DNA from: Candidatus Moraniibacteriota bacterium
GTDB lineage: Bacteria > Patescibacteriota > Minisyncoccia > Moranbacterales > UBA1568
Reading direction: 5' to 3'
Assembly: GCA_028688415.1 (NCBI GenBank)
Contig: JAQTYF010000001.1
Coordinates: forward strand, 144,627-208,626
Length of the DNA: 64,000 nucleotides
Below the pieces are notes generated by a model. It made no database searches. It was not told where the DNA came from and worked only from the letters and a program-made list of their open reading frames with translations. A program made the translations under genes and the position numbers. Below are positions 1 through 64,000 of the stretch, in pieces (the first letter of the stretch is position 1; the number at the start of each line of letters is the position of its first letter).

Positions 1-137
1 AGGAGTAAATAATGGTAAAAATCCGACGACTGCTCTTTGTGGGGAGGATCCTTCCTGTTTTAAGTAGTGGATTTCAAATTCAACCTATACGAGTTATTGG
101 TCTATAGATGAGATGTATATATCAAAAGATCTATCTA

Positions 138-1037
138 CTAAAGAAAAGTTACTCTTTCAATACAAAGACGAAAACATTTTTTCTTATGGAGGATGAACTC
201 TTTCATGTCTTTTTTTAGGAATGTAATTGCTGGGATTGTTTCTGGATTTCGGTCGAAAATGGTTACGAAGTTAGTGTGTGAATGTGCATACAGGATATCG
301 TTTTTGTCGCAGACAGTGTAAAACATTTTCTTTTTCTTTTCTATTTGAGCGCGCTTCTTTTTTGTTTCTGTAATATTTGTCACTTTTAGCGTGTTTAAAA
401 GAGTGAAAATAGATGTTGTCGCGATAGGATATTGAGGTAATGCCTCTCGTAGTATTTGTATTGTTTTTTTATTACTAATAATATAGCCAATTCGTTCAGT
501 TTCTAAAGAGAAGAACTTTGAAAATGTACGAAGGATAATGGTATTTTTTTTATGGAGAGCTTGTTGAATCAAGGATATTGGGACATAATCCCCGTATGAT
601 TCATCGATAATACAAAGGTTGCTCTTATTAACTATATGGATTAACTCATTCGAATTGAGATATAATCCGAGCTTATTGTCTGGATTGGTGATGTAGAGTA
701 TGTCGGTAGGATTAGACAGACCAGGCAGGAGAAACTTTCTAACGCCCGAACATACGTCCCAGAAAGTTTTCTGTTCTGTTGCAATTCTTGCATTTTCAGT
801 AATTAGCTGTGTAGCGTAGTGATAATTCAAATCAAGGTATGTAACATTTTTGTCTTTAAGGATTGTTCTTACAAGTGTATGTATAGCAGCATCAGCGCCA
901 TTCGTAAAAAGGATACATTCGTAAGGAATATCTTTTATACTAAAATATCGTGCCAGAGCACCTCTGATATATTGTGATACGGCATTATCCGAGTTAATGT
1001 CGACAAGCTCATTGCTGTTGAGAGATGGTAGATTCAT
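138..1037 (-). CDS. PLP-dependent aminotransferase, class I/II (HisC/CobD-like fold)
   Basis: 299-aa ORF with motif RTFSKFFSLETERIGYII matching the class I/II PLP-lysine region (xSKxxGLxGxRxGY); TNGADAAI resembles the TNGSxEAI segment. Shorter than typical (~350 aa). Confidence 0.55.
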   Translation of the reverse strand: MNLPSLNSNELVDINSDNAVSQYIRGALARYFSIKDIPYECILFTNGADAAIHTLVRTILKDKNVTYLDLNYHYATQLITENARIATEQKTFWDVCSGVRKFLLPGLSNPTDILYITNPDNKLGLYLNSNELIHIVNKSNLCIIDESYGDYVPISLIQQALHKKNTIILRTFSKFFSLETERIGYIISNKKTIQILREALPQYPIATTSIFTLLNTLKVTNITETKKKRAQIEKKKKMFYTVCDKNDILYAHSHTNFVTIFDRNPETIPAITFLKKDMKEFILHKKKCFRLCIERVTFL

Positions 1038-2068
1038 ATTGATTTATTCTGTATCATTGTATCAATCTTAATAAGATCACTAATAATTTTTTCTGCCGAT
1101 TTTGATCGACTAAAATTTGATCCAAATTGTCTTATTTCTATTCCTGGTATTTGATTATTTATCACTCTTGGGCGCATATTGAATGCACTCCATTTCTTGT
1201 AAGCAGTATCAATATCTTTCGTTTTAGCAGTTTTCAAGAGTCTTTTTGTAAACGTGGTAAAGTAGTTAATTGCATTCAATGAATTATTAGGAATTGAAAA
1301 ATTGGCGCCAATTTTTGAAGTATGTACAGAGAGAAACTTCTTTAGGAAGATATTTCGGATATTTTTCTTAAAATGCACCATCTTTCCGTTTCGAAAAAGT
1401 TTTTTGTTACCGCGGTCATATTTTTCGTATCTCGAGATGAGTGTTTGTGTTAGACGGAGTATTTTTATATAATCTTTGAATGAAAACTGGTTTGAATATG
1501 TTGGATGAAATGTGATATGAAATGAGTTGATATGATTGTAGGTCCCAATTACTTTTTCAGATATTCTATTGAAAGACCAGGTAATATCTTTATATTGTTT
1601 GATATATTTTTTATATTTTGGTAATACAATATTTCTCCCGTCTTTTTGATCTGATAAAATTGTAAGATCAGAGCATAAGTATTGGTTTGAAAATGAACTT
1701 CCTTCATCAGAGAGAGCAATCCTATAGTATCTTGCCAGTTTAGGATAGGTTTTCTTTACAAATTTTTGTAGTTTGTTCTCAACAAATAAGTGGAGCTGGT
1801 TGATTTTTTTTAGGCCATCAAATACTTCATTAATGTGGTAAGGTTTTGATATAATCTCAATAAGACACTGGCTATATTCCTCGACAATAATATGATTATG
1901 CGGGAGCTTGGTATTCATAAGAAAAAGAAGGAATTCCTGTGCGAGATTTAAATTATACACTCGATCATCTTTCTTTGAATGAGCTTGTAAGAGAAATTCT
2001 TTCTCAAAGCCAAATTCAATTGGTAGATTAAGCTTCGTTGTAGCCATTTTCAATTCATTAATGTCCAT
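1034..2068 (-). CDS. putative carboxylate-amine ligase (glutamate-cysteine ligase family 2-like)
   Basis: 344 aa; N-terminal LPIEFGFEKEF resembles the GCS2/YbdK xGxEEE start motif. 4-nt overlaps with both neighbours suggest an operon. Family assignment is tentative. Confidence 0.35.
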   Translation of the reverse strand: MDINELKMATTKLNLPIEFGFEKEFLLQAHSKKDDRVYNLNLAQEFLLFLMNTKLPHNHIIVEEYSQCLIEIISKPYHINEVFDGLKKINQLHLFVENKLQKFVKKTYPKLARYYRIALSDEGSSFSNQYLCSDLTILSDQKDGRNIVLPKYKKYIKQYKDITWSFNRISEKVIGTYNHINSFHITFHPTYSNQFSFKDYIKILRLTQTLISRYEKYDRGNKKLFRNGKMVHFKKNIRNIFLKKFLSVHTSKIGANFSIPNNSLNAINYFTTFTKRLLKTAKTKDIDTAYKKWSAFNMRPRVINNQIPGIEIRQFGSNFSRSKSAEKIISDLIKIDTMIQNKSI

Positions 2069-2867
2069 ATTTTTTTCTATATCTTATAAGTCTGCCTTCA
2101 GCTTGTTTTATTAAATTTGTATTATTTCTTATATGAGTAACTCGCCAGATCCAAAAGTCGATACCGGCAAATATAATCCAATCTTTCGCTTCTTTTCCCA
2201 GTGTAAGTGATGTTTGCCCGATTTTATTATATTCATGTATGAAGTGTTTGAGTCCAGTTAAAGTTTGAAGAGGTATTAGTCCAGACCAATAGAGTTTTGC
2301 GATATCAAAATAAGGAGAAGAATATGTTGCTTCATCGAAGTCAATCAGAAAGATTTCCCCTGAAACTTTGCGTAAATTGGAGAGGGTTATATCGCCATGC
2401 GTTAAAGAAGATGTACTTTTTGATTTTGTATAGCGACTGATACGTTTGATAAGTTGATGAATATCTATATCTATTATTTTTTTGATATCTGTGGCGTGTT
2501 GTTGTAAATGTCGAAATCTCTTTTCAATGAGTCTTCGAGGAGTCTGTTTTTTGATTTTGTGTAAACGAGAGAGCGTTTGAGCCAAAGATGTTACATCGTT
2601 TTTTGTGAAAGATCGGAGTCCTGTTCCTACAGATGTCATAATGATGTAGGGCCTTCCTTCTGTCGATCCATTTTTGATAAATTTTGGCATGTAATCAAAT
2701 CCAGAATTGAAAGCAGAAATTTCAGATTTATAGTAGGATTTTTCGGAATAAATTTTAAGGATAAGGCCATGTTTTTTGTCTTGATAGACATCGTTAGCGA
2801 AGCCACCTTTACGCACGGTGAAGCCCTCCGGTATGTGAGATATATTTGTTAGGTTATTTGCTTTCAT
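2058..2867 (-). CDS. aminoglycoside/choline-kinase-like phosphotransferase (APH family)
   Basis: HGDITLSNL catalytic loop (HGDxxxxN) and LIDFDEA (Mg-binding DxD-like) typical of APH/ChoK protein-kinase-like fold. Confidence 0.6.
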   Translation of the reverse strand: MKANNLTNISHIPEGFTVRKGGFANDVYQDKKHGLILKIYSEKSYYKSEISAFNSGFDYMPKFIKNGSTEGRPYIIMTSVGTGLRSFTKNDVTSLAQTLSRLHKIKKQTPRRLIEKRFRHLQQHATDIKKIIDIDIHQLIKRISRYTKSKSTSSLTHGDITLSNLRKVSGEIFLIDFDEATYSSPYFDIAKLYWSGLIPLQTLTGLKHFIHEYNKIGQTSLTLGKEAKDWIIFAGIDFWIWRVTHIRNNTNLIKQAEGRLIRYRKKYGH

Positions 2868-2917
2868 TGGTTTTTTATTATAGTATATACGTATTATTAT
2901 ATAATAAATACAGAATT

Positions 2918-3472
2918 ATGAATACGTCACTTTTTCATAGAATTCAGCAAGAAAAGGCTCCTGAGATCTTATTCCTCTTGGTTGAGATCAGTCAGGGTGA
3001 TTACAATAAATATGAGTATAACCATGATATTGGTGTCCTTGAAGTTGATCGTGTGCTCTATGGACCAATGTTTTACCCAATTAATTACTGCGATGTTCCA
3101 GGAACTTGGAACGATGGGGATAAAGACCCTCTTGATGCCCTTCTCTTTAGCAGCAAACCGATTGTTCCGGGCGCTATGGTTACAGGAAGAGTTATTGGTG
3201 CAATGGAGATGATCGATAATGGCGAAATTGATCATAAGATTGTTTGTGTAAATGCAAAAGATCCTCGCTTTGATCACGTGAAGAAGATTGAAGATCTGAC
3301 ACCGTATCAACGCAAAGATGTCGTAACCTTTTTTGAGCTTTACAAAATTCCTCAGACAGGTAAAGATACCACGACAGTTGGAAAGTTTATGGATTTTGAT
3401 GAGGCTGCTGTATTTATTCAGAAATGTATAGATGCATATAAAGAGAAATTCGGAAACATACAAGGTAATTAG
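2918..3472 (+). CDS. ppa: inorganic pyrophosphatase (family I)
   Basis: DYNKYEYNHDIG...YPINYCDVPGTWNDGDKDPLDALLF matches soluble PPase active-site signature (DGDPLDVLV region). Start chosen at ATG 2918, since the longer ORF overlaps the convergent kinase gene. Confidence 0.85.
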   Translation: MNTSLFHRIQQEKAPEILFLLVEISQGDYNKYEYNHDIGVLEVDRVLYGPMFYPINYCDVPGTWNDGDKDPLDALLFSSKPIVPGAMVTGRVIGAMEMIDNGEIDHKIVCVNAKDPRFDHVKKIEDLTPYQRKDVVTFFELYKIPQTGKDTTTVGKFMDFDEAAVFIQKCIDAYKEKFGNIQGN

Positions 3473-3480
3473 AATTCTTT

Positions 3481-4854
3481 ATGAACAGCGCTGACTTGCT
3501 TGATTTAGAGAAGAAGTATTGTTCTTACGGAGACACTGTTCATTACGCTGAAAATCCGAAGATTTTTTCACGATGTGAAGGATCATATCTTTTTGATGAA
3601 AAAGATATGAGATATTTTGATTTGCAAATGTGGTATTCCGCCGTTAACCTTGGTTATGCAAACAAGAATATAAACACCGCGGTGAAAAAACAGATTGATA
3701 CTTTACCCCAAATTGCATCACAATATCTTCATCAGGGAAAAATTGAACTCGCCGCACGCTTGTGTACGGAAACAGAAAAGCGATTTGGTGTGAAAGGACG
3801 GGTCCATTTTAACGTTGGTGGTGCGCAAGCTATTGAAGATGCTCTGAAACTTGTTCGAATGCGAACAAAAGCAAATGGAGTATTTGCTTTTATGGGAGGA
3901 TATCATGGGAGAACAATTGCAGCCTCCGCAATTACTTCTAGCTATCGATATCGAAGTCGTTTCGGTCACTTTGGTGATCGTGCATTTTTCGTTGAATTTC
4001 CTTACGCTTTTCGTTGTCCAGAAAAAGGTGTAGACATAACTGATTATTATATCAGCAAGTTCAAACGATTGTTTGAGACAGAATATCATGGCATTTATGA
4101 TAGCAGAGATGGCGCGTGTGAATATCGTGCATTTTTTGCTGAACCGATCCAGGGGACAGGTGGTTATATCATTCCTCCGAAAAATTTCTTTAAAGAATTA
4201 AAAAAAGTACTCGACCAATACGGCATTCTTCTTGTTGTTGATGAAATTCAGATGGGGTTTTATCGTACTGGAAAACTTTGGAGCATTGAACATTTTGACG
4301 TTGTTCCAGATATTATTGTTTTTGGTAAGGCACTTACAAATGGGTTAAATCCGCTCTCTGGGATTTGGGCAAAGGAAGGACTTATTGAACCAAGTGTATT
4401 TCCACCGGGTTCTACTCATTCAACTTTCGCTTCTAATCCTCTTGGTACTACAGCAGGATTAGCTACTCTTGAAGCTTTTGATAATTGGACTGATCGAGAG
4501 CGTGATATTGAAGGAAAGGGTAAATATTTTTTGAATAAGTTAAAACAACTGAAAGAGAAATTCCCACAGATTATTGGGGATGTAGATGGATTAGGACTTG
4601 CTCTTAGAATTGAGTTATGTGGAGATGATGGTCAGGTTCCGAGTAAAAAACGTGCTGATTTTATATTCAATGAGGGATTAAGGGGAGATCTTATATATGA
4701 CGGAAAACCAATTGGGCTTATTCTTGATATTGGTGGTTATTATAAGAATATAATAACTCTTGCACCGAACTTACTTATAACAGAAGACGAAATTGATATG
4801 GTGTCAGAGTTGCTTTCTCAATTGTTTGATAGAGTTAAAAAGAATGGGATATAA
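3481..4854 (+). CDS. class III PLP aminotransferase (acetylornithine/GABA aminotransferase family)
   Basis: VVDEIQMGFYRTGKLWSIEHFDVVPDIIVFGKALTNG matches class III signature (DEVQTGxGRTGxxxA...DIxxxxKxL) including the PLP-lysine. Confidence 0.8.
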   Translation: MNSADLLDLEKKYCSYGDTVHYAENPKIFSRCEGSYLFDEKDMRYFDLQMWYSAVNLGYANKNINTAVKKQIDTLPQIASQYLHQGKIELAARLCTETEKRFGVKGRVHFNVGGAQAIEDALKLVRMRTKANGVFAFMGGYHGRTIAASAITSSYRYRSRFGHFGDRAFFVEFPYAFRCPEKGVDITDYYISKFKRLFETEYHGIYDSRDGACEYRAFFAEPIQGTGGYIIPPKNFFKELKKVLDQYGILLVVDEIQMGFYRTGKLWSIEHFDVVPDIIVFGKALTNGLNPLSGIWAKEGLIEPSVFPPGSTHSTFASNPLGTTAGLATLEAFDNWTDRERDIEGKGKYFLNKLKQLKEKFPQIIGDVDGLGLALRIELCGDDGQVPSKKRADFIFNEGLRGDLIYDGKPIGLILDIGGYYKNIITLAPNLLITEDEIDMVSELLSQLFDRVKKNGI

Positions 4855-6151
4855 GTTAGTAGATTTTGAATCTTTCAATTCTTTAGCAAAGCAATCACGT
4901 ATTTTGCCAAAGCGATTATGTTTGCCAGGGCAAAATGTTTCTTGGCGCATTGGAAAAGAATCATACCAATTACCTTTTTCTAATAAAATAAGAGAAAGAC
5001 TTGCCTTACTTGGGATGCTCTGTAAGAAATATCATGATGCTGTTGAGGATCTTTTTTTTCATGATACAGAATTTAGGAAAAAAGTGAATATGTATCGAGA
5101 AAAATCATTTCTCGATAATTTTAATCGAGCTAAGGATTTATCATCTGGGAATATTTTTTATCGACCAGACTTGGTTATAACAGAAGATTCACAATTTAAA
5201 ATTGCTGAAATAGATGCTCTTCCTGGGGAGTTGGGTGTCCATAGTTTTTTATTGAATGCTTATGGGAGTTCTGTAAATAAGATTGTTCAATCTTTTGAAG
5301 ATGTATTGAAAAAATTTCAACTTTCACAGAGTATAGATTTTGTTATTGATTCTATAATTTCTGAAGATGAATATGTCGCTGAGTATACGTACCTTGCGAG
5401 CTGTTTGTCCAGATCAGATATTACAATGCGTATATATAATATTAACGAATATTCTGGTCCAGAAAGAGAAGGCGTCTTGGTTTATAGATTTTTTGATATG
5501 GTACGAAATAATCAGGTACAGATACACACTATTCTTGATCGAATTAAAGAAACTAAATCATATTTGTATCCACCAATAAAACATTATCTCGAGGAGAAGT
5601 TTTCATTAAGCTGTGTACACGATAAGAATGTAGAAACAATATTTTTGCGACATTTTACAAATGAAGAGCTGTCTCTTTTTAGAGATCTTCTGCCAAAAGT
5701 TCATTATCTCGATAAACAGAGTCGATTAATTTTTCCGCCGATTCAATATAATGGTAGTTCTGTAGTAAATTTTTCAGATCTGGCTTTGTTGGCGCCAAAT
5801 ATACCATATGTTCTTAAAACGAGTGCTTTCTCAGATCAATTTTCTACATCGAAAGGGGCTATTCTCTTAGAAGGGTTGTCAAAAGAACAGATAAATAGTT
5901 TACTCGAAGAACATATAAACAAGTTTGATGAACACTTTATATTGCAAGAAAAGATTACGCCACTCATTGTTGGCGTACAAGTGGTTGATTCGAATGGCAT
6001 AAACCAAGAAGTGAGGGGATTTTCGCGACTAACTCCTTTCTATTTTGTGCAAAAGAGAAAAATTGCACTTGTATCTTCTCATATAGTAATTCGAGAGAAG
6101 AATTTTGATGTTCATTTTGCTTCAGATTCTGTTGTTATACCGGCGTATTAA
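4844..6151 (+). CDS. hypothetical protein (435 aa), possibly an amide-forming ligase; unassigned
   Basis: Long ORF in frame with coding-like composition; ATG at 4844 overlaps the upstream stop (ATGGGATATAA). No motif recognised. Confidence 0.5.
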   Translation: MGYKLVDFESFNSLAKQSRILPKRLCLPGQNVSWRIGKESYQLPFSNKIRERLALLGMLCKKYHDAVEDLFFHDTEFRKKVNMYREKSFLDNFNRAKDLSSGNIFYRPDLVITEDSQFKIAEIDALPGELGVHSFLLNAYGSSVNKIVQSFEDVLKKFQLSQSIDFVIDSIISEDEYVAEYTYLASCLSRSDITMRIYNINEYSGPEREGVLVYRFFDMVRNNQVQIHTILDRIKETKSYLYPPIKHYLEEKFSLSCVHDKNVETIFLRHFTNEELSLFRDLLPKVHYLDKQSRLIFPPIQYNGSSVVNFSDLALLAPNIPYVLKTSAFSDQFSTSKGAILLEGLSKEQINSLLEEHINKFDEHFILQEKITPLIVGVQVVDSNGINQEVRGFSRLTPFYFVQKRKIALVSSHIVIREKNFDVHFASDSVVIPAY

Positions 6152-6156
6152 GAATT

Positions 6157-6828
6157 TCAAGATTTTTGAATGATTTGAAGTATTTCGTGGAAGTTTCTGA
6201 AAAGACAGGATTTTTTTTTCCTGTCGCGTAATAGTGTGAAAAGTTTCTCTTTTGCAAAAACGGTTGAACAGTGGCGAGCTCCTTCAATATCAGAAATTCC
6301 GTCGCCTATATAGATTGTATCGTTAGGATGAATAGGGATTGTTTTGATAATATGCTTGATAATTTGTGGTTTGCAATTTGCACAGACATTATTATGAATA
6401 CAAGGATATAAATCAGAAGAATCAGATAGTGGTATAAATTTTATCATTTTTTCGGACATAAATTTTATATCATTTGCGTAGATAGAAGTGAAATATATCT
6501 TGTGAATTGTGAGGAATTGTTCGATGAGTGTATTTATTCCATCGCTTATAATAAAGAGAGGGATGCCCTTGTCTTTACAAAATTGCGAGAATTCGATAAA
6601 ACCATTTTCTAGATGCAATTTACCCGCAAGATCAAAAATATCCGTAGCGTTCATTCTAATATTAGAGAATTGTTTTATAAGGCATTCTCTACTACCGATA
6701 GTGCCAGATGACCACTGCAGTTCAATATTTTTCCAGGTGTTGTCCACGCTGAACTGATTCAGTATTAAGTCTGTACTGTCTTCTTTTGCTATTGTCCCGT
6801 CAAAATCACAGAATATAGAATGTAACAT
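6157..6828 (-). CDS. HAD-superfamily phosphatase (subfamily IB, MtnX/phosphoserine-phosphatase-like)
   Basis: N-terminal FCDFDGTI (DxDGT motif I); IGDGISD near C-terminus (motif IV GDGxxD). Confidence 0.65.
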   Translation of the reverse strand: MLHSIFCDFDGTIAKEDSTDLILNQFSVDNTWKNIELQWSSGTIGSRECLIKQFSNIRMNATDIFDLAGKLHLENGFIEFSQFCKDKGIPLFIISDGINTLIEQFLTIHKIYFTSIYANDIKFMSEKMIKFIPLSDSSDLYPCIHNNVCANCKPQIIKHIIKTIPIHPNDTIYIGDGISDIEGARHCSTVFAKEKLFTLLRDRKKKSCLFRNFHEILQIIQKS

Positions 6829-7019
6829 ATACTTGTATTATATCAAAACTGCCCTAAGAAATGAAATAATAATAATTTGTACTGTATGTTAGGATTGATA
6901 TGAGTTTTTATAGTGGCATATTCTAAGGGTTGTTATGGTTCCATAGTATTTTTTGCAAAAAATGGGGATTTGGGGTAGAATATGAGTGTAAGAAGTGCCT
7001 TTTTGAGGTATTTTTTGTA

Positions 7020-7048
7020 TTGACAAATAGTAAAAAAAGTGATATAGT
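7020..7048 (+). promoter_or_regulatory. sigma70-like promoter TTGACA-17-TATAGT upstream of hss
   Basis: TTGACA at 7020-7025, 17-nt spacer, TATAGT at 7043-7048; 30 nt upstream of the 7079 start. Confidence 0.35.
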
Positions 7049-7078
7049 ATAAAATAAATTTATTTTTCGATAAACACT

Positions 7079-8506
7079 ATGATGACACAAGATTTCAAGA
7101 AAGACGTTCGATTCGATAAGAAAATGCTCATAATCGGTGGTGGATTTATCGGACAAGGAGTCTTGCCTCTCATACTGAAACATATCGATATCAAGCCAGA
7201 GCAGATATCAATCATCACTGCTGACGAACGAGGCAAAGAAACAGCTGCCTATTACGGTATACCGTTTTCTATCAATCCGATTTCCAAAGAAAATTATCGA
7301 GAAGTACTTGATCCACTTCTCTCTCCTGGAGATTTCTTGCTCAATCTCTCATCTGATATAGAGAGTACGCTTATCGTGGATTTCTGTAGCGAACGAGGGA
7401 TACTCTATCTCGATACTTGTATCGACTCATGGCTTGGAGAAAGTACCAACCCAGCACTTTCTGTTTCACAGCGATCTCTCTACAAATTGCGAGAACAAGC
7501 TATCAAGCTCAAAGAGAAATGGGGGAATACAAATGCTACTTCGGTACTCGCTCACGGAGCCAATCCTGGTATTGTATCGCACCTCGTGAAACAAGCACTT
7601 CTCAATATTGCAAAAGATGAAGGAAGAGATGTAGTCATCCCACAAACGAGAGAAGAATGGGCACGCCTCTCCCAATCACTCGGGATCCGGGCTATCCATG
7701 TCGCAGAGCGTGATACGCAGATTCCTACAGAACGAAAAAAAGTAGGTGAATTCATCAATACCTGGTCTATCGATGGATTGGTCGGTGAAGGACTCCAGCC
7801 AGCAGAGCTCGGATGGGGATCGCATGAGAAACATCTCCCTGTCGATGGGAGTAGACACACGTTTGGTGATCAGTCTGCTATCTATTTGAACAAACCAGGA
7901 GCATCAGTACGTGTCCGCACCTGGCTCCCTCTCGCTGGTCCACAGATCGGATATCTCATCACACACAATGAAGCTATTTCCCTCGCGAGTTATCTGACTC
8001 TCGGAACAGGGGAGAATCCAGAATATCGTCCGACAGTACACTATGCTTATCACCCTTGTGATGATGCGGTACTTTCGATTACAGAACTCGAAGAATCCAA
8101 TTGGAAAATTCAGGAACAAAAACGATCGATCACTGATGAAATTGTTTCGGGTATAGATGAACTCGGTGTTCTCTTGATCGGGAACAAACAGGGTGTGTAC
8201 TGGTTCGGATCACGACTCGATATCCATACTGCACGACAGCTCGCGCCATACAATTCTGCGACATCACTGCAGGTAGCTGCCGGTGTCGTAGCGGGGATGA
8301 TATGGGCGATGCGTCATCCAGAGAGTGGGATAGTCGAAGCAGAAGAAATGGATTTCAGAGAAGTGCTCGATATTGCTAGTCCATACTGGGGAGAGCTCGT
8401 CGGCGAATACAGTGATTGGGATCCGACGATAGGACGGAACACCCTTTTTCCCGAAGATATCGATACAGAAGATCCCTGGCAGTTCAAGAATTTCCGCGTA
8501 GTATAG
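7079..8506 (+). CDS. hss: homospermidine synthase (saccharopine-dehydrogenase-like NAD enzyme)
   Basis: 475 aa; N-terminal Rossmann motif MLIIGGGFIGQGVLPLILKH and overall length/organisation match bacterial homospermidine synthase. GC (~50%) clearly above neighbours. Confidence 0.65.
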   Translation: MMTQDFKKDVRFDKKMLIIGGGFIGQGVLPLILKHIDIKPEQISIITADERGKETAAYYGIPFSINPISKENYREVLDPLLSPGDFLLNLSSDIESTLIVDFCSERGILYLDTCIDSWLGESTNPALSVSQRSLYKLREQAIKLKEKWGNTNATSVLAHGANPGIVSHLVKQALLNIAKDEGRDVVIPQTREEWARLSQSLGIRAIHVAERDTQIPTERKKVGEFINTWSIDGLVGEGLQPAELGWGSHEKHLPVDGSRHTFGDQSAIYLNKPGASVRVRTWLPLAGPQIGYLITHNEAISLASYLTLGTGENPEYRPTVHYAYHPCDDAVLSITELEESNWKIQEQKRSITDEIVSGIDELGVLLIGNKQGVYWFGSRLDIHTARQLAPYNSATSLQVAAGVVAGMIWAMRHPESGIVEAEEMDFREVLDIASPYWGELVGEYSDWDPTIGRNTLFPEDIDTEDPWQFKNFRVV

Positions 8507-8534
8507 GCATTTATTGAGAATTTATAGAAAAGAA
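8484..8534. repeat. 51-bp perfect direct repeat, copy 1 (covers last 7 codons and stop of hss)
   Basis: ttcaagaatttccgcgtagtataggcatttattgagaatttatagaaaaga is identical at 8484-8534 and 10502-10552. Confidence 0.9.
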
Positions 8535-8586
8535 AAAAGAAGCAATGACGTAGCAATACTTCTTTAATTTCTTAAGTCAGTAGATA

Positions 8587-8865
8587 CTAACTTGAATAAA
8601 TGTGGTTCTTTCTATTGAACCTCGATTCGCTTCCGCAGATACGAACAGACCCATAGTTACCCTTGTTGCGATAATTCATCATTGAATCTGTTATCTCTGG
8701 AAGTTGTATTTTGAAATCAGCACTAAACTGAGTTTCAGCATTTGGTGCCGAAAGCATCATATACAGATTTCTTTCTGCGTAGTGTAAAGGAACGATATTT
8801 CTCATCAGTATTCTCCTGGTTAATTCAGAATTTCGGAAGGATGGCAACTTTCTTATAGCATGCAA
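8587..8865 (-). CDS. hypothetical small protein (92 aa) inside repeat-flanked cassette
   Basis: ORF only; no motif. Confidence 0.2.
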   Translation of the reverse strand: MHAIRKLPSFRNSELTRRILMRNIVPLHYAERNLYMMLSAPNAETQFSADFKIQLPEITDSMMNYRNKGNYGSVRICGSESRFNRKNHIYSS

Positions 8866-8986
8866 TAGTTATTTTGTACAATAGCTAGTAGGGGTATTTG
8901 TAATATTTTCACAGATTGACGAAAAACCGTTCTTATGATATTGTTTTCTTGCCATTATATCAATGGTGTTTTTAGGAGAATATCTC

Positions 8987-9106
8987 ATGAAGCAAGGCCT
9001 TTTCGGTGGTTCTGGTGGTCACGGCAATGGAAATGGTGGCTCTGGTGGCCAACGTGGTGGCGGTGGCGGTAGCACCGGTGGCGGTTCCGGGACTCGTGGC
9101 AAATAA
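8987..9106 (+). CDS. glycine-rich small peptide (39 aa), MKQGLFGGSGGHGNGNGGSGGQRGGGGGSTGGGSGTRGK
   Basis: Not in the ORF track (<60 aa). AGGAGA RBS at 8974-8979, 7 nt before ATG 8987; TAA stop at 9104-9106; lies 55 nt upstream of the M16 peptidase gene. Confidence 0.35.
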   Translation: MKQGLFGGSGGHGNGNGGSGGQRGGGGGSTGGGSGTRGK

Positions 9107-9161
9107 GTTCATCTGCCAAATCGCGTAATCTGCCAGTATGGCCTCGATCATCATTGTGTGA

Positions 9162-10460
9162 TTGAGGCCATTTTATTTTTTCGATAAATACTCTATACTT
9201 CAAACTATGCAAGTATCTCATTTCGAAAATATACTCGAAGGGAAGGGAGGGAAGTTCCTTTCCATACACTGTCCACATCTGCAGGTGTCGATTGCTTCTG
9301 TATGGTTCGAAGCTGGTTCGATATATGATCCTTTGGGCAAAGAAGGATTGGCACATTTTTTCGAACATTTGCTCTTGCAGAAAACAAAAAAAGAGCCTTC
9401 TCGAACACAGAGACTCTATACTCTCGAATCTCGTGGAATAGATTTTTACGCCTACACGAACAAAGACTCAGCTTACTATTACCATATTCAAGAACCAGAG
9501 AAAACAAAAGAAAGCCTCGGATTACTCGCGCTTGGTATTGCAGACTTCGTTTTCGATGAAACCGATATCGAGAAAGAGAGAAATGTGATTCTTTCAGAGA
9601 AAGACACGTATGATGGAAATCGGGATGAGAAAGTGTGGGATTTTCTCTTCGATGGTTTGTATCATGGAAGTGTTTTTGCTCATAATCCGTTCGGAGATGC
9701 CCATTCGATTAGTTCTATTACGAAAGAAGATATAGAAAAATTTTATCGAGAATACTATAATCTCGAGAACGCTGTGTGGGTCATTCTCTCTCCGCAAGTA
9801 TCTGGTGCAGATGAGAAAATACATCTTGAGGAAACCTTACGTCCTTTTGTTGATGCAAGCGAGAAAGTGTCAATCGATCATGATGCGAGAGAAACAATGG
9901 GAAGTGTCCATGATCAGAGGATAGTTGCCTCATCAGAAGATACATCATTTCTCGTAGCTGAAGCATTTCGTACGACGGATATTTTTGATCAAGAAAATAT
10001 TCTTCGTATCGATCTTCTCCGTTCTATCATCGCCTCTGGGTGGATTTCTTGGGCAAATAAAATACTACGTACCGAGAAAAGTCTCATCTATTGGGCACGC
10101 AGTGTTTTCAGTCAATTTCATGATAGGGGATATGTAGCTTTCCTCTTTGATGTGCAAAATTCTTCCAAGACTGAAGCCATCACCCTCTTCGACAGATTGA
10201 TAGAAGATTCGAAGGATATCGAAAAAATGAGTGAACATCTGGATGCACACAAGAACGCTTTTGCAACACGATTTCTCCGCGTGTATCATAACCCAGAAGA
10301 TCTCTTGTGGTGGTATGGATACCCTGCTTTATTTGGTATTGTCAAAGAGTCTCCCAAAGAATATTTGCATCAACTGAAACAATTGAAAGCAGAAGAGCTC
10401 GTTTCTGTCGCAGAAAAAACTTTTACGAAGGAAAAGAGGAGTGTCATAGAGATTAGTTAG
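9162..10460 (+). CDS. M16-family zinc peptidase (pitrilysin/insulinase-like), active-type subunit
   Basis: HFFEH inverted zinc-binding motif (HxxEH) near the N-terminus, plus downstream glutamate-containing region typical of M16. Alternative start at 9207 (MQVSHF). Confidence 0.75.
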   Translation: MRPFYFFDKYSILQTMQVSHFENILEGKGGKFLSIHCPHLQVSIASVWFEAGSIYDPLGKEGLAHFFEHLLLQKTKKEPSRTQRLYTLESRGIDFYAYTNKDSAYYYHIQEPEKTKESLGLLALGIADFVFDETDIEKERNVILSEKDTYDGNRDEKVWDFLFDGLYHGSVFAHNPFGDAHSISSITKEDIEKFYREYYNLENAVWVILSPQVSGADEKIHLEETLRPFVDASEKVSIDHDARETMGSVHDQRIVASSEDTSFLVAEAFRTTDIFDQENILRIDLLRSIIASGWISWANKILRTEKSLIYWARSVFSQFHDRGYVAFLFDVQNSSKTEAITLFDRLIEDSKDIEKMSEHLDAHKNAFATRFLRVYHNPEDLLWWYGYPALFGIVKESPKEYLHQLKQLKAEELVSVAEKTFTKEKRSVIEIS

Positions 10461-10501
10461 TATGTATGGTATTTCTGTGACATATAATCATTACTATGAA
10501 T

Positions 10502-10552
10502 TTCAAGAATTTCCGCGTAGTATAGGCATTTATTGAGAATTTATAGAAAAGA
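10502..10552. repeat. 51-bp perfect direct repeat, copy 2
   Basis: Identical to 8484-8534. Confidence 0.9.
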
Positions 10553-10585
10553 GCCATTGACAAGGCTCTTTTTTTAGTGTATAAT
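10549..10585 (+). promoter_or_regulatory. terminator-like hairpin (agagcc-attgacaa-ggctct + T7) overlapping a TTGACA-17-TATAAT promoter
   Basis: TTGACA at 10557-10562 in the hairpin loop, 17-nt spacer, TATAAT at 10580-10585; upstream of the membrane protein gene. Confidence 0.4.
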
Positions 10586-10643
10586 ATAAATTTGATAGTC
10601 AAATGGGTTGATTATTGAAAGTTTTTTGAAAAAGGAGTCGCAA

Positions 10644-11249
10644 ATGAAAGTAATGAAGAAATTTGTCGCTTTCATGGCGACACATAAAGAGCAGATTGCT
10701 CTCATTGCTACCGGACAAGGTGTGATGAGCGTGATCAATTGGCTCTATGATAATCCTCTTTACATAGGGGTTATCGCGTATTTCGGACCAGTGGTAGGCG
10801 GGGCAATGATGACAGCGGGTTCGCTTGTCATTTGTCTCGGCCTTATCCTCTTCTATAATAAGAAGGGTGTAGACTGGCTTGGAGTAGGAGCACTTGACGC
10901 GGTGAAGGAGATTTCTCTGGAATACGCCAAGAAGCTCGTTGAATGGAGGTCAGATTCGATTTTTGGTAAGATAGCATACTTCGTATTCTATCTTCCGATT
11001 CAGCTGATTTTCATTCTTGCACATCTTGTGAATCACAAGGTGTGGGGTGGTGTAGTAGCATTTGTGTTACTTTCCATCTTCACAGACCCATTCGTGACGA
11101 CTGCCTATTCTCGTCACGGAAATTACGGCCCGATGAAGGTTCGTGATTGGGTGGTATTTTTCGGAAGTGTCGTGCTCAGCAATGGGTACTGGATATTCCG
11201 GACCACAGTGGTCATCGAGGTAGCGAAGGCCATTTGGAAGTTTGTTTGA
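10644..11249 (+). CDS. hypothetical integral membrane protein
   Basis: Several hydrophobic segments; AAAGGAG RBS 7 nt before ATG 10644. Confidence 0.5.
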   Translation: MKVMKKFVAFMATHKEQIALIATGQGVMSVINWLYDNPLYIGVIAYFGPVVGGAMMTAGSLVICLGLILFYNKKGVDWLGVGALDAVKEISLEYAKKLVEWRSDSIFGKIAYFVFYLPIQLIFILAHLVNHKVWGGVVAFVLLSIFTDPFVTTAYSRHGNYGPMKVRDWVVFFGSVVLSNGYWIFRTTVVIEVAKAIWKFV

Positions 11250-11328
11250 GTGGAGGGTGAAACATCATTGATGTATCACCCTTTCATTTCATTTTACGAA
11301 AAACTTATTTTTTGCTAAAATACTTTCT

Positions 11329-12072
11329 ATGAAAGATGTTTTGAATACGAAAATATACACGAATTTGGATGAAGCGAAAGCAGAAATTCAAAGACGTTGG
11401 AAGGACGAAGAATTGAAGAAAAAAGTCTTAGAATATCTCGGGGATATTCCAGAGTTTTTTTGTGATGAACCGAGAGCTATTCTTCATAGACATATTACTT
11501 CTCCAAATATTGAATTTCAACAATTTATTGATCATTCAAGAGATTTCGGACTGAAACCGCTCGGTTTGGAATATACCAATGATATTTTTTTGACGAGAAA
11601 TCATGACAAGCTTGGATTAGGGAAGTTACCCTTTATCTCGGATAACAAAAAAAATGTACATTACAGGAAGGTGATCGATCTGATGGGGTCAGAGAAAAAA
11701 AAGTTTGCAGATATTCAAACATTATGGGGTGAAAATCTCATTGATTTTCATCATAATTTATTGAGAAATGCTTCATTTGACATAGAAACAGCAGATCTTT
11801 CATATTGGTACGGTAGACATGGAGATAATGCTCTCAATCGATATGAAAAATTATTAGCTTTTTTCGTCGCACATGGTGTTTTGTTTGAAAATTTCATTAC
11901 AGACGAGAAAGAATTAGCATTTGCGGAAACAGTTGTTTGTCCAGCTATTGAAAAAATTACTTCTCTTTTCGGAGTAAAACCTCTTATTGTTCCAGTTTTT
12001 GCTCTCGATCAAGAAATGGAGGATTCTTGGTGGTGCTATGAGCAAGAAAAAGAATCTTTCATGAGTCATTAG
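11329..12072 (+). CDS. hypothetical protein (247 aa)
   Basis: ORF with coding composition; no motif recognised. Confidence 0.45.
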   Translation: MKDVLNTKIYTNLDEAKAEIQRRWKDEELKKKVLEYLGDIPEFFCDEPRAILHRHITSPNIEFQQFIDHSRDFGLKPLGLEYTNDIFLTRNHDKLGLGKLPFISDNKKNVHYRKVIDLMGSEKKKFADIQTLWGENLIDFHHNLLRNASFDIETADLSYWYGRHGDNALNRYEKLLAFFVAHGVLFENFITDEKELAFAETVVCPAIEKITSLFGVKPLIVPVFALDQEMEDSWWCYEQEKESFMSH

Positions 12073-12099
12073 GAATAATTCATCATGTATTGTCATCTT

Positions 12100-12137
12100 A
12101 GTCCTGTCTGTTTCGATAACGGCAGGACTTTTTTTAT
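12100..12137 (+). terminator. rho-independent terminator
   Basis: Stem agtcctg/caggact with 16-nt loop, followed by TTTTTTTATTTTT. Confidence 0.6.
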
Positions 12138-12201
12138 TTTTGAAATGTGGTAGAATAAAAAATAGATTAAGAACATTTTGTAATAACATAAACATATTCC
12201 A

Positions 12202-12780
12202 ATGAATAATAAAGACGGATCAATTGATAATACAACTCTTTTTAAAAAATGTGATTTCTCAGATTTCAAGAAAGTACTTATTAGAATAAAACCGTCAGAA
12301 AGATTTGGAGGAATAGGCTTGTTTGCTATGAGGGATCTTGGAAAAGGGATGATGTTCGCAAAATGGGAACTTATGAATGAAGATCTTTTCTTTTCCTGGG
12401 ATGATTTTGAAAAAATTGATGAGGAATCCAAAGAAACTGTTCTGGATTTTTGTGCTGAGGCGGAAAATGGCTTCTATGCACCAACTGATATAAATTATAT
12501 ATCACTCCCTTGGCACATGAACCACTGTTGTGATGGAAACGTAGGATTTAATGAAAATGGTGATTTTATAACTATCAAAGACGTGAAAAAAGGAGAAGAA
12601 CTTTTCTATGATTATGGTTTGGTAATGTCGAATTCGAGATATAAGCTTGATTGTAAGTGCGGATCAGAAAATTGTCGAAAGATAATTACAGGTGATGATT
12701 GGAAAAATATCAATTTTCAGAAAGAAAATTATCAGTATATGTCTCCAGAAATAAAGGAGATGATAGATTCAATAAAATAA
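12202..12780 (+). CDS. SET-domain protein (putative protein-lysine methyltransferase)
   Basis: NHCCDGN (NHSCxPN motif), ELFYDYG (ELxxDY), and post-SET cysteines CKCGSENCRK. Confidence 0.7.
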   Translation: MNNKDGSIDNTTLFKKCDFSDFKKVLIRIKPSERFGGIGLFAMRDLGKGMMFAKWELMNEDLFFSWDDFEKIDEESKETVLDFCAEAENGFYAPTDINYISLPWHMNHCCDGNVGFNENGDFITIKDVKKGEELFYDYGLVMSNSRYKLDCKCGSENCRKIITGDDWKNINFQKENYQYMSPEIKEMIDSIK

Positions 12781-12787
12781 AAAAAAT

Positions 12788-14512
12788 ATGGATTTTAATA
12801 TAATTACGAACAGTGAGATTTGTATTGCGAATACACAACAATACTTAACAGGACTCGTCTATTATTCTCATTTTCCGATGATCATACTGTCTTTATTTTT
12901 TGGATTTTTTGTATTTTTAAAAAATAAAAGTTCGTTAGCGTCAAAATGTTTACTGGGTATTACGTTCTTCTTTTCTTTATGGCTTGTTTTTGATTTTATT
13001 TTGTGGAAAAGTAGCAATAGTAGTTTGCTTATGTTTTCTTGGGCTATACTAGGTGTATTTGAAGCACTCTTTTTCATTCTAGGTTTATATTTTATATATA
13101 CATTCATTGATAAAAAAGATGTTTCCAATAGTATAAAATTCATTTTTTTACTTCTTTCTTTGCCAGTTCTCTTTCTGACTCCAACGACATTTAACTTATC
13201 AAATTTTGATATCATAAATTGTGTTCCCGTTGAATCAGGGATATCTTTGGACTACGTTATTTCTTTGAAATTGATTATTTTATTGTGGATTTTTATTCTG
13301 TTGATAGTGAAATACCGGAAGCCTCCTGTAGACATATCAAGATTACAAATTTTTCTGTTAGGTTTAGGTATAATGTTGTTTCTATCTTCGTATTTTGTTT
13401 TGTCTTACGTTTCTGATTATTTGTACAATGCAGGTTATGAATGGGGGTATCAGGTTGAACAGGGTGGAATTCTCGCTATGGGTATTTTTCTTGGGTTTCT
13501 TAGTTATCTCATCGTTAAATTCAAGGCATTTGATATCAAACTGATCGGAGCACAAGCGTTGGTGTTAACACAATTTGCCCTTATTAGCTCAATGTTCTTT
13601 TTTGCCACGGTACTTATAAGTCGCGTCCTCATTGGAGTGACACTCTTTGGTACGACTATTGCTGGTTGGTATCTGATCCGATCAGTGAAGGCAGAAATCA
13701 AACGCAAGGAAGAGCTCGAAAAGATATCGCATACACTGATGGTGGCGAATGAACGATTGAAAGAGCTCGATGCCGCCAAATCAGAATTCATCTCTATTGC
13801 ATCACACCAGCTCCGTACACCGCTCACGGCTATCAAAGGTTACCTCTCACTCTTGCTCGAGGGCTCCTATGGGCCAGTCTCTCCTCAGGTACTCGATATT
13901 CTGAACAAACTCTACGGTGTGAACAATCGTCTCGTCCATCTCGTGGAGGATCTGCTCAATGTCTCTCGTATCGAAGCAGGGCGTATCCAATACAGTTTTG
14001 CTCCGACACAGATCGAGCCTATCCTCGTTGAACTCGTCGATATGTTCCTTTCTCCAGCTCAAGAAAAGAATCTGACTATTGATATCCATCTCTCCAAGCA
14101 TCCGCTCCCTCTCATCACGATGGATCCAAACAAAATCAAAGAAGTGGTGTCCAACCTCATCGACAATGCAGTGAAATACACCAAAGTAGGTGGTGTGACA
14201 GTCACACTCCAGAACACGCCTGAGGTCGCCCGTATCATCATCTCGGATACTGGTATCGGTATTCACGAAAGTGACAAGAAGAACCTCTTCCAGAAATTCC
14301 TTCGAAGCAAGGAAACAACGAAAATGGTAGTCTCTGGAGCGGGTCTCGGTCTCTACGTCGGCAAGAGTTTTATCGAAGCACACGGAGGCAAGATCTGGGC
14401 AGAATCCGATGGTCCAGATAGAGGCTCTCGCTTCATCATCGAACTCCCGATCAAAAACACTCATATTCAGATCGGTACGTCTGATGAACCTACTTCTGTC
14501 GAAAAAGAGTAA
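12788..14512 (+). CDS. membrane sensor histidine kinase (multi-TM N-terminus, HisKA + HATPase_c)
   Basis: H-box SHQLRTPLTAIKGYLSLL; N, G1 and G2 boxes (DNAVKYT, DTGIGI, GAGLGL). GC rises in the kinase-domain half. Confidence 0.85.
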   Translation: MDFNIITNSEICIANTQQYLTGLVYYSHFPMIILSLFFGFFVFLKNKSSLASKCLLGITFFFSLWLVFDFILWKSSNSSLLMFSWAILGVFEALFFILGLYFIYTFIDKKDVSNSIKFIFLLLSLPVLFLTPTTFNLSNFDIINCVPVESGISLDYVISLKLIILLWIFILLIVKYRKPPVDISRLQIFLLGLGIMLFLSSYFVLSYVSDYLYNAGYEWGYQVEQGGILAMGIFLGFLSYLIVKFKAFDIKLIGAQALVLTQFALISSMFFFATVLISRVLIGVTLFGTTIAGWYLIRSVKAEIKRKEELEKISHTLMVANERLKELDAAKSEFISIASHQLRTPLTAIKGYLSLLLEGSYGPVSPQVLDILNKLYGVNNRLVHLVEDLLNVSRIEAGRIQYSFAPTQIEPILVELVDMFLSPAQEKNLTIDIHLSKHPLPLITMDPNKIKEVVSNLIDNAVKYTKVGGVTVTLQNTPEVARIIISDTGIGIHESDKKNLFQKFLRSKETTKMVVSGAGLGLYVGKSFIEAHGGKIWAESDGPDRGSRFIIELPIKNTHIQIGTSDEPTSVEKE

Positions 14513-14575
14513 TCTATAGAATGAAATTATTGTTGATAGATAATATGAAATAAAGTTCTATATAATAGAAAATAT

Positions 14576-16603
14576 ATGAACATTTGTGATAATTTTGATA
14601 GGATTAGCACACTCTCTAATAGAGATTTAGTGTCGCGTGGAGCGCCGTATTTGTTCAGACTTTTTACTATTGCAATAAAAGAATTCTCAAGTTTGTTTTC
14701 TATTGCTGAAGACGATGAACAAAAATGTTTTTATTTTTATGTTAGTAAAGATAAAAACATAATATTTAAATCAAGTGCGGTTAGTTTTTCGTGCGATAGG
14801 TATATTATAAATGCAGATTCAAAACTTTTTGTTAGTGTAAAGAATGGTGCTTGGAGGACATTTAATTTTGATGATTTTAAGCACTTACTATTAATTATAA
14901 ATAAAAATTATAAAATAAATAAAGATTTTGACATTAATAATCAAATCAAAAAAGTTATCCAACAGACAAGATATTATATTTTTATAACGGAACGTGTCTT
15001 TGATACTAAAATAAACTTAAAGAGATATAGTCGAAATCATGATTTTTTTAGTGACTTACTTTTCAATTCACATAAACGGATTCTGGCTTTTTCATTGGTT
15101 GACGCTTTCGGTGTAACTTACGGACACTTAGATCACCCAACCCCATATCCGTATTCAAGTGGATTGAAACAAAGTCTATTGGGAGCTGATCCTTTTTTAT
15201 CATTTATTAGAGAGATGGATAAGATAATCAAATTGAATGATGACGAATTGAAGTCGATTATTAAAAAACCTGATGTCTTACAGAAGAAATTTGATGTATC
15301 ATCTAATGGAATTAGTCTGATTTTAGTGCCTAGATATTTCTTCGTGGAAGATGAACGCCTGCACCTAGAAGAAATCTCTTCAATCCTTAATTCTACAATT
15401 AAAAATCTTTACGGACGCGAGATTGATTATGATAAAAGTAAGAATTACTTGCTATTTATTCCTGAGATTGAGCGTGGTTTTGCATTATCGAGCAAGTCAC
15501 TTTTATTTCAGGAATGTAAAATATTATCAGAGAGTCTTTTTGGTATTTCCTCAAGTTCGGGAAGAAGCATGATTGTGCCTGTAGTTCTAGAAAATAATAA
15601 GAATAGTTTTCTATTCCTAAAAACATCATGGCCTGATATCATAAAGACAGCCTACAATAGAGGGTTGAGGATTAGTGTAGTTGAATGGTATTTGGTATGT
15701 TACGAAATCTTCAGCTCATTTTCGTCAAATGAGTTTGAATTTTTCTCGGAAGAAATCTTTAGTCCGATTTTAAAAGATCATGATGTAACAAAATATCTAA
15801 CTTTTATTTCAAGAAAACTTTTAATGTTAGAAAGAGATAAAAATGAATTCGTTTTGCCGCTAATAGGGTTGGTTGTTCCTAATCACGCATATCCTTTTGA
15901 TGAAACTCCTCTGGTTCATTTTATGAAGCTGAGTCAAAATCCAGAGCTATTCTTGAGATGTCTAGTAGACTGTATAACGAAAGCAATTATATCGCAGCTT
16001 CTCAGTAAGGGTGTTTATCATAGTTCACATCTTCAGAACTGTTGTATAATTTTCAAAAAAAATGGCAAAGACATCTTGCCAATAAAAGCCCTTTTAAGAG
16101 ATGGAGACATACGGGTTTGCGAAGATTATTCCTCATTACTTTCTATTGAGGAAATTAAGACAATTAGTAATTTGAGGAAAAAAAGAAATAAAATTTATCA
16201 TGAAAAAAAGTTTTATAAGCATCTTTTTCATAACATAATTAATGAAAACTTTGGTAATATTGAGCAGTGTTTATTGATAGATAACCAATTTTCATCAGAG
16301 TTTTTTTGGCGATTAGTCCGTTCTAGTTTTGAAGATGCAATCAAGAGGAATGTAAAAGTTTTGAAAACAAGGAATGAATATAGAAAAATTCACGGAGTTA
16401 TAGTAAAAAATTTTACGGAAACAGTTTTTAAGGGAAGCGGTTACTCAGTGAATTTTTTTCGAATGAGTTTTTTTGGAGTAAAGGAAAACTTTATTAAAGT
16501 ACACAATCCTTTTTTAGGAAGAAAATCTTTTGAATTATACACAGCCAGGAGTCAGAGTATTACGGATACAAAAACCAATGAAGAAGAGTCACTTCGTCTT
16601 TAA
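14576..16603 (+). CDS. hypothetical large protein (675 aa), very AT-rich
   Basis: Uninterrupted ORF at ~30% GC. C-terminal third contains SHLQN...LRDGDIRV, faintly reminiscent of IucA/IucC-type ligase motifs (unconfirmed). Confidence 0.5.
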   Translation: MNICDNFDRISTLSNRDLVSRGAPYLFRLFTIAIKEFSSLFSIAEDDEQKCFYFYVSKDKNIIFKSSAVSFSCDRYIINADSKLFVSVKNGAWRTFNFDDFKHLLLIINKNYKINKDFDINNQIKKVIQQTRYYIFITERVFDTKINLKRYSRNHDFFSDLLFNSHKRILAFSLVDAFGVTYGHLDHPTPYPYSSGLKQSLLGADPFLSFIREMDKIIKLNDDELKSIIKKPDVLQKKFDVSSNGISLILVPRYFFVEDERLHLEEISSILNSTIKNLYGREIDYDKSKNYLLFIPEIERGFALSSKSLLFQECKILSESLFGISSSSGRSMIVPVVLENNKNSFLFLKTSWPDIIKTAYNRGLRISVVEWYLVCYEIFSSFSSNEFEFFSEEIFSPILKDHDVTKYLTFISRKLLMLERDKNEFVLPLIGLVVPNHAYPFDETPLVHFMKLSQNPELFLRCLVDCITKAIISQLLSKGVYHSSHLQNCCIIFKKNGKDILPIKALLRDGDIRVCEDYSSLLSIEEIKTISNLRKKRNKIYHEKKFYKHLFHNIINENFGNIEQCLLIDNQFSSEFFWRLVRSSFEDAIKRNVKVLKTRNEYRKIHGVIVKNFTETVFKGSGYSVNFFRMSFFGVKENFIKVHNPFLGRKSFELYTARSQSITDTKTNEEESLRL

Positions 16604-16710
16604 TTTTTTGAGAATAAAGATAATTGATTAAAAAGCTAGATACGTAGAATTTTTTTTTGAGTTCCGGAAGGAGAAAGTAAGTTGTTAATATATTTTAATG
16701 AATCATTCCT

Positions 16711-17610
16711 ATGACCGAGCTAGAATCAATTAAAAAAATACGGTTTGTCCTTACGGATTTTTGTAATTATCAATGTAGATTTTGTCATAATGAAGGAACT
16801 CCAACAAAGAACACACGGTTTTTGGATAAGGAGAGTATTTTTTCGTTAACGAGTGTGGCTAAAGATTTAGGTATTAAAAAAATTACTCTAACAGGAGGCG
16901 AACCATTACTTCACCCAGAAATTGTAGCTATTGTAGACGGTATCAATGCTATATATCCAGAAGCTATCTTAGGGATGACAACTAATGGGATGTTATTTGA
17001 TAAAAATAAATTTGCTACGATTATTACTAATCTTAGTCGGTTACGTTTAAATTTTCAAAGTTTAGATGAAAAAGTTTTAAAATATATTTGTGGTAATGGC
17101 GCTAATATTAGTAAAGCGCTTTTGATGATTGATGACGTGAGGAAACTGAATCCTGATTTAAATATTTGTTTGAATTTTGTTTTAACAACTTATAACAAAG
17201 AATCACTTTCTGATGTTATAAAATTTGCAATTAAAAATAATCTAGATGTAAAATTGTTAGAGTATATGGCTCTCAATAAAGATCTTTATGTTGAAGTCAA
17301 ATATGCTAAAGATATATTAGAGTCTCTTCGACCTATTAAAAAGTATAAAGACTATCAGGACGATGATATTTATATGTTTACAGGATCTTCAAGTCGGATA
17401 CGTTTATGCTATTCATTTTGCAATGGTTTTAGATGTAAATCTTGTCGTGAATGTGGTGAAATTAGATTGGCACCAGGGTTAACCCTTAAGCACTGTTTTG
17501 ATGAGAGAATTGAAGAGGTTGATATTAGAAAAGAGTTGCTAGAACAGAATCTGGAATCAATAAAAAAGAAGATCATTTCAATTGATCAAATTAAGGGAAG
17601 ATTGCTCTGA
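16711..17610 (+). CDS. radical SAM enzyme, MoaA-like (GTP 3',8-cyclase family)
   Basis: CNYQCRFC (CX3CX2C) in TDFCNYQCRFC context like MoaA TDRCNLRCxYC; ITLTGGEPLL; MTTNGML; C-terminal CRECGEIRLAPGLTLKHC = CX2CX13C auxiliary-cluster motif characteristic of MoaA. Confidence 0.75.
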   Translation: MTELESIKKIRFVLTDFCNYQCRFCHNEGTPTKNTRFLDKESIFSLTSVAKDLGIKKITLTGGEPLLHPEIVAIVDGINAIYPEAILGMTTNGMLFDKNKFATIITNLSRLRLNFQSLDEKVLKYICGNGANISKALLMIDDVRKLNPDLNICLNFVLTTYNKESLSDVIKFAIKNNLDVKLLEYMALNKDLYVEVKYAKDILESLRPIKKYKDYQDDDIYMFTGSSSRIRLCYSFCNGFRCKSCRECGEIRLAPGLTLKHCFDERIEEVDIRKELLEQNLESIKKKIISIDQIKGRLL

Positions 17611-17664
17611 CACGTCTAGTTATTATATGATTTTAGAAATTTCTTTTCTAAAATAAAATTATTT

Positions 17665-18144
17665 ATGACCTCTGTATTTAAGAAGATATTTAACTATGAG
17701 GACGATCTCTCAGTATTCAAAGGAATAGATGCGAATAGAATTGCTTGTAATACGATAGTTTTGTGTGGTAATAAAATACTATTAGGTTGTCGGCGAAAGA
17801 AATATGCAAAAGGGATGTGGTGTTTGCCCGGTGGCCACTTAAACCTTGGGGAGAGTTTAGATAAATGTTTCTCTAGAGAACTTTACGAAGAAGTTGGTGT
17901 CGTCGGTAGTGGACAAGTTCCATTTTTGATAGTAGAAGAAGTTTCTGAAAAATATATATTTTATCACTTTTTTGCGTATTTAAGAATTAAAAGAAAACGA
18001 GCAGGTTGGTTTGTAAATAAAGAACCAAAAAATTTTTCTTGTTGGCTCCTTTTTGATTATAAAGATATTCCTGATGAAATGATTACATCTCATAGATTGG
18101 CTGCTGATTATCTTTTTTCGAAGAATCGTGTTATAAGAATATGA
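17665..18144 (+). CDS. Nudix hydrolase
   Basis: Nudix box GGHLNLGESLDKCFSRELYEEVGV (Gx5Ex7REUxEExGU). Confidence 0.75.
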   Translation: MTSVFKKIFNYEDDLSVFKGIDANRIACNTIVLCGNKILLGCRRKKYAKGMWCLPGGHLNLGESLDKCFSRELYEEVGVVGSGQVPFLIVEEVSEKYIFYHFFAYLRIKRKRAGWFVNKEPKNFSCWLLFDYKDIPDEMITSHRLAADYLFSKNRVIRI

Positions 18145-18216
18145 TGATTAGTTGGAAGGAAATTGTGTAGCCGATTGCTATCGTATAGAGTGATTGTCGC
18201 TTGTTATGTTGAAGAG

Positions 18217-19887
18217 TTATATTAATAAAGATAGTCTGGAGAGAACCCTGTCTTTCCCCATCGTTTGCATAATGGAATACAAGTCAGGGGTCTGTATTTT
18301 TCCTGTTAATAAAACTCGGAAGATCCTTGCTATATCCGTGATATTTCCTTTATATCTTTCTGGATTTTCCTTAAATATCTTCATATTTTCCGCATAATCA
18401 TGGGTTTTGGAAATTTTTTTTATTTTTTCAAACCACTCTTCTTTTGAGTCTTTTTCATTGTAGGATTTAATGAATGAATCTACTACTGTTTTGATGGTGG
18501 CAGAATCAATATTTGAAAGAAGGTGCACTGCAGTATCTTTTGTAATATTAAAATTTTGATCAAAGAAATACTCAATTTCTGTTCTTACATCAAACCATTT
18601 AGCAATATCTTTTCTACCACCTGTTCCACTATTTCTTTCTATGTTTAATATCTTTTTTGTATAATCAGCATCTTTTTTCATTGTTTTAGCAAGCTCTGGA
18701 TCATATTTGTTGGTCCAGCTTAAAGCTTTTTCATAAACTTCTTCAGCTGAATACCTTGCAATAATCCCTTTGCTCGTGTCATTTAGTTTATCAAAATCAA
18801 ATAGGGGACCGCTTGAGCCTGATAGTTTTTTTTGTGTCAGAAGGAATTCACGATTATTTTTATCTGGATTGGCCTTTCGCCAGTTTTCGAAATTTGAATT
18901 CGCTAAATTCAATAAGTATTCTATAACGGCATCTTCAGGGTATCCCTGTTCGGTGTAATATGCAACATTTGCTTCAGGGTCTTTCCTTTTGCTTAATTTT
19001 CTTTTTGAAGAATTCTCGATTTTCTGAATTGGAAATATATGTCCATATTTTGGAGCCTGCCATCCCATAGTTCTAAATAATTGTAAGTGTAATGGTAGCG
19101 AAGAAAACCATTCGTTTCCACGGATTACATGGGTAGTTCTCATTAAATGATCGTCAATGATATGAGCCATGTGGTAGGTTGGTAGACCATCAGATTTTAT
19201 TATTACCATATCTTGGTCATTTTCGGGTAACTCTCTGCCTCCCAATACAATGTCATTAACGAAAATTTTATTATTAATATTGCCACAAGATTTAAATCTA
19301 ATGACAAATTCTCTTTTTCCATCTAATGCTATTAGAATCTCTTGATCAGATTTATCGCGCCATTTCGCCCATTGTTGATAGTATCCAGGCTTAATGCCAC
19401 GAACCGCCTGTATTTTATGTATTTCCTCAAGTTCTTCGTTAGAGCTAAAGCATGGGTAGGCTAATCCTTTTTCTACTAGTAATTTCGCATAGGCCTGATA
19501 TATTTCTGTGCGTTTGCTTTGTTTGTATGGTCCGTAAGAGCCGATTTCTGTCCCTGAGGTTGTTTGTCCTTCGTCTGTGTTAATGTTGTAACTTTTGAGA
19601 GCGGAAGCAATCAGATTTGAAGCACCTTCGACTTCCCTCTTTTTGTCAGTATCTTCGATACGAAGATAAAAAACACCATCTGTCTGATGTGCCAATCTTT
19701 CAGATATTAGAGCAGTGTAGATACCGCCTATATGCATGAATCCCGTTGGACTAGGGGCAATTCGTGTCACCATTGCACCCTCCTTGAGTTTTCTAGGTGG
19801 ATATCGTTTTTCAATAGCCTCTATAGTTGGTAGTTGTTTAGGAAACAACTTCTCAAGAATCGTCCTTTTGTTTTTTTGATTGTTCAT
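18217..19887 (-). CDS. gltX: glutamyl-tRNA synthetase
   Basis: RIAPSPTGFMHIGG (HIGH), FYLRIEDTD, KLSKRK (KMSKS); 556 aa. Confidence 0.9.
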   Translation of the reverse strand: MNNQKNKRTILEKLFPKQLPTIEAIEKRYPPRKLKEGAMVTRIAPSPTGFMHIGGIYTALISERLAHQTDGVFYLRIEDTDKKREVEGASNLIASALKSYNINTDEGQTTSGTEIGSYGPYKQSKRTEIYQAYAKLLVEKGLAYPCFSSNEELEEIHKIQAVRGIKPGYYQQWAKWRDKSDQEILIALDGKREFVIRFKSCGNINNKIFVNDIVLGGRELPENDQDMVIIKSDGLPTYHMAHIIDDHLMRTTHVIRGNEWFSSLPLHLQLFRTMGWQAPKYGHIFPIQKIENSSKRKLSKRKDPEANVAYYTEQGYPEDAVIEYLLNLANSNFENWRKANPDKNNREFLLTQKKLSGSSGPLFDFDKLNDTSKGIIARYSAEEVYEKALSWTNKYDPELAKTMKKDADYTKKILNIERNSGTGGRKDIAKWFDVRTEIEYFFDQNFNITKDTAVHLLSNIDSATIKTVVDSFIKSYNEKDSKEEWFEKIKKISKTHDYAENMKIFKENPERYKGNITDIARIFRVLLTGKIQTPDLYSIMQTMGKDRVLSRLSLLI

Positions 19888-20010
19888 ATTTTATGCTATA
19901 ATTACTTGTCGAGGAATGTTGCAATGATAAGTTGTGTTTATTTTAGATTACATTAAATCCTTGAAAAGTAAAGCTTTGTTCTCGTAGAAGTAGAAATTAG
20001 TCTTATATGA

Positions 20011-20180
20011 GCAAGAGTTTCATCGAAGCACACGGAGGCAAGATCTGGGCAGAATCCGATGGTCCAGACAAAGGATCGCGATTTATCATCGAACTCCCGA
20101 TCAAAAACACTCATATTCAGATCGGTACCTCTGATCAACTAGCAGAAGCGAATGGCAGAGAAGTTGAAAAAGAAAAGTAA
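20011..20180 (+). pseudogene. remnant of a histidine-kinase 3' end (last ~45 codons), homologous to 14361-14488
   Basis: 128 bp ~92% identical to the 3' end of the HK gene; encodes SFIEAHGGKIWAESDGPDKGSRFIIELPIKNTHIQIGTSD with no upstream ORF (stops in frame). Confidence 0.7.
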
Positions 20181-20259
20181 CAGAAGTGAATTTGAAAGGG
20201 ATGTTTTGTTTTTTTCTTTTTTCTGGTAGTATATAGGTAAAGATATGTAATAAAAAAAT

Positions 20260-21090
20260 ATGCCAAAGATTCTTTTCGTCGAAGATGATCCATTTATTGC
20301 TGAAATTTATAAGAAAAAATTTGCGAGCTCTGGTTTTGATGTGCTCAATGTCATAACTGGGAAATCAGCACTCAAGGAAGCTCTCGAACAGAAATTCGAT
20401 TTGATATTGCTTGATCTCGTGATCCCAGAACTGAGCGGTACAGAAGTGCTTCGTGAATTACGTCACAATCCTGAATACGATCCGAATATGAAAATTGTTG
20501 TGTTCAGTAACCTGAGCTCACAAGAAGATCGTGATGAGTGTCTTGGTCTCGGTGCCAATGGATTTATCTCCAAGACAGAATTTTCTCCATCGGAAGTTGT
20601 CGTCGAAGTCAATCGCTTCCTGAGTCAATTCAGTGAACAGGCCAAGAATTCTGCTCGTTTCGAAAAACAAGGTACAGCAGAACATGAAGATGCTCCGGTA
20701 GTAGAGGGAAAAAAGATTCTCTTTGTTGAAGATGAGGCAGTGTTTATCGATATGTTTGGCAAGCGACTCCGAGATGAAGGATATGTCGTGACGACATGTC
20801 GTGACGGTGTCTCTGGACTACAGGCAGCACTTGATGGGACATTTGATCTCGTGATTTCAGATGTGATGATGCCAGGAATGGATGGTCGCGAACTCGTGAT
20901 GAAGTTGAAAGAAGCAGAATCAGAAAACAATACTCCGATATTTCTGTTCTCCGCATCACTCGACGATAGAGATGTTCAGGCACTTATTGATTCCAAGATT
21001 GCCGAGGGAGTATTTCTCAAGACACAAATCACTCCTAGTGAACTCACTTATGCCGTCAATGATTTTTTCAAGGAGCAATCAGAGAAATAA
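20260..21090 (+). CDS. response regulator with tandem receiver domains (REC-REC), no output domain
   Basis: Two CheY-like modules (ILFVEDD...LILLDLVIP and ILFVEDE...LVISDVMMPGMDG) with conserved Asp/Lys positions. Confidence 0.8.
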   Translation: MPKILFVEDDPFIAEIYKKKFASSGFDVLNVITGKSALKEALEQKFDLILLDLVIPELSGTEVLRELRHNPEYDPNMKIVVFSNLSSQEDRDECLGLGANGFISKTEFSPSEVVVEVNRFLSQFSEQAKNSARFEKQGTAEHEDAPVVEGKKILFVEDEAVFIDMFGKRLRDEGYVVTTCRDGVSGLQAALDGTFDLVISDVMMPGMDGRELVMKLKEAESENNTPIFLFSASLDDRDVQALIDSKIAEGVFLKTQITPSELTYAVNDFFKEQSEK

Positions 21091-21164
21091 ATAACGATGT
21101 ACGTATATATTGCGTAGTTATAGTTCCTTATAAATTTTCCACTTTTCAGATACGGAGGTTAAGA

Positions 21165-21835
21165 ATGTATAATCCCGAGTCATTATATGATGTTAGCGAA
21201 GAGTACATCCGAGAGAGTCAGATACTTGATTCAAAAAACAGGCCAATCTGTTTGGTTTGGGTGAACGGTCAACAATTCAATTTTTATGTTGGACCAGACG
21301 CGCATGGATTTATTTTTGAGGATGAGGAGGGCGAGTACATCAACGTTGGGAATGAGAAGAGGTGGTGGCGCGGAACATTAGAGCCAATTCCTAATATTCT
21401 GAGACCCGACAGATTGAATGAGTTTGGGTTTTGTTCTATCAAGCCGGATGCCTTTGAAAGAGGCTTGGCTGAATTCATCAGGGCAGAAATTGAGTCGATG
21501 GGACTTGAAATTATTGGAAAAAAAGCGGTGTTAATTGAAAAGTCAGAATTATTTCGGCTTTACCCGTACTTTTTTGAATCCGAGTGGGAATCAGTTTTGA
21601 TAAAGTACTTTTGCTCGGCACCAACATTGTTTATGATTCTCAGAGGCAATCAGTGACAGAAAATCTTCTCAAGCTGAGAAAAGCAATGAGACTGAAATTT
21701 AGGAAGTCTGAAGAACACCCGATTCGAAACATGTTCCATTGCTCAGATTCACAACTGGAGGCTATTCGCGAAGCGAGTATATTTTTTGGAGCAGAGGAAT
21801 TACTTAAATTGGTCGGTTGTTCCGAAGACCTGTAG
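21165..21835 (+). pseudogene. nucleoside-diphosphate-kinase-like gene with ~90-aa N-terminal extension, interrupted by a -1 frameshift near 21645-21656
   Basis: Frame A has FCSIKPDAFERGL...GLEIIGKK...YFCSAPTLFMILRG (NDK IIKPD, SGP..V.EG). Frame B has PIRNMFHCSDSQLEAIREASIFF (NDK N.IHGSDS...AxREIxxFF). The two frames overlap 21584-21656. Confidence 0.5.
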
Positions 21836-21887
21836 ATAACGTTTAGCTGAAGCAGCTAGACGTTATTTTTAAAATAATATCTTATAT

Positions 21888-23249
21888 ATGGAGAATTTAT
21901 TTTTTCTAATAGGAGGTAGTTTTTTAATTATATCAATATTTTGGCTCTTAAAAATTTTAAAGAGTTTTTTTTGGATTAAAAATAGCGCTGTTAATAATAT
22001 TATTTTTAACAGCGTTGATAATAACATCCGATTCTTTATTTTAATACCCGTACTTGATGAAACAGCCATATTGGAGGATACAGTTAAATATTTTTTAAAG
22101 ATTTCTCGGGTTTTTAAAGGTTCTAAAATAATTATTATTACTACAGAAAAGGAGTATCGATTTAATCACTCTGGAAGTAAGAATGATACTGTTGCTTTAT
22201 CAAAATCATTAGAGGGGCAATTTAAGGATGTAGTACATGTGCATTATCCGGATGTTGATGGCAAAATGGCACATCAGGTAAATTACGCTGTTAATTTCGT
22301 AAAAAATAACTTAGATAAAAAGGACTTTTTTGCTCTTTATAATGCAGACTCTAGGCCTGATATTAGAACATTTAGCTGGATTAATAATTTCCAACTCAAT
22401 AAACGGCATGGCAATTCTTCAGAAGTATTTCAACAGTATGGGAATTACCTTGGAAACTATTTAAAAATTGTGTCTATGCCCAATTTTTTTGAGAAAGCAA
22501 TTTTAGTCTCTGCATCATTGTGGCAAAATAGATGGAGCATTGGTTTTGAAATACCACATTCCTTGAATCAACTCAAAAAAAGAGAGAGGGGCAATTTTTT
22601 CTCCTTTCCAATGAATTATTGTATTGGGCACGGACTCTTTTTCTCGTGCAGAATTTACGATAAGGTTAGGGGTTTTTCTGAGAATATGCACAATGAAGAT
22701 GCTATTTTTGGTCTGAAGTTAAGTTATTATCAAGATACCATTGTCCCAATTCCATTTTTTGATGAAGCCTTCTCCCCGGAGAGTGTAAAGAGTTTATTTT
22801 TCCAAAAAGTCAACTGGTTTTTTGGACCACTGCAATCTTTTGAATACTATTCCCAAATAATAAAAGATGATCATTCGGTGAGAAAGAGTCGTTTGTTAGT
22901 GCTTACTTTAAAACTATTTAGCCATGCTGTTTATTGGATTTTCGGGCCGCTTATGATGATGTTTCTTTTTATCTATGCATTATTGTCAGAAACAGCGGCA
23001 ATTTGGCTTTTCTTTAATTTAACTTTTATTTCCTTTTTTATAATTCCAAATTTCTTTTCTTGGTTAATTACGCGGAATAGAATAATTGCCAGTGAGATAC
23101 CAGCAATTATTTTTTATTTATTTGTGGGGAGCCTTTTTTTCTATGCGTTGCACGGTCTCGCCGGATGTTTATCCCTATGGCGCTATCTCGGTCACATAAT
23201 GTTTGGGCAACCACTTATTCAAAAGAATAAAACTGCGTTGTACAAGTAA
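21888..23249 (+). CDS. membrane-embedded family-2 glycosyltransferase (processive, QxxRW type)
   Basis: N-terminal TM, LIPVLDE, NADSRPD (DxD), QNRW (QxxRW), several C-terminal TM helices. Confidence 0.7.
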   Translation: MENLFFLIGGSFLIISIFWLLKILKSFFWIKNSAVNNIIFNSVDNNIRFFILIPVLDETAILEDTVKYFLKISRVFKGSKIIIITTEKEYRFNHSGSKNDTVALSKSLEGQFKDVVHVHYPDVDGKMAHQVNYAVNFVKNNLDKKDFFALYNADSRPDIRTFSWINNFQLNKRHGNSSEVFQQYGNYLGNYLKIVSMPNFFEKAILVSASLWQNRWSIGFEIPHSLNQLKKRERGNFFSFPMNYCIGHGLFFSCRIYDKVRGFSENMHNEDAIFGLKLSYYQDTIVPIPFFDEAFSPESVKSLFFQKVNWFFGPLQSFEYYSQIIKDDHSVRKSRLLVLTLKLFSHAVYWIFGPLMMMFLFIYALLSETAAIWLFFNLTFISFFIIPNFFSWLITRNRIIASEIPAIIFYLFVGSLFFYALHGLAGCLSLWRYLGHIMFGQPLIQKNKTALYK

Positions 23250-23687
23250 TTATTTTTGGCTGTAACCTACTAAATGGTGACTATTTTTTTTGAGGATAGC
23301 GAAAAGGCTAGGAAGATATTCAACAGTTTTTATGTTGATAGGTATTTTATCTATAGATACCCATTGATGCTGGTCGTGATCTTCTTTATTTAAGAGTATA
23401 TTAGTCTCATTGCATACGCCAATAAATATAAGACGAATAAATTGTTTGTTCTTTTTTCTATCGATATTTGATGTGTAATGAAACAGGCTAAGGTTTTGAA
23501 TATCAATCCCTGTTTCTTCTTTGGTTTCTCGAATAGCTCCTTCTTCTGGATCTTCCCCGTCGTCAAGTGTTCCTCCTGGGATATCCCAAAGACCAGGTAG
23601 AGTGTCCTCGCTAAGTGATCTCCGAATAAGGAGCACCTCTCGGTTCCCATTGAAGAGAACAGCATGTACAATTATTCCTTTGTCCAT
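23250..23687 (-). CDS. Nudix hydrolase
   Basis: Nudix box GGTLDDGEDPEEGAIRETKEETGI. Confidence 0.75.
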   Translation of the reverse strand: MDKGIIVHAVLFNGNREVLLIRRSLSEDTLPGLWDIPGGTLDDGEDPEEGAIRETKEETGIDIQNLSLFHYTSNIDRKKNKQFIRLIFIGVCNETNILLNKEDHDQHQWVSIDKIPINIKTVEYLPSLFAILKKNSHHLVGYSQK

Positions 23688-23776
23688 ATTAGTTAAAATT
23701 ATTTTTATTACACTATTAATTCATTGACTTTATTCATAAACTATAGCATAGTGTAGAGTATCCTGGAATAAACCAA

Positions 23777-24130
23777 ATGGATATTGATTTAGCAAGAAAT
23801 TTTTGTAAGGAGGCATTTATAAAATTTGAATTGTGGGGCTTTTTCGACAGAAGTGGTAATGTCAAAAAGTTTTCAAATGATGTACACAAAGAAGTTGTCT
23901 ATGGATGTGAACAGCGACGGCCCTTAGAAAGGATGCATATAAATTTTAAGGGAGATGTTATTTTGTGCTGTATGGATTGGAAATGGCAGCATAAATTAGG
24001 AAATGTGAACGAGAGGTCTTTAGAAGAAATATGGAATTCTGAGATTTATAATGAATATCGTAAGTCTATTTACAATAATGGATCAGGAACACGAACAGGT
24101 CTATGTAAGAAATGCAAGTTATCGTTATGA
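23777..24130 (+). CDS. SPASM-domain-only fragment (C-terminal part of a radical-SAM maturase); possible gene remnant
   Basis: CEQRRPLERMHINFKGDVILCCMDWKWQHKLGNVNERSLEEIWNSEIY...GLCKKCK matches the SPASM pattern (C..G.v.pC...lGNi...sl.eIW...C..C). No radical-SAM core upstream. Confidence 0.45.
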   Translation: MDIDLARNFCKEAFIKFELWGFFDRSGNVKKFSNDVHKEVVYGCEQRRPLERMHINFKGDVILCCMDWKWQHKLGNVNERSLEEIWNSEIYNEYRKSIYNNGSGTRTGLCKKCKLSL

Positions 24131-24768
24131 TGATTTCATTTGATGGCAATGTTTATGTGGGAAAAACGACTTTAATTAAGTCATTATCTCAGAGATATGG
24201 TTTTTCTACCATTGATGAACACTCTTTTTTTATTAATGATATTCAACAGAAAGATTATTATGAGAATGAGTATGTTAACACGCAGGCACGATATCTTGAT
24301 GTAGATATCCAGAGAGGAAAACTTCTTAGAAATGGCATCAATCTTTTAGACAGGAGTTTTGTTTCTGTAAGTGCCCATGTTTATGCTATTTATAAATTGG
24401 GGTTGGTTGATATAAGAAGTTCATATCTTGAACTCTTGGTATCTAAGGTGGGGGAAATATTAATACCAGACATATTCGTTTTTGTAAGTTGTGAGTATGA
24501 GACTTCGCGTGCAAGATGTTTTGAGAGTGGTAATAGAAAACAAACGGGGGATTTATATCTTTCCGAACAATATTTCAGGTTCGTGAAAATATTTAATGTT
24601 AATTTTATCTCGATGGTTAATGGCCATGTTATTGATACAGAGAGCATCTTTACGGATACATCGTGTGTTGATATGTACAATCGAATTGTTCTCAATTCAA
24701 GAAATAAAAAAATAACAAAAGACACAGTAGCGATGATTGATAACATTCGAAACTGTCTTGATCTATAA
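24112..24768 (+). CDS. P-loop kinase, deoxynucleoside/nucleotide-kinase-like
   Basis: Walker A FDGNVYVGKTTLIKSL; LLDRSFVS resembles the dNK/dGK ERS motif. Confidence 0.5.
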   Translation: MQVIVMMISFDGNVYVGKTTLIKSLSQRYGFSTIDEHSFFINDIQQKDYYENEYVNTQARYLDVDIQRGKLLRNGINLLDRSFVSVSAHVYAIYKLGLVDIRSSYLELLVSKVGEILIPDIFVFVSCEYETSRARCFESGNRKQTGDLYLSEQYFRFVKIFNVNFISMVNGHVIDTESIFTDTSCVDMYNRIVLNSRNKKITKDTVAMIDNIRNCLDL

Positions 24769-24861
24769 GGATTTATAATAGAAACTGTTGCTATTATAAT
24801 GCTTTTGTGATATAAATGTATGTTACCAAGTTTGAAGTAACAATTGAACTTTACCAATTGA

Positions 24862-26145
24862 ATGAAGGAGAAAATCATGAGTATAACCTTTGGACTTGAT
24901 TTTGGAACTACGAACTCTGTTTTGGCAATTTTGCAAAATGGCCAAGTAAAAGTTGCGAGTATTGATCCGAGCGGGGCTGTAGAAGAAACCCTGAAATCAG
25001 TTCTTTTCTTCGACGAAGAAAATTATGTGGCCGTTGGTCAAGAGGCTATCAACCAATACGTTGGTTACGGTGGTGTGTACGGTCGCTTCATGCAGTCGAT
25101 TAAGGCGTTTTTGCCAAACAAAAGTTTCACTGAGACATATGTTTTTGGTAAGCGTTACGAGATTGAAGATCTGATAGCCTTAATTTTGAAAGCTATCAAA
25201 CATCATGGTGAGCTTTATGTCGGTCACGTTGTGGACACAGTAATGATGGGACGTCCTGTTATTTTTTCGGAGGACAAGGAGTTAGATCTTTTGGCCGAAG
25301 AAAGATTGCGAGCCGCCGCCCTGCGTTCTGGGTTTACGAATATCCATTTCGTATATGAGCCTATTGCTGCTACGCTTGCTTACGAATCACAACTCAAGTC
25401 AGGTGAGGAAAAACTTGTTCTTATGGGTGATTTTGGTGGTGGCACCTCGGATTTTGTTGTTATGCGTCTTTGCGGCCGTGACACGCCGAAAAACAATCGG
25501 AAGGATGATATTCTCTCCATTGGGGGGGTGTATATTGCTGGTGATGCTTTCGATGCTTCTATCATGTGGCACAAAATAGCTAAACACTTCGGCAAAGGGG
25601 CAAAAGTCTATGGTGCCTCGAATCGTCAAATTCTTGATATGCCGATTTGGATTCCGCAGACACTTTGTCGGTGGCATATGATTCCGCAGCTTCGTAGCAA
25701 GAAAACACTTCAGATTATCCAATCTCTTCATGGTGTATCTGACGAAGATCGGAAGGCTTTGGAGAATCTGCGTACGCTCATTATGGAAAATCTTGGGTAC
25801 TTGCTGTTTAGGGCCATTGAAAAAGCGAAGCGGGAGTTGTCTGATAACGAATCTGCCATTATTGAATTTTCCGAGAAGGGGGTTGTAATTCACGAGGAAA
25901 TTACAAGGGAGGAATTTGAAATCATGGCTGACGATAACTTTCAGAAGATTAACGCTTGTGTAGATGAAACATTGGTTCGCGCAGGCGTGTCTTTGTCAGA
26001 TATCGATACCGTCCTGTTGACCGGCGGGTCATCGTTTATTCCAAGAATCCGAAGAATTTTTTCGAGTAAATTCGGAGAGGAAAAAATAATATCGATTGAT
26101 GCGTTTATGAGCGTAGCCTATGGGCTCGGCCTCTGCGCATCATAG
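24862..26145 (+). CDS. Hsp70-family ATPase, nucleotide-binding domain only (YegD-like)
   Basis: FGLDFGTTNS (phosphate 1), GDFGGGTSDF (phosphate 2), LLTGGSSFIPRIRR (adenosine motif); no substrate-binding domain. Confidence 0.65.
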   Translation: MKEKIMSITFGLDFGTTNSVLAILQNGQVKVASIDPSGAVEETLKSVLFFDEENYVAVGQEAINQYVGYGGVYGRFMQSIKAFLPNKSFTETYVFGKRYEIEDLIALILKAIKHHGELYVGHVVDTVMMGRPVIFSEDKELDLLAEERLRAAALRSGFTNIHFVYEPIAATLAYESQLKSGEEKLVLMGDFGGGTSDFVVMRLCGRDTPKNNRKDDILSIGGVYIAGDAFDASIMWHKIAKHFGKGAKVYGASNRQILDMPIWIPQTLCRWHMIPQLRSKKTLQIIQSLHGVSDEDRKALENLRTLIMENLGYLLFRAIEKAKRELSDNESAIIEFSEKGVVIHEEITREEFEIMADDNFQKINACVDETLVRAGVSLSDIDTVLLTGGSSFIPRIRRIFSSKFGEEKIISIDAFMSVAYGLGLCAS

Positions 26146-26161
26146 TGCTGATTTCTGTTTG

Positions 26162-26199
26162 AGTCTTGGTTGTTGTAATAATGACCAAGACTTTTTTTA
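26162..26199 (+). terminator. rho-independent terminator
   Basis: agtcttggt...accaagact hairpin followed by TTTTTTT. Confidence 0.6.
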
Positions 26200-26263
26200 T
26201 GATTTGAGTTATGGTAGAATGATATATTATTGATTCGTTGTTTTTAATTTAATCGTATGAAAG

Positions 26264-26389
26264 ATGGATCGTATCATCGTCATCGAAGATGGAAAAATTG
26301 TCGAGTCTGGTTCACACAAAGAACTCATTGCCAAACAAGGAAGTTATTGTCATTTCTGGCAACAGCAAACTGACGGATTTATTGAATAA
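26264..26389 (+). pseudogene. remnant encoding the last 41 aa of an ABC exporter ATPase (MsbA-like C-terminus)
   Basis: [41 protein letters not shown] matches the characteristic ABC exporter tail (DRIxVxxxGxIxExGTHxELLxxxGxYxxLxxxQ). In-frame stop immediately upstream; no NBD or TMD present. Confidence 0.55.
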
Positions 26390-26461
26390 AAATAGGATGC
26401 TTGTTTTTCGGAAGCCTTTTTGTTATGATAAAGTTATATTTAAGCCATTGTCATAACATCT

Positions 26462-27871
26462 ATGGAAGCCAAGAAACGTGTTCTCATCGCTGAAGCATCA
26501 AAATATATTGGAAAAGAGGTGAAACTGTCTGGTTGGATAGATGTACGCCGTGATCATGGTAAACTCATCTTTCTCGATTTGCGCGATATGAGCGGTAAAG
26601 TGCAGATGGTAGTCCTCCCGAATCATCCAGAGGCCATAGCAGTCGCACAGACCCTCCGTTCTGAGTGGGTGGTGGAAATAGTAGGGAGTGTGAATCCTCG
26701 CCCAGAGAAACTTGTGAATAGCGAGCAGGAGAATGGTGCTATCGAAATAGAAGTGCTCTCGGTGACTGTTCTCAATACTGCCGAGACACCAGCATTCGAT
26801 GTGTCTTCTGATGGCAAAGAAATCAGTGAAGAACTCCGTCTCAAATATCGCTATCTCGATTTGCGTCGTGATCGGATGCAGAAGAATATGCGGAACCGTC
26901 ATCTCGTGACGAATTTCGTCCGCAATTTCTATACCCAAGAAGGATTCGTAGAAATCGAAACGCCCAATATGACCAAGTCGACTCCGGAAGGATCACGTGA
27001 CTATATCGTTCCTTCTCGTATTGATAAAGGAAAATTCTATGCCTTGCCACAATCCCCACAACAGTACAAGCAACTGCTGATGGCCGCTGGTTTCGAGAGA
27101 TATTTCCAAGTGGCTCGCTGTTTCCGTGATGAAGATACCCGCGGTGATCGTCAGCCAGAGTTCACGCAGATTGATATGGAAATGAGTTTCGTCACGCAGG
27201 AGGATGTGATGCAGATCAACGAAAAACTCATCACAGAATTGGTACAAAAAATCTATCCCGAGAAAAAAATCCAGGAACTTCCTTTTCCACGTTTGACATA
27301 CCAAGAAGCAATGGAGAAATATGGCTCAGACAAACCAGATATCCGTACCGATAAGAATGATCCAAATCTTCTTGCTTTTTGTTGGGTGATAGACTTTCCT
27401 TTTTTTGAGAAAGATGATAAAGGTGGCTGGACATTTACACACAATCCATTCTCCGCTCCGAAACCTGAGTTTATGAATGACTTGATGGAGAAGAAAAACA
27501 TCGAAAGTATCGGAGCAGCACAATATGATATGGTACTCAATGGCTACGAAATCGGTGGTGGAGGAATACGAAATCATAACCCGGAAGCTCTCAAAAAAGT
27601 GTTTGAAGTGATGGGATATTCCGCCGAAAGAATTGAGAAAAATTTTCATCATATGCTCGAGGCTCTCGCTTCGGGGACACCACCGCACGGAGGACTGGCA
27701 TTCGGATTTGATCGATTGATGATGCTCCTTCAGAATGAACCGAACATTCGTGAAGTTATTCCTTTTGCAAAAACTGGTGAAGGACGTGATCCAATGATGG
27801 AATCACCATCCGAAGTCTCTCTTGACCAGCTCATCGAACTCGGCCTCCGTATCACGAAAGAAGAGAAGTAG
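26462..27871 (+). CDS. aspS: aspartyl-tRNA synthetase, bacterial type lacking the GAD insertion domain
   Basis: Class II motifs: FVEIETP, QSPQQYKQLLM, FRDEDTRGDRQPEFTQIDMEMSF, GGGGIRNHN; 469 aa. Confidence 0.9.
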   Translation: MEAKKRVLIAEASKYIGKEVKLSGWIDVRRDHGKLIFLDLRDMSGKVQMVVLPNHPEAIAVAQTLRSEWVVEIVGSVNPRPEKLVNSEQENGAIEIEVLSVTVLNTAETPAFDVSSDGKEISEELRLKYRYLDLRRDRMQKNMRNRHLVTNFVRNFYTQEGFVEIETPNMTKSTPEGSRDYIVPSRIDKGKFYALPQSPQQYKQLLMAAGFERYFQVARCFRDEDTRGDRQPEFTQIDMEMSFVTQEDVMQINEKLITELVQKIYPEKKIQELPFPRLTYQEAMEKYGSDKPDIRTDKNDPNLLAFCWVIDFPFFEKDDKGGWTFTHNPFSAPKPEFMNDLMEKKNIESIGAAQYDMVLNGYEIGGGGIRNHNPEALKKVFEVMGYSAERIEKNFHHMLEALASGTPPHGGLAFGFDRLMMLLQNEPNIREVIPFAKTGEGRDPMMESPSEVSLDQLIELGLRITKEEK

Positions 27872-27895
27872 TTTCGGCTCTTAAAGAGAATCTTT

Positions 27896-28633
27896 ATGAA
27901 GACTATCGTCGCTATTGGAGGAGGGGAAATAGGAGAATTGGAAACTCTCTCTATTGATCGTGCGATTGTGAAACTTACAAAAAAGGATCATCCGAATGTG
28001 CTTTTCATCCCAACGGCGAGTAGCGATTCTACTGGATATGCAGAAACTTTTCAGAAAGTGTACGGGAAGAAACTCGGTTGCGATATCGATGTCCTCTATC
28101 TTTTGAAAGAAAAACTTTCTAAAAAAGAAATTGAGAAGAAAATTCTCTCAGCTGATATTATTTATGTCGGCGGTGGAAACACGCTCCGGATGATGAAAGC
28201 TTGGCGAAAAAATGGTGTGGATGGATTGCTCAGAAAAGCTCATAAAAAAGGGATAATTTTGGCAGGTCTCAGTGCAGGATCCATTTGTTGGTTCCGTTAT
28301 GGATCGAGCGATGCTCGGAGATTTGCAAATCCGAAAGATACTTCTTTTATGCGGGTACGTGGTCTTGGTATCATTCCACTGACTGTCAGCCCACACCATA
28401 TTCGCGAGAAAAAACTCCGAGATGCTGGATTGGTAAAATTGATAAAGAGAACTCCTGGTATCGGACTTGCTCTTGATGATTATACAGCGATTCTTATTCA
28501 AGATGATCGATACGAGATATTGAAATCAAAAAAAGATGTTGGAATCGTCAAAGTGTTCCGGAATAAGGGAAAGATAGAACAGATTCCTCTCAAATCATCA
28601 GGAACACTCGTGGAATTATTGGAGAAGAAATAA
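27896..28633 (+). CDS. peptidase E / S51 family (cyanophycinase-like dipeptidase)
   Basis: VGGGNT...ILAGLSAGSICW (Ser nucleophile context) and overall ~240-aa organisation. Confidence 0.65.
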   Translation: MKTIVAIGGGEIGELETLSIDRAIVKLTKKDHPNVLFIPTASSDSTGYAETFQKVYGKKLGCDIDVLYLLKEKLSKKEIEKKILSADIIYVGGGNTLRMMKAWRKNGVDGLLRKAHKKGIILAGLSAGSICWFRYGSSDARRFANPKDTSFMRVRGLGIIPLTVSPHHIREKKLRDAGLVKLIKRTPGIGLALDDYTAILIQDDRYEILKSKKDVGIVKVFRNKGKIEQIPLKSSGTLVELLEKK

Positions 28634-28637
28634 ATAT

Positions 28638-29213
28638 ATGAATATCGAATATGAAGCGACGTTTCCTGATATTGAGAAGGAAGAGATGCGTCTTATATTA
28701 GAAAAATCAGGGGCGACGCTGATACGACCAGAGTTTCTTCAGAAGCGAGTCGTATTTGCTCTCCCGACAGGACATGAAATCACAGGTGGGTGGGCGCGTG
28801 TACGTAATGAGGGAAACAAAATAACGATGAGTCTCAAAATAGTCGATGGAGACAAGATCGAGAATCAACGAGAGATCTGTCTGACTGTCGATAGTTTCGA
28901 GCAAGCAGAACTGTTTCTCACCACTATCGGATGCAGGAAGAAGTCATACCAAGAAACCAAGAGAGAATTGTGGATGATGGGTGACACCGAAATCACTATC
29001 GATGAATGGCCTTTTCTCCGACCGTTTCTGGAAATTGAAGGGAAGTCTGAGGAGGTTGTGAAACAAGTGACAGAGAAACTTGGTTTGGATTATAGAGAGG
29101 CGCTTTTTGGCGCAGTCGATATCATCTACATACATCAGTATCCCCATCTCACTTTTGATCGTATCAACAAGACGCCTCGTATCGTATTTGAAGGTGAGAA
29201 TCCTTTTTTATGA
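28638..29213 (+). CDS. CYTH-domain protein (triphosphate tunnel metalloenzyme / class IV adenylate-cyclase-like)
   Basis: N-terminal IEYEATF (ExExK-type start), REICLTVD, LEIEG acidic beta-strand pattern. Confidence 0.5.
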   Translation: MNIEYEATFPDIEKEEMRLILEKSGATLIRPEFLQKRVVFALPTGHEITGGWARVRNEGNKITMSLKIVDGDKIENQREICLTVDSFEQAELFLTTIGCRKKSYQETKRELWMMGDTEITIDEWPFLRPFLEIEGKSEEVVKQVTEKLGLDYREALFGAVDIIYIHQYPHLTFDRINKTPRIVFEGENPFL

Positions 29214-29557
29214 AAAACTATGCGACGAAATTCATCGGGAGTATAGTTGATATACAAATCGACAGACCTCTGGGTTCGAAACATCCAAAACACGGATTTG
29301 TGTACGAAGTGAATTACGGATTTGTTCCTGATACTCTGGCACCAGATGGAGAAGAAATCGACGCGTATTTCCTCGGAATAAACGAACCCGTAGAGAAACA
29401 GAAGGGGAAATGTATCGCTGTTATCCATCGGACCAATGATGACGATGATAAACTCGTCATGATCCCTCAGTCGATGAATGATATGAGTGATGAAGATATC
29501 GAAAAGCTCACCCATTTCCAAGAGCAGTTTTTCACATCAGAAATAGTGAGGAAATAA
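29210..29557 (+). CDS. inorganic-pyrophosphatase-like mini protein (N-terminally truncated family I PPase fold)
   Basis: EVNYGFVPDTLAPDGEEIDAYFLG aligns to PPase NYGFIPQTLxxDGDPLDVLV; TNDDDDKLV aligns to TDEAGEDAKL. Lacks the first ~50 aa that carry several catalytic residues. Confidence 0.45.
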   Translation: MKNYATKFIGSIVDIQIDRPLGSKHPKHGFVYEVNYGFVPDTLAPDGEEIDAYFLGINEPVEKQKGKCIAVIHRTNDDDDKLVMIPQSMNDMSDEDIEKLTHFQEQFFTSEIVRK

Positions 29558-29563
29558 ATCTCA

Positions 29564-30499
29564 GTGAATCTATCGATAATTATGAATAATTCAGATTTTC
29601 AGACAAGACTGTGTGGTCGTATTGAAGAGAAACTTAAAATACGAATTGTCGATATGCACATTCCTCCACAAGGAATGTCGAGCAAAGTATTTTTTGTGAA
29701 ATCTGATACAGAGAAGAAATACGCTATTAAATACGGCAATGACGTAACGAAAGATGTTTCTGCTTTGAAATTGATTATGAAGGAGGGTATTGATATCCCT
29801 GTTCCACGATTGTATGCGTCATTCCTTTTTGAAGAAACTCCCATAATTATTCTAGAAAAAATAAACTTTCCTTTGCTAGAATCGGTCTCAAAAGATCAAA
29901 TGCCAAAGTACATTCCATCGATGATTGGAAACTTGAGGAAATTGCATTCAATAAAATTTGATAGATCAGGGTCGCTCATTGATTCAAAAAGTGAAAAATC
30001 GTGGAAGGAGATGTTGTCCGCGATATTTGATGGTGATGAATTTGATTGGAATGAAATTGCCAAGCGAGAAGGGCTCGATACGGAGTTGGTCCTGTCATCA
30101 GTGGAAAAAATAAGAGAAAAAATAAACAACACGGTTTTTGAAGAAGGAAATTATTCTCTTCTTCATACGGATTTTAATCAGAGAAATTTATTTGTTGATC
30201 CGAAAAGTGATGAAATAACAGGAATTATTGATTGGGAGGAGGCTTTATTTGGTGACCCTCTCTATGATTTTGCTCGAGTACGTATGTTTATGTGGCATTT
30301 TGGCTTTGATAACTCGTCTATTCAAGCCTACTATGATTTGATGAACTATACAGATGAACAGAAAGCGCTCGAAAATCTATATCGGCTTGTCCTGGTTATT
30401 CAGTATCTCGCATGGTATTCTGAAGATCTAAGTGAGTTTGCTCGAGGAAGAATCAAATTGCATCAGGATTATTTGCGGACGTATAATTGGGAAAAATAG
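29564..30499 (+). CDS. aminoglycoside-phosphotransferase-like kinase (APH/ChoK fold)
   Basis: LLHTDFNQRNLFVD (HxDxxxxN) and GIIDWEEALFGDPLYD (DWE). Confidence 0.6.
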   Translation: MNLSIIMNNSDFQTRLCGRIEEKLKIRIVDMHIPPQGMSSKVFFVKSDTEKKYAIKYGNDVTKDVSALKLIMKEGIDIPVPRLYASFLFEETPIIILEKINFPLLESVSKDQMPKYIPSMIGNLRKLHSIKFDRSGSLIDSKSEKSWKEMLSAIFDGDEFDWNEIAKREGLDTELVLSSVEKIREKINNTVFEEGNYSLLHTDFNQRNLFVDPKSDEITGIIDWEEALFGDPLYDFARVRMFMWHFGFDNSSIQAYYDLMNYTDEQKALENLYRLVLVIQYLAWYSEDLSEFARGRIKLHQDYLRTYNWEK

Positions 30500-30990
30500 A
30501 AATGGAAAATATGATTATTTTTGTAAATGGATCAATAAATTCTGGGAAAAGTACGGTGGCAAAGTTACTTGCTTTGAAATTGCCTAGAACAGCTTTGCTC
30601 GAGATTGATGCATTATGTGAATGTATCGCATGGATGCCTCTTGCAGAGGCGATTCCTATCAATTTAGAAAATGCCATTTCTGTGATTAAAAATTTTGTAA
30701 AAAGGGATATAAATGTTGTTGTTCCTTATCCTCTTTCACAAAAGAATTATGATTTTCTTATTCAGGAATTGAAATTATTGAATCAAGATATTTTTGTTTT
30801 TACTCTGAATCCGCCACTAGAAATAGCTTTAACGAACAGAGGAGAACGAGAACTGACCGTAGAAGAGCAAGAAAGAATCAAATATCATTATGAAATCGGA
30901 ATCAATAAGCCAAACTTTGGTACAATTATTGATAACTCCAAACAAACACCAGAAGAAACAGTTGGAATAATTATGAAATCTATTGTATGA
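30487..30990 (+). CDS. small P-loop kinase (chloramphenicol-phosphotransferase-like / AAA_33-type)
   Basis: Walker A VNGSINSGKSTVAKLL; ~165 aa. Confidence 0.5.
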   Translation: MGKIEMENMIIFVNGSINSGKSTVAKLLALKLPRTALLEIDALCECIAWMPLAEAIPINLENAISVIKNFVKRDINVVVPYPLSQKNYDFLIQELKLLNQDIFVFTLNPPLEIALTNRGERELTVEEQERIKYHYEIGINKPNFGTIIDNSKQTPEETVGIIMKSIV

Positions 30991-31694
30991 AAAAGTATCC
31001 AGAAGTGACACTTGTGATTGATGTAGAAAAAGATATTGAGAACGCTACTTATTTTCTGAAGTATGAAAAGAATCAATTCTTTCGAGACTGCTTTTTTCGT
31101 GGCGATTTGAATTTTATTTTGAGTGAAAAGTTTTCGAAGAAGGAACAGGGAAAAGTTATCGAAGCATACGTACGAAATTTCTTCAAAGAACATAAGAAAG
31201 AAATCGAAAAAGGACTACTTCTCGTAAAGCGAGACTGGAAAAAGAAAGAAAAGAAATATCTCGCGCTTATCGAGAAGATGTTCCGTGGACGTAAATGGCT
31301 AGAAGGGGAATATAGAGGTATTGTAAGTATTTTCAGGATGTATCCCAGGTGGATAGAACAAAAAACATTTTTCTTTCCTTATGCCCACCAGAAACCAGGA
31401 TTTGCAAACGGTGTCATCGCGCACGAGATGCTTCATTTTTTCTTCTTTGATTATATCTTTGAGAAGTATGGCCTCAAAGAGGGTTCAAAAATAAAAGGAA
31501 AAGAATCAGACTATATCTGGAAAGTTTCAGAAGTATTCAATGTTGTGATGGAAAATTGGAAGCCGTATACGGATATCATCGGACGTGCAGGGAAGCCGTA
31601 TCCTGGACAAGAGAAAATGTATAAAAAAATGCAGAAGCAATGGTTTAAAAATCAGGATATTGATTGGTTACTCGATCAGTGGCTTCAGAAATAG
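30987..31694 (+). CDS. hypothetical protein with HExxH motif (possible zinc metallohydrolase)
   Basis: VIAHEMLHFFF contains HEMLH. Confidence 0.4.
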   Translation: MKKYPEVTLVIDVEKDIENATYFLKYEKNQFFRDCFFRGDLNFILSEKFSKKEQGKVIEAYVRNFFKEHKKEIEKGLLLVKRDWKKKEKKYLALIEKMFRGRKWLEGEYRGIVSIFRMYPRWIEQKTFFFPYAHQKPGFANGVIAHEMLHFFFFDYIFEKYGLKEGSKIKGKESDYIWKVSEVFNVVMENWKPYTDIIGRAGKPYPGQEKMYKKMQKQWFKNQDIDWLLDQWLQK

Positions 31695-31756
31695 AAAAAA
31701 ATCCCTCGGTACAGTTTTGTACACGAGGGATGTTTCTTGATGGAGGTGAAACGAGA

Positions 31757-32359
31757 TCAATGGCTCAGATGTATCTGAACGGGAATGAATTGATCAGCCC
31801 CTTTACGCTTGATCGTTGTTGCGGTGAGCCTCTCGAAATATTCTTTTCCAAATATCTTGTCGAGCCGTTCTTCCAGGTAGACCTTGCGAATGGTCGCAAA
31901 TACCTTTCGGAACCCACCCGTTTTGGCGTAGGTGTATACGGCCAAGTGAAGGGCGAAGAACACGAGCTTACTCCCAGATGTATTGATCATCCGAGAAATT
32001 TCGATGGCATCCCGAGGGATGGCTATCTGCTCAAATTGACTCAATCCTTCTTCCATAGGGAGGGGATTGCCGAGCAAGAGTTTTTTGTGGATGATACGAC
32101 ATCCAGCCACCGCTCGATCACCCTTCATCACAACAATGAAGATTGATGCGAGGTCGTAGCGATCCCGCTCCTCACCCCGTGGTTCTTCCCAATGATGCTT
32201 CTTGGCGAAGACATCATCACGAAGCTCATAAAAGAGCTTTGCTAGTTTCCGATCCCTTGGTGCGACCGGATTGACACGGATGATCCTCATTCCCAAAAGG
32301 ACGAGAATCATAGCCAGTATCTTGCTGATAGTCACAAATGACCCAATGAAGAATTTCAC
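31757..32359 (-). CDS. LuxI-family acyltransferase (autoinducer-synthase / N-acyl amino acid synthase-like GNAT)
   Basis: LRDDVFAKKHHWEEPRGEERDRYD fits LuxI block RxxVFxxxxGWxx(n)ExDxYD; AGCRII and EISR also conserved. Likely start at MRIIRV (32290). ~50% GC. Confidence 0.5.
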   Translation of the reverse strand: MKFFIGSFVTISKILAMILVLLGMRIIRVNPVAPRDRKLAKLFYELRDDVFAKKHHWEEPRGEERDRYDLASIFIVVMKGDRAVAGCRIIHKKLLLGNPLPMEEGLSQFEQIAIPRDAIEISRMINTSGSKLVFFALHLAVYTYAKTGGFRKVFATIRKVYLEERLDKIFGKEYFERLTATTIKRKGADQFIPVQIHLSH

Positions 32360-32562
32360 GATTTCACCTCCAGGTTGTTAAAGTACTAAACCATACATTA
32401 TACACCAAAAACGCATAAAAGTCAAGTCTTTTTTCATGCGGAAAGAAGGGAAAATATGACACATAAACGTTCTTTTTCTGTAGGGGGTTGCTTAAATATC
32501 GTGTTTGAGATAAGATAATTCAAGTACCGAAGAGGCATATAATAGATTAGAAGATTAGCGTT

Positions 32563-33003
32563 ATGAAAGTGATACTTTTGCAGGATGTAGAAAAATTGGG
32601 AAAAGCAGGGGAAATCAAAGAAGTGCGTAGTGGATACGGATTCAATTTCTTGTTGCCTGAGGGACTGGCAGAGTTTGCTACCCCAACAGCTATCAAAGAA
32701 ACGGAAAAAATGGTCGCAAGACAGAAGAAAGAGACTGAATCAATGCTCGCAGTGTCCAAAGAAACTGCGGGAGCATTGGCAGGCAAGAAAATAACTATCA
32801 AGACCAAGGCAGAAAATGGAAAACTGTTTGGTTCTATTGGTCGTGAAGAAATCGCTTTGGCACTGGAAGCAGCTGGTACAAAGATCGATGCCAAGCACAT
32901 CGTTCTCGAAAAAGGTTTCAAGGAAGTTGGTGTATTTACTGTCGAAGCTCATTTCGGACATGGAGTGAAAGCTTCTTTTGAAGTGACGATCAAGTCAGAA
33001 TAG
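32563..33003 (+). CDS. rplI: 50S ribosomal protein L9
   Basis: MKVILLQDVEKLGKAGEIKEVRSGYGFNFLLPEG, the classic L9 N-terminus. Confidence 0.9.
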   Translation: MKVILLQDVEKLGKAGEIKEVRSGYGFNFLLPEGLAEFATPTAIKETEKMVARQKKETESMLAVSKETAGALAGKKITIKTKAENGKLFGSIGREEIALALEAAGTKIDAKHIVLEKGFKEVGVFTVEAHFGHGVKASFEVTIKSE

Positions 33004-33096
33004 AACATCCCCGTGTTACTTCACAAGAGCCGCTCCCAGTTCATCACCGGTAGCGGCTCTTTCTCTATAAAATAATTTTTTCCTTTCTCTTTTATT

Positions 33097-34749
33097 ATGG
33101 CAAAACAAACAAAGAAGACGAAGTATATTTTTGTGGTAGGTGGAGTGATGAGTGGTGTCGGAAAAGGTATTACCACTTCTTCTATCGGAAAAATCTTGCA
33201 GTCGCGTGGTCTCTCTGTAACAGCATTCAAGATCGATCCGTATATCAATGTCGATGCTGGAACGATGAATCCAACAGAGCACGGTGAAGTGTTCGTCCTC
33301 AAAGATGGCTATGAAACGGATCAGGATATGGGGAATTATGAGCGTTTCCTCAATATTGAGCTGAACCGAGACCACTATATGACGACAGGAATGGTCTACA
33401 AGTCAGTGATCGAACGTGAACGCAATCTCGAATACGCTGGCAAATGTGTCCAGGTCGTGCCTCATATCCCTCTCGAAGTCATATCTCGTATCAAGAAAAC
33501 CGCCAAGAAAGACAATGCTGATGTGGCTATCATCGAAATCGGAGGGACAGTTGGAGAATACGAAAACATTCTATTTTTAGAGGCAATTCGGATGATGAAA
33601 ATCGCCAGTCCGAAAGATGTTGCAACAGTGATGGTGAGTTTCATACCGACTCCATCGACGATTGGTGAAATGAAGACCAAGCCGACACAGCACGCCGTTC
33701 GGACGCTCAACGGTGCTGGTGTACAGGCAGATATCATCGTGGCTCGTGCCAGTCGACCGCTCGATGAGAAGCGCAAAGAAAAAATCGCTGTTTTCTGCAG
33801 TGTCCGGAAGGAGGATGTCATCAGTGCTCCAGATATAGAGAGTATTTATGACGTGCCACTCAATTTTGAAAAAGACCATCTCGGTATTATTCTTCTCGCA
33901 AAACTCGGACTGAAAACGAAGAAGCGAACACAAGATTTGAAAGAATGGGAGAAGGTGGTAGAGCGTATCCATCATGCGACTGACGCAGTCCATATTGGTG
34001 TCGTAGGGAAATATTTCAAGACAGGGGACTATGTACTGAGTGATGCCTATATCAGCGTCATCGAATCACTGAAACATGCTGCCTGCCAGATCGGCAAGAA
34101 AGCAGTACTTACGTGGATCGACAGTACCGATTTCGAAGAAAATGCTGGGGCTTTGTCAGGACTGAAACAGTATGATGGCATTATCATCCCGGGAGGTTTT
34201 GGTACACGTGGTGTCGAAGGAAAAATCGCGGTAGTAGAATATTGTCGCGAAAACAAAATCCCATATTTTGGGTTGTGTTATGGTATGCAACTCCTCGTGG
34301 TGGAATATGCTCGTCATATCCTCGATCTTGCAGATGCACACACGACCGAAGTCGCACCACAGACCAAGAATCCTGTTGTCGACATCATGCCCGAGCAGAA
34401 AGAGAATATGCGAAAGAAAAACTATGGTGCGACGATGCGTCTCGGACAGTATCTGGCGCATATCGTTCCGAAAACTATTGCGAGAGAGTCCTACGGTACC
34501 GATATGATACTTGAGCGTCATCGTCATCGCTATGAGGTCAATCCTGCTTATGTGGCGTCACTTCAAGAAGCAGGGCTCATCTTCTCTGCGACGTCTCCAG
34601 ACGGTGTGCTGATGGAAATAGCAGAACTTCCCAAGAAGCAACATCCATTTTTCCTCGCCACGCAGTTTCATCCAGAGTTCCAGTCTTCTCTCCTCCATCC
34701 TCATCCTTTGTTTGTTGCTTTTCTCAAAGCATGTATCAAGAAGAAATAA
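33097..34749 (+). CDS. pyrG: CTP synthase
   Basis: KYIFVVGGVMSGVGKGITTSSIG...DPYINVDAGTMNP...GNYERFL; glutaminase domain GLCYGMQ; 550 aa. Confidence 0.95.
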   Translation: MAKQTKKTKYIFVVGGVMSGVGKGITTSSIGKILQSRGLSVTAFKIDPYINVDAGTMNPTEHGEVFVLKDGYETDQDMGNYERFLNIELNRDHYMTTGMVYKSVIERERNLEYAGKCVQVVPHIPLEVISRIKKTAKKDNADVAIIEIGGTVGEYENILFLEAIRMMKIASPKDVATVMVSFIPTPSTIGEMKTKPTQHAVRTLNGAGVQADIIVARASRPLDEKRKEKIAVFCSVRKEDVISAPDIESIYDVPLNFEKDHLGIILLAKLGLKTKKRTQDLKEWEKVVERIHHATDAVHIGVVGKYFKTGDYVLSDAYISVIESLKHAACQIGKKAVLTWIDSTDFEENAGALSGLKQYDGIIIPGGFGTRGVEGKIAVVEYCRENKIPYFGLCYGMQLLVVEYARHILDLADAHTTEVAPQTKNPVVDIMPEQKENMRKKNYGATMRLGQYLAHIVPKTIARESYGTDMILERHRHRYEVNPAYVASLQEAGLIFSATSPDGVLMEIAELPKKQHPFFLATQFHPEFQSSLLHPHPLFVAFLKACIKKK

Positions 34750-34768
34750 AAAAATATACAATCCATAT

Positions 34769-36487
34769 ATGTCAAAAAACATACGGAATTTTATCGGAGT
34801 ATTGTTCCTGAGTTTTTTCATCTTCTCGCCGTCAGTACAGGCACGAGAGAATGTGACGGATTGGTATGTGAAAGATTTTCGGGAAGAATTTGTCCTTTCG
34901 ACTGATTCTACAATGACGGTGACAGAATGGATTACGGCAGATTGTGGTCAGGCAATCGGAAAACATGGTATTTTTCGTGTGGTTCCGACGAAAACAACAC
35001 TCGTTTCAGGAGAGATCATCGATCATCCTGTGACACTTATCGGTATCACGGATTTCCAGGGACATCCTTACAAATTTGAGACCACAAACGATCGAAGCAA
35101 CGGAACGGTTACCTGGAAGATTGGTGACAAAGAAAGAACGGTTACTGGAGAGAATACATACAAAATTGTTTATACAGTAGAAAATATCATTCGATTTTCG
35201 AATCAGGCATTCGACGAATTCTACTGGAATGTTGTCGGAAATTTCTGGGTCATGGATATCGATGCTTTCGAGGCAACGATCATTTTTCCTGAAACAATCA
35301 AACAAGATGTTATTAATCTCTCATATTATACCGGAATGCGTGGATCCAAAGATTCTCGTCTCGTACGGTCTTCTTGGAAAAATGACCACTCACTTTCTCT
35401 GATAGCGAACCAATCATTTGCCCCGGGCAACGGTGTCACTCTCTCTGCGAGCGTACCAAAGAATCTTTTTGTTCCGTACCAGTTTGGTTTCTGGAAATTG
35501 TACGGTGAATATTTCTGGCTTTTCCTCCCTCTTTCTGTTTTTCTTTTCTGTTACCGTCTTTGGAGAAAGTATGGCGATGATCCGACGTGGAATAAGGTTG
35601 TCATACCGGAATATGAAATGCCAGAAAATTTGGGCGTGTTTGAGATGGGGATGCTTATGGATAATGGCATTTTCGATAATAAGTTCGTAACAGCAAGTAT
35701 CATCGAACTTGCAGTGAAGGGGGCTCTCAAAATACAAGAACAAGAGAATAAGATTCTTTTCTTTACAATAAAAGAGTTCGTGTTGGAGAAACAACCAACA
35801 GCAGGAATCACTCTTCATTCGTATCAAAAAATTCTTTTTGATACACTCTTCAAATCTGGTGATCAAGTGAAGCTTTCATCGCTCAAAAATACATTTTATC
35901 AAGCACTGGATATTCTGCAAAAAACAGTGATTCATTCACTGACAACAAAAGGACTTATCGAGAAGAAAGGACTTTCATATCGGACATGGTTCGTGATGGG
36001 AGGAGCATTTCTTTTTGTAATTTTTTATGGAGCGTTTTCTGGTCTAGCTCTTTTTTCTGGAATTGCAAGTGGTGTTCTTTTGATTTTTTTTGCAAGAATT
36101 ATGCCGAAGCGAACAGAAAAAGGAGTGGAAGTAAACTGGAGGATCCAAGGTCTGAAATTGTACATGAACACAGCAGAGAAACATCGACAACAATTTTACG
36201 AAAAAGAAAATATCTTTGAAACACTGCTTCCATGTGCCATCGCTTTCGGTATGACCAAAGAGTGGGTCAAAAAAATGCAAGATATCTATGGTGAAACATA
36301 TTTCTCAGAGTATCATCCGGCATGGTTTGTTTCGAGTACTATCGGAAATTTTGATGTAGAGAGTTTTCATTCCTCTCTCGCAACACTCTCATCGAGTATC
36401 GCTTCGAATACAGGCGGTTCTTCGGGATCAGGGGGATCGGGTTCTTCAGGCGGAGGAAGTGGTGGTGGAGGCGGTGGAGGATGGTAA
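34769..36487 (+). CDS. DUF2207-like membrane protein with signal peptide and C-terminal Gly/Ser-rich tail
   Basis: Signal-like MSKNIRNFIGVLFLSFFIFSPSVQA; TM segments mid-protein; tail GGSSGSGGSGSSGGGSGGGGGGGW. Confidence 0.55.
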   Translation: MSKNIRNFIGVLFLSFFIFSPSVQARENVTDWYVKDFREEFVLSTDSTMTVTEWITADCGQAIGKHGIFRVVPTKTTLVSGEIIDHPVTLIGITDFQGHPYKFETTNDRSNGTVTWKIGDKERTVTGENTYKIVYTVENIIRFSNQAFDEFYWNVVGNFWVMDIDAFEATIIFPETIKQDVINLSYYTGMRGSKDSRLVRSSWKNDHSLSLIANQSFAPGNGVTLSASVPKNLFVPYQFGFWKLYGEYFWLFLPLSVFLFCYRLWRKYGDDPTWNKVVIPEYEMPENLGVFEMGMLMDNGIFDNKFVTASIIELAVKGALKIQEQENKILFFTIKEFVLEKQPTAGITLHSYQKILFDTLFKSGDQVKLSSLKNTFYQALDILQKTVIHSLTTKGLIEKKGLSYRTWFVMGGAFLFVIFYGAFSGLALFSGIASGVLLIFFARIMPKRTEKGVEVNWRIQGLKLYMNTAEKHRQQFYEKENIFETLLPCAIAFGMTKEWVKKMQDIYGETYFSEYHPAWFVSSTIGNFDVESFHSSLATLSSSIASNTGGSSGSGGSGSSGGGSGGGGGGGW

Positions 36488-36529
36488 GAATCTGAACCCC
36501 CTTTCTCTTTTTTCTTTTGAACAATATCA

Positions 36530-36560
36530 AAAAACTCTCCTTTCGGAGAGTTTTTATTCT
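36530..36560. terminator. bidirectional terminator between convergent genes
   Basis: actctcc-tttc-ggagagt hairpin flanked by A-run and T-run. Confidence 0.6.
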
Positions 36561-36580
36561 TTTTCAGATCGAAATGATAT

Positions 36581-36889
36581 CTATTTCTTGGCCGCTTCTT
36601 TCTTTACAGTCTTTGTCGGAAGTACATGAACGAATGTGCGGGCGACAAGTTTTCCAGTGAAATCCTTCACTTTTTTGGCTTGGAATTCGACAACTCCGCT
36701 GATCAGAGCGAAAAGAGTATCGTCTTCACCTTGCGCAACATTTTTCCCTGCATGGAATTTGGTACCACGTTGACGGATGATGATATTTGCTGTTTCGACC
36801 ATCTGACCACCAAAAATCTTGACGCCGAGGCGTTTGGAAATCGAATCACGACCGAGGGCGGTAGTCCCGCCTGCTTTTTTATGTGCCAT
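36581..36889 (-). CDS. rpmA: 50S ribosomal protein L27
   Basis: [10 protein letters not shown]...KIFGGQ...[23 protein letters not shown]. Confidence 0.9.
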
Positions 36890-36942
36890 ACAAGAAGAGC
36901 TTACAAATTATTTGATGATTTGATATACTGCATATCATAGCA

Positions 36943-37380
36943 ATGATAACTGTCTTTGTCAACCGAATCGATACTCTTATGCTCGATACTCTCCGCCAAT
37001 GGTTCGTGAATCATAAGCAGAATATTGCCCTTTTTGGAGGGATTTTGCTTGTGGGCGTACTCAGTTTTGAGGGAGGGTTCCTCCGTGGTCAGATTTCTCA
37101 ATCAGCACCGATGATCATCTCTCTTCCTGCAAATGTCGAATCAGCAATTCCTGTTGTTTCCGCGGGTACAGATGATGCTACACGTCAGACGATATCTGAT
37201 GGAACAATATCTACCAAGGAAATCGAGGGGAATTGTCCGTTGGTAGGGAGTCGGAATTCTGATAAATACCATCTCTTTACGTGTGCGGTGGTCAAGAGAA
37301 TCAAGACAGAGAACAGAGTTTGTTTCTTGTCAAAAGAAGATGCAGAGAAACGGGGCTATGTAGCTGGTTGTACGAAATAA
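36943..37380 (+). CDS. hypothetical membrane-anchored protein with C-terminal Ada-like Cys4 metal-binding motif
   Basis: N-terminal TM; C-terminus CPLVGSRNSDKYHLFTCAVVKRIKTENRVCFLSKEDAEKRGYVAGC resembles the Ada N-terminal Zn-binding domain pattern. Confidence 0.35.
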   Translation: MITVFVNRIDTLMLDTLRQWFVNHKQNIALFGGILLVGVLSFEGGFLRGQISQSAPMIISLPANVESAIPVVSAGTDDATRQTISDGTISTKEIEGNCPLVGSRNSDKYHLFTCAVVKRIKTENRVCFLSKEDAEKRGYVAGCTK

Positions 37381-37408
37381 CAGAATAGTACTCGTCAAAA
37401 GAAAGTAA

Positions 37409-38617
37409 ATGTGGCATACTAAAAGAAAAATGCACAAAGAAAATTTCAATCCCAAAAAAATATTCTATCTCAGCCTCGTTTCGTTTGTGCTTGGTTTTGT
37501 CGACGCTTTCTGGATCTATACTATCTCGACCTATTTTGCAGAAATATCTGGGACGAATAATGTCGGTATTTTTTATCTTGTAGCCTTTACCAGCGTACTC
37601 ATTTCTCTTTTTTACGTACAGTCAATCGTGAGTCGTATAGGGAGATCGAGATTGCTTTATTTCTCACTCGGACTTTCTATCCTTCTCCTGACCTTATTGA
37701 CACATGTTTCTCCTTCTTGGTTTTCTATCGGTCTCTTTCTGCTTTTTATGGTGATGAATAGTATCGTCTGGGTAGCTCTCGATATCCTTATTGAGGGTTT
37801 CTCATCTGATACGATGGCTGGGAGGATTCGAGGATTACATCTCACTATTATGAATAGCGGTGTTCTTGTAGCGCCTTTCTTGGCTTCCAAGGTACTCGAT
37901 CTCTTTCATTTCGAAGGGATATTTTTTATCCTCGGTATCGGATATATGATTGTTTTCCTTATAGCACTTCTAGCCTTTCGTAATGACAATGCTACTTTTC
38001 ACGAGCATCTAAAACCCTGGCAGACCATACGAAGAATGATACACGAGAAGAACATCTTTTTTATTTATGTGATATCGTTCGCATTGGACTTTTTTTATGC
38101 CATGATGATCGTCTATACTTCGCTCTATCTCTTGAGTATAGGGTTTTTGTGGACTGAAATCGGTATTATTTTTACTGTCATGCTTGTTCCTTTTGTATTG
38201 TTGCAATATCCTCTCGGTATCATCGCTGACAAGAGACTTGGAGAAAAAGAACTGCTCATCGTGAGTATTATGATCATTATTTTTTCTACAGGGAGTCTGC
38301 CGTTCATTCATACACACAGTATATGGGTCTGGAGTGCCATACTTTTTCTGACACGTGTCGGAGCAGCTGGTATCGAAGTACTGCGTGATGCCTATTTCTA
38401 TAAACAAATTGATGGAAACAACCCTGATCTCATCGCTTTTTTCCGAACATCGCGACCAATCGGAAATATCTTTGGAGCTGGTATCGCGAGTCTTTTACTT
38501 ATTTTTTTGCCTCTCCAGAGTGTTTTCTTCGCTGTTGTCCTAGTGATGGTGATAGCTCTTATTGCTACCCTCTTTCTTGAAGATACCAAGGGTGAATCCG
38601 AAGAATGCTCTGCCTAG
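37409..38617 (+). CDS. MFS transporter
   Basis: ~12 predicted TM helices with a two-halves organisation. Confidence 0.65.
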   Translation: MWHTKRKMHKENFNPKKIFYLSLVSFVLGFVDAFWIYTISTYFAEISGTNNVGIFYLVAFTSVLISLFYVQSIVSRIGRSRLLYFSLGLSILLLTLLTHVSPSWFSIGLFLLFMVMNSIVWVALDILIEGFSSDTMAGRIRGLHLTIMNSGVLVAPFLASKVLDLFHFEGIFFILGIGYMIVFLIALLAFRNDNATFHEHLKPWQTIRRMIHEKNIFFIYVISFALDFFYAMMIVYTSLYLLSIGFLWTEIGIIFTVMLVPFVLLQYPLGIIADKRLGEKELLIVSIMIIIFSTGSLPFIHTHSIWVWSAILFLTRVGAAGIEVLRDAYFYKQIDGNNPDLIAFFRTSRPIGNIFGAGIASLLLIFLPLQSVFFAVVLVMVIALIATLFLEDTKGESEECSA

Positions 38618-38746
38618 GTATTACAAAGAGGTTGTTTGGAAGATTTCTCGAAAAATGGTACACTAATGAGGAAAAGAAGGCCTTTTTTCCTTGTGTTATT
38701 TGTGGAAAAAGACAATGGCTGGAGATTGATTATTTTCGTGAAAAAA

Positions 38747-39454
38747 ATGGCGTATCAGATACATCTTGATCAATTCGAAGGTCCGCTCGACCTTTTGCTT
38801 TCTCTCATCGAGAAAGAAAAACTTGATATTACTATAGTAAGTCTTTCTCGCGTGACCGATCAGTATCTCGAATATCTCAAGAGTGAAGAATCTGTCTCGC
38901 TCGCGGACCTTTCTTCTTTCCTTTCTGTTGCTGTGAGACTTCTCCTTATTAAATCGCGTGCACTTTTACCTGTTCTCGAATTTACCGAAGAGGAAGAAGA
39001 GTCGATGGACGATCTCGAAATACGACTCAAAGAATACAAGCGATTTCGTGAAGGAGCTGTTCGACTCGGGACGTTGATCGATCAAGGAAAGAGCATCTCT
39101 ATACGTGAGAGTTTTCTCGGGACACGTATCGTGTTCTATCCACCGAGCGGACTCACTGTCGACGACATACAGCTTCATTTTTCCAATGTCCTAGGTGAGA
39201 TCCCTCTTGTCGAAGTATTGCCGGAGAAAGAACTTTTGGCCGTCATTACATTGGAAGAGAAAATAAATGAGCTCAAGCGTACGCTTCGAGAACGAGCGGA
39301 ATCTTCTTTCACTGATCTTGTGCAGTCCGGATCTTCACGTGTCGAAATCATTGTTTCTTTCTTGGCTCTGCTCGAAATGGTCAAACAGCGTATTGTCTCT
39401 GTTGATCAAGAAAAGTTTTTTAGTAATATTCGTATCAATCGTATTGCTCCATAA
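38747..39454 (+). CDS. scpA: segregation and condensation protein A
   Basis: MAYQIHLDQFEGPLDLLLSLIEKEKLDI, the canonical ScpA N-terminus. Confidence 0.8.
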   Translation: MAYQIHLDQFEGPLDLLLSLIEKEKLDITIVSLSRVTDQYLEYLKSEESVSLADLSSFLSVAVRLLLIKSRALLPVLEFTEEEEESMDDLEIRLKEYKRFREGAVRLGTLIDQGKSISIRESFLGTRIVFYPPSGLTVDDIQLHFSNVLGEIPLVEVLPEKELLAVITLEEKINELKRTLRERAESSFTDLVQSGSSRVEIIVSFLALLEMVKQRIVSVDQEKFFSNIRINRIAP

Positions 39455-39465
39455 TATATCGTTCT

Positions 39466-40071
39466 ATGTCATCACTTCATATTCTCTCATCACTAGAATC
39501 CCTCCTTTTTATCAGTGGAGAACCTATTTCGTTTGCTCGTCTTGCCAAAATACTCGAAGTTGATGAAGAAACTATCAAACAATCCCTCGAGACACTCGCT
39601 TTGAAATATTCAGAAGATGCTTCGAGCGGACTCATGCTCGTGATGAAGGAAAAAGAAGTTGTCATGGGTACGAAACCAGAAAATGCGACACTGGTCGAAT
39701 TGTTGACCAAGAGTTCTATGCAGGAAAATCTCAGTCGAGTCGCACTTGAAGTACTTTCTATTGTTGCGTATCGGGCGCCGATTTCTCGAGTAGCTATAGA
39801 AGCGATTCGCGGTGTGAATTGTAGTTTTACTTTGCGTAATCTCCTTCTCCGTGATTTGATCGAGAGACAAACCAATCCGACAGATACTCGTGAATATGTT
39901 TATTCCCCGACGTTTCGTTTTCTGCAGTTACTCGGACTACATAGTGTGCAAGAACTCCCTGATTACGAGACGATGTCTGTCGATGGACGATTGAAAACGC
40001 TTATTGATTTTCCTCTCGAACAAGAAACACCAGATCCATCTGATATCAATACACAAAAAACGTCTGAATAA
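39466..40071 (+). CDS. scpB: segregation and condensation protein B
   Basis: LESLLFISGEPISFARLAKIL and winged-helix repeats typical of ScpB; immediately downstream of scpA. Confidence 0.8.
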   Translation: MSSLHILSSLESLLFISGEPISFARLAKILEVDEETIKQSLETLALKYSEDASSGLMLVMKEKEVVMGTKPENATLVELLTKSSMQENLSRVALEVLSIVAYRAPISRVAIEAIRGVNCSFTLRNLLLRDLIERQTNPTDTREYVYSPTFRFLQLLGLHSVQELPDYETMSVDGRLKTLIDFPLEQETPDPSDINTQKTSE

Positions 40072-40074
40072 AAT

Positions 40075-41103
40075 ATGCACAAAGCTATCGTCTTTCTCAC
40101 TTCTGTAATCATTATTCTCTTCCTCACCATTTCTGATGGAGAACATTTCTTGGCTCGAGGAGAGAGCTTTCTTGGTTTGTTTCGTATGGAAGATACACGT
40201 TTTTCTGATACTTCTTTCGAATCGCGTCAAATAGCCGATACTGTTTATGTGACAGAGGATCGAAGTTTTGCGTGTGGCTTTGTCCCTGAACTCAAGACGT
40301 ATGCACCGAACCTGAGTATTGTTTCTGCTCATGCCTCAGTCATTCTCGACGTCGATTCTGGAAATGTATTGTATGAGAAAAATGCAAATGAAGAACGGCA
40401 AATAGCATCACTTACGAAACTTTTTACAGCGACAATAGTAATGGAACGGGTGAAGAATCTCGATGAACTCGTAACTATCGACGAAGAAGCGGTCTATGCT
40501 GAAGGGACTCGTATCGGTTGCCCTCGTTCGGGTTTCTGTAATAGTGTACGTCTCAAAGTGGGGGAGAAAATTTCTGTCAAAAATCTTTTGAAAGCAGCGC
40601 TCATGAATAGTGCCAATGATTCTGCCATCGCACTCGGAAAACATATCGGAAAAACACAAGCAGGATTTGCGAATATCATGAATGCACGAGCCAAAGAACT
40701 CGGGTTGGAACATTCTCATTTTTGCACACCATCCGGTCTCGAACTCGATGGACGTGAGGCTGAGTGTTATTCTTCTGCTCTTGATATGGCCAAAATTACT
40801 GTACACGCTCTTTCTTTTCCAGAGATTTGGGAGATAATGCGTATAGAAAAGGATTTCATTGCCTCTTCTGATGGAGTGTATGAACACGAGATTTTCAACA
40901 CCAATAAGTTACTTGGTCAATTGCCAAATCTGGTTGGAACAAAGACTGGATTTACTCCGCTCGCAGGATATTCTTTGTTGGCAGTTGCTACTGATGAGAG
41001 TCGATCACATAGAGTAGTAGCAGTACTTCTCGATGATCCTAATCGTTGGCAAAGTATTCGATCGATGTTTGATTGGAGTTTCCAATCGGTGAGCTGGAGA
41101 TAA
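40075..41103 (+). CDS. D-alanyl-D-alanine carboxypeptidase (S11, PBP5/6-like)
   Basis: SLTKL (SxxK), SANDSA (SxN), KTGFT (KTG). Confidence 0.8.
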   Translation: MHKAIVFLTSVIIILFLTISDGEHFLARGESFLGLFRMEDTRFSDTSFESRQIADTVYVTEDRSFACGFVPELKTYAPNLSIVSAHASVILDVDSGNVLYEKNANEERQIASLTKLFTATIVMERVKNLDELVTIDEEAVYAEGTRIGCPRSGFCNSVRLKVGEKISVKNLLKAALMNSANDSAIALGKHIGKTQAGFANIMNARAKELGLEHSHFCTPSGLELDGREAECYSSALDMAKITVHALSFPEIWEIMRIEKDFIASSDGVYEHEIFNTNKLLGQLPNLVGTKTGFTPLAGYSLLAVATDESRSHRVVAVLLDDPNRWQSIRSMFDWSFQSVSWR

Positions 41104-41121
41104 TAATTATGTAATTTTTCT

Positions 41122-42237
41122 ATGGATATCCAAATTGCTCAAGTGCAGAATATTCCGATGGTGATCAATGTGCTCAAAGTTCTTTTTACCGGATTTTTAG
41201 CATTTCTTTTGGCATTTTTTCTCACACCGATCTGGACACATATCCTCTATAAATATAAAATTGGTATCAAAATAAAATCGAAATCAGTCGACGGGGAAAC
41301 ATTGACATTTGTCGGTAAACTCCATGCCAAAAAACAGGGGACACCAACCATGGGTGGAGTGATTATTTGGGTAACGGTATTGATGTTGGCGTATCTTTCG
41401 CATTATCTGTTTCCACTTATTGCAGAATGGCTCGGTATCAATTTCATCGCTCGATTGGATTTTCTCAGTCATTCACAGGTATGGTTGCCTCTTTTTGTAC
41501 TGGTAACTGCTGGTATACTCGGATTGTTTGATGATTATATGAGTATCCGTGGATGTGGCACAAACAAGGGTGGAGGAATGCGATTTGCTTTACGTTTTTG
41601 GTGGCTTTTCACTATTGCAGGCATAGGTGCTTGGTGGTTTTATTCCAAACTCGGATGGGATGAGATACATATCCCTGCTCTGGGTGATTTTTCGATGGGG
41701 CTTTGGTATATCCCACTTTTTATCTTTGTCATTCTTTTTTCGGCTATTTCATCCAATGAAACAGATGGTCTCGATGGTCTGAATGGAGGAGTGCTCCTTA
41801 TCGCTTTCAGTTCTTTCACGCTCATTGCTTTTATGCAAAACAGTTTGGACCTCGCATCTTTTTGTGCAGCCCTCTCAGGAGCCCTCCTTGCTTTTTTGTG
41901 GTTCAATATTCCTCCCGCGAGATTTTTTATGGGTGATACTGGTGCTATTTCACTCGGTACGACACTCGGCGTCGTAGCGATGCTCACGAATTCGTCTTTG
42001 ATTCTTTTCTTTATTGTTTTTATCTATATCTTGGAATCAGGAAGTGCTGCTCTCCAACTGTTGAGTAAACGATTTTTGAAACGAAAAATATTTTTGTCAG
42101 CACCGCTCCATCATCATTTTGAAGCCAAAGGTTGGGAAGAACCAAAAATAGTGATGCGAGCATGGATATTTACTGCACTCACGGCGCTTATTGGTCTCAT
42201 GATCGGTATTCTCGGCATGGGAAAAATACATTTGTAA
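41122..42237 (+). CDS. mraY: phospho-N-acetylmuramoyl-pentapeptide transferase
   Basis: NETDGLDGL, multi-TM, PPARFFMGDTG. Confidence 0.9.
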   Translation: MDIQIAQVQNIPMVINVLKVLFTGFLAFLLAFFLTPIWTHILYKYKIGIKIKSKSVDGETLTFVGKLHAKKQGTPTMGGVIIWVTVLMLAYLSHYLFPLIAEWLGINFIARLDFLSHSQVWLPLFVLVTAGILGLFDDYMSIRGCGTNKGGGMRFALRFWWLFTIAGIGAWWFYSKLGWDEIHIPALGDFSMGLWYIPLFIFVILFSAISSNETDGLDGLNGGVLLIAFSSFTLIAFMQNSLDLASFCAALSGALLAFLWFNIPPARFFMGDTGAISLGTTLGVVAMLTNSSLILFFIVFIYILESGSAALQLLSKRFLKRKIFLSAPLHHHFEAKGWEEPKIVMRAWIFTALTALIGLMIGILGMGKIHL

Positions 42238-42258
42238 ATCACTAAGAGGAAATGATAT

Positions 42259-43311
42259 ATGATTTTAAAAAGTATCGAAGAAGCATCGCTGGAGAACGCT
42301 CGAGTGCTCGTACGAGTGGATTTTAATGTCGAATTCAAGAACGTGTCTGAAGTGGCAGAACATTTCCGTTTTGATATCGTGAAAAAAACCATTGATTTTC
42401 TTGCGCAATTTCCTGGTGTGAAAATAGCTTTGCTCACTCATCTGGGTCGTCCCGAAGCTCAGGATAAGATGTTTTCTACAGAACGCATCATCTCTGCTGT
42501 AGAGCAATCTCTCAAGCGTAAAGTAGTATTTGTCCCAGACTGTATCGGAGACAAGGTGTCTCAGGCTCTTGATACGTTACCATCGGATGCGGTACTCCTT
42601 TTGGAGAATGTCCGGTTCTATGCTGAGGAAGAATCCAATGATATACTCTTCACACAGAAATTGGCAGAACCATTCAGTGTCTTTGTCAATGAGGCGTTTA
42701 GTGCATGTCACCGGGAACACGCTTCTATTGTCGGTATTCCACAACTGCTTCCTGCGTATGCCGGTTTCCGACTGATCGAAGAAGTGGAAACGCTCGATCG
42801 AGTGAAATATGAACCGAAACATCCAGCTATTGCCGTGATTGGTGGTGCCAAAATAGAGACCAAGTTGCCTCTTATTCATGCATTTGAAGAAAATTACGAT
42901 GCTATTTTGGTGGGAGGGAAGATCGCCAATGAAGCTCTTGATCAGAACATCGTTTTTTCTGAAAAAGTATTGCTTCCACAAGATTTCGGCTCTCCTGATC
43001 GATTCGATATCGGACCAAAAACGATTGCATTTTTTATACAAATGATCAAATTAGCCAAGACTGTAATATGGAATGGGCCAATGGGAAAGTTTGAAGAAAA
43101 ACCATACGATATGGGAACGGACGCTATCCTCCATGCTCTTCTCGAGAGTTCCGCGTACGTCGTTATTGGAGGAGGAGAATCACTCTCTGTATTGGAGAAA
43201 GCGGATGCGATGAACAAAATCGGATTTGTTTCTTCGGGTGGCGGAGCGATGCTCGAGTTTCTCGGTGGAAACACTTTGCCAGGACTCGAAGTGCTCAAAA
43301 GCGAAGAATGA
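42259..43311 (+). CDS. pgk: phosphoglycerate kinase (compact 350-aa form)
   Basis: RVDFNV, THLGRP, LLENVRFY, NEAFSACHREHAS, GGAKIETK, GGGAMLEFL. Confidence 0.85.
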   Translation: MILKSIEEASLENARVLVRVDFNVEFKNVSEVAEHFRFDIVKKTIDFLAQFPGVKIALLTHLGRPEAQDKMFSTERIISAVEQSLKRKVVFVPDCIGDKVSQALDTLPSDAVLLLENVRFYAEEESNDILFTQKLAEPFSVFVNEAFSACHREHASIVGIPQLLPAYAGFRLIEEVETLDRVKYEPKHPAIAVIGGAKIETKLPLIHAFEENYDAILVGGKIANEALDQNIVFSEKVLLPQDFGSPDRFDIGPKTIAFFIQMIKLAKTVIWNGPMGKFEEKPYDMGTDAILHALLESSAYVVIGGGESLSVLEKADAMNKIGFVSSGGGAMLEFLGGNTLPGLEVLKSEE

Positions 43312-43410
43312 GAGAGTGTGGTATAATAAACCAGAAGATGATTGTGTATCAATCAAAGAAAAGTGACTTTGAAAAAAAGAAAATATCAAAAAATAATTTT
43401 CCTGGAACGT

Positions 43411-44439
43411 ATGTTTTTCACTACTCCATCGTATAAAGTTATCTGTGTTGGTTCGACCTCCAAAGATGTTTTTTTCCCTACCGACGAAGGAATTATTATC
43501 GAAACACCGGAGGATATTCTCTCGAAAGAGAAGATTGCTTTTGAATTGGGTGGAAAAATCCGTGTCGAGAATCGTTTTGAAGCTGTCGGAGGTGTCGCTG
43601 CCAATGTCGCACACGGATTGACTCGTCTCGGGCATCGTGTCGGTTGTTATAGTAAGATAGGCAAGGACGAAACTGGAGACTGGATTTTAGATGAATTTCG
43701 GAGCGAGTCTGTACCGACCGATCTTTTGTCTATTGATGCAACCGCCAAGACAGATCTCTCTGCTATTATCGTGATGATGCAAAACGGAGAACGGACTATT
43801 TTTCATAATCGAGATGCCAATGAAAAATTGGAGATCAAAACTGAAAAACTGAAAAACACTGAATGGATTTTTGTCAGTGCTCTCAATGGTGATTGGGAGA
43901 ACAATCTCAGTATCCTCACTGATTTCAAAGAAAAGAAGGGTCTTTCTCTGGCACTCAATCCAGGTCAACACAATATCAAAAGTAACGTCTCAGCTGTTCT
44001 CAAGGCCGTAGCGGTCAGTGATGTCTTGATGCTTAACAAAGATGAAGCGATCGAACTTGTGATACAAATCAAAAAAGATATACCTCGGGAAAAACTCGAT
44101 GATGAATTTTTCCTTCTCGAAGCATTGCACCTTTTTGGCGCAAAAATTATCAGTATGACAGACGGAAAACGAGGTGCTTGGAGTTTTGATGGCACAGCGT
44201 ATTGGTTTTGTCCGATACATACGAAATCAAGCGTGGTAGATAGTACTGGATGTGGTGATGCGTTTGCATCAGGCTTCTTTGGAGCTATTCTCGAAGGACA
44301 TTCTATAGAAAAAGCCCTTTGTTATGGTACAGCGAATAGCGGAAGTGTGATTGGTGAGTATGGGGCAATCAGTGGTCTCTTGCACAAGGATATAATGGAA
44401 CAGTCTCTCGGAGATATTCTCCCAGAACGTTTAAACTAA
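43411..44439 (+). CDS. PfkB-family carbohydrate/nucleoside kinase
   Basis: DSTGCGDAFASGFFGAI (anion hole DTxGAGD) and GG dipeptide region. Confidence 0.75.
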   Translation: MFFTTPSYKVICVGSTSKDVFFPTDEGIIIETPEDILSKEKIAFELGGKIRVENRFEAVGGVAANVAHGLTRLGHRVGCYSKIGKDETGDWILDEFRSESVPTDLLSIDATAKTDLSAIIVMMQNGERTIFHNRDANEKLEIKTEKLKNTEWIFVSALNGDWENNLSILTDFKEKKGLSLALNPGQHNIKSNVSAVLKAVAVSDVLMLNKDEAIELVIQIKKDIPREKLDDEFFLLEALHLFGAKIISMTDGKRGAWSFDGTAYWFCPIHTKSSVVDSTGCGDAFASGFFGAILEGHSIEKALCYGTANSGSVIGEYGAISGLLHKDIMEQSLGDILPERLN

Positions 44440-44457
44440 AAGCATCATTTATACAGT

Positions 44458-45729
44458 ATGGGTATTTTTTCGAAACTTCCATGGGGCGGTGATTCAGATC
44501 TTTTTCTGGCACTGGATATAGGGACAGAAGTGGTAAAAGCCCTTATTTTTCGTATTGATAAACAAAAAAATCAGGGTATTATTATTGGGGTTGGTAGAGC
44601 ACCTCAGAAAATCGGTAATATGCAAAGTGGTGCAGTATCGGATATTAGTCGCGTGATCGAGTCTTGTCGAGAGGCTATTGTTCTTGCCAAGGAGCAGGCT
44701 CATATCAAACATATCAAAAAAAGCATCATCGGTATCGCAGGAGAACTCGTGAAAGGCACAACAACGACGGTACATTATGAACGAGTCAATCCTGAAATGC
44801 ATATCGGTGTTGCGGAATTGAAAACAATTATTCAGAAAGTACAGGATAAAGCATATCAGCGTATCAAAAAACAATTGGAATGGGAAACGGGACAAAGTGA
44901 TATCGATGTCAAACTCATCAACGCAGCTATAGTCGATGTGCGCATCGATGGATACCATATTGCTACCCCTGTGAATTTTCAGGGAAGAGATGTTTCTATG
45001 AGTGTATTCAATGCTTACGCACCAATGATTCATCTCGGAGCTATCGAGACTATTGCGGACGAACTTGATCTCGATCTTCTTTCGGTTGCTGCTGAACCGT
45101 ATGCTGTAGCACGTTCTGTCGAAGTGAAAGACATGATGGATTTCAACGCAATCTTTATTGATATCGGTGGTGGTACAACGGATATTGCCGTTGTCCGTAA
45201 TGGTGGATTGGAGGGAACAAAGATGTTTGCTCTTGGTGGACGAGCTTTCACGAAACATCTGGCCCAAGAGTTCAATCTGAGTTTTGAGGTTGCAGAAAAA
45301 ATGAAAATTGATTATACCAATGGACAAATACGGAAAGAAGATGCCGAGCGCCTTTCACTTTTGTTCGCCGATGACTGTCGTGTGTGGCTTGGTGGTGTAG
45401 AGTTATCACTCCTCGAATTTGCAGAAACAGATATCTTGCCATCGCGTATATTTCTTTGTGGTGGTGGATCGGCTTTGCCAGGAATTCAGAAGGCGTTACT
45501 CTCTCCAGATTGGTGGAAACAAAGTCTCCCATTTGCCAAACAGCCCCAAGTCGGATTTTTGCAACCGCGTGACATTGTGCACATTGTTGATGCAACCGGC
45601 GAATTGAACAATCCGCAAGACATCACTCCTATCGGATTGGCCAATCTCGCTCTCCTCAGTCATTTGGATGAAGAGAAAATGCTCTCCAGTATTTTACAGA
45701 GAAGTGTCGAAACTATAGAGAGACGATAA
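44458..45729 (+). CDS. ftsA: actin-like ATPase, FtsA-like
   Basis: LALDIGTEVVKA, IFIDIGGGTTDIAV, LCGGGSALPGI; downstream of mraY/dac genes. Not followed by ftsZ in this window. Confidence 0.6.
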   Translation: MGIFSKLPWGGDSDLFLALDIGTEVVKALIFRIDKQKNQGIIIGVGRAPQKIGNMQSGAVSDISRVIESCREAIVLAKEQAHIKHIKKSIIGIAGELVKGTTTTVHYERVNPEMHIGVAELKTIIQKVQDKAYQRIKKQLEWETGQSDIDVKLINAAIVDVRIDGYHIATPVNFQGRDVSMSVFNAYAPMIHLGAIETIADELDLDLLSVAAEPYAVARSVEVKDMMDFNAIFIDIGGGTTDIAVVRNGGLEGTKMFALGGRAFTKHLAQEFNLSFEVAEKMKIDYTNGQIRKEDAERLSLLFADDCRVWLGGVELSLLEFAETDILPSRIFLCGGGSALPGIQKALLSPDWWKQSLPFAKQPQVGFLQPRDIVHIVDATGELNNPQDITPIGLANLALLSHLDEEKMLSSILQRSVETIERR

Positions 45730-45766
45730 ATCACAATACGTTCGATTTTTTACACACATTTTATTA

Positions 45767-47734
45767 TTGCTTATGGCACAAACTTTTTATATCGAGTCAG
45801 ACGAAGAAATTATTTCCGTGATCAGTCACTTACGGAAGTCTCTCGATGAAGAGAATATTTTTGTGTTTCCCAAACGTGCACTCGTACTACAAAGTATCAT
45901 CAATTTGCGTCTTTTGGAACGAGAAGCGATAAAATGCAATAAAAAAATTATCATTGTGACACAAGATGAAGCAGGGAAGATGCTTGCTGAGAAGGCGGGT
46001 ATCGAGACACAAGACTATCTGGAAGAGTCTCTGAAAAAAGAGACGCATATCGAGTTTTCATCGCGTAATTCTGAAGCAGCCGATATTTCCAGAGAACAAT
46101 ATGGTACATCATTCTCTGATGACGAAGAAGAATCTCATTCTCTTATTTCTGCTGATACCATAGGAAGTACTGCATTTAATATGAAAAAAGAACCGAACCT
46201 TGCTTCAAAAAATATTGCCGTTGCACCATTTTCTTCTTTTGCTTCCAATACTTCATCTCCTGTAGAGAAGAAAATATCTATACGCAACGCTTCCCCAGAG
46301 AAATTGACTTCCCTCAACTCAAAGCGTACAGATATGAGTGCTCCGAGAGTCTCTGTCCGTCCTACTTTACTGCAACCAATGCGTACCGCTCTTGTCGACA
46401 ATACAAAAAAACCACTCTCACCGACTATGAGAACAACACAAGAGGAACAATTTCCTGCTCAGACACGAGAATATGGTGAACGATTGAAAAATTTTTATAC
46501 ACATACGGATACGAATCCACAGCCACAAAGAAAACAAGATACAAAGGAAAAAATACAATCTGCTACCGTCAATAAAAACGCCCGCGTTTTCTTTTTCGCG
46601 TTAGGAGGTATCTCCCTTCTTTCTGTCGTTTTTGTTGGCCTCTTCTTTCTTTTTCCGAAAGCGGATGTTCATGTGACGCCATTCAAAGATCTCCAATCTT
46701 TTGAGAAAGAATTCAACGGCAAGCTGGGTGATGATGCTCGTAATGACATAGCAATTCGTATGATCGAGAATGAGCAAGAAGTATCAGTGACCGTTGCGAC
46801 GACTGGAAAATCAGGAGGAACAGACCAGAAGTCTCATGGCACAGTCACTCTCTATAATGCTTTCAGTACAGAGCCACAATCTCTTGTTGCTACGACGAGA
46901 CTGGAAACTCCAGATGGGAAAATATTTCGATTGGAGAGTGGCATCACCCTTCCAGGGATGAAAGAAATAGATGGAAAACAAGTGCCAGGAGAAATAACCG
47001 TAGAGGTGACCGCTGATCGGGCCGGTGAAGAATATAATATTGAAGCCTCTCGTTTTTCCGTTCCTGGTTTCAAAGGAAGTCCAAAATATGAGAAATTTTC
47101 TGCTCAGTCTTCCAAAGCAATGACGGGAGGTGGAAAAAGTGGTATTTCTGATGTCTCTGTCGTGACCAAACTCGATCAGGATACTGCTTTGCGTGAGGCA
47201 AGTACGAAAGCGAAAGAAATGTTTTTAAATGACACCCGTGGAGAAATCGATGCTTCAGAAAAGATACTCCAAGAACAGATTGAGACAACTCCAACATTCA
47301 CCCCCGTATTTCCTTCTGTCGGCACGGTCGCAAATATGATCGAATACAAAGGGGTTTTCAAAGTGAAAGCTATCGTATTTTCAGAAAAGACTGTACAGCA
47401 AAAAATAGAGGATATAGTCGTACAAAATAATGAAAACGTGAAATATCGAGTCGCATCATCCAATATCACGTATGATGACTCTCTTGTGGACTTTACCATT
47501 GGGACAGTGCGTATCAAAGCGAGTGCTCGTGTGACCAAAGAATCGGTTATTGATATCGAGAAATTGCGTTCGATGCTTGCTGGCAAAGATATGCCAAGTA
47601 TCGAACAGTCACTGAAAGATTTTCCTGAACTGAAGAGTATTCGCATCACGTTTTATCCGAAATGGTTTGTCAGTCACATACCAAAATCTGAAGAAAAAAT
47701 ATCCCTTACTGTCGATCCAGCAGAAAATCGGTAG
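45767..47734 (+). CDS. hypothetical membrane-anchored protein (655 aa): cytoplasmic N-domain, S/T/P-rich linker, one TM, large C-terminal domain
   Basis: TM ARVFFFALGGISLLSVVFVGLFFLF at ~aa 275; low-complexity linker aa 110-270. Confidence 0.5.
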   Translation: MLMAQTFYIESDEEIISVISHLRKSLDEENIFVFPKRALVLQSIINLRLLEREAIKCNKKIIIVTQDEAGKMLAEKAGIETQDYLEESLKKETHIEFSSRNSEAADISREQYGTSFSDDEEESHSLISADTIGSTAFNMKKEPNLASKNIAVAPFSSFASNTSSPVEKKISIRNASPEKLTSLNSKRTDMSAPRVSVRPTLLQPMRTALVDNTKKPLSPTMRTTQEEQFPAQTREYGERLKNFYTHTDTNPQPQRKQDTKEKIQSATVNKNARVFFFALGGISLLSVVFVGLFFLFPKADVHVTPFKDLQSFEKEFNGKLGDDARNDIAIRMIENEQEVSVTVATTGKSGGTDQKSHGTVTLYNAFSTEPQSLVATTRLETPDGKIFRLESGITLPGMKEIDGKQVPGEITVEVTADRAGEEYNIEASRFSVPGFKGSPKYEKFSAQSSKAMTGGGKSGISDVSVVTKLDQDTALREASTKAKEMFLNDTRGEIDASEKILQEQIETTPTFTPVFPSVGTVANMIEYKGVFKVKAIVFSEKTVQQKIEDIVVQNNENVKYRVASSNITYDDSLVDFTIGTVRIKASARVTKESVIDIEKLRSMLAGKDMPSIEQSLKDFPELKSIRITFYPKWFVSHIPKSEEKISLTVDPAENR

Positions 47735-47787
47735 ACTTGTCGGAAAGAAACATTTTTGTTAGAATACTTTTTTGATGAAGATACCCT

Positions 47788-48057
47788 ATGTCCAATGATA
47801 TAATGGCAGATAAATCCGATCGAGTACGAGCAGTGCGTGAAGCTCAGTTTAATCTTTTTGATCTGCAATCCAGCGAGAAGAAATTTGAACGATCATGTGC
47901 TGATTTGGAACAAGAAATACACAGAATAGAGATTCAGATGTCTCGACTCAAAGCAGAGCTCGAACACAAGCAGTCTCTTCTTAAATCAGCGAAACAGAAA
48001 CTGCAGTCAGCCCAAGAAGCATCGGCGCAAGCGAAGAAAAAAATGAATAGTTTGTAA
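47788..48057 (+). CDS. small coiled-coil protein (ZapB-like, speculative)
   Basis: 89 aa, heptad-rich (EQEIHRIEIQMSRLKAELEHKQSLLKSAKQKLQSAQE). Confidence 0.35.
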   Translation: MSNDIMADKSDRVRAVREAQFNLFDLQSSEKKFERSCADLEQEIHRIEIQMSRLKAELEHKQSLLKSAKQKLQSAQEASAQAKKKMNSL

Positions 48058-48098
48058 CTGAGAGTATCAGAGAAATACCGTAATCAGAAAAAAAGGCT

Positions 48099-49982
48099 AT
48101 GAAAGATATCCGTACAATTTATTTGGAATTTTTTGAATCGAAAAACCATAAACAAGTTCCTTCGTCACCACTCGTTCCAGAGAACGATCCGACGACACTT
48201 TTCACGGGTTCTGGTATGCAACCGATTCTCCCATATCTCCTCGGAGCAAAGCATCCGATGGGTTCTCGTATTACTGATGCTCAAAAATGTTTTCGTGCTC
48301 AGGATATTGAAGAAGCGGGGGATAATCGTCACACGACTTTTTTTGAAATGCTCGGAAATTGGTCATTTGGTGATCCGACTGCAACCGATGCTATTGGTGA
48401 ACAGGGTTATTTCAAACAGGAGCAGATTACCTGGATGTGGCAATTTCTGACAGAAGGCATTGGTCTCGATCCGAAAAATCTCTACTTTACATGTTTTCGA
48501 GGAAACGAAGATCTCAATATTCCCAGGGATATAGAATCGGCTCTCCTCTGGCAGAAACTCTTTCGAGAAAAGGGTATTGAGGCAATGATAGGGGAAGATC
48601 CGGAAAAAAACGGAATACGAACAGGTGAAAAAATATTTTATTATTCTGAAAAGAAAAACTGGTGGAGTCGTGCGGGTGTACCAGGAAATATGCCGGTCGG
48701 TGAACCAGGAGGACCAGACACGGAAATGTTCTGGGATTTTGGTGAATCACAAGGGCTCCACGAACAATCCATTTGGAAAGATGAACCGTGTCATGTGAAT
48801 TGCGATTGTGGTCGATTTATGGAAATCGGCAACAATGTGTTTATGGAGTACAAAAAAACGACGACTGGTTTCGAAAAACTCGCTCAGAAAAATGTCGATT
48901 TTGGTGGAGGTCTCGAACGGCTTGTCGCAGCGCAGGGGAATAATCCAGATATGTTTCTCGGATATATCTTTGATACGCTTCGTCAGACTATCGAAGAACT
49001 TTCTTCGAAGAAATATGGTGAAAATAAAGAATACACGTATGCTTTCCGCGTCGTGATGGATCATATTCGTGCTTCGATATTTCTCATTGCAGACGGAGTA
49101 GTGCCCTCCAACACTGATCAGGGATATGTTCTTCGCAGACTCTTGCGACGAGCGGTGCGGTATGCTGATATACTCGGAATTTCTCCTCAATCACTGTCAC
49201 GATGTGTCCCGGCTATTATCAAAGAATATGCACAAGCATATGGATATCTGGAAGAGAAGAAAGGGTATATTGTTACCATCATAGATGGAGAAGAATCAAA
49301 ATTTCGAGAAACGCTGACACGTGGTATGAGAGAGCTCGAAAAACGTCTCGAAAAAAAGAGTCTGACAGGAAAAGATGCTTTTGAACTTTTTTCAACATAC
49401 GGATTCCCTCTCGAAATGACAGAAGAAATGGTGAATGAAAAAGGTGTGACTCTTAATCGAGAAGAATTCAAAAAAGAATTTACGAAACATCAAGAACTCT
49501 CACGTTCTGCAAGTGCCGGGAAGTTCAAGGGTGGACTTGCCGATCACAGTGAAATGTCAGTGAAATACCATACGGCGACACATCTCCTTCAGCAAGCATT
49601 GAGAACTGTCCTCGGCAATCATGTTACTCAGAAAGGAAGCAATATTACATCAGAACGTATGCGATTCGACTTTTCTCATCCTGAAAAAATGACTGATGAA
49701 CAAAAAAAAGAAGTGGAGAATATTGTGAATGAAAAAATCGCCGAGAAACTTCTAGTGAGTTATGAAGATTTGCCAAAAGAAGAGGCAGAAAAACTCGGTG
49801 CCATCGGACTTTTTGAGGAGAAATATGGTGATAAAGTGCGTGTGTATAAAATAGGAGCATTCAGTCTTGAGTTTTGTGGTGGCCCTCACGTAGCCAATAC
49901 GGGTGATTTGGGGCATTTCAAGATTATGAAAGAAGAGGCTTGCTCAGCTGGAGTACGTCGTATCAAAGCCATTCTTGAATAA
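48099..49982 (+). CDS. alaS: alanyl-tRNA synthetase, short form (catalytic + editing domains, no C-Ala domain)
   Basis: TGSGMQP, FEMLGNWSFGD, editing HTATHLLQQAL...C at aa ~600. Confidence 0.9.
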   Translation: MKDIRTIYLEFFESKNHKQVPSSPLVPENDPTTLFTGSGMQPILPYLLGAKHPMGSRITDAQKCFRAQDIEEAGDNRHTTFFEMLGNWSFGDPTATDAIGEQGYFKQEQITWMWQFLTEGIGLDPKNLYFTCFRGNEDLNIPRDIESALLWQKLFREKGIEAMIGEDPEKNGIRTGEKIFYYSEKKNWWSRAGVPGNMPVGEPGGPDTEMFWDFGESQGLHEQSIWKDEPCHVNCDCGRFMEIGNNVFMEYKKTTTGFEKLAQKNVDFGGGLERLVAAQGNNPDMFLGYIFDTLRQTIEELSSKKYGENKEYTYAFRVVMDHIRASIFLIADGVVPSNTDQGYVLRRLLRRAVRYADILGISPQSLSRCVPAIIKEYAQAYGYLEEKKGYIVTIIDGEESKFRETLTRGMRELEKRLEKKSLTGKDAFELFSTYGFPLEMTEEMVNEKGVTLNREEFKKEFTKHQELSRSASAGKFKGGLADHSEMSVKYHTATHLLQQALRTVLGNHVTQKGSNITSERMRFDFSHPEKMTDEQKKEVENIVNEKIAEKLLVSYEDLPKEEAEKLGAIGLFEEKYGDKVRVYKIGAFSLEFCGGPHVANTGDLGHFKIMKEEACSAGVRRIKAILE

Positions 49983-50061
49983 GGAATATAACTTATCTGA
50001 AAAAGAAAAAACCCTACGATGCAGTTGCATAATAGGGTCTTGTTGTCTTAGGCCTTAGACC

Positions 50062-50811
50062 TTAGGCACACGAGTGAGAAAGGATACTGAACGCTTGTTG
50101 ATATCCTTTGACTCCAATCCAAACGGGGAGAAAATATTCTTTATTCCCTGTCCGACTTGTTTTCTCGAGAGCCTTTCCAGGGAGTGTCTCATAGCAATCG
50201 AAACCGCTATGCCGATATCGCTCCAATAGACGTCGCCGTATGGTGACGTAAAAGCCTGTCACTCCTCGTTCATGAAGATACGTGAGGAGATGGCCGAGGA
50301 ACTCGAGAGAATGCTTTGCAGACTCGGGAGTCCCTGTGATTCTGGAGATCTCGACGGAACCGAGTGGTACCGATTGAGAATTATCCAGGAGTTTGCTGAT
50401 GGGCAAATCGAGTGTGGGTGTGCTCCAAATGAGACGACACCCAGCACCTACTTGCCCTAGAGCATTGGCGAGGAGAACATAATCGCATCGACCGAAACGG
50501 TCGTAGCCATCCTGTTCCATGCCATCAGCACGTACTTCTTCCCACCCGTATTTGATGGCGAATTGTTCGTGTCGACGCCGGTAGTGGTCCTCTACCAAAC
50601 ATGTTTCCCGATCGGTTTTGAGACCCGATCGGATGATGAATGGTGTATAGTGTGTTGCCACTATAGAAGGACCCTCGTTTTTTTCGTTTGTTTCTTTGAA
50701 ACAATGCATGATATGACTCCAATGTAAGCTGTATGCCTTCCCCGGGTAAGGGGATACGAAAAAATATGGCTCACCGGGAGCAGTTTTGTTAAGAAACTGA
50801 CTATACATCAT
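50062..50811 (-). CDS. LuxI-family acyltransferase paralogue (autoinducer-synthase / N-acyl amino acid synthase-like)
   Basis: RRRHEQFAIKYGWEEVRADGMEQDGYD (RxxxFxxxxGW...ExDxYD), AGCRLI, EISR; start taken at MMYSQ (50811). ~52% GC. Confidence 0.5.
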   Translation of the reverse strand: MMYSQFLNKTAPGEPYFFVSPYPGKAYSLHWSHIMHCFKETNEKNEGPSIVATHYTPFIIRSGLKTDRETCLVEDHYRRRHEQFAIKYGWEEVRADGMEQDGYDRFGRCDYVLLANALGQVGAGCRLIWSTPTLDLPISKLLDNSQSVPLGSVEISRITGTPESAKHSLEFLGHLLTYLHERGVTGFYVTIRRRLLERYRHSGFDCYETLPGKALEKTSRTGNKEYFLPVWIGVKGYQQAFSILSHSCA

Positions 50812-50918
50812 ACTCCTTTTATAGCGTTTTGTCAATAGGACAATACAAATATAACACATTTTTTGCCTTTTATAAAGGGAAATAATACGTATGATGTACA
50901 GTACTGTTCCAATGCTGG

Positions 50919-50947
50919 TTGACAGTTTTCGAGGAATAGCGTATAGT
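50919..50947 (+). promoter_or_regulatory. sigma70-like promoter TTGACA-17-TATAGT upstream of rplU
   Basis: TTGACA 50919-50924, 17-nt spacer, TATAGT 50942-50947. Confidence 0.4.
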
Positions 50948-50992
50948 GGACAAGTAAACAAATGGCTTGTTAATAGTATTTATTTTTGGCAT

Positions 50993-51301
50993 ATGCTCGC
51001 GATTATCAGAACTGGCGGAAAGCAGTACAAAGTTTCCGAAGGACAGAAAGTGAAAATTGAAAAATTGGAAAAAGAAATCGGTGATACGATTGCTTTTGAA
51101 GTATTGTTTGTTGGTGATGAGAAGTCCGTACAGGTTGGTACTCCAGTTTTGGAAAAGGCTGTTGTCGAAGGAAAAGTGATCGATCAAGATCGTCATGACA
51201 AAGTAAAAGGTATCAAACACAAGGCCAAGAAGCGTTATCTCGTACGTTTTGGTCATCGTCAACCATATACCGAAGTAGAAATTACCAAGATTACTGCATA
51301 A
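50993..51301 (+). CDS. rplU: 50S ribosomal protein L21
   Basis: MLAIIRTGGKQYKVSEGQKVKIEKL...RFGHRQPYT. Confidence 0.9.
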   Translation: MLAIIRTGGKQYKVSEGQKVKIEKLEKEIGDTIAFEVLFVGDEKSVQVGTPVLEKAVVEGKVIDQDRHDKVKGIKHKAKKRYLVRFGHRQPYTEVEITKITA

Positions 51302-51323
51302 AAGTTTCTCCTATAAAATTTCA

Positions 51324-51360
51324 AAGCCCGTCTGGATGTTACCTGACGGGCTTTTTTTTG
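51324..51360. terminator. rho-independent terminator after rplU
   Basis: aagcccgtc...gacgggctt hairpin followed by TTTTTTTT. Confidence 0.7.
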
Positions 51361-51365
51361 AGTTT

Positions 51366-51518
51366 TCACTCACTATTTTTTTGTTCCTGTGAAGAATCAC
51401 CTTGTGTAGGCTGTTGTTGCTGGTCATCATCACTGATGACAACCAGACCTTCTTCCACGGCTTCGTAGGGGACAAAGTGCCCCTCCATGCCTGGTTCAAA
51501 CGGCACAAAAGCTGTCAT
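51366..51518 (-). CDS. possible small acidic protein (50 aa) MTAFVPFEPGMEGHFVPYEAVEEGLVVISDDDQQQQPTQGDSSQEQKNSE
   Basis: GGAG 8 nt upstream of ATG. Alternative to the 65-aa track ORF 51311..51508 in another frame; neither is certain. Confidence 0.25.
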   Translation of the reverse strand: MTAFVPFEPGMEGHFVPYEAVEEGLVVISDDDQQQQPTQGDSSQEQKNSE

Positions 51519-51598
51519 TTTCTTGCTCCTCGGTTGGTTGAAAAAAAGAAAAACGGGTGATATTACTCGTTTTGAAAGTGCTCCTACTCACAATGATA

Positions 51599-52195
51599 TT
51601 ATACCAGTTCCTTGCGATTTGTCAAGGAGGCAGTAAGGGTCATTTCATCGGCATATTCGATATCGCCACCGGTCGCCATACCACGAGCGATACGGGTCAC
51701 TTTGATATGGAGGGGCTCGAGCTTCTTCTTGAGGTAGAGAGCAGTCATATCGCCTTCGGTGGTAGGATTGGTAGCAAGGATCACTTCTGTGATGTGTTCG
51801 TCTGCGACACGATGGAGGAGTTCGCTGATACGGAGGTTGTTGCTGTTATCATTCTTCCCGCTTTCGATAAGTCCACCGAGTACGTGATAAAGACCGTTGT
51901 AGGTGCCGGTACGTTCGATGGCGATGACATCGAGTGGTTCTTCCACGAGACAGAGAACATCTGAGATACGCTTGGTATCAGCACAGATCATACAGAGATC
52001 GCTTTCGGCGATATGAAAACAACGAGTACAACTTTTCAGATGATGGAGTGCTTCGAGACTCTCTGCAAAACCCTGCAGCCGTTCCTCATCCTGTTTGAAC
52101 AGATAGAGTACGATACGTTCGGCCATTTTCGGTCCCACGGAAGGAAGGGAAGAGAAGTGTGCGATGAGTGACTGAAAAACTTTTGGATAATGCAT
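51599..52195 (-). CDS. recR: recombination protein RecR
   Basis: LPSVGPKMAERI (HhH), C4 zinc finger CTRCFHIAESDLCMIC, Toprim region. Confidence 0.9.
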   Translation of the reverse strand: MHYPKVFQSLIAHFSSLPSVGPKMAERIVLYLFKQDEERLQGFAESLEALHHLKSCTRCFHIAESDLCMICADTKRISDVLCLVEEPLDVIAIERTGTYNGLYHVLGGLIESGKNDNSNNLRISELLHRVADEHITEVILATNPTTEGDMTALYLKKKLEPLHIKVTRIARGMATGGDIEYADEMTLTASLTNRKELV

Positions 52196-52291
52196 AAAAA
52201 CAAGATGCTAGATAAGAGATAATGGATGTAAGATAAAAAAGAAAAGGGGAAAATAAGAATTTGACATCACTTATCAATTATCCCTCATCAT

Positions 52292-53653
52292 TTATCTATC
52301 ATCGTGTAGTTTCTCGAGTGATCGGAACGCAGCAGAATTGTCATCGAAGAAAAGTTGCACTTTACCGACTGGTCCATTACGGTGTTTGGCGATGATGATA
52401 TCAGCAATATTTTTGTTTGGTGTATCTGGTTTCACGCGGTCTTCACGATAGAGGAAAAGTACGACGTCAGCATCCTGTTCGATAGAACCAGACTCACGCA
52501 AGTCAGACAGTTTTGGTATCTGATCAGGACGGGATTCGACCGCACGAGACAGCTGTGAGAGAGCGATGACCGGAATATTGAGTTCGCGTGCGAGTTGCTT
52601 GAGTCCGCGAGATATTTCTGAGATTTCTTGGACACGATTGTCGCCTTTGCTACTTCGTCCTTCCATCAGCTGGAGGTAGTCGATGATGATGAGTCCGAGA
52701 TTGTGTTCTGCTTGGAGGCGTCTGGCCATTGTTCTCATTTCCATAATGTTGAGTGATCCAGAGTCATCGATGAAAATAGAGGCTTCAGAAAGCACTCCCA
52801 TAGCATCCGAGATACGCTCGAAATCATTGTCAGGACCTTCGCTTGAGAGCTTGCCCGTACGGAGTTTCCAGAGATCGACACCGGCCTGTGAAGCGATCAT
52901 ACGATCGACGAGCTGGTCAGAACCCATTTCAAGAGAGAATATACCGACAGGAACTTTGGAGTGAATACCGACTTGACGGGCGATATCGAGCGCGAGAGAT
53001 GTTTTTCCGACAGATGGACGGGCGGCGAGAATGATGAGATCGGATTTCTGGAGTCCTGCCAAAATATTATCGAGATCAGGGAAATGTGTCTGTACGCCAC
53101 GAAAGGTATTGTCGCTTTTATGGAGTTCATCGATACGATTGAAAGCTACTTCAAGAATGGATTTGATTGGTATGAAATCCTGCTTGATATAATTCTGAGA
53201 GATGGCAAATATTTTTTGTTCAGCTTGATCGAGGAGTTTCTGAATATCTTCTGATTCATCATAACCGAGTTCCACGATGTCGTTTGCCGAACTGATGAGT
53301 CTACGAAGGAGAACCTTTTTCTGCACTACTTTGGCATAATGAACGACATTTGAAGACGAAGGAACAGAATTGACGAGACTGGCGAGATAGTTCGATCCAC
53401 CAATTTCTTCGAGTTTGCTTTTTTCTTCGAGTTTGTTGGCAAGAGAGAGAACATCAATCGGCTCACGTTCTTCGTAGAGAGTGAGCATAGTCTCGTAGAT
53501 GAGATTGTGAGCGTCCTTGTAGAAATCTCCGACCTTGAGAAGGTCTGCGATTTTGATCACAGCATCTTTGTCGAGCATAAGAGAACCGAGGACAGATGTC
53601 TCAGCTTCGAGGTTGTGAGGGGGAACTCGGAGATGTTCGGTCGTTTTTGCCAT
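52292..53653 (-). CDS. dnaB: replicative DNA helicase
   Basis: Walker A ARPSVGKTSLALDIA; DnaB N-domain; RecA-like core. Confidence 0.9.
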   Translation of the reverse strand: MAKTTEHLRVPPHNLEAETSVLGSLMLDKDAVIKIADLLKVGDFYKDAHNLIYETMLTLYEEREPIDVLSLANKLEEKSKLEEIGGSNYLASLVNSVPSSSNVVHYAKVVQKKVLLRRLISSANDIVELGYDESEDIQKLLDQAEQKIFAISQNYIKQDFIPIKSILEVAFNRIDELHKSDNTFRGVQTHFPDLDNILAGLQKSDLIILAARPSVGKTSLALDIARQVGIHSKVPVGIFSLEMGSDQLVDRMIASQAGVDLWKLRTGKLSSEGPDNDFERISDAMGVLSEASIFIDDSGSLNIMEMRTMARRLQAEHNLGLIIIDYLQLMEGRSSKGDNRVQEISEISRGLKQLARELNIPVIALSQLSRAVESRPDQIPKLSDLRESGSIEQDADVVLFLYREDRVKPDTPNKNIADIIIAKHRNGPVGKVQLFFDDNSAAFRSLEKLHDDR

Positions 53654-53791
53654 GAAAGTGAAGTATGTATTTAGAGCAGTTGTTTTAGTATACTCGAGTA
53701 TTAGAGAGAATTCAACTTGACGAAAGTGATATTTTAGTATATATGTAAAGTGTGATGAAATGGTGTTTGTATTGTTCTTTAGGAGGTTTCA

Positions 53792-53989
53792 ATGAGTAGT
53801 ATAACGCTGAAGGGAACGGTGACTTCTGTCCAATTTGAATTCGCTCGTTGGATGGAAAAGGAGACAGAAGGATATGAGAAAGAAATCACAAATAGTCGAT
53901 TGACTATTTTGTCAGGTGATACCATATCACTAGAAATTTTTTTTGAAACAAAGGAAAAGGAGAAGAAAAAAGTGTGTGAAGCAGAATAA
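53792..53989 (+). CDS. hypothetical small protein (65 aa)
   Basis: Strong AGGAGG RBS 6 nt upstream of ATG. Confidence 0.35.
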   Translation: MSSITLKGTVTSVQFEFARWMEKETEGYEKEITNSRLTILSGDTISLEIFFETKEKEKKKVCEAE

Positions 53990-54030
53990 AGGGGTGGTCG
54001 TGTGAATATACGACTACCCCTTTTCATTTT

Positions 54031-55443
54031 TTAGATTTTTTTGATCTGGTAGTTATCAGCGATATCTTCTATTTTGTATCCGTGAGCGAGGATGGTATCA
54101 CGGAGACGATCGGATTCAGCAAAGTTTTTCTCTTTTCGTGCGTGCTTGCGTGCCTCGGCAAGAATAGTGACTTCTTCTGGTATAACGGTTATTTCCTGTT
54201 TCAGGCCGAAAAAGAAAAATATTTTTTCAAAAACGAGTAGAAGCGCAGACTGATTTACAGGTTCATTCCGATCCAGAATCGTATTTATTTGTTTGGTGAG
54301 TTCGAGTGCGAGAGAGAGTGCTTCTGGAGAATTGAGATCATCTTGCATGGAAAAACGTATGCGTTCGATCAGGTCTTGTCCATCAAATGCTGTGTCGATA
54401 TTTTTTTCTTTTGGAAGAGCAGAGAGACGATCAAATGTCGTGAAGAGCGTTTCTCTATTTTTCTTGGCTTGTTCGAGGGATTCCCAGGTGAAGTTCATCT
54501 GACTGCGATAATGAGCACTGAGAAGAAGAATGCGAAAATCCATCGGAGAAAATCCTTTTTCAACGACATCTTCGAGCGTGTAGAAATTACCCTTGGATTT
54601 GGACATTTTCTCGCCACTTACGAGTATGTGACGCGTGTGCATCCAGTATCGTACGAAAGGTTGTTCGGTCACACCTTCTGATTGGACGATTTCTGCTTCG
54701 TGATGAGGGAAGATATTGTCTTCTCCGCCAGTGTGAATATCGATTGTATTACCGAGATATTCCATGCTCATCGCACTACACTCGATGTGCCATCCAGGAT
54801 ACCCTTCACTCCAAGGAGAGGTCCAGTGCATGAGATGTCCCTCTGGTGCTTTGAGCCAGAGAGCGAAATCCCATGGATTTTTCTTGTCAGGATGTTCTTC
54901 GAGACGTGCGCCGACTTTCAGATTGACCAGTGTGTTACCAGACAATTTACCGTAATCAGGGAATGTCGTCACATCGAGAAAAACATTACCATTTTTTTCA
55001 TAGGCATGACCTTTTTTTATGAGTTCTTCGATGAGGTGAACCATCTGCTTTACATGAGCTGTCGCTCGAGGAAAATAGTGAGCAGGGAGGATATTCATTA
55101 CATCTTCTGTTTGGTGAAAATATGCTTCGTAGAAAAGAGCTATTTCTCCAGGTGTTTTCTTTTCTGCGCGAGCTTTCTTCTCGATTTTGTCTTCACCACT
55201 GTCACCCTGAGCGACATCATCGGAAGTGAGGTGTCCGACGTCGGTGATGTTTTTGATCATTCGTACTTCATAGCCCGCATCTTCGAGCACACGACGCAGA
55301 GTATCTGAGAACGTATAAGCACGAATATTGCCAATATGAATATATCCGTAGACGGTTGGTCCACAGATGTACATCCCGACCTTTCCGGGATTGAGAGGTT
55401 CGAATTCTTCTTTGGATTTTGTGAGAGTATTGTAGAAACGCAT
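54031..55443 (-). CDS. cysS: cysteinyl-tRNA synthetase
   Basis: CGPTVYGYIHIGN (HIGH), KMSKSKGN, zinc-binding Cys/His context. Confidence 0.9.
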   Translation of the reverse strand: MRFYNTLTKSKEEFEPLNPGKVGMYICGPTVYGYIHIGNIRAYTFSDTLRRVLEDAGYEVRMIKNITDVGHLTSDDVAQGDSGEDKIEKKARAEKKTPGEIALFYEAYFHQTEDVMNILPAHYFPRATAHVKQMVHLIEELIKKGHAYEKNGNVFLDVTTFPDYGKLSGNTLVNLKVGARLEEHPDKKNPWDFALWLKAPEGHLMHWTSPWSEGYPGWHIECSAMSMEYLGNTIDIHTGGEDNIFPHHEAEIVQSEGVTEQPFVRYWMHTRHILVSGEKMSKSKGNFYTLEDVVEKGFSPMDFRILLLSAHYRSQMNFTWESLEQAKKNRETLFTTFDRLSALPKEKNIDTAFDGQDLIERIRFSMQDDLNSPEALSLALELTKQINTILDRNEPVNQSALLLVFEKIFFFFGLKQEITVIPEEVTILAEARKHARKEKNFAESDRLRDTILAHGYKIEDIADNYQIKKI

Positions 55444-55520
55444 AGCGATAGATTATCAACAAAAAGCCATTCCACAATAACACAAAAACAAACTCCGAGA
55501 CAAATGAGCTGTTTTTTACT

Positions 55521-56429
55521 TTAGAGCCATTTTTTGAATTTGAAAATGGCGATAGTGATGACAGAGAGGAGTGCCATAAATCCTGAATGAATCCAAAAGG
55601 CAAAAGGACTGTGTCCGAATGGGATTTGCGCACTCATCGCGAGCATATTGGAATAGACGCTCATCGGCAGAAGAACAGCAGAAAAAATAGTGAGCACTTT
55701 CATCGTTAGATCGAGCTTGTTGGACAGAAGAGAATTATTGGTTGCTTCGAGTGCCTCGATAGTTTCTTTCTGACTTTCGAGAATGTTCCAGAGACGGATG
55801 TTCGTACCGATGAGATCTTGGAAATAAATTTTTATCTCAGTCGGTATGAAAGGATGATTTTTCTGAATCATTGATTCGAGAATAGAGCGTTGTGGTTTGA
55901 GTGTTCGACGAAAATTGAGAATATCTCGTTTGAGGACAGAAATTTCAAATACCATTTCTTTTTCTTGACCCGCAAAAACCTGTGTTTCGACAGAATCGAG
56001 TTTTTTCCCGATATGATTGAGTCGAGGAAAACAGGAATCGAGCAAGATCTCTATGAGATTATGAAGAAGATAGGTAGGGGTTTTTCCGAGAGAGATTCGT
56101 TTCTTCCCCTCATGTTGTTCGAGGTCTTCGAAAAATTTGTTGATTTGATAGATGCTTTGTTTGTGACTGGTGATGAGGTGATGTTCGGTAAGGATAATAT
56201 CGAGTTCTCCTGGATATGTGGTCCGATGTTCTACGTCGAAGAGAGGAATATGAATAGACAAAAAGAGACAACTGTCATATTGGACGACTTTTGGTTGATA
56301 GGTTGGTGTGATGAGTTCTTCTATTGCAAGGGGATGAATGTTGAAATTTTCTTGCAAGTAAGTGATATCATCCGTTCCTGGATCTTCGAAATCTATCCAG
56401 GTTATTTCTTTGTATTTGAGAGTTTTCAT
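55521..56429 (-). CDS. CorA-like divalent cation transporter (degenerate GMN motif)
   Basis: Two C-terminal TM helices with LLPMSVYSNML in place of the canonical YGMNF; ~300 aa soluble N-domain. Confidence 0.55.
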   Translation of the reverse strand: MKTLKYKEITWIDFEDPGTDDITYLQENFNIHPLAIEELITPTYQPKVVQYDSCLFLSIHIPLFDVEHRTTYPGELDIILTEHHLITSHKQSIYQINKFFEDLEQHEGKKRISLGKTPTYLLHNLIEILLDSCFPRLNHIGKKLDSVETQVFAGQEKEMVFEISVLKRDILNFRRTLKPQRSILESMIQKNHPFIPTEIKIYFQDLIGTNIRLWNILESQKETIEALEATNNSLLSNKLDLTMKVLTIFSAVLLPMSVYSNMLAMSAQIPFGHSPFAFWIHSGFMALLSVITIAIFKFKKWL

Positions 56430-56434
56430 TTTTT

Positions 56435-56490
56435 TGTCATCGTCGCTTGCTTGTCATATCGTTTCGCGAACGACAATGATGAGCAATAGG
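56435..56490. repeat. imperfect palindromic element centred on TTCGCGAA (copy A; inverted relative to copy B)
   Basis: tgtcatcgtcgcttgcttgtcatatcgtttcgcgaacgacaatgatgagc is ~80% identical to the reverse complement of 58148-58206. Confidence 0.5.
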
Positions 56491-56574
56491 ATGTTTCTAT
56501 TTATTTTCTTTCCCTCAGTATACCAAGCAAAAAGAAAATTGACAAAGTTGTTCTCCTGATACTATGCTGTCGAT

Positions 56575-56850
56575 ATGATAAAAAAAATATTACTAGCATC
56601 GATTCGACTCTATCAGAAAACCCTTTCGCTCGAACATGGGTTTATGGGGAGGGTATTTGGTGAACGGTTTTGTCGATTTTATCCGACGTGTAGTGCTTAT
56701 ACGTACGAAGCCATAGAACGATATGGTGTTCCGCGTGGAGGTTTTATGGGACTGAAACGTATCCTTCGTTGTCATCCGTGGAACGATGGAGGATATGACC
56801 CTGTGAGAAAGAAGTCGTCACAAGCGACTGAAGTCGTGCCAAAGGCGTGA
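56575..56850 (+). CDS. yidD: membrane protein insertion efficiency factor YidD
   Basis: YQKTLS...[17 protein letters not shown]...G..R..RC. Confidence 0.85.
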
Positions 56851-56917
56851 TGTTCTTGTCCTATAGAAGAGAGTGAGTAAGGGTAGTTTGTTTAACAACG
56901 GAAAAGGAGATTGAAAA

Positions 56918-57130
56918 ATGACAGCTAAGAAAAAGCCTGATGGGAAACAGCTAAAGGTTGTTCCATCCAAGCCATCGACACACATCGTGTGTCACATCTT
57001 TTTATCGACTCTCGGTTTGAATCCTGAAGAGGGAAAAAACCGGACTATTCCCGTCCTTTGGGCGAGACGTGATCACTTCTGCAAAGGGAATCGTGTCTGT
57101 GAACAGAATTGTCGCAATCAGTGTCAATGA
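56918..57130 (+). CDS. hypothetical small protein (70 aa)
   Basis: AAAAGGAG RBS upstream; no motif. Confidence 0.3.
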   Translation: MTAKKKPDGKQLKVVPSKPSTHIVCHIFLSTLGLNPEEGKNRTIPVLWARRDHFCKGNRVCEQNCRNQCQ

Positions 57131-57226
57131 AGAATTTATAAAGCGCGTTCAGGTGAACGCTTGTGGTATTGCCACACAAGAATAGGAGGTCTGAAATAAG
57201 CCTCCTTTTTCATTGTCTTTTTTGAA

Positions 57227-57267
57227 TTGGCACTCTACTTGACAGAGTGCCAATTCGTATTTATAAT
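57227..57267 (+). promoter_or_regulatory. CIRCE-like HrcA operator (TTGGCACTC-N9-GAGTGCCAA) overlapping a TTGACA-17-TATAAT promoter
   Basis: Inverted repeat 57227-57253 matches CIRCE consensus TTAGCACTC-N9-GAGTGCTAA at 16/18. TTGACA 57239-57244, TATAAT 57262-57267; immediately upstream of hrcA. Confidence 0.7.
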
Positions 57268-57318
57268 GTATATAAGAGTTATTTATCTCTTATCAATTAT
57301 CACTTATCTTTTTCTGAA

Positions 57319-58113
57319 ATGAACAATCGTCAAGAAAAAATTCTCTCAGCTATCGTCGATATCTATACGAGGACAGCATTGCCAGTAGGATCGCAAGCTC
57401 TCCTTGAAGAATATGATTTTGGTGTGAGCTCTGCGACACTGCGAAGTGATATGGTAATCCTCGAGGAAGAAGGATATCTCTATCAACCACATGTCTCTGC
57501 TGGACGTATCCCGACCGATGTAGGGTATCGGAAATATGTCGAAGAGATGATGGGGGAAAAAACGCTCTCACATAAAGATCAAGAACGGTTACAAACAGAA
57601 CTCCTCATGCTCAAGGCCAAACATCTTCGTCTCGGTCGTACGACAGCCAAACTTCTTTCGGCACTCTCTGGCAATCTCGCCGTTTCGGGTGTGTGGAAAA
57701 AGCCTGCCCGCCACACTTCTGATTCCGCTGAAACGGGAGAGGATGTGGGAGGGGATGAATTCTATGATTTCGGGATGAAGGAGATGATCGAGAAACCGGA
57801 ATTCAAAGAAATCGATGAACTCTGTCGTCTCGTAGAAACACTCGATTCGCTCGACGAGAAACTCGATGGCATTATGCTCAAACTGAAAGACGGAGAGACA
57901 CAGATATTTATCGGCAATGAAAATCCGATTCGTGGTATAGACAACTGTTCGATGGTCGTCGCCCCGTATCAGAACAAAGAAGGGGAACGAGGAATGCTCG
58001 CTATCATCGGTCCGAAACGAATGGATTATGCGAAGAATAAATCCCTCATCGAATATATGAAAAAATTGTTGTCTTCCTCGCTCGTCGTCATCGTCTTTAT
58101 TTCTCTCTCATAA
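57319..58113 (+). CDS. hrcA: heat-inducible transcription repressor HrcA
   Basis: MNNRQEKILSAIVDIYTRTALPVGSQALLEEY, winged-helix N-terminus typical of HrcA; followed by grpE-dnaK. Confidence 0.85.
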   Translation: MNNRQEKILSAIVDIYTRTALPVGSQALLEEYDFGVSSATLRSDMVILEEEGYLYQPHVSAGRIPTDVGYRKYVEEMMGEKTLSHKDQERLQTELLMLKAKHLRLGRTTAKLLSALSGNLAVSGVWKKPARHTSDSAETGEDVGGDEFYDFGMKEMIEKPEFKEIDELCRLVETLDSLDEKLDGIMLKLKDGETQIFIGNENPIRGIDNCSMVVAPYQNKEGERGMLAIIGPKRMDYAKNKSLIEYMKKLLSSSLVVIVFISLS

Positions 58114-58125
58114 ACGAAACAAATA

Positions 58126-58302
58126 TGACGATGGAAAAGAATTCATCACCGTCGCTCGCCACCGTCGTTTCGCGAACGACGTGGCAAGCGAGCGACGTGA
58201 CAAGAGAAAAAGAAGAAGAGAGAAAGAATAAGGAACTCTCAGAAGCAGAAAAACAAGAACAATTCGAACTCGCAAAAAATAGACTAACCCGTTCATCGTA
58301 AT
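58126..58302 (+). pseudogene. grpE 5'-end pseudo-start: near-duplicate of grpE codons 1-25 interrupted by a ~30-bp palindromic insert
   Basis: atgacgatggaaaagaattcatcaccgtcgctcgcc...gagcgacgtgacaagagaa parallels the grpE start atgacgaataaaaaaaagaattcatcaccatcgctcgcgagcgacgtgacaagagaa; encodes MTMEKNSSPSLA...DVTRE. Confidence 0.45.
58148..58206. repeat. imperfect palindromic element centred on TTCGCGAA (copy B)
   Basis: accgtcgctcgccaccgtcgtttcg|cgaacgacgtggcaagcgagcgacgt; the arms are near-perfect reverse complements of each other. Confidence 0.55.
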
Positions 58303-58308
58303 AAAAAT

Positions 58309-58896
58309 ATGACGAATAAAAAAAAGAATTCATCACCATCGCTCGCGAGCGACGTGACAAGAGAACAGGAAGAAATAAACAAGGATCAAGAACCAACAGA
58401 GATCACTGAAGAAATGGAAGAGAAATCAGAATGGCAAGTGAAGGCAGAGGAATACCTCGAAGACCTGAAAAGAACGCAAGCAGACTTCGAAAACTACAAG
58501 AAACGACAGGTAGAATCACAGAAGGAGTTGCGCGGGATGCTCATAGAAAAACTGGTACTCGATATTGTCCCTGTTCTCGATAATTTCCGTTCTGCGACAT
58601 CTCATGTACCACCTGAACAGTCGAGTAGTCCGTGGGTCGTCGGTATCCAATATATCGAGAAACAACTCGAAACAGTACTGACCGATAATGGAATGCAAGT
58701 GATGGAAACGAAAGAAGGAGATGTATTTGATCCGAGTATCCACGAAGCGATTGATACAGAAAAAAATACTGAAGAAAATGTAGAAAGCGATGAGGCAAAG
58801 AAGAATGATGAACAGCACACGGTAGCCAAAGTTATTCAGAAAGGATACAAGTTTGGAGAAAGAGTCGTGAGGCCAGCGAAGGTAATCGTTAAATAA
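58309..58896 (+). CDS. grpE: nucleotide exchange factor GrpE
   Basis: LEDLKRTQADFENYKKR, VLDNFRSA, and C-terminal beta-domain signature. Confidence 0.85.
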   Translation: MTNKKKNSSPSLASDVTREQEEINKDQEPTEITEEMEEKSEWQVKAEEYLEDLKRTQADFENYKKRQVESQKELRGMLIEKLVLDIVPVLDNFRSATSHVPPEQSSSPWVVGIQYIEKQLETVLTDNGMQVMETKEGDVFDPSIHEAIDTEKNTEENVESDEAKKNDEQHTVAKVIQKGYKFGERVVRPAKVIVK

Positions 58897-59022
58897 GAAG
58901 ATGTATTATGTATTAAGTATAACGTATACTGTATGGAAATACATGATACAGAATACGTGATACGGTATACGACCAGTTAAATTAATTAAGTAAATATATT
59001 GTAACAAATTAACATTAATATT

Positions 59023-60963
59023 ATGAGCAAGATATTAGGTATCGATCTCGGAACAACCAATTCAGCAATGGCATTTGTCGAAGGTGGTACTCCGTCGATC
59101 ATCGAAAATAAAGAAGGGAATCGTACGACACCATCGATGGTAGCCGTATCAAAGACAGGAGAACGCCTCGTCGGACTCCTCGCCAAGCGTCAGGGAGTGA
59201 CCAATCCGGAAAATACACTCTACTCAGTGAAGCGTCTCATCGGACGACATTTCAACGATGACGAAGTGAAGCGTGATATGAAAACGCTTCCGTACAAAGT
59301 CATTCAGTCAGGTGAAGGTGTGAAAATTGTGATGAGTGGCAAAGAATACACGCCACAAGAAGTGAGTGCAATGATCCTCTCCAAGCTCAAGGCTGATGCC
59401 GAAGAAAAACTTGGTGAGAAAATTACCGATGCAGTCATCACAGTGCCTGCGTACTTCGATGATTCTCAACGCAAAGCGACCAAAGAAGCTGGAGAAATCG
59501 CTGGATTCAATGTTCGTCGTATTATCAACGAACCAACAGCAGCCGCTCTCGCCTACGGATTCAATAAAAAGAAAGATGAGAAAATCGCTGTCTATGACCT
59601 TGGTGGTGGAACATTCGATATTTCCATTCTCGAAGTTGCAGAAGATACTGTCGAAGTGAAATCAACGAATGGTGATACACACCTCGGAGGTGATGATTTT
59701 GATCAACGCATCATCCACTGGATTTTGGATGAATTCAAGAAACAAGAAGGCATCGATCTTTCCAAAGATCCTCTCTCACTCCAGCGTATCAAAGAAGCTG
59801 CTGAGAAGGCCAAGATTGAGCTCTCAACTGCCAACGAAACAGAAATCAATCAACCGTTCATCACGGCTGATGCGTCTGGACCAAAACACATGCTCATCAA
59901 GCTTTCTCGATCCAAGCTCGAAGAACTCGTCGGCGATCTTGTGACCGCATCATTCGAACCAGTCAAGAAAGCTCTCGCTGATGCAAAACTTGATGTGAAA
60001 GACATCAGTGAGGTCGTGCTTGTTGGTGGTATGACTCGTATGCCACTCGTCCTCGCTGAAGTAGAGAAATTCTTCGGTAAGAAACCAAACATTACGGTGA
60101 ACCCTGATGAAGTAGTAGCACTCGGTGCTGCTATCCAGGGAGGTGTGCTCGAAGGATCAGTGAAAGACGTGCTTCTCCTCGATGTCACTCCACTGACATT
60201 CGGTATTGAAACAATGGGAGGTGTCCGTACGCCACTTATTGATCGCAATACGACCGTTCCAGTTTCTCGATCACAAGTGTTCTCGACCGCTGCTGACAAT
60301 CAGCCATCTGTCCAGATTCATGTCCTCCAAGGGGAGCGTGAAATGGCCGGAGATAACAAATCACTCGGACAGTTTATTCTCGATGGTATTATGCCGGCAC
60401 CACGTGGTATCCCACAGATCGAAGTGACTTTTGATATCGATGCCTCTGGTATTCTCACGGTATCTGCCAAGGACAAGGCGACGGGCAAGAGTCAGAATAT
60501 CCGTATCGAATCATCGACAGGACTTTCCAAAGATGAAATCGAACGTATGAAGAAAGATGCTGAGATGCATGCCGATGAAGACAAACGAAAGAAAGAACTC
60601 ATCGAGGCACGCAATATGGCAGACAGTCTTTCTTACACGACTGAAAAGTCGATGAAAGATGCAGGGGACAAACTCACCGCTGAAGAGAAGAAACCAGTTG
60701 AAGAAGCCATCACTGAACTCAACAAAGTGAAGAACGGTGATGACCTCGAAGCCATCAAGAAAGCAACTGAAACACTTTCTCAGTCAGCTCAAAAGATTGG
60801 TGAGAAACTCTACAAGGCCGCACAAGAGGCTGAAGCAGCTAAGGCGAGTGCTACAGGCGCACAGCCAGGTGCTGAAGGCGCTACTGGTACGACCGAAGCT
60901 CCAAAAGAAGCCGAGACCGAACCTGTTTCAGAAGAAACCAAGCCTGAAGAAGAAAAGAAGTAA
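59023..60963 (+). CDS. dnaK: molecular chaperone DnaK
   Basis: [29 protein letters not shown], acidic C-terminal tail; 646 aa. Confidence 0.95.
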
Positions 60964-61033
60964 GGAAAAATGTAGTATAATAAAAGCGGGACAGAATGTC
61001 CCGCTTTTATGGTAAATACGCATTGAAAATTCT

Positions 61034-61642
61034 ATGGAAAAATTTTTTGAACAAGAGAGACCGAAGATTATTGATACACTCGAGATCGCTTCTGGGAATA
61101 TTTCTTTGATACATGAAATGGATAGGGTAGCTACTTTGGAGGGAAAAGAAATAAACTGGGGTGATGCTGTCGTCATTTCCGATATCTCACAGAGAGACCT
61201 CGTTGATGAAAAAACCGCTTTATCTCGAGAAGCTGTCCGTGAAGGAAAGACTCCTTCAAAAGAAATGTACGTTGCTTTTGACAATATCTCGATGCCATTT
61301 TCTGATAATTCTGTAAAGAGAATCATTTGTCGAAATTTCTTTAGCTCCTTCTCTGATATGAGTACGAACGATGGGAGTCAGATAGATACTGAAAAAGTAA
61401 AGAAATATAGAGATGAAATATACAGAGTGCTTGTACCAGGCGGATATCTTTTTATCCACGATACCCTGAGTCCCAAAGTGTCAGATCAGATTTTCGATGA
61501 AAAACTTTTTAATGATCGATTTGATGAAGTTTCCGTCGATGCTACGAATGATCTCAATATTTCTGTTGATTTTGTTTCAAAGATAGAGAATAAATTTGGA
61601 GAAAAAGGTGATCGTGGCATGAGAATCTTTAGGAAGAGGTAG
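61034..61642 (+). CDS. putative class I SAM-dependent methyltransferase (degenerate motif I)
   Basis: DNSVKRIIC (motif II-like) and LVPGGYLFI (motif III LxPGG); motif I glycine loop is degenerate (IIDTLEIASGNIS). Confidence 0.35.
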   Translation: MEKFFEQERPKIIDTLEIASGNISLIHEMDRVATLEGKEINWGDAVVISDISQRDLVDEKTALSREAVREGKTPSKEMYVAFDNISMPFSDNSVKRIICRNFFSSFSDMSTNDGSQIDTEKVKKYRDEIYRVLVPGGYLFIHDTLSPKVSDQIFDEKLFNDRFDEVSVDATNDLNISVDFVSKIENKFGEKGDRGMRIFRKR

Positions 61643-61769
61643 CTATAAAATCCTTACAGATCAGAGTGAATTTCTCTGTTGGATTTTTCATTAAAAATAT
61701 CAATAACTTCTATTTGGAAGCAAGGTTTCTAAGTATTTTCGAAGAATATATTTGATCAAATTATTTATT

Positions 61770-62585
61770 ATGAAAGTAACTATTATTGGGACTGGATTTC
61801 TCGGAGAGGCTATCTATCAAGTTCTGAAGAAACAAGATATTGATATTGTCACGACATATCATACGCACAAGAAATTTGATACTTCTCTCGAGTATGATTT
61901 TTTGAATGATGATCCAGAGAAAGTATTTTCAGAGAACAAAGGAGATGTGGTTATTATGACCGCTATGGTTGAATTCACTGATGACTCAGCACTGCTTCAG
62001 AAATCGATGGAGCGTTTCGTGCAGTTCTTCCATCATTCGAGAATCATCTATATATCGAGTGATGGTATTTTTGATGGAGAACGTGGGGAATATACAGAGA
62101 ATGATATCCCTCACCCAGTCACTTTGTATGGAAAGAATCTGCGCATTTGTGAAGAAGCGGTACGAAAGTATTCAAAAGATTATTGTATCGTCCGTCCCAG
62201 TTATATGTATGGTTTCGTGAATAACGTTCTTGATAATCGACTCAAAACAGCAAAAGAACTGCTCGAGAGAGGTGAAACCGTATCTCGATTTACTGATATG
62301 TATAAGTCGCCACTCAGTTATGCTGAGGCTGCTCAGGTCATCGATGTATTGATATCTTCTGGCTATATTGGAATTGTACATATTTCTGGAGAAAGGATGA
62401 GCGTGTATGATTTCACGAAAAATGGTATGAAATCGCTCGGTATATCAACAAGCACTCTCATAGGTGAACCTATGCCGATACCCAGACCAGTTGGACTTCT
62501 TCCAGACACTTCGCTTCGTTATGATTTGATGGAGCAATTGACACACATAAAACCAAAAAGCATACAGGATGAATTGCAGGTATAA
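61770..62585 (+). CDS. dTDP-4-dehydrorhamnose-reductase-like (RmlD substrate-binding family) NAD(P)-dependent sugar-nucleotide reductase/epimerase
   Basis: MKVTIIGTGFLGEAI Rossmann start; YxxxK-type region LYGKNLRICEEAV; IVRPSYMYG resembles RmlD RTSWVYG. Confidence 0.55.
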   Translation: MKVTIIGTGFLGEAIYQVLKKQDIDIVTTYHTHKKFDTSLEYDFLNDDPEKVFSENKGDVVIMTAMVEFTDDSALLQKSMERFVQFFHHSRIIYISSDGIFDGERGEYTENDIPHPVTLYGKNLRICEEAVRKYSKDYCIVRPSYMYGFVNNVLDNRLKTAKELLERGETVSRFTDMYKSPLSYAEAAQVIDVLISSGYIGIVHISGERMSVYDFTKNGMKSLGISTSTLIGEPMPIPRPVGLLPDTSLRYDLMEQLTHIKPKSIQDELQV

Positions 62586-62617
62586 AATTTCAAATTTTGA
62601 AATATATCGACAAAAAG

Positions 62618-62653
62618 AAAAAAGCCCGACGAATGTTATCGTGCGGGCTTTCT
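62618..62653. terminator. bidirectional terminator hairpin (copy 1 of a repeated terminator element)
   Basis: A-run, agcccgac-gaatgttatc-gtgcgggct, T-rich; sits between convergent genes. Confidence 0.55.
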
Positions 62654-62669
62654 GCATATCAAGGGAGAG

Positions 62670-62975
62670 TCATATTCCATAGGACGTATTCATCAATTCA
62701 TTGAAGCTCTTTTGCCCAACGATAGGAATGTTACTCGGCGCAAAGAGATATTCCTGGCGACATGTTTCGCAGTATGGGACGCTATAAATGTAGTCAAAGG
62801 ATGTTGCTCCACGAATCCGTTTGACGATATGTCCATTGCATCCTTCCTTTATGCATTTCCCGTCTTTCCCGGATCTTTCGAGTAAATATCTTGCAATGAA
62901 TGCTTTCTTCTCAGGGTTTTCAGTGAAAGCTTTTACTCGAGCAATCAAGTCTTCTAACGGCAGTTGACTCGCCAT
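62670..62975 (-). CDS. hypothetical protein with Cys/His zinc-ribbon-like motif
   Basis: CIKEGCNGH...CETC pattern; 101 aa. Confidence 0.3.
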   Translation of the reverse strand: MASQLPLEDLIARVKAFTENPEKKAFIARYLLERSGKDGKCIKEGCNGHIVKRIRGATSFDYIYSVPYCETCRQEYLFAPSNIPIVGQKSFNELMNTSYGI

Positions 62976-63077
62976 GATGTTTACCTCAGTTGTTAAAGAT
63001 ACTCAAAGAGTATAAGATATAGAATTTTTGGTCAAGAATCAGTGATCTTCTTCGTATATTGCATTGAAAGGAAAGAA

Positions 63078-63113
63078 AAAGCCCAGACGAATGTTATCGT
63101 GTGGGCTTTTTTT
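63078..63113. terminator. terminator hairpin (copy 2; ~90% identical to 62618-62653)
   Basis: aaaaagcccagacgaatgttatcgtgtgggcttttttt. Confidence 0.55.
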
Positions 63114-63155
63114 GTAGAGGGGAGCAGTGGCTCATTTGTGTGGTGGCGACTGGTG

Positions 63156-63650
63156 TTACACTGTTATGGCAATGTATTGCCACGAAGGAATGAGATAACT
63201 CCATGGTTTGAGAGACCATATCTGAAGCAATTTCTCGCCACTCACCGCCCGATTGCCGACAGGAAGTGTCGTATCTGAATCAGCGAGCACACTCGGATCA
63301 TAGAGACAATACATATCCTTGTTTCGGCCACACAGTACTACCCAATGTGGGAAGAGTCGACCTCTCACAAAGAGCACTACTGGTCTATGGGTTTTCAAGA
63401 GAAGATTGACTCCGCGCAATAGCTGAACCTTGTCCCCGTACATTTGTATGAAACGGGGAGAAAAACCGTGAGCTACGAAAATTTTGAGCATCGAAGATGG
63501 AGATACTGATTTGTGCTCCAATCCGTCATCTTCCTTATACGTAAGACCGATGGCGTTGATCGCCCATCGGGCACTATGCGGACCACACGCCTTTCTTGGC
63601 ATACGTGAAAAGTTTGTTGGATTTTTCACCAGATATCCCTCCTGTAGCAA
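63156..63650 (-). CDS. stand-alone papain-like cysteine peptidase, C39-like (bacteriocin-leader-peptidase fold)
   Basis: ACGPHSARWAINAIG (Q/xCGxxSxxM...G Cys context) and FPHWVVLCG (HxVVL His context) resemble C39 catalytic motifs; no fused ABC transporter. Confidence 0.45.
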   Translation of the reverse strand: MLQEGYLVKNPTNFSRMPRKACGPHSARWAINAIGLTYKEDDGLEHKSVSPSSMLKIFVAHGFSPRFIQMYGDKVQLLRGVNLLLKTHRPVVLFVRGRLFPHWVVLCGRNKDMYCLYDPSVLADSDTTLPVGNRAVSGEKLLQIWSLKPWSYLIPSWQYIAITV

Positions 63651-63652
63651 TT

Positions 63653-63988
63653 TCAGTAGTAACTGAGGCAGTTGTGAAACTCTATTTTTTGGTGGTTAGT
63701 ACGATCACCAGAAACAGGCTTCGTTTCAAAAGGGACTGAAGCGTCTTCCTCATCCCGTAGGCGCTGATTTTCTTTCTTCAGCACCAGGTAGTACTTGTTG
63801 TACGCCTGAGCCACGCGCTCCTGATGATTCACGCTGGAACCACCGAAACGACGAAGGAATTCCTCCCAGTGCATCTGGTGAGAAGATTCGGCGTATTTCA
63901 GAAACTCGCTACCTGGATCTTTCAAAACGAGCTTTTTCGCTTCATCAAAAGCCAGATTTTTGGTCACAATAATTTGTGGATCATGCAT
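63653..63988 (-). CDS. hypothetical protein (111 aa)
   Basis: ORF only. Confidence 0.3.
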   Translation of the reverse strand: MHDPQIIVTKNLAFDEAKKLVLKDPGSEFLKYAESSHQMHWEEFLRRFGGSSVNHQERVAQAYNKYYLVLKKENQRLRDEEDASVPFETKPVSGDRTNHQKIEFHNCLSYY

Positions 63989-64000
63989 GTCATACTCCTG

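Follow-up and report, generated by a model that had tools for sequence, protein, structure and literature searches.

A strain-variable accessory gene cassette with two orphan ligases and a probable role in the biosynthesis of a small amide-linked metabolite

Positions 138-6828 of the 64,000-nucleotide stretch of DNA analyzed here (the window) represent, with a probability of roughly 60%, a self-contained accessory biosynthetic cassette, whose product would most likely be a small amide-linked metabolite of the “pseudo-tripeptide” or peptidyl amino-alcohol type. The original prediction had described seven enzyme genes as an amine/amide small-molecule locus tied to homospermidine synthase. All seven open reading frames (ORFs) were recovered. 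However, an inorganic pyrophosphatase gene had been overlooked, which brings the locus to eight genes:

138-1037, minus strand: HisC/CobD-family PLP enzyme, 299 aa (PF00155)
1034-2068, minus strand: putative orphan carboxylate-amine ligase, 344 aa (predicted GCL/YbdK/glutamine-synthetase fold)
2058-2867, minus strand: APH-fold small-molecule kinase, 269 aa (PF01636)
2868-2917: divergent intergenic region of 50 bp separating the kinase and pyrophosphatase operons
2918-3472, plus strand: family-I inorganic pyrophosphatase, 184 aa (PF00719)
3481-4854, plus strand: class-III (omega-amine) PLP enzyme, 457 aa (PF00202)
4844-6151, plus strand: orphan ATP-grasp ligase, 435 aa (predicted eukaryotic glutathione-synthetase fold)
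6157-6828, minus strand: HAD-IB (MtnX/PHOSPHO1-like) small-molecule phosphatase, 223 aa (TIGR01489, PF06888)
6951-6993: right edge of an 11.8-kb segment present here and absent from L016 (blastn, breaks in Logan contigs)
7079-8506, plus strand: homospermidine synthase (hss), a resident neighbor outside the cassette (2ph5 match)

Seven of these genes make up the cassette, from which hss is excluded. The three minus-strand genes form an overlapping operon, as had been proposed, with overlaps of 4 nt between the PLP enzyme and ligase genes and 11 nt between the ligase and kinase genes, and the divergent intergenic region shows only weak promoter-like matches. The described AT-richness of the block, apart from the GC-richer hss, was likewise borne out (GC content about 34% for the cassette, 46% for hss and 40% for the remainder of the window). 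A radical SAM/SPASM gene lying just before position 1 of the window is probably also part of the cassette, in which no transporter, regulator or carrier protein gene was found. The host is a tiny-genome bacterium.

About six divergent lineages with small genomes carry the cassette, with differing flanks and gene orders, and in L011 the cassette genes stay together despite rearrangement. Identity between lineages is 33-66% for the ligases, kinase, HisC/CobD-family PLP enzyme and phosphatase, and 72-89% for the aminotransferase and pyrophosphatase. An orthologue of the 299-aa PLP enzyme exists in every lineage whose contig covers the corresponding region. The L004/L005 lineage, and apparently L020 as well, has neither the class-III enzyme nor the HAD phosphatase, so these two are not essential to the core chemistry. 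The slot following the PLP gene is always filled by one of two enzyme types: a radical SAM/SPASM enzyme, which adjoins the cassette in this genome and in L002, or, in three lineages, a VioC/GntD/clavaminate-synthase-like hydroxylase, whose best matches (GntD, 104-114 bits; VioC, 73-82 bits) lie far below the respective cut-offs. A sister genome with 93-97% nucleotide identity (L016) contains hss and lacks the 11.77-kb cassette-bearing segment altogether (blastn against L009); two Logan contigs (L010 and L001) show assembly-graph breaks at window positions 6976 and 6951, the edge of this segment.

Both ligases belong to rare, uncatalogued protein families. The 344-aa protein yields no match in Pfam, NCBIfam or PDB sequence searches, and only seven homologues were found among 5.8e9 proteins and 18 among 1.84e9 representatives. 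Its AF2 model (pLDDT 83.7) is matched by Foldseek to 3ig5 (E 5e-6, TMq 0.64), YbdK (1tt4/1r8g), GshA and GS, a support that is moderate overall (E 5e-6, TM 0.5-0.64), and residues E22, E24, E71, R299, R301 and E311 are invariant in 18 sequences. The model thus supports a carboxylate-amine ligase of the GCL/YbdK/glutamine-synthetase fold, so that the earlier GCS2-like assignment agrees with the predicted fold but finds nothing behind it in sequence searches. The 435-aa protein, which the original prediction had left unassigned, has no Pfam or PDB sequence match and 11 homologues among 5.8e9 proteins. Its model (pLDDT 84.7, pTM 0.87) is closest to the human, soybean and yeast (homo)glutathione synthetases (E 1e-13 to 2e-16, TM 0.6-0.66), followed by YgiC/YjfC/Gsp-synthase-like structures, and identifies it, by predicted fold, as an ATP-grasp ligase of the eukaryotic glutathione-synthetase type. 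Both families contain invariant acidic and basic residues, and both models are confident.

The remaining enzymes are recognizable by family and retain their catalytic motifs. The 299-aa protein, whose N-terminus is short, matches PF00155 (84.8 bits), as expected from its description as a class I/II PLP enzyme, and scores 120.5 bits against TIGR01141 hisC (cut-off 276.6) and 85.7 bits against TIGR01140 CobD (cut-off 290.6). The PLP motifs TNPDN, IDE[SA]Y and FSKFF and a C-terminal R are invariant in six orthologues. To our knowledge, all characterized HisC/CobD-family relatives act on phospho-esters, and the enzyme could be a transaminase or decarboxylase on such a substrate. The 457-aa protein is a class-III enzyme, again as predicted (PF00202, 235.8 bits), for which every NCBIfam equivalog falls below its cut-off; its best PDB matches are the archaeal 7vno and the Ala/Ser racemase 9wqz. 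It is 72-88% identical across lineages, missing from two, and could be a transaminase, racemase or lyase. The calls of an APH-fold kinase and a HAD phosphatase hold as well. The kinase matches PF01636 at 43.3 bits (cut-off 23.2), weakly resembles fructosamine, choline and ecdysteroid kinases and contains HGDxxxxN and IDFD motifs; the phosphatase matches TIGR01489 at 101.7 bits (cut-off 81.55) and PF06888 at 47.9 bits and contains DxDGT and GDGxxD motifs. The pyrophosphatase (PF00719, 157 bits; start codon according to the NCBI and Logan gene calls) is among the genes most faithfully linked to the cassette. Family-I enzymes accompany it in five lineages and three arrangements, and a family-II Mn-pyrophosphatase takes this place in the sixth, L017 (NF003877, 350 bits, cut-off 283). 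We know of no PPi release by either ligase fold or by the kinase, so that this tight linkage counts against the pathway proposed below.

In the proposed pathway, a phosphorylated amine building block would be generated, joined through two ATP-dependent amide bonds and finally dephosphorylated; we infer substrates, step order and product, with specificities assigned from family- or fold-level resemblance. A hydroxylated amino acid or amine would be supplied by the adjacent VioC/GntD-like Fe/2-oxoglutarate hydroxylase in other lineages and possibly by the radical-SAM enzyme or by salvage in this genome. Its hydroxyl group would be phosphorylated by the APH-fold kinase, after which the HisC/CobD-family enzyme would decarboxylate or transaminate the product to give the phosphorylated amine. 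Two successive amide bonds would then be formed, the first by the GCL-fold ligase and the second by the ATP-grasp ligase of the glutathione-synthetase fold, a logic equal to that by which gamma-Glu-Cys and then glutathione are made. The class-III enzyme may supply or modify one partner, e.g., an omega-amino or D-amino acid, the HAD-IB phosphatase would take off the phosphate handle, and the pyrophosphatase would pull a PPi-forming step.

Parts of this logic are found in known systems. In the aminopropanol-phosphate branch of cobamide synthesis, the threonine kinase PduX, the L-Thr-O-3-P decarboxylase CobD and the amide-forming CbiB act together. This sequence of a kinase on a beta-hydroxy amino acid, a HisC/CobD-family decarboxylation and an amide bond resembles that proposed for the cassette, whose kinase is, however, of the APH rather than the GHMP type, whose PLP enzyme stays far from the CobD cut-off and which is accompanied by no corrinoid genes. 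The viomycin and guanitoxin enzymes (VioC/VioD and GntD/GntC/GntI) combine an amino-acid beta-hydroxylase, a class-I/II-fold PLP enzyme and an APH-type kinase, and GntC and GntI are matched weakly, far below cut-offs, by the cassette PLP enzyme and kinase. In contrast to these pathways, no NRPS, methyltransferase or N-oxygenase gene accompanies the cassette, and the hydroxylase is absent from this genome. In the HS:2 capsule amidation of C. jejuni, the PLP enzymes Cj1436 and Cj1437 make ethanolamine-P and serinol-P, which the ATP-dependent amidoligase Cj1438C attaches before dephosphorylation by the phosphatase Cj1435 (PMC12409886). The cassette would share this order of PLP enzyme, ligase and phosphatase, a likeness by described function (PMC12409886), but has two ligases of other folds, a kinase and a pyrophosphatase, and no conserved glycosyltransferase or sugar-nucleotide genes.

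The tie to homospermidine synthase did not hold. The gene itself was correctly recognized (Legionella 2ph5, E 7e-159) but is an unrelated resident neighbor: it adjoins the cassette in this genome only, is not found in the cassette neighborhoods of L002, L004/5, L006, L011 and L017, occupies an unchanged backbone position in the two cassette-free relatives L014 and L016, and is preceded by a promoter-like site of its own at 7020-7048 (11 of 12 positions matching). Since hss is not linked to the cassette, a polyamine conjugate is without specific support. ATP-grasp ligases acting on polyamines do exist in the glutathionylspermidine and trypanothione synthetases and the phevamine hsv operon, where they form amino-acid-to-amine amides, and the 435-aa model also resembles the glutathionylspermidine-synthase-like 3n6x, YgiC/YjfC and trypanothione synthetase 2vps; in addition, an AdoMet_dc-family gene lies about 9 kb from the L002 cassette. 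Nevertheless, no polyamine gene is conserved with the cassette, which also lacks an amidase or amidinotransferase, and no SpeD-like gene was found beside hss in this genome. A decoration of homospermidine by the two ligases is consequently quite improbable.

A low-molecular-weight thiol of the type gamma-Glu-Cys-X, with the other genes supplying X as an amino alcohol or beta-alanine, is unlikely. The GCL and GS folds are exactly the enzyme pair of glutathione synthesis (GshA/GCL/YbdK plus eukaryotic-type GS) and include the top structural matches, and both ligases have conserved acidic and basic residues of the kind that Mg-ATP binding would require. However, they resemble no GCL or GS family at the sequence level, even in profile comparisons, and give no sign of cysteine or glutamate specificity, and the cassette carries five or more additional linked enzymes and is dispensable between close strains, which would be unusual for a main redox buffer. 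Very improbable is a modification of ribosomal peptides or proteins by PafA-, RimK- or graspetide-like ligases, in which the radical SAM/SPASM enzyme would serve as maturase. GS/GCL-fold and ATP-grasp enzymes do include protein ligases, and the SPASM gene adjoins the cassette both in this genome and in L002, but the very short intergenic spaces contain no conserved small ORF, the kinase, two PLP enzymes and HAD-IB phosphatase are small-molecule enzymes, and a hydroxylase of the free-amino-acid type occupies the radical-SAM slot in three lineages. Somewhat less remote, though still improbable, is a catabolic or salvage module in which the APH kinase and the class-III-fold enzyme would work as a kinase and phospho-lyase pair, as for hydroxylysine or ethanolamine-P, and the ligases would gamma-glutamylate amines in a Puu-like degradation route. 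Catabolic pairs of a class-III-fold phospho-lyase and an APH-fold kinase are known (PMC8154272), for example hydroxylysine kinase with the 5-phosphohydroxylysine and ethanolamine-phosphate phospho-lyases (PMC8154272, ref. 31), the cassette likewise encodes both enzyme types, and matches of the class-III enzyme include PbfA (210 bits), ETNPPL 6tor (E 2e-39) and PuuE. Yet the kinase, the two ligases and the HisC/CobD-family PLP enzyme are retained in two lineages without this gene, two ATP-consuming ligases and a hydroxylase suit synthesis better than degradation, and neither an amidohydrolase nor a dehydrogenase is conserved in the cassette.

An accidental grouping of housekeeping genes (hisC, argD/gabT, ppa and serB-like) with two hypothetical proteins is effectively refuted. 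The best NCBIfam names are indeed hisC, acetylornithine/GABA aminotransferase and inorganic pyrophosphatase, but the scores lie far below the equivalog cut-offs: neither PLP enzyme reaches the one for hisC, cobD, argD or gabT, and no cassette enzyme reaches that of any housekeeping equivalog. Furthermore, linkage is kept through rearrangement, flank changes and the non-orthologous pyrophosphatase replacement, and the entire block is absent from the sister genome. Housekeeping profiles lacking co-localization in relatives had been named in advance as evidence against a dedicated locus; the test does not refute it, because co-localization is conserved across divergent lineages, flanks and gene orders. 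The locus is best read as dedicated to an amine/amide small molecule, for which an amino-alcohol conjugate is still the best candidate, and it constitutes a rare, strain-variable accessory segment of these small genomes.

The cassette occupies positions 138-6828 of the window and is followed by the gene for homospermidine synthase (hss). The whole window is matched by contig JAQVTP010000002.1 of assembly GCA_028699965.1, and an identical NCBI entry for the 344-aa protein exists in a metagenome-assembled genome of “Candidatus Moranbacteria bacterium” (CPR/Patescibacteria). The ORF map, profile searches and predicted folds yield the following arrangement:

138-1037, minus strand: HisC/CobD-family PLP enzyme, 299 aa (ORF map, PF00155)
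1034-2068, minus strand: orphan ligase, 344 aa (ORF map, predicted fold)
2058-2867, minus strand: APH-fold kinase, 269 aa (ORF map, profile search)
2918-3472, plus strand: family-I inorganic pyrophosphatase (PPase; PF00719, counted from the conserved ATG)
3481-4854, plus strand: class-III PLP enzyme, 457 aa (ORF map, PF00202)
4844-6151, plus strand: orphan ligase, 435 aa (ORF map, predicted fold)
6157-6828, minus strand: HAD-IB phosphatase, 223 aa (ORF map, profile search)
7079-8506, plus strand: hss (ORF map, full-length homology)

The seven enzyme genes of the original prediction, hss among them, all agree with the ORF map, and the PPase gene is an addition to its list. An overlapping operon of three minus-strand genes had been proposed, and overlaps of 4 nt and 11 nt are indeed seen between 138-1037, 1034-2068 and 2058-2867; a further 11-nt overlap joins the plus-strand genes for the class-III enzyme and the 435-aa ligase. 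The described contrast between an AT-rich block and a GC-rich hss is likewise evident, with a GC content of approximately 34% for the cassette, 46% for hss and 40% for the remainder of the window. Neither tRNAs nor Rfam elements were found.

The 299-aa, 457-aa and 223-aa proteins and the PPase pass the cut-offs of their families or folds but not those of housekeeping equivalogs. The 299-aa protein shows the class I/II aminotransferase fold (PF00155, 84.8 bits; gathering cut-off 19.7), and the lysine of FSKFF, the asparagine of TNPDN and the aspartate of IDE[SA]Y are invariant among its orthologues. Its scores lie below the equivalog cut-offs for both HisC (TIGR01141, 120.5 vs. 276.55 bits) and CobD (TIGR01140, 85.7 vs. 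290.55 bits). In the PDB, the 457-aa protein (PF00202) is closest to 7vno, which is archaeal, and to 9wqz, an Ala/Ser racemase, and comparison with housekeeping transaminases of the ArgD, GabT or PuuE type left every NCBIfam equivalog below its cut-off (best, PRK05769, 276.9/552 bits; argD, 199/410; GABA-AT, 214.5/506.65). The 223-aa HAD-IB protein belongs to the MtnX-like subfamily (TIGR01489, 101.7 vs. 81.55 bits) and also matches PF06888 (PHOSPHO1 type), while the equivalog for MtnX proper scores 85.8 bits, below 303.2. The PPase is a family-I enzyme (PF00719, 157 bits; gathering cut-off 23.5) whose D-x-D-x-x-D signature reads DKDPLD in translation; its NCBIfam equivalogs reach 135.5 bits, below the cut-off of 246. 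In the 269-aa kinase of APH fold, the HGDxxxxN and DFD motifs are intact.

As single sequences, the 344-aa and 435-aa proteins match nothing in Pfam, NCBIfam or the PDB. For the 344-aa family (seven members searched), no Pfam or NCBIfam match was obtained even at E 10, and its profile retrieved no glutamate-cysteine ligase (GCL), YbdK or glutamine synthetase chain from the PDB; among 1.84e9 cluster representatives, 18 proteins were all that it found, and no Pfam family was assigned to any of them. For the 435-aa family (10 members), there was no Pfam match at E 10 and the profile search of the PDB was empty. At the sequence level, the former shows no match to PF04107/GshA/YbdK and the latter none to PF03917/PF03199. 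The folds became apparent in confident AlphaFold (AF2) models built from the small family alignments. The model of the 344-aa protein (pLDDT 83.7) has a glutamine-synthetase/GCL-type fold, as Foldseek matched it to the yeast glutamate-cysteine ligase 3ig5 (E 5e-6, TMq 0.64), to YbdK (1tt4 and 1r8g, TM 0.47-0.52) and also to GshA and glutamine synthetases; the “GCS2-like” label of the original prediction is therefore borne out at the level of the fold only. The model of the 435-aa protein (pLDDT 84.7, pTM 0.87) adopts a glutathione-synthetase-type ATP-grasp fold. Its best structural matches are the (homo)glutathione synthetases of human, soybean, yeast and trypanosome (8fbz, 2hgs, 3kal, 1m0w; E 1e-13 to 2e-16, TM 0.6-0.66), followed at lower ranks by YgiC/YjfC/glutathionylspermidine-synthase-like proteins (~1e-10) and D-Ala-D-Ala ligases (~1e-4).

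In an alignment of 18 sequences, the invariant residues of the 344-aa family are mainly charged (E22, E24, E71, R238, D287, R299, R301 and E311), while H184 and R313 are conserved in most of them. The pattern E22/E24/E71/H184/R299/R301/E311/R313 may correspond to the Mg/ATP-binding constellation ExE...E...H...ExR of the E. coli GshA ligands, and the charged invariants are consistent with a predicted Mg-ATP ligase site. Both ligase families are extremely rare: among 5.8 billion proteins, seven homologues were found for the 344-aa and 11 for the 435-aa family, and a search of 185,579 species genomes returned one locus. A literature search found no prior account of the cassette or of either ligase family.

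Related cassettes were compared across lineages (L numbers denote the relatives' loci or contigs):

L002/L003 (ligase 63-64% identical): HAD, 435-aa family, class III and PPase; divergently APH, 344-aa family and class I/II, which is the order of the window
L006-L008 (45% identical): the same seven genes, then a TauD-fold gene
L017-L019 (42% identical): HAD, 433-aa, class III, APH, 342-aa, class I/II and TauD-fold genes
L011 (40% identical in the 435-aa family): rearranged, with HAD, class III and ligase on one strand and PPase, APH, ligase and class I/II on the other
L004/L005: both ligases, kinase, class-I/II enzyme, PPase and TauD-fold gene, without class III and HAD
L020: APH; divergently PPase, then directly the 435-aa family gene

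The genes that flank the cassette differ in every lineage. The co-localisation in relatives on which the proposed locus depended is thus found, in spite of changing flanks and of the rearrangement in L011, and a run of housekeeping genes brought together by chance is practically ruled out. Given this gene content across differently flanked loci, the core of the cassette therefore consists of the two ligases, the kinase, the HisC/CobD-like enzyme and a pyrophosphatase activity, and the class-III enzyme and the HAD phosphatase are frequent accessories. L017-L019 do not carry the family-I PPase; in its stead, they encode a DHH/DHHA2 protein whose score exceeds the cut-off of the NCBIfam model for Mn-dependent (family-II) inorganic pyrophosphatases (350 vs. 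283 bits). Because the PPase is non-orthologously replaced, PPi hydrolysis appears functionally tied to the pathway, and this is the strongest single argument for such a link. In L020, a 271-aa ORF 3' of the ligase was ruled out as the kinase, which is located upstream on the opposite strand.

Two types of gene alternate beside the cassette. The TauD-fold neighbors are most similar to GntD, VioC and clavaminate synthase, enzymes that β-hydroxylate free amino acids. In the two lineages without a TauD-fold gene, the same slot is taken by a radical-SAM/SPASM enzyme (81% identical between the two); the gene that follows the L002/L003 cassette is the same one as that just beyond the window start.

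Conservation is uneven between lineages (L002, L006, L011 and L017 compared with the window): identities are 72-88% for the class-III enzyme, 64-89% for the PPase and 81% for the radical-SAM enzyme, and only 33-66% for the ligases, the kinase, the class-I/II enzyme and the HAD protein. Family-specific constraint or partial recent exchange could account for this difference. In L011, a divergent PurD-like ATP-grasp protein (6209-7513, minus strand; 116 bits vs. a cut-off of 288) divergently adjoins the HAD gene, and this lineage may have recruited it as a third ligase. In L004/L005 (ENA ERZ26695388; 755-kb contig, GC 27-28%), in-frame TGA codons occur in several genes, among them those for the kinase, the PLP enzyme and the hydroxylase of the cassette, and line up with tryptophans of the orthologues (IDFWIW, TFWD, WHTED); judged from these alignments, UGA apparently encodes Trp (code-4-like) in this small-genome, cassette-bearing organism. 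On the 755-kb contig, the 435-aa family gene is split into ORFs of 162 and 266 aa (L004, 7162-8582), while it is intact in L005 (4193-5614) from the same sample; either one of the strains has a pseudogene or the assembly is in error.

The neighboring hss gene encodes a genuine homospermidine synthase (2ph5, E 7e-159 over residues 8-474; 4plp/6s65, ~1e-141) with more than 8000 homologues, the named ones being 60-72% identical, and the site that most resembles a promoter in this region (7020-7048) is situated upstream of it. The comparative data show that hss is not part of the cassette, and they disfavor the idea of a polyamine conjugate. Only in the window genome does hss lie beside the cassette; in all other lineages compared, it is absent within 10 kb of the cassette. 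Conversely, two relatives without the cassette, L014 and the sister genome L016, carry hss (84 and 99% identical, respectively) in the same backbone as the window genome (GT4, 203-aa, GT4, 467-aa, 203-aa, hss). According to blastn, L016 and the window genome share 93-97% identity on either side of a gap, at which L016 is missing 11.77 kb that begin beyond the window start and end at approximately position 6993. Besides the seven cassette genes and the radical-SAM gene, this segment holds an aspartoacylase-like gene, a 213-aa ORF and a Ham1-methyltransferase fusion. Its right edge coincides with the ends of two Logan contigs (L010 and L001, window 6951-6976), which would fit the coexistence of both alleles in the sampled population. 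Independent assemblies of SRR22315507 break exactly at the cassette/hss junction (6951-6993) and between the radical-SAM and aspartoacylase-like genes; the resulting 8.2-kb contig comprises exactly the seven genes and the radical-SAM gene, which hints at an eight-gene unit as the variable module. In the more distant relative L002, the cassette is also found near GT4-20x-GT4 genes, and therefore either gain in the window genome or loss in its relatives could explain the distribution. Whichever the direction of change, the cassette can be dispensed with and hss is a resident gene. A recent insertion of the 46% GC hss beside an old cassette was ruled out, as hss is part of the backbone shared with L014 and L016 and the cassette-bearing segment is variable.

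Several further features surround hss. A decarboxylase derived from SpeD/AdoMetDC was described next to hss in a CPR genome (PMC10407285); in the window, none of the small ORFs that surround hss gave a Pfam match, and no such gene was found. The enzyme is 72% identical to those of Rhodocyclaceae (Betaproteobacteria) and exceeds its own genome in GC content (46%), yet it is syntenic in related CPR genomes, pointing to gene transfer of older date between this CPR lineage and Proteobacteria. A 51-bp direct repeat (8483-8533 and 10502-10552) comprises the final 24 nt of hss together with sequence downstream of the gene, with the second copy 3' of an M16 peptidase gene. The repeats bracket a 2-kb segment with an ORF for a 39-aa glycine-rich product (8988-9107, plus strand; MKQGLFGGSGGHGNGNGGSGGQRGGGGGSTGGGSGTRGK), a strong terminator (9138-9171) and the peptidase gene (9207-10460). 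In L014, hss runs directly into the sequence 3' of the second repeat; the segment looks like a second small indel and is possibly a module of Gly-rich peptide and protease. Further downstream, a SET-domain protein (12202-12780, plus strand; PF00856, 35 bits) is encoded upstream of a histidine kinase; at this place, the gene is present twice in tandem in L014.

The analysis shows which genes are present, their folds, the integrity of the catalytic motifs, the linkage and the accessory status of the cassette, and we infer all of the substrates in the following route, the reading that uses most parts of the cassette. A hydroxylated amino acid or amine would be supplied, in oxic lineages by the hydroxylase, and phosphorylated by the APH kinase. 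The HisC/CobD-family enzyme would convert the phospho-compound into a phosphorylated amine; the substrates of characterised members of this family are phospho-esters (histidinol-P, Thr-P, Ser-P, DHAP). The two ligases would then form two amide bonds, as in the synthesis of γ-Glu-Cys and then glutathione, and the HAD-IB enzyme would remove the phosphate. The proposed route would parallel the aminopropanol-phosphate branch of cobamide synthesis. The class-III enzyme may supply an ω-amino or D-amino partner, or may instead be a lyase (PMC8154272). Making a phospho-amine, ligating it and dephosphorylating it is the established logic of the C. jejuni capsule (PMC12409886), which the cassette route would resemble; the enzyme logic is already known, and the ligase families, the gene combination and the host group are new.

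Other chemistries were considered for the cassette. A glutathione-like thiol is possible given the ligase folds, with nothing that speaks for it specifically. A catabolic route of kinase and phospho-lyase loses support because the class-III gene is dispensable, and peptide modification lacks a precursor gene. A pantetheine/CoA-like route was rejected as a main hypothesis, since a PLP enzyme cannot decarboxylate N-acylated cysteine. The most far-reaching reading, to which we assign a probability of roughly one in five, is a horizontally mobile, dedicated pathway for a hitherto unknown, Patescibacteria/CPR-specific metabolite, either a pseudo-tripeptide made by glutathione logic or a cofactor-like amide built on a phospho-amino-alcohol, in which two deep-branching, uncatalogued relatives of GCL and eukaryotic-type glutathione synthetase act and at least one ligase perhaps releases PPi by adenylation. 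We know of no recognisable cassette enzyme that releases PPi; such a ligase mechanism, new for its fold, would, if true, explain the obligatory pyrophosphatase.

Elsewhere in the window, the sole match of a 675-aa protein (14576-16603, plus strand) is to an FhuF-type domain and is weak, at 18.8 bits and thus below the cut-off; a radical-SAM gene (16711-17610, plus strand) follows. The FhuF-type domain also forms the C-terminus of siderophore synthetases of the IucA/IucC type. If the match reflects such a relationship, the 675-aa protein could be a divergent, PPi-releasing amide synthetase.

The analysis defines two enzyme families with clear ligase folds and no sequence relatives in Pfam, NCBIfam or the PDB, which are direct targets for biochemistry, and it corrects the natural but mistaken inference that a neighboring polyamine gene is a member of the pathway. 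Concrete hypotheses on the chemistry are provided by the invariant link to a pyrophosphatase of family I or II, by the optional class-III and HAD genes and by the single position at which either an O2-dependent hydroxylase or a radical-SAM enzyme is encoded. CPR/Patescibacteria, with genomes of less than 1 Mb, are regarded as biosynthetically minimal and known for almost no dedicated biosynthetic pathways. A conserved pathway of seven to eight genes on a strain-variable island, at a cost of at least 3 ATP per product, suggests a specialised metabolite, perhaps for host interaction, stress protection or antagonism.

What the first reader, a model, noticed from the sequence alone, without database searches (positions are those of the whole stretch)
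8484..10552. 2-kb cassette inserted at the 3' end of hss, flanked by perfect 51-bp direct repeats
An identical 51-nt sequence, which includes the last 7 codons and stop of hss, occurs at 8484-8534 and 10502-10552. The segment between the copies carries a small ORF, a Gly-rich peptide gene and an M16 peptidase. The second copy is followed immediately by a terminator/promoter that would fit directly after hss. This is the signature of an integration that duplicated the target's 3' end, as att-site integration does, or of a recent recombination. Perfect identity argues that the event is recent.
Basis: seen in the sequence. Interest (0 to 1): 0.7.

Follow-up and report, generated by a model that had tools for sequence, protein, structure and literature searches.

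The report
Peptide-peptidase cassette inserted behind hss
A 2-kb block of three small genes really was inserted just behind the homospermidine synthase gene of an uncultured Moranbacteria genome, copying 51 bases of the target. It looks like an old recombination accident rather than an active mobile element, and its cargo, an extremely conserved glycine-rich peptide with its own protease, is the more interesting part.

Summary
The repeat is real: an exact 51-mer at 8483-8533 and 10502-10552 (left copy off by one), unique in the window. It brackets 1,968 nt carrying an orphan 72-aa gene (minus strand), a 39-aa Gly-rich peptide gene and an M16B peptidase gene.

Five related contigs (hss 74-87% identical) have hss followed directly by the 10553+ terminator/promoter and the same downstream genes. 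These are empty sites, so the cassette is a derived insertion and the repeat is native target sequence.

The same three-gene unit lies between unrelated genes in another relative (L177), so it has moved as a block.

I found no integrase or transposase in 64 kb, no terminal inverted repeats and no phage match. The left junction lies in a 6-nt microhomology between two terminator A-tracts.

The event is not recent. A second strain (dS about 0.11-0.14) has the same insertion. The window's two derived substitutions occur in both repeat copies, which indicates gene conversion.

Best reading: a one-off recombinational insertion with target duplication, later homogenised.

The peptide (dN/dS 0.04; 95% identical where the peptidase is 47%) plus the M16 peptidase is an undescribed conserved pair in Patescibacteria.

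The parts
7079..8506 (+). hss (homospermidine synthase-like, saccharopine dehydrogenase family). This is the target gene, and it stays intact after the insertion.
   Evidence: Pfam Sacchrp_dh_NADP and Sacchrp_dh_C. Homologues at 55-75% identity are named homospermidine synthase by JGI/NCBI.
8483..8533 (+). Left copy of the 51-nt direct repeat: the last 7 codons of hss, the stop codon and 27 nt of native 3' spacer.
   Evidence: It aligns with the single copy in the empty-site relatives.
8534..10501 (.). Inserted cassette, 1,968 nt. It is absent from five related hss loci.
   Evidence: It is collinear at 80.6% nt identity with L177 206-2097 (window 8521-10463), which lies in an unrelated context.
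8536..8565 (-). Hairpin at the left end of the cassette. With the U-tract that spans the repeat/cassette junction, it forms the intrinsic terminator of the orphan gene. On the plus strand it now follows hss.
   Evidence: Fold z = -3.4 on the minus strand. Conserved in L177.
8587..8805 (-). Orphan 72-aa gene, fast-evolving but coding.
   Evidence: The only real match in 1.84 billion representative proteins is itself; the second hit is a spurious repeat protein. A 70-aa open counterpart exists in L177, at 39% aa identity and dN/dS 0.29. The AF2 model is uninformative, pLDDT 49.
8916..8944 (+). Promoter-like site of the peptide gene (TTGACG-17-TATTGT with a preceding TG).
   Evidence: The block is conserved in L177.
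8987..9106 (+). Gly-rich peptide gene: MKQGLFGGSGGHGNGNGGSGGQRGGGGGSTGGGSGTRGK, with an AGGAGA ribosome-binding site 8 nt upstream.
   Evidence: Family members. dN/dS 0.04 against L177; 95% aa identity to L009, where synonymous sites are saturated.
9138..9171 (+). Strong intrinsic terminator after the peptide gene (14-bp stem followed by a T-run).
   Evidence: Fold -22.8 kcal/mol, z = -4.1.
9207..10460 (+). M16B (insulinase-family) zinc peptidase, 417 aa, with the HFFEH active-site motif present.
   Evidence: Pfam. Best solved relatives are MPP-beta and bacterial M16B proteases. Homologues.
10461..10501 (+). 41-nt tail of the cassette, of unknown origin. It matches nothing except the sister strain.
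10502..10552 (+). Right copy of the 51-nt repeat. It is not part of any long gene, and its last 8 nt are the start of the left arm of the native hss terminator.
10545..10585 (+). Native hss terminator hairpin (10545-10574 plus a T-run), overlapping the consensus promoter TTGACA-17-TATAAT (10557-10585) of the downstream gene.
   Evidence: Conserved directly after hss in L015, L098 and L100.
10644..11249 (+). 201-aa membrane protein, the first gene of the conserved downstream block (201 aa, 247 aa, SET, histidine kinase).
   Evidence: 82% aa identity by tblastx to L097, L098 and L100, immediately after hss.

Best explanation
A pre-existing three-gene unit (orphan small protein, Gly-rich peptide, dedicated M16B peptidase) occurs as a block elsewhere in related Moranbacteria. 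It was inserted once, in the common ancestor of the window strain and a sister strain, between the 3' spacer of hss and the hss terminator.

The insertion re-copied 48-51 bp of target: the last 7 codons of hss, the stop codon and the spacer. As a result hss, its downstream promoter and the neighbouring operon all stayed intact.

The joining was most likely done by the cell's general recombination and replication machinery, not by a dedicated integrase. The candidates are microhomology-mediated template switching and homology-facilitated illegitimate recombination with DNA from a relative. The left junction lies in a 6-nt microhomology (AAAAGA) between the A-tracts of two intrinsic terminators.

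Since then the two copies have been kept identical by gene conversion, running from the selected hss copy to the idle copy. Recombination between the repeats can also delete the cassette cleanly.

Shown: the insertion, the target duplication, the empty sites, the shared ancestry with the sister strain, the co-variation of the copies, and the absence of a recombinase in 64 kb.

Inferred: the joining mechanism, and gene conversion as the homogenising process.

Cargo function (inferred, low confidence): the peptide is made from its own promoter and is cleaved or matured by the adjacent M16 peptidase, as in a minimal bacteriocin- or RiPP-like module.
For: Repeat and chance:
- The repeat is exact and unique in the window.

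Empty sites:
- L015, L097, L098, L100 and L101 have a collinear hss, terminator/promoter, 201-aa, 247-aa, SET, kinase order.
- Deleting one repeat plus the cassette from the window reproduces that consensus exactly.

The cassette as a unit:
- The whole cassette is present at 80.6% nt identity between unrelated genes in L177.
- In L013 the module sits right after the kinase gene.

No dedicated machinery:
- No recombinase or transposase Pfam hit in about 50 ORFs of the window.
- No terminal inverted repeats.
- No match to viral contigs, PHROGs or PADLOC.
- Microhomology AAAAGA (11/15 over the wider stretch) between the target and the left flank of the L177 cassette.

Age and homogenisation:
- In the sister strain, the unitigs L096 (hss) and L012 (cassette) end in the same 30-mer, which carries GTAATGTAG.
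- The window has GTAGTATAG in both copies.
- The outgroups L098, L099 and L100 have GTGATGTAG.
- hss dS is 0.113 and M16 dS is 0.143 between the strains, which fits co-divergence after a single insertion.

A comparable event nearby:
- A second, imperfect (93%) 129-nt duplication of a gene 3' end flanks a 5.65-kb block in the same window. Such by-products of recombination therefore recur here.
Against: - Only 64 kb of a genome of about 1 Mb was searchable, so a trans-acting integrase elsewhere is not excluded.
- A 51-bp target duplication is long for illegitimate recombination.
- In L099 the hss locus diverges within 2 nt of the same breakpoint. In L013 the module again sits at a gene's 3' end. 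Both hint at site preference.
- The donor sequence for the right junction is unknown, so microhomology could be assessed on one side only.
- Gene conversion over 51 bp is inferred, not observed.
- Only the first 30 nt of each copy are visible in the sister strain.
Confidence: 0.6

Rival explanations
1. Site-specific (att-type) integration of a small cassette that is mobilised in trans. An integrase encoded elsewhere in the genome, or on a helper element, recognises the hss 3' end as attB. The 51-mer is the attL/attR core, as in cis-mobilisable elements left by integrative elements that target the 3' ends of genes.
For: - The direct repeats contain the 3' end of the target gene and restore it.
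- Precise empty sites exist.
- L099 diverges within 2 nt of the same point.
- The module lies next to another gene's 3' end in L013.
- The repeat copies co-vary between strains, as repeated excision and re-integration could produce.
- L177 has a 25/28 direct repeat at its cassette boundaries.
Against: - No recombinase in the cassette or in 64 kb.
- No phage or viral match to the repeat or the peptidase.
- The L177 copy is not flanked by the hss-derived sequence, and its own repeat is unrelated to the 51-mer.
- The repeat has no internal dyad symmetry or fold (z = +0.6).
- Cassette and hss divergence between the strains is similar, as expected for vertical inheritance.
Confidence: 0.2
2. Assembly or population artefact. 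The chromosome is really empty (hss, one repeat, downstream genes) and the cassette is a separate 2,019-bp circle or a segment from another locus. The assembler threaded it through the shared 51-mer.
For: At k = 31 the de Bruijn graph is identical for the 'integrated' state and for 'circle plus empty site'. The Logan unitigs break exactly at the repeat, so they cannot distinguish the two.
Against: - A 51-bp repeat is shorter than the usual final k-mers and than the reads, so the MAG assemblers had spanning evidence.
- Two NCBI contigs (219 kb and 939 kb) carry the same neighbours.
- The cassette has no replication gene, so a free circle could only be an excision product of an integrated copy.
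- Both cassette ends abut repeat sequence in two runs and two strains.
Confidence: 0.05
3. An ancient functional duplication: the 51-mer is a regulatory or RNA element needed at both positions and conserved by selection.
For: The copies are identical although the insertion predates a strain split.
Against: - Close relatives have a single copy.
- No stable fold and no Rfam match.
- The two strains differ in the repeat sequence, which selection for a fixed motif would not predict.
Confidence: 0.03

Closest known systems
Integrative elements and their integrase-less derivatives (cis-mobilisable elements) that insert in the 3' end of a protein-coding or tRNA gene, for example the ICESt1/ICESt3 family in fda (from my own knowledge)
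   Same: Direct repeats that include the 3' end of the target gene. The gene remains intact. Precise empty sites exist in relatives. The cargo has its own promoters.
   Different: No integrase in the element or within 64 kb. Only 2 kb long. The repeat boundaries coincide with microhomology. The same cassette elsewhere (L177) lacks this repeat. The repeat has no recognisable core or arm structure.
Illegitimate recombination: homology-facilitated illegitimate recombination during natural transformation, and microhomology-mediated template switching (from my own knowledge; papers holding the term were found but not read)
   Same: No dedicated enzyme is needed. Junctions lie at 3-8 nt microhomologies. 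Duplication of the stretch between the two switch points or anchor ends is expected. A second, imperfect duplication of a gene 3' end lies nearby.
   Different: A 51-bp duplication flanking a clean three-gene unit is unusually tidy. The donor configuration for the right junction is unknown.
Integron gene cassettes
   Same: A small cassette without a recombinase, inserted between genes.
   Different: No attC-like imperfect palindrome at the cassette end, and no IntI or attI in the window. The cassette has its own promoters, and the repeats are target-derived.
Precursor peptide plus dedicated M16 peptidase pairs in peptide natural-product pathways. Examples are PttP1/PttP2 for class III lanthipeptides (PMC10885120), and PqqF and AlbE/AlbF (from my own knowledge).
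   Same: A small peptide gene next to an M16-family zinc peptidase. A strong terminator after the peptide gene, as in many bacteriocin operons.
   Different: No modifying enzyme, transporter or second M16 subunit is conserved next to the pair in any of the four contexts seen. The whole peptide, not only a leader, is almost invariant. There are no Cys residues.
Microcin B17 precursor McbA (Gly/Ser-rich core, leader removed by TldD/TldE; from my own knowledge)
   Same: A strongly Gly-rich core with interspersed Ser, Gln and Asn. Associated with a metalloprotease.
   Different: No McbBCD-type cyclodehydratase or dehydrogenase nearby. A different protease family. Only about 6 residues precede the conserved core.

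Membership tests
Att-type integrative element (including integrase-less cis-mobilisable derivatives) | A tyrosine or serine recombinase encoded in the element or demonstrably available in the genome | tested here: not met
   No Phage_integrase, Resolvase, Recombinase or transposase family in any ORF of at least 120 aa in the 64-kb window. The rest of the genome could not be searched.
Att-type integrative element (including integrase-less cis-mobilisable derivatives) | Direct repeats (attL/attR) derived from the target, with an empty attB in relatives | tested here: met
   Exact 51-nt repeats. Five empty sites.
Att-type integrative element (including integrase-less cis-mobilisable derivatives) | The same att core accompanies the element wherever it is found (attP identity) | tested here: not met
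   The L177 copy of the cassette is flanked by unrelated sequence, and the hss-derived 51-mer is absent. No match in viral contigs.
Transposon or insertion sequence | A transposase, terminal inverted repeats and a short (2-15 bp) target-site duplication | tested here: not met
   No transposase. No inverted repeat pairing the cassette ends. The duplication is 51 bp.
Integron cassette | An attC recombination site at the cassette's 3' end, and IntI/attI upstream | tested here: not met
   No imperfect palindrome in 10461-10501. No integrase upstream.
Peptidase family M16 (subfamily B-like, about 420 aa) | An M16 active domain with the HxxEH zinc motif, plus the inactive M16_C domain | tested here: met
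   PF00675 at 3.7e-21 and PF05193 at 3.4e-10. HFFEH is read directly in the translation. PDB relatives are MPP-beta and bacterial M16B.
RiPP biosynthetic gene cluster | A precursor peptide plus at least one conserved post-translational modification enzyme | tested here: not met
   Only the peptidase is shared among the contexts of L004, L005, L009, L013, L177 and the window. A modification enzyme encoded elsewhere cannot be excluded.
RiPP or bacteriocin-type precursor with a dedicated protease | The protease cleaves the adjacent peptide | not testable with these tools
   Adjacency was seen in 6 of 7 lineages examined. There are no biochemical data.
Homospermidine synthase (bacterial HSS) | Saccharopine-dehydrogenase fold and orthology to named HSS | tested here: met
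   Pfam. 55-75% identity to proteins named homospermidine synthase by JGI/NCBI. Activity was not tested.

The most novel reading that the evidence does not exclude
Patescibacteria possess a cassette-insertion process that is integrase-independent or mobilised in trans. It repeatedly targets the junction between a gene's 3' end and its terminator, and re-copies tens of bases of the target so that the host gene survives.

The hss cassette, the 129-nt kinase 3'-end duplication, the L099 breakpoint and the L013 placement would all be traces of this process.

Its cargo would be a new effector system: an almost invariant Gly-rich peptide matured by a private M16 peptidase, accompanied by a fast-evolving small partner protein. 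It could be used in the episymbiotic lifestyle.
Probability: 0.12. Interest if true: 0.8.

Novelty: new variant of a known kind. Interest (0 to 1): 0.45.

Why it matters
The structural event is a clean, polarised natural example of how small streamlined CPR genomes gain an operon without damaging neighbours. The target's 3' end is duplicated, the terminators are re-used, and the short repeats are then homogenised. It also warns that perfect repeat identity is not a clock.

The cargo matters more. A 39-aa Gly-rich peptide is kept nearly invariant across Patescibacteria whose adjacent M16 peptidase has diverged to 47% identity. It is absent from Pfam, NCBIfam, PHROGs and PADLOC, and I did not find it in the literature searched. 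It is usually not even called as a gene. That makes it a concrete, testable candidate for a secreted or processed peptide in organisms whose interaction biology is largely unknown.

Tried and rejected
- Phage or plasmid origin. An exact-pattern scan of viral contigs with the repeat core (both strain variants) found nothing. A peptidase-based scan of viral contigs found no relative. PHROGs and PADLOC gave nothing for any cassette or flanking protein.
- RNA element. An Rfam E-value scan of 6800-11400 gave only one chance-level hit. The 51-mer does not fold (z = +0.6).
- Orphan ORF as a fragment of a larger gene. The only non-self hit (P0203, 884 aa) is a translated tandem repeat, so the hit is spurious. 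The single-sequence AF2 model was uninformative, pLDDT 49, so I did no fold search.
- Direct repeats around the module in distant relatives (L004, L005, L007, L009). None of 20 nt or more. None of note in L013 or L014.
- NCBIfam naming of the peptidase. Only sub-threshold hits (YfmH-like 48 bits against a 250 cut-off; PqqF 34 against 320), so no equivalog assignment.
- Literature. I found no paper that links a Gly-rich peptide with an M16 peptidase in CPR/Patescibacteria.
- The left junction in the sister strain could not be recovered. The orphan protein look-up returned only the window's own unitig.
- The first peptide homology search failed because the 39-aa query was below the 40-aa minimum. 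I repeated it with the 47-aa ORF.
Full report
OBSERVATION.
The window contains an exact 51-nt direct repeat at 8483-8533 and 10502-10552, with a spacing of 2019 nt. Identity ends abruptly on both sides. With up to three mismatches there are just these two copies in 64 kb, and none in 100 shuffles.

The left copy is the end of hss: codons FKNFRVV, the stop codon and 27 nt of spacer. Between the copies lie 1,968 nt holding three genes:
- a 72-aa ORF on the minus strand (8587-8805);
- a 39-aa Gly-rich peptide gene (8987-9106, AGGAGA ribosome-binding site);
- a 417-aa M16 peptidase gene (9207-10460).

ORGANISM AND REALITY OF THE ARRANGEMENT.
The window is part of contig JAQVTP010000002.1 of a Candidatus Moranbacteria MAG, GCA_028699965.1. 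A second NCBI contig of 939 kb carries hss and the peptidase with the same neighbours.

Logan unitigs of run SRR22315507 cover window 6951-8512 and 8504-10531. They break exactly k-1 = 30 nt into the repeat from both sides. Both cassette ends therefore abut repeat sequence in raw-read graphs.

A k = 31 graph cannot separate 'integrated' from 'circle plus empty site'. Still, a 51-bp repeat is shorter than the reads, and the cassette has no replication gene, so an integrated copy must exist.

EMPTY SITES.
Five related loci have hss followed directly by the homologue of window 10553 onward:
- L015, a Moraniibacteriota MAG, hss 84% identical (aa);
- L097 (87%);
- L098 and L100 (83%);
- L101 (74%, from a 61% GC contig).

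In each, the terminator, the promoter TTGACA-17-TATAAT, the 201-aa membrane protein, the 247-aa protein, the SET-domain protein and the histidine kinase follow in the same order. Removing one repeat plus the cassette from the window gives a sequence collinear with L098 and L100 base for base.

The whole 51-mer is therefore native target sequence. The cassette is a derived insertion, and its right edge lies 8 nt into the left arm of the hss terminator stem, which spans 10545-10574.

THE CASSETTE IS A UNIT THAT HAS MOVED.
L177 (run SRR22387962) carries the orphan ORF (70 aa, still open), the peptide gene and the peptidase (88% aa). It is collinear with window 8521-10463 at 80.6% nt identity, but lies between unrelated genes and has no hss.

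In L013 (peptidase 76% identical) the peptidase follows the stop of the histidine-kinase gene, and the peptide gene lies downstream in inverted orientation. More distant relatives (L004, L005-L008, L009-L011) have the peptide-peptidase pair in yet other contexts.

JUNCTIONS.
The unambiguous cassette homology with L177 starts at 8534. The bases before it in L177 (TTTTTTAAAAAAGA) resemble the end of the repeat (AATTTATAGAAAAGA): a perfect 6-nt AAAAGA, and 11/15 overall.

This stretch is the A-tract that, read on the minus strand, is the U-tract of the orphan gene's terminator hairpin at 8536-8565 (z = -3.4). The left junction thus joins the A-tracts of two intrinsic terminators.

On the right, homology with L177 ends at the peptidase stop codon. 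The next 41 nt (10461-10501) match nothing but the sister strain, so the donor side of that junction is unknown. Only a possible 3-nt overlap (TTC) is visible there.

After the insertion:
- hss is followed by the cassette's hairpin;
- the peptidase gene uses the native hss terminator;
- the downstream promoter is untouched.

NO DEDICATED MACHINERY FOUND.
About 50 ORFs across the window gave ordinary housekeeping families and no integrase, resolvase or transposase. No inverted repeats pair the cassette ends. Viral contigs, PHROGs and PADLOC gave nothing, and neither did Rfam.

AGE AND CONCERTED EVOLUTION.
Run SRR22315509 holds a sister strain. Its hss unitig L096 and cassette unitig L012 are about 96.5% identical to the window. 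Between the strains, hss has dS 0.113 and the peptidase dS 0.143. Both unitigs end in the same 30-mer, AAGAATTTCCGCGTAATGTAGGCATTTATT. The sister strain therefore has the same insertion at the same junction.

Its two copies both read GTAATGTAG, whereas both window copies read GTAGTATAG. The outgroups L098, L099 and L100 read GTGATGTAG, so the window state is derived, and it is present in both copies.

Two parallel identical double substitutions are very unlikely. Copying between the repeats (gene conversion, or re-duplication) explains them. It also explains why the sister strain's right copy starts 3 nt later (TCT instead of TTC). Perfect identity is therefore not evidence of recency.

CARGO.
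The peptide belongs to a small family with the core GGSGGHGxGNGGSGGQ[R/S]GGGGGSTGGG[S/T]GTRGK at the C-terminus. It was found only in Patescibacteria-type contigs and is mostly uncalled as a gene.

It is under very strong purifying selection:
- dN/dS is 0.04 against L177;
- it is 95% identical to L009, where the neighbouring peptidase is 47% identical and synonymous sites are saturated.

It has its own promoter-like site (8916-8944) and a strong terminator at 9138-9171 (z = -4.1).

The peptidase has both M16 domains and the HFFEH motif, with dN/dS 0.10-0.14. The orphan ORF has no homologue in 1.84 billion representative proteins, but it stays open in L177 with dN/dS 0.29.

No modifying enzyme or transporter is conserved next to the pair. 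The most economical reading is a peptide made in excess and cleaved or matured by its private peptidase. This is an inference from adjacency only.

MECHANISM AND RIVALS.
I favour a single recombinase-independent insertion (0.6). There are two routes:
- A replication template switch. The copying strand leaves the chromosome at the AAAAGA microhomology, copies the cassette from donor DNA, and returns 51 nt upstream of where it left.
- Homology-facilitated illegitimate recombination with DNA of a relative in which the cassette already abutted hss.

Either route would be followed by gene conversion between the copies.

The same window holds a 129-nt, 93%-identical duplication of the histidine-kinase 3' end. 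It flanks a 5.65-kb block, which shows that such by-products recur in this lineage.

The main rival (0.2) is att-type integration by an integrase encoded outside the 64 kb. In its favour:
- L099 diverges within 2 nt of the same breakpoint;
- in L013 the module again follows a gene's 3' end;
- a 25/28 repeat lies at the L177 boundaries.

An assembly artefact (0.05) and a functional duplicated motif (0.03) are poorly supported.

COMPARISON WITH WHAT IS KNOWN.
The structure works like an integrated element in the 3' end of a gene. It fails two defining tests for that family: no recombinase, and no constant att core. It also fails the tests for transposons and for integron cassettes.

The cargo resembles precursor-plus-M16-protease pairs of peptide natural products (PMC10885120), but it lacks a modification enzyme. 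I therefore rate it a new variant of known kinds. The insertion itself is fairly ordinary. The peptide-peptidase pair appears to be undescribed.

LIMITS.
- Only 64 kb of the genome was available.
- Only 30 nt of each repeat copy are visible in the sister strain.
- The contigs for L177, L013 and L099 are short.
- No read-level data were available.

Noticed in passing
window 14361-14489 and 20011-20139: A second duplication of a gene 3' end: a 129-nt direct repeat, 93% identical.
- Copy 1 is inside the 3' end of the histidine-kinase gene (12788-14512).
- Copy 2 is a pseudo-fragment 120 nt upstream of the response-regulator gene (20260-21090).
- The two copies flank a 5.65-kb block: a 675-aa ORF, a radical SAM gene, a NUDIX gene and a Gln/Glu-tRNA synthetase gene.
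- The native kinase tail (EPTSVEKE*) follows copy 1, so the topology differs from the hss case.
- L015 has only 1.5 kb between the kinase and the regulator.
   Followed up: partly
L099 4750-4823: In this hss relative (82% identical) the sequence after hss matches the empty-site consensus up to ...CTCTGAAAAA and then diverges completely. The divergence point is within 2 nt of the window's repeat/cassette breakpoint. Only 66 nt are available before the contig ends. It could be a second independent event at the same spot, or a contig-end chimera.
   Followed up: partly
L177 201-228 and 2049-2076: A 28-nt imperfect direct repeat (25/28). One copy lies at the left boundary of the cassette and the other inside the 3' end of its peptidase gene. 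It is rare against random zone pairs of the same contig (about 1%). Its meaning is unknown.
   Followed up: partly
L004 3850-3975; L005 7294-7385: In two distant lineages the Gly-rich peptide frame is offset by -1 from its ATG.
- In L004 the shift would occur at ATG CAA AAG|G, and would give MQK-GLFGG....
- In L005 it would occur after MEKGLFGGSG.
- The L005 form recurs in four contigs from different runs.
This could be recoding, pseudogenes or homopolymer errors. It is unresolved.
   Followed up: partly
window about 6886-7000, compared with L096, L015 and L099: The sister strain (L096) and L015 share an upstream context of hss (glycosyltransferases and a 203-aa protein) that is absent from the whole window. 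The window instead has a HAD phosphatase, a 441-aa protein, an aminotransferase, a pyrophosphatase and an APH kinase. The breakpoint is just upstream of the hss promoter. Window 6886-6922 matches L099 1345-1381 (92%), which lies 1.8 kb further from hss there.
   Followed up: partly
window 7079-8506 and 10600-11250; L016, L017, L101: hss has 45-49% GC against about 32% in its flanks, and is 73% identical to Sideroxydans hss. This suggests horizontal exchange with Proteobacteria. A 61% GC contig (L101) keeps the same order of hss, 201-aa, 247-aa and SET genes, so the block may be a functional unit.
   Followed up: no
window 10586-10615; L015 7470-7500; L098; L100: The leader after the consensus promoter contains a conserved palindrome, GATAGTCAAATGGGTTGA(C/T)TAT. 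It is kept in L015 even though the gene that follows there (212 aa) is not homologous to the window's 201-aa protein. It may be an operator or an RNA hairpin.
   Followed up: no
window 10497-10526: The right repeat copy is preceded by an in-frame ATG. This creates a 9-codon mini-ORF (MNFKNFRVV*) that copies the hss C-terminus. The ORF is preserved in the sister strain as MNSKNFRVM*. It is probably incidental.
   Followed up: no
window 7063-7078 and 9177-9192: A 16-nt near-identical motif (TTTTTCGATAAAYACT, 15/16) lies just upstream of the start codons of hss and of the M16 peptidase gene.
   Followed up: no
window 62614-62651 and 63072-63109: A 38-nt terminator-like hairpin is repeated 458 nt apart at 89% identity.
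   Followed up: no

Follow-up and report, generated by a model that had tools for sequence, protein, structure and literature searches.

We analyzed a 64,000-nucleotide stretch of DNA from Candidatus Moraniibacteriota bacterium (assembly GCA_028688415.1, contig JAQTYF010000001.1, positions 144,627 to 208,626, forward strand), hereafter called the window, in which a short glycine-rich peptide gene lies next to a zinc peptidase gene. The features of the locus, in window coordinates, are as follows.

8483..8533, no strand: left copy of a perfect 51-nt direct repeat, overlapping the last 24 nt of the saccharopine-dehydrogenase-like gene 7079-8506
8587..8805, minus strand: 72-aa ORF with an AGGAG site, an orphan and a doubtful component of the cassette
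8916..8944, plus strand: promoter-like site (TTGACG, 17-nt spacer, TATTGT) upstream of the peptide gene
8974..8978, plus strand: Shine-Dalgarno sequence AGGAG, 8 nt before the ATG
8987..9106, plus strand: gene for the 39-aa glycine-rich peptide MKQGLFGGSGGHGNGNGGSGGQRGGGGGSTGGGSGTRGK (ATG at 8987, TAA at 9104-9106)
9138..9181, plus strand: intrinsic-terminator-like hairpin (14-bp stem, 6-nt loop) followed by TTTATTTTTT, between the two genes
9207..10460, plus strand: active-type M16B zinc peptidase, 417 aa
10502..10552, no strand: right copy of the 51-nt direct repeat, 41 nt after the M16 stop codon

The two repeat copies bracket a 1968-bp insert, and the 96% relative L011 has a diverged version of the right copy at the same place. 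The promoter-like site matched the consensus at 9 of 12 positions and is identical in L011; however, its function is inferred only, and the number of such sites in the region does not exceed that in shuffled sequences. The hairpin, which was not mentioned in the first-pass annotation, has a folding energy of -22.8 kcal/mol (z = -2.6). The 72-aa ORF showed no Pfam, NCBIfam or PADLOC hit, its only database hit was an identical copy on a 2028-bp contig, and it is absent from the other peptide-M16 loci. Rfam and tRNA scans of the window found nothing.

The downstream protein matched Pfam Peptidase_M16 (3.7e-21) and Peptidase_M16_C (3.4e-10), both above their curated cut-offs. It carries the inverted zinc motif HFFEH at residues 50-54 and EKERNVILSE at residues 122-131, and H50, E53, H54 and E131 are invariant in 38 members of its clade. 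Its closest solved structures are MPP-beta and bacterial M16B enzymes. It therefore has the sequence features of an active subunit of MEROPS M16 (pitrilysin/insulinase), subfamily M16B, whose dimerization into a clamshell is inferred here. A tblastn search with this protein found no second M16 gene in the window, and single M16 genes are the rule in related loci. Thus, the gene is not half of an adjacent M16B pair of active and inactive subunits, an arrangement that had been set beforehand as grounds for rejecting the RiPP- or secreted-peptide-like reading of the pair.

A conserved peptide family

We first examined whether the small ORF is a real gene. The peptide recurs next to M16 genes that are only 47-76% identical, and in those loci (L006, L009 and L001) a 33-residue core is 97-100% identical at the amino-acid level, although synonymous sites are near saturation (pS 0.57-0.79). 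This indicates purifying selection on a real gene, and the observation made in the first-pass annotation, a glycine-rich 39-aa peptide gene with a good ribosome-binding site immediately upstream of an HxxEH M16 peptidase within a repeat-flanked cassette, is confirmed. Of the 39 codons, 21 encode Gly, and 19 of these are GGT or GGC, against 49% in the large ORFs of the window.

Next, we searched for further members by protein searches and by degenerate-DNA pattern scans that did not depend on M16. The scans gave 47 distinct cores in Patescibacteria, Proteobacteria, Bacteroidota, Verrucomicrobiota and Planctomycetota, and the family as a whole is found in at least six bacterial phyla. The core, GGSGGHGxGNxGSGGQ[SR]GGxGGS[ST]GGG[ST]GxRG-x-stop, always ends one residue before the stop codon, whereas the N-terminal extensions are variable and only 2-10 residues long. 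The family appears to be undescribed: the peptide had no hit in Pfam at E <= 10, in NCBIfam at E <= 1 or in PADLOC, core motif strings were absent from 8 million full-text papers apart from chance matches and primers, and keyword searches of the literature found nothing relevant. A scan of IMG/VR viral contigs with the family pattern gave 0 hits, so that the family is not obviously phage-borne. An AlphaFold model from the peptide alignment gave a pLDDT of 55 and no secondary structure, and the peptide is therefore predicted to be disordered. A polyglycine-II bundle, as in snow-flea antifreeze protein, was considered from composition only and was dropped. We also considered an ATCUN-type GGH metal site; however, His is present in 45 of 51 cores and is not invariant, and this idea was likewise dropped.

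Peptidase genes beside the peptide

Of the 47 distinct cores, 31 lie beside a peptidase gene. Eighteen of these partners are M16, and the others are C39-like/DUF3335, ClpP-like, trypsin-like, YgjP-like or M78. The C39-like partners, which lie directly downstream in at least 6 lineages, are stand-alone proteins of 199-229 aa with no transporter domain. The remaining 16 cores have no recognizable peptidase nearby, although several of those contigs are short. The orientation also varies: M16 is convergent with the peptide gene in L009, ClpP is divergent in 4 lineages, trypsin is upstream in L031, and no same-strand downstream gene is present in L013, L019, L033, L048 and L079. Nevertheless, the ORF followed by a terminator and then a peptidase, all on one strand, is the commonest layout, and a hairpin plus T-run with unrelated sequences occupies the same position in 17 of 21 non-redundant peptide-M16 loci. 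Neither the breadth of the family nor the exchange of the partner between unrelated peptidase classes was visible in the first-pass annotation, which rested on the window alone.

The peptide-linked M16s from Patescibacteria and Gammaproteobacteria form one clade, separated by a clear score gap from other M16s, and the Gammaproteobacterial modules nest among the Patescibacterial ones. In several loci the peptide gene has decayed while the M16 gene stays intact: the same frameshift occurs in four samples (L002-L005), a 3' remnant remains in L090, and L001 has a start frameshift. Other loci carry XRE/ImmA, ParA-like and transposase-like neighbors, the last two labels being our reading of the protein sequences. 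Together with the repeats that bracket the cassette in the window and the nesting of the modules, these neighbors are the basis on which we infer that the module moves.

We then asked whether any other gene recurs. Clustering of 476 neighbor ORFs from 77 loci showed no recurrent enzyme other than peptidases, and no modification enzyme, exporter or immunity gene was conserved in any of about 57 neighborhoods. One M16 of the same clade (P0020, in locus L092) does sit beside YcaO, a dehydrogenase and a Gly/Cys-rich, microcin-B17-like precursor, but tblastn with this YcaO and dehydrogenase hit only L092 among 90 loci plus the window. The radical SAM gene at 16711-17610 is 7 kb away and does not recur. 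Histidine kinases near 5 loci and in the window (12788-14512) were judged possibly coincidental. The long antisense ORFs downstream of the peptide in the L014/L087 group (cluster C1) cover dispersed DNA repeats and were judged spurious. In L087 the peptide gene is one of three small ORFs that share a 5' element, and in Rhodobacterales it follows another conserved small basic ORF. No signal peptide was evident by eye in the peptide or in the N-terminal sequences of the partner peptidases.

The first-pass annotation read the pair as RiPP- or secreted-peptide-like and noted a resemblance to class II microcin cores. This interpretation is only partly supported. The conservation of the small ORF holds, as does its recurrent pairing with an active-type HxxEH M16 in independent genomic contexts and phyla, and the L092 locus makes the idea of a peptide-processing M16 reasonable. 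On the other hand, the RiPP label is not supported, because no modification enzyme is conserved and the leader/core layout is lacking: many members have only 2-4 residues before the core (for example MSKGGSGG.. and MGGKGG.., both beside M16), and the C-terminal 33 residues are the conserved part. A linear azole (TOMM) assignment is not supported either, since the core has no Cys and YcaO is confined to L092. Nor is a class II microcin supported: there is no double-glycine leader with an exporter, no ABC exporter recurs, and the resemblance to microcin cores is compositional only.

A proposed role for the module

Based on these results, we propose that the cassette is a portable two-gene module. 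In this view, the first gene, with its own promoter-like site, strong ribosome-binding site, GGY-biased glycine codons and terminator, would make large amounts of a disordered, mildly basic peptide that stays in the cytoplasm and acts in trans. The second gene, probably expressed at a lower level by read-through of the terminator, would supply a cytoplasmic M16B clamshell peptidase, a type of enzyme that accepts only short unfolded peptides, and the peptide would be its cognate substrate. Because the family has essentially no leader, we read the cleavage as removal (turnover or antidote) rather than leader-type maturation, so that the peptidase would set or clear the level of an otherwise active peptide. 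The analysis itself establishes that the gene is real, that the family exists, that the peptidase linkage holds, that the M16 clade is dedicated to this peptide and that the terminator architecture is conserved. In contrast, the substrate relationship, the direction of the reaction and the relative expression are inferred, as are catalysis by the M16 and any activity of the peptide.

We hold this reading only tentatively, with a probability of roughly 0.45. The peptidase linkage is far above expectation, and the peptide and its neighboring peptidase probably work together. The replacement of one catalytic class by another argues that what matters is proteolysis of a shared substrate, not a particular fold, and the varied orientation points to a functional association rather than a cis effect. 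However, the substrate relationship rests on gene neighborhood alone, and relative expression on sequence signals only. The 16 cores without a recognizable peptidase imply that the peptide functions without a linked one in some genomes, and intact M16 genes beside dead peptide genes suggest that the M16 also has peptide-independent work. In addition, the near-invariance of 33 residues is more than a mere protease substrate needs, and it implies a binding partner or structure that this explanation does not identify.

An extension of this view, which we consider unlikely, is that the peptide is a new kind of intracellular effector, a hydrophilic, disordered, nearly invariant 33-residue glycine-rich peptide that binds a universally conserved cellular machine, and that the adjacent peptidase, of whatever class, is its antidote. 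The two would then form a horizontally mobile toxin-antidote or stress-switch module of a type not described before, in which the neutralizing partner is a protease and the effector is too short to be annotated. The evidence for this is only indirect, namely two-gene portability and loss of the peptide gene with retention of the peptidase.

Among the alternatives, maturation of an exported, bioactive peptide survives best, although it also seems unlikely. Here the M16, or elsewhere a C39-like enzyme, would trim a precursor whose product, perhaps modified by enzymes encoded elsewhere, would leave the cell and act on competitors or hosts. M16, C39 and serine peptidases are all used as leader peptidases in RiPP pathways (PMC10885120). 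A layout of structural gene, terminator and processing enzyme is typical of bacteriocin loci. The L092 locus fits this idea, and several N-termini have an aromatic or Leu residue just before the core (GLFGG, GIFGG, EYGG, LYGG) that could mark a cleavage site. Against it stand the absence of recurrent modification, export or immunity genes and of an evident signal peptide, the lack of a leader in many members, the C39-like partners without a transporter domain, and a nearly invariant core, whereas RiPP cores are usually the variable part.

Somewhat less likely is the absence of any biochemical link, in which an abundant small hydrophilic stress or housekeeping protein is merely co-inherited with a general-purpose peptidase, for example on the same mobile fragment or in the same stress regulon. 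The 16 unlinked cores, the small-ORF neighbors in L087 and Rhodobacterales, and the persistence of M16 without the peptide would fit this. However, peptidases are only a few per cent of bacterial genes, and adjacency to five or six unrelated peptidase families in 31 of 47 lineages, across phyla and in otherwise unrelated neighborhoods, is very unlikely without a functional tie. The dedicated clade of M16 partners also speaks against it.

A cis-acting leader, in which translation of the ORF senses Gly-tRNA supply or arrests the ribosome and thereby controls terminator read-through, is less likely still. It would be favored by the common co-oriented layout, by conservation confined to about the last 33 residues before the stop codon, roughly the length of the ribosome exit tunnel, by the GGY bias and by the retention of M16 when the ORF decays, and scavenging peptidases induced by amino-acid shortage would make physiological sense. 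However, no antiterminator signal was found: pairing between the 3' end of the ORF and the 5' arm of the terminator was weaker than in shuffled controls in all 16 loci tested (mean z = +0.96). The hairpin starts 9-34 nt after the stop codon, mostly too far for a terminating ribosome to mask it, and the convergent, divergent, downstream and stand-alone arrangements do not fit a leader. Classical attenuation is not supported by this test of pairing. Finally, the reverse model, in which the peptide is a decoy or antitoxin restraining a toxic peptidase, was rejected because the peptide gene is dead in lineages with an intact M16.

We also compared the module with known systems. RiPP precursor and M16 pairs (PqqA with PqqF/PqqL; SboA with AlbE/AlbF; the class III lanthipeptide PttA with PttP1/PttP2) likewise link a short, separately and probably more strongly expressed peptide gene to an M16 that acts on it, although the action on the peptide and the relative expression are inferred here. 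However, they are defined by modification enzymes (radical SAM, lanthipeptide synthetase) and a leader/core layout, neither of which is present here; AlbE/F and PttP1/P2 are two-subunit M16 pairs, whereas here there is a single active-type gene; and NCBIfam PqqF scores 34 bits against a cut-off of 320. In microcin B17 and other linear azole-containing peptides (McbA, YcaO cyclodehydratase, TldD/E leader removal), a Gly/Ser-rich peptide is handled by a chambered metallopeptidase that accepts unfolded peptides, as we infer here; but this family has no Cys, no YcaO or dehydrogenase, no 26-residue leader and no McbEFG-type export or immunity genes, and its peptidase is M16, not TldD/E. Double-glycine bacteriocins processed by C39 domains share the C39-like partner of some lineages and an abundance of GG sites, but they differ in having an ABC transporter, a 15-25-residue amphipathic leader and variable cores. 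The logic that we propose is that of a small abundant protein with a dedicated clearing protease, as in Bacillus SASPs with the germination protease GPR, or a toxin and its antidote: a highly expressed protein, active as made, whose gene can be lost while the protease remains. There is, however, no sequence or fold relationship, any toxic or protective role of the peptide is hypothetical, and no known toxin-antitoxin type uses a peptidase as the antidote to a hydrophilic 36-40-residue peptide. Attenuation leaders (hisL, trpL, pheL) and arrest peptides (TnaC, SecM) share a short ORF enriched in one amino acid, a following terminator and conservation anchored to the stop codon; here, however, no alternative antiterminator was found, non-glycine residues are conserved at the protein level, and the gene also occurs divergent, convergent or alone.

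If our reading is right, it cautions against labeling a peptide-plus-M16 pair as a RiPP locus without a modification enzyme. It would also mean that there is a widespread bacterial small protein that current annotation largely misses: an exhaustive search of 1.84 billion representative proteins returned only 17 hits at E ≤ 0.001, and most of the family members among them are mis-extended ORFs, although the peptide is conserved across phyla to a degree normally seen only in core machinery. Its link to interchangeable peptidases gives an immediately testable biochemical hypothesis, and it would assign a function to a whole clade of ‘predicted Zn-dependent peptidases’ in candidate-phyla-radiation genomes, where few genes have known roles.

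The peptide-M16 locus and the conservation of the small ORF

We first re-examined the sequence around the peptide gene and its neighbor. The features found in this part of the window are as follows.

8483-8533, left copy of a perfect 51-nt direct repeat, supplying the last 24 nt of a saccharopine-dehydrogenase-like gene
8916-8944, promoter-like site (TTGACG, 17-nt spacer, TATTGT)
8974-8978, AGGAG, 8 nt upstream of the ATG
8987-9106 (+), peptide gene, reading MKQGLFGGSGGHGNGNGGSGGQRGGGGGSTGGGSGTRGK followed by a stop codon
9138-9181, perfect 14-bp hairpin with a TTTATTTTTT tail, starting 32 nt after the stop codon
9207-10460, M16 gene, starting 25 nt after the hairpin
10502-10552, right copy of the 51-nt direct repeat, which would encode MNFKNFRVV-stop

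The M16 gene product has both Pfam M16 domains, the HFFEH motif and the EKERNVILSE zinc-ligand motif, and no signal peptide is evident by eye in its N-terminal sequence. The observation made in the first-pass annotation, namely that a Gly-rich 39-aa peptide gene lies immediately upstream of an active-type M16 peptidase gene, was thus confirmed. That annotation had also named a standard paired M16B processing peptidase with a separate partner as a finding that would count against its reading; however, a tblastn search showed no second M16 in the 64-kb window, so this objection does not apply.

The two copies of the direct repeat bracket 1968 bp, which contain the two genes and an orphan 72-aa ORF on the other strand, and no integrase or transposase lies inside. 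Given that the left copy is the 3' end of the saccharopine-dehydrogenase-like gene, the cassette looks like an insertion that duplicated the 3' end of that gene. The only database hit to the 72-aa ORF sits on a 2028-bp contig. This length equals 1968 + 2 x 30, as expected if a k=31 assembly broke at the same repeat in another sample. The only other glycine-rich stretch in the window is in the region of 36422 on the + strand (..GGSSGSGGSGSSGGGSGGGGGGGW, the C-terminal tail of the ORF at 34712-36487), and it is unrelated to the peptide family.

Next, we traced relatives of the M16 to their contigs to determine whether the small ORF is conserved. Locus L006, whose M16 is 47% identical, encodes MKNGLFGGSGGHGHGNGGSGGQRGGGGGSTGGGSGTRGK upstream, in an unrelated gene neighborhood, whereas locus L009 (M16 76% identical) encodes MKNQVCYGGSGGHGNGNGGSGGQRGGGGGSTGGGSGTRGK downstream of the M16, in convergent orientation. 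Locus L011 (96% identical) carries the identical gene. Over the 33-codon core, the window differs from L006 at 23 of 29 synonymous sites but by only a single amino acid, and it differs from L009 at pS 0.57 with no amino-acid change. This is protein-level purifying selection in the + frame. In addition, 90% of the glycine codons are GGT or GGC, as compared with 49% in the large ORFs of the window.

A family of glycine-rich peptides and its gene neighborhoods

To investigate whether the peptide has further relatives, we conducted a protein search with the 47-aa extended ORF and found seven small proteins with the same core. An exhaustive profile search of 1.84 billion representative proteins showed only 17 hits at E ≤ 0.001, and most of the family members among them are ORFs that have been extended upstream by gene callers. 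In other words, the true 33-45-residue genes are mostly not annotated. We therefore scanned DNA directly with a degenerate pattern for G-S-G-G-Q-x-G-G-x-x-G-S-x-G-G-x-x-G-x-R-G. In GTDB contigs (one genome per species), the pattern matched 28 stretches, of which 25 are small ORFs and three are chance hits inside a large Ignavibacteria protein. In metagenomes it matched 46 stretches, of which 41 are family members, and in IMG/VR viral contigs it matched none.

Table. Distribution of the 25 GTDB loci.
Patescibacteria: 14
Gammaproteobacteria MAGs: 3
Rhodobacterales isolates (Yoonia, Jannaschia, Pararhodobacter): 3
Bacteroidota: 2
Verrucomicrobiia: 1
Tepidisphaerales: 1
Unclassified: 1

Positions that were not fixed by the pattern are also conserved: His at -28 in 45 of 51 cores, Asn at -24 in 40 of 51, and Thr or Ser at -6 in all. 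Every member ends exactly one variable residue after an invariant Arg-Gly. Pfam, NCBIfam and PADLOC have no model for the peptide, motif strings from it were absent from the full-text literature searched, apart from chance matches, and AlphaFold predicted no structure. The family is apparently undescribed.

We then clustered 476 neighboring ORFs from 77 loci and annotated the clusters with Pfam. Only loci found by the pattern scans were counted, so that the count is unbiased with respect to M16; these contain 47 distinct cores.

Table. Genes adjacent to the peptide gene, by number of distinct cores.
M16, same strand, 60-150 nt downstream: 18, one of which is also found beside a C39-like gene
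Stand-alone C39-like cysteine peptidase, directly downstream: 5
ClpP-like serine peptidase, divergent: 4
Trypsin-like peptidase: 2
YgjP-like metallopeptidase: 1
M78/ImmA-like peptidase: 1
No recognizable peptidase (several contigs are short): 16

Peptidases make up only a few per cent of bacterial genes, and 31 of 47 is therefore far beyond chance. In contrast, no modification enzyme, exporter or immunity-like gene recurs among these neighborhoods, and tblastn with a YcaO and a dehydrogenase found them nowhere but in locus L092.

Other neighbors were also observed. In four Patescibacteria lineages (loci L034, L036, L043/L046 and L066), the gene directly downstream of the peptide encodes a conserved 114-121-aa protein (MKK..KHKYPLVRVVWRDSN.YRFQDS..) with no Pfam or PADLOC hit, and an XRE-type HTH gene lies upstream; this protein may be another, unrecognized partner. 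In locus L050, a 278-aa ORF starting ~570 nt downstream of a long-N-terminus variant of the peptide encodes a protein with an HEFMH (HExxH-like) motif and no Pfam hit, which may be yet another metallopeptidase partner. Rhodobacterales (loci L018 and L033) carry a second conserved small ORF, MSRANDDYRRGY[HY]QGKGR[RQ]DGSR, directly upstream of the glycine-rich peptide gene, within the ~120 nt that precede it. In a lineage without a peptidase neighbor (locus L087, 2780-4100; also L014, 2182-2658, and L058, 6500-9200), whose relative L023/L088 is from a Verrucomicrobiia MAG, the peptide gene is the first of three units of about 430 nt. These units share a 5' element of about 90 nt (..GGTGGTAAAAA..CTCGACGGTAGTAAGATTG..CGCGCTCGCAAGA), and each is followed by a different small hydrophilic ORF. 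The element showed no Rfam or tRNA match, and it may be a shared promoter or regulatory RNA for a set of small proteins. Histidine kinase genes lie within 0.1-4 kb of the peptide gene in the window (12788-14512) and in four other lineages (L022, L025, L057 and L072/L076), which may be coincidence or may hint at signaling. Finally, an array of six or seven tRNA genes (Asp, Asp, Pro, Arg, Asn, Phe) lies at 3887-5303 of locus L047, about 3 kb from a peptide gene.

The M16 clade and the intergenic hairpin

We also compared the peptide-linked M16s with M16s from the databases, which fall into two groups. The database proteins P0001-P0021 are at least 36% identical to peptide-linked M16s (at least 269 bits), whereas all others score 158 bits or less. 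In a neighbor-joining tree, the peptide-linked M16s from Patescibacteria and two Gammaproteobacteria form one clade, with locus L020 as the single exception. From this tree alone, the organism of the window is inferred to be probably a member of the Patescibacteria. H50, E53, H54 and E131 are invariant in all 38 members, and E124 is present in 37.

Three further members of the clade were checked. P0007 has a divergent peptide (MGKNGSGGSGSGNAGSGGGNSGGTGIRNGGRGK) and a terminator upstream, and P0010 has only a 3' remnant of the peptide (..FGSGGGTGTRGK) and a terminator. P0020 lies in L092 (1-6344), where the M16 at 2501-3844 is beside a YcaO gene (4588-5940), a dehydrogenase gene (3831-4580) and a 69-aa Gly/Cys-rich precursor of microcin-B17 type (6026-6235), on the minus strand. 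The sequence of this precursor is MNTENKVESFKQPQPDPDAKELIDGPIFGASCGGSCGGGNCGSGCAGGGGQGGGGNCGGGCNGCMVHKE, and L092 is a microcin-B17-like linear azole peptide locus that may use an M16 as its leader peptidase. In the lineage of P0004 (loci L002-L005), the peptide gene carries the same deletion and frameshift in four independent samples, and in locus L001 the start is frameshifted. The peptide gene therefore decays repeatedly while the M16 stays intact. The frameshifted ORF of L002-L005 (for example, L002, 5852-6001) reads through the terminator hairpin and ends in TAATG, overlapping the M16 start codon, which would couple M16 translation to the remnant ORF.

A stable hairpin followed by a T-run lies within about 70 nt of the stop codon of the peptide gene in 17 of 21 non-redundant peptide-M16 loci, although the hairpin sequences are unrelated. 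To test for an attenuator, we scored the pairing between the preceding 72 nt and the 5' arm of the terminator. The pairing was weaker than in shuffled controls in all 16 loci tested (mean z = +0.96), and the hairpin starts 9-34 nt after the stop codon.

Interpretation of the peptide-peptidase linkage

Taken together, the analyses show that the small ORF is a real gene under strong constraint, that it belongs to a new and widespread family, that it is linked to peptidases of interchangeable class, that its M16 partners form a dedicated clade with intact catalytic residues, that the terminator-separated architecture is conserved, and that the module is portable. What we infer from these results, and only tentatively, is that the peptide is the substrate of its neighbor. 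Because there is no leader, exporter or modification enzyme, and no signal peptide is evident, we further infer that the peptidase removes an intracellularly active peptide rather than maturing an exported one. The interpretation in the first-pass annotation, which took the locus for a RiPP/secreted-peptide-like pair, is therefore only partly supported: the pairing with an M16 peptidase holds, but the RiPP or microcin label is not supported.

We also considered other possibilities. RiPP- or microcin-like maturation seems unlikely but keeps some weight, because of L092 and because these peptidase classes are known to act in leader removal (PMC10885120). Mere co-inheritance of the peptide and peptidase genes also seems unlikely, since it is contradicted by the breadth of the peptidase association. 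A cis-acting leader fits the stop-anchored, roughly tunnel-length conservation, but it is contradicted by the variable gene orientations, the stand-alone copies and the negative antiterminator test. The reverse model, in which the peptide restrains a toxic peptidase, is excluded by the lineages with a dead peptide gene and a live M16.

The coupling of a small peptide gene to a peptidase is known in general. This family, however, is not known as far as the searched libraries show, and neither are its lack of a leader or modification enzyme, the swapping of peptidase classes around an invariant peptide, or the dedicated M16 clade. Thus, although the arrangement varies on a familiar theme, there is a real chance that it is something categorically new. 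The extreme conservation of a peptide that is predicted to be disordered implies that the family has a conserved partner.
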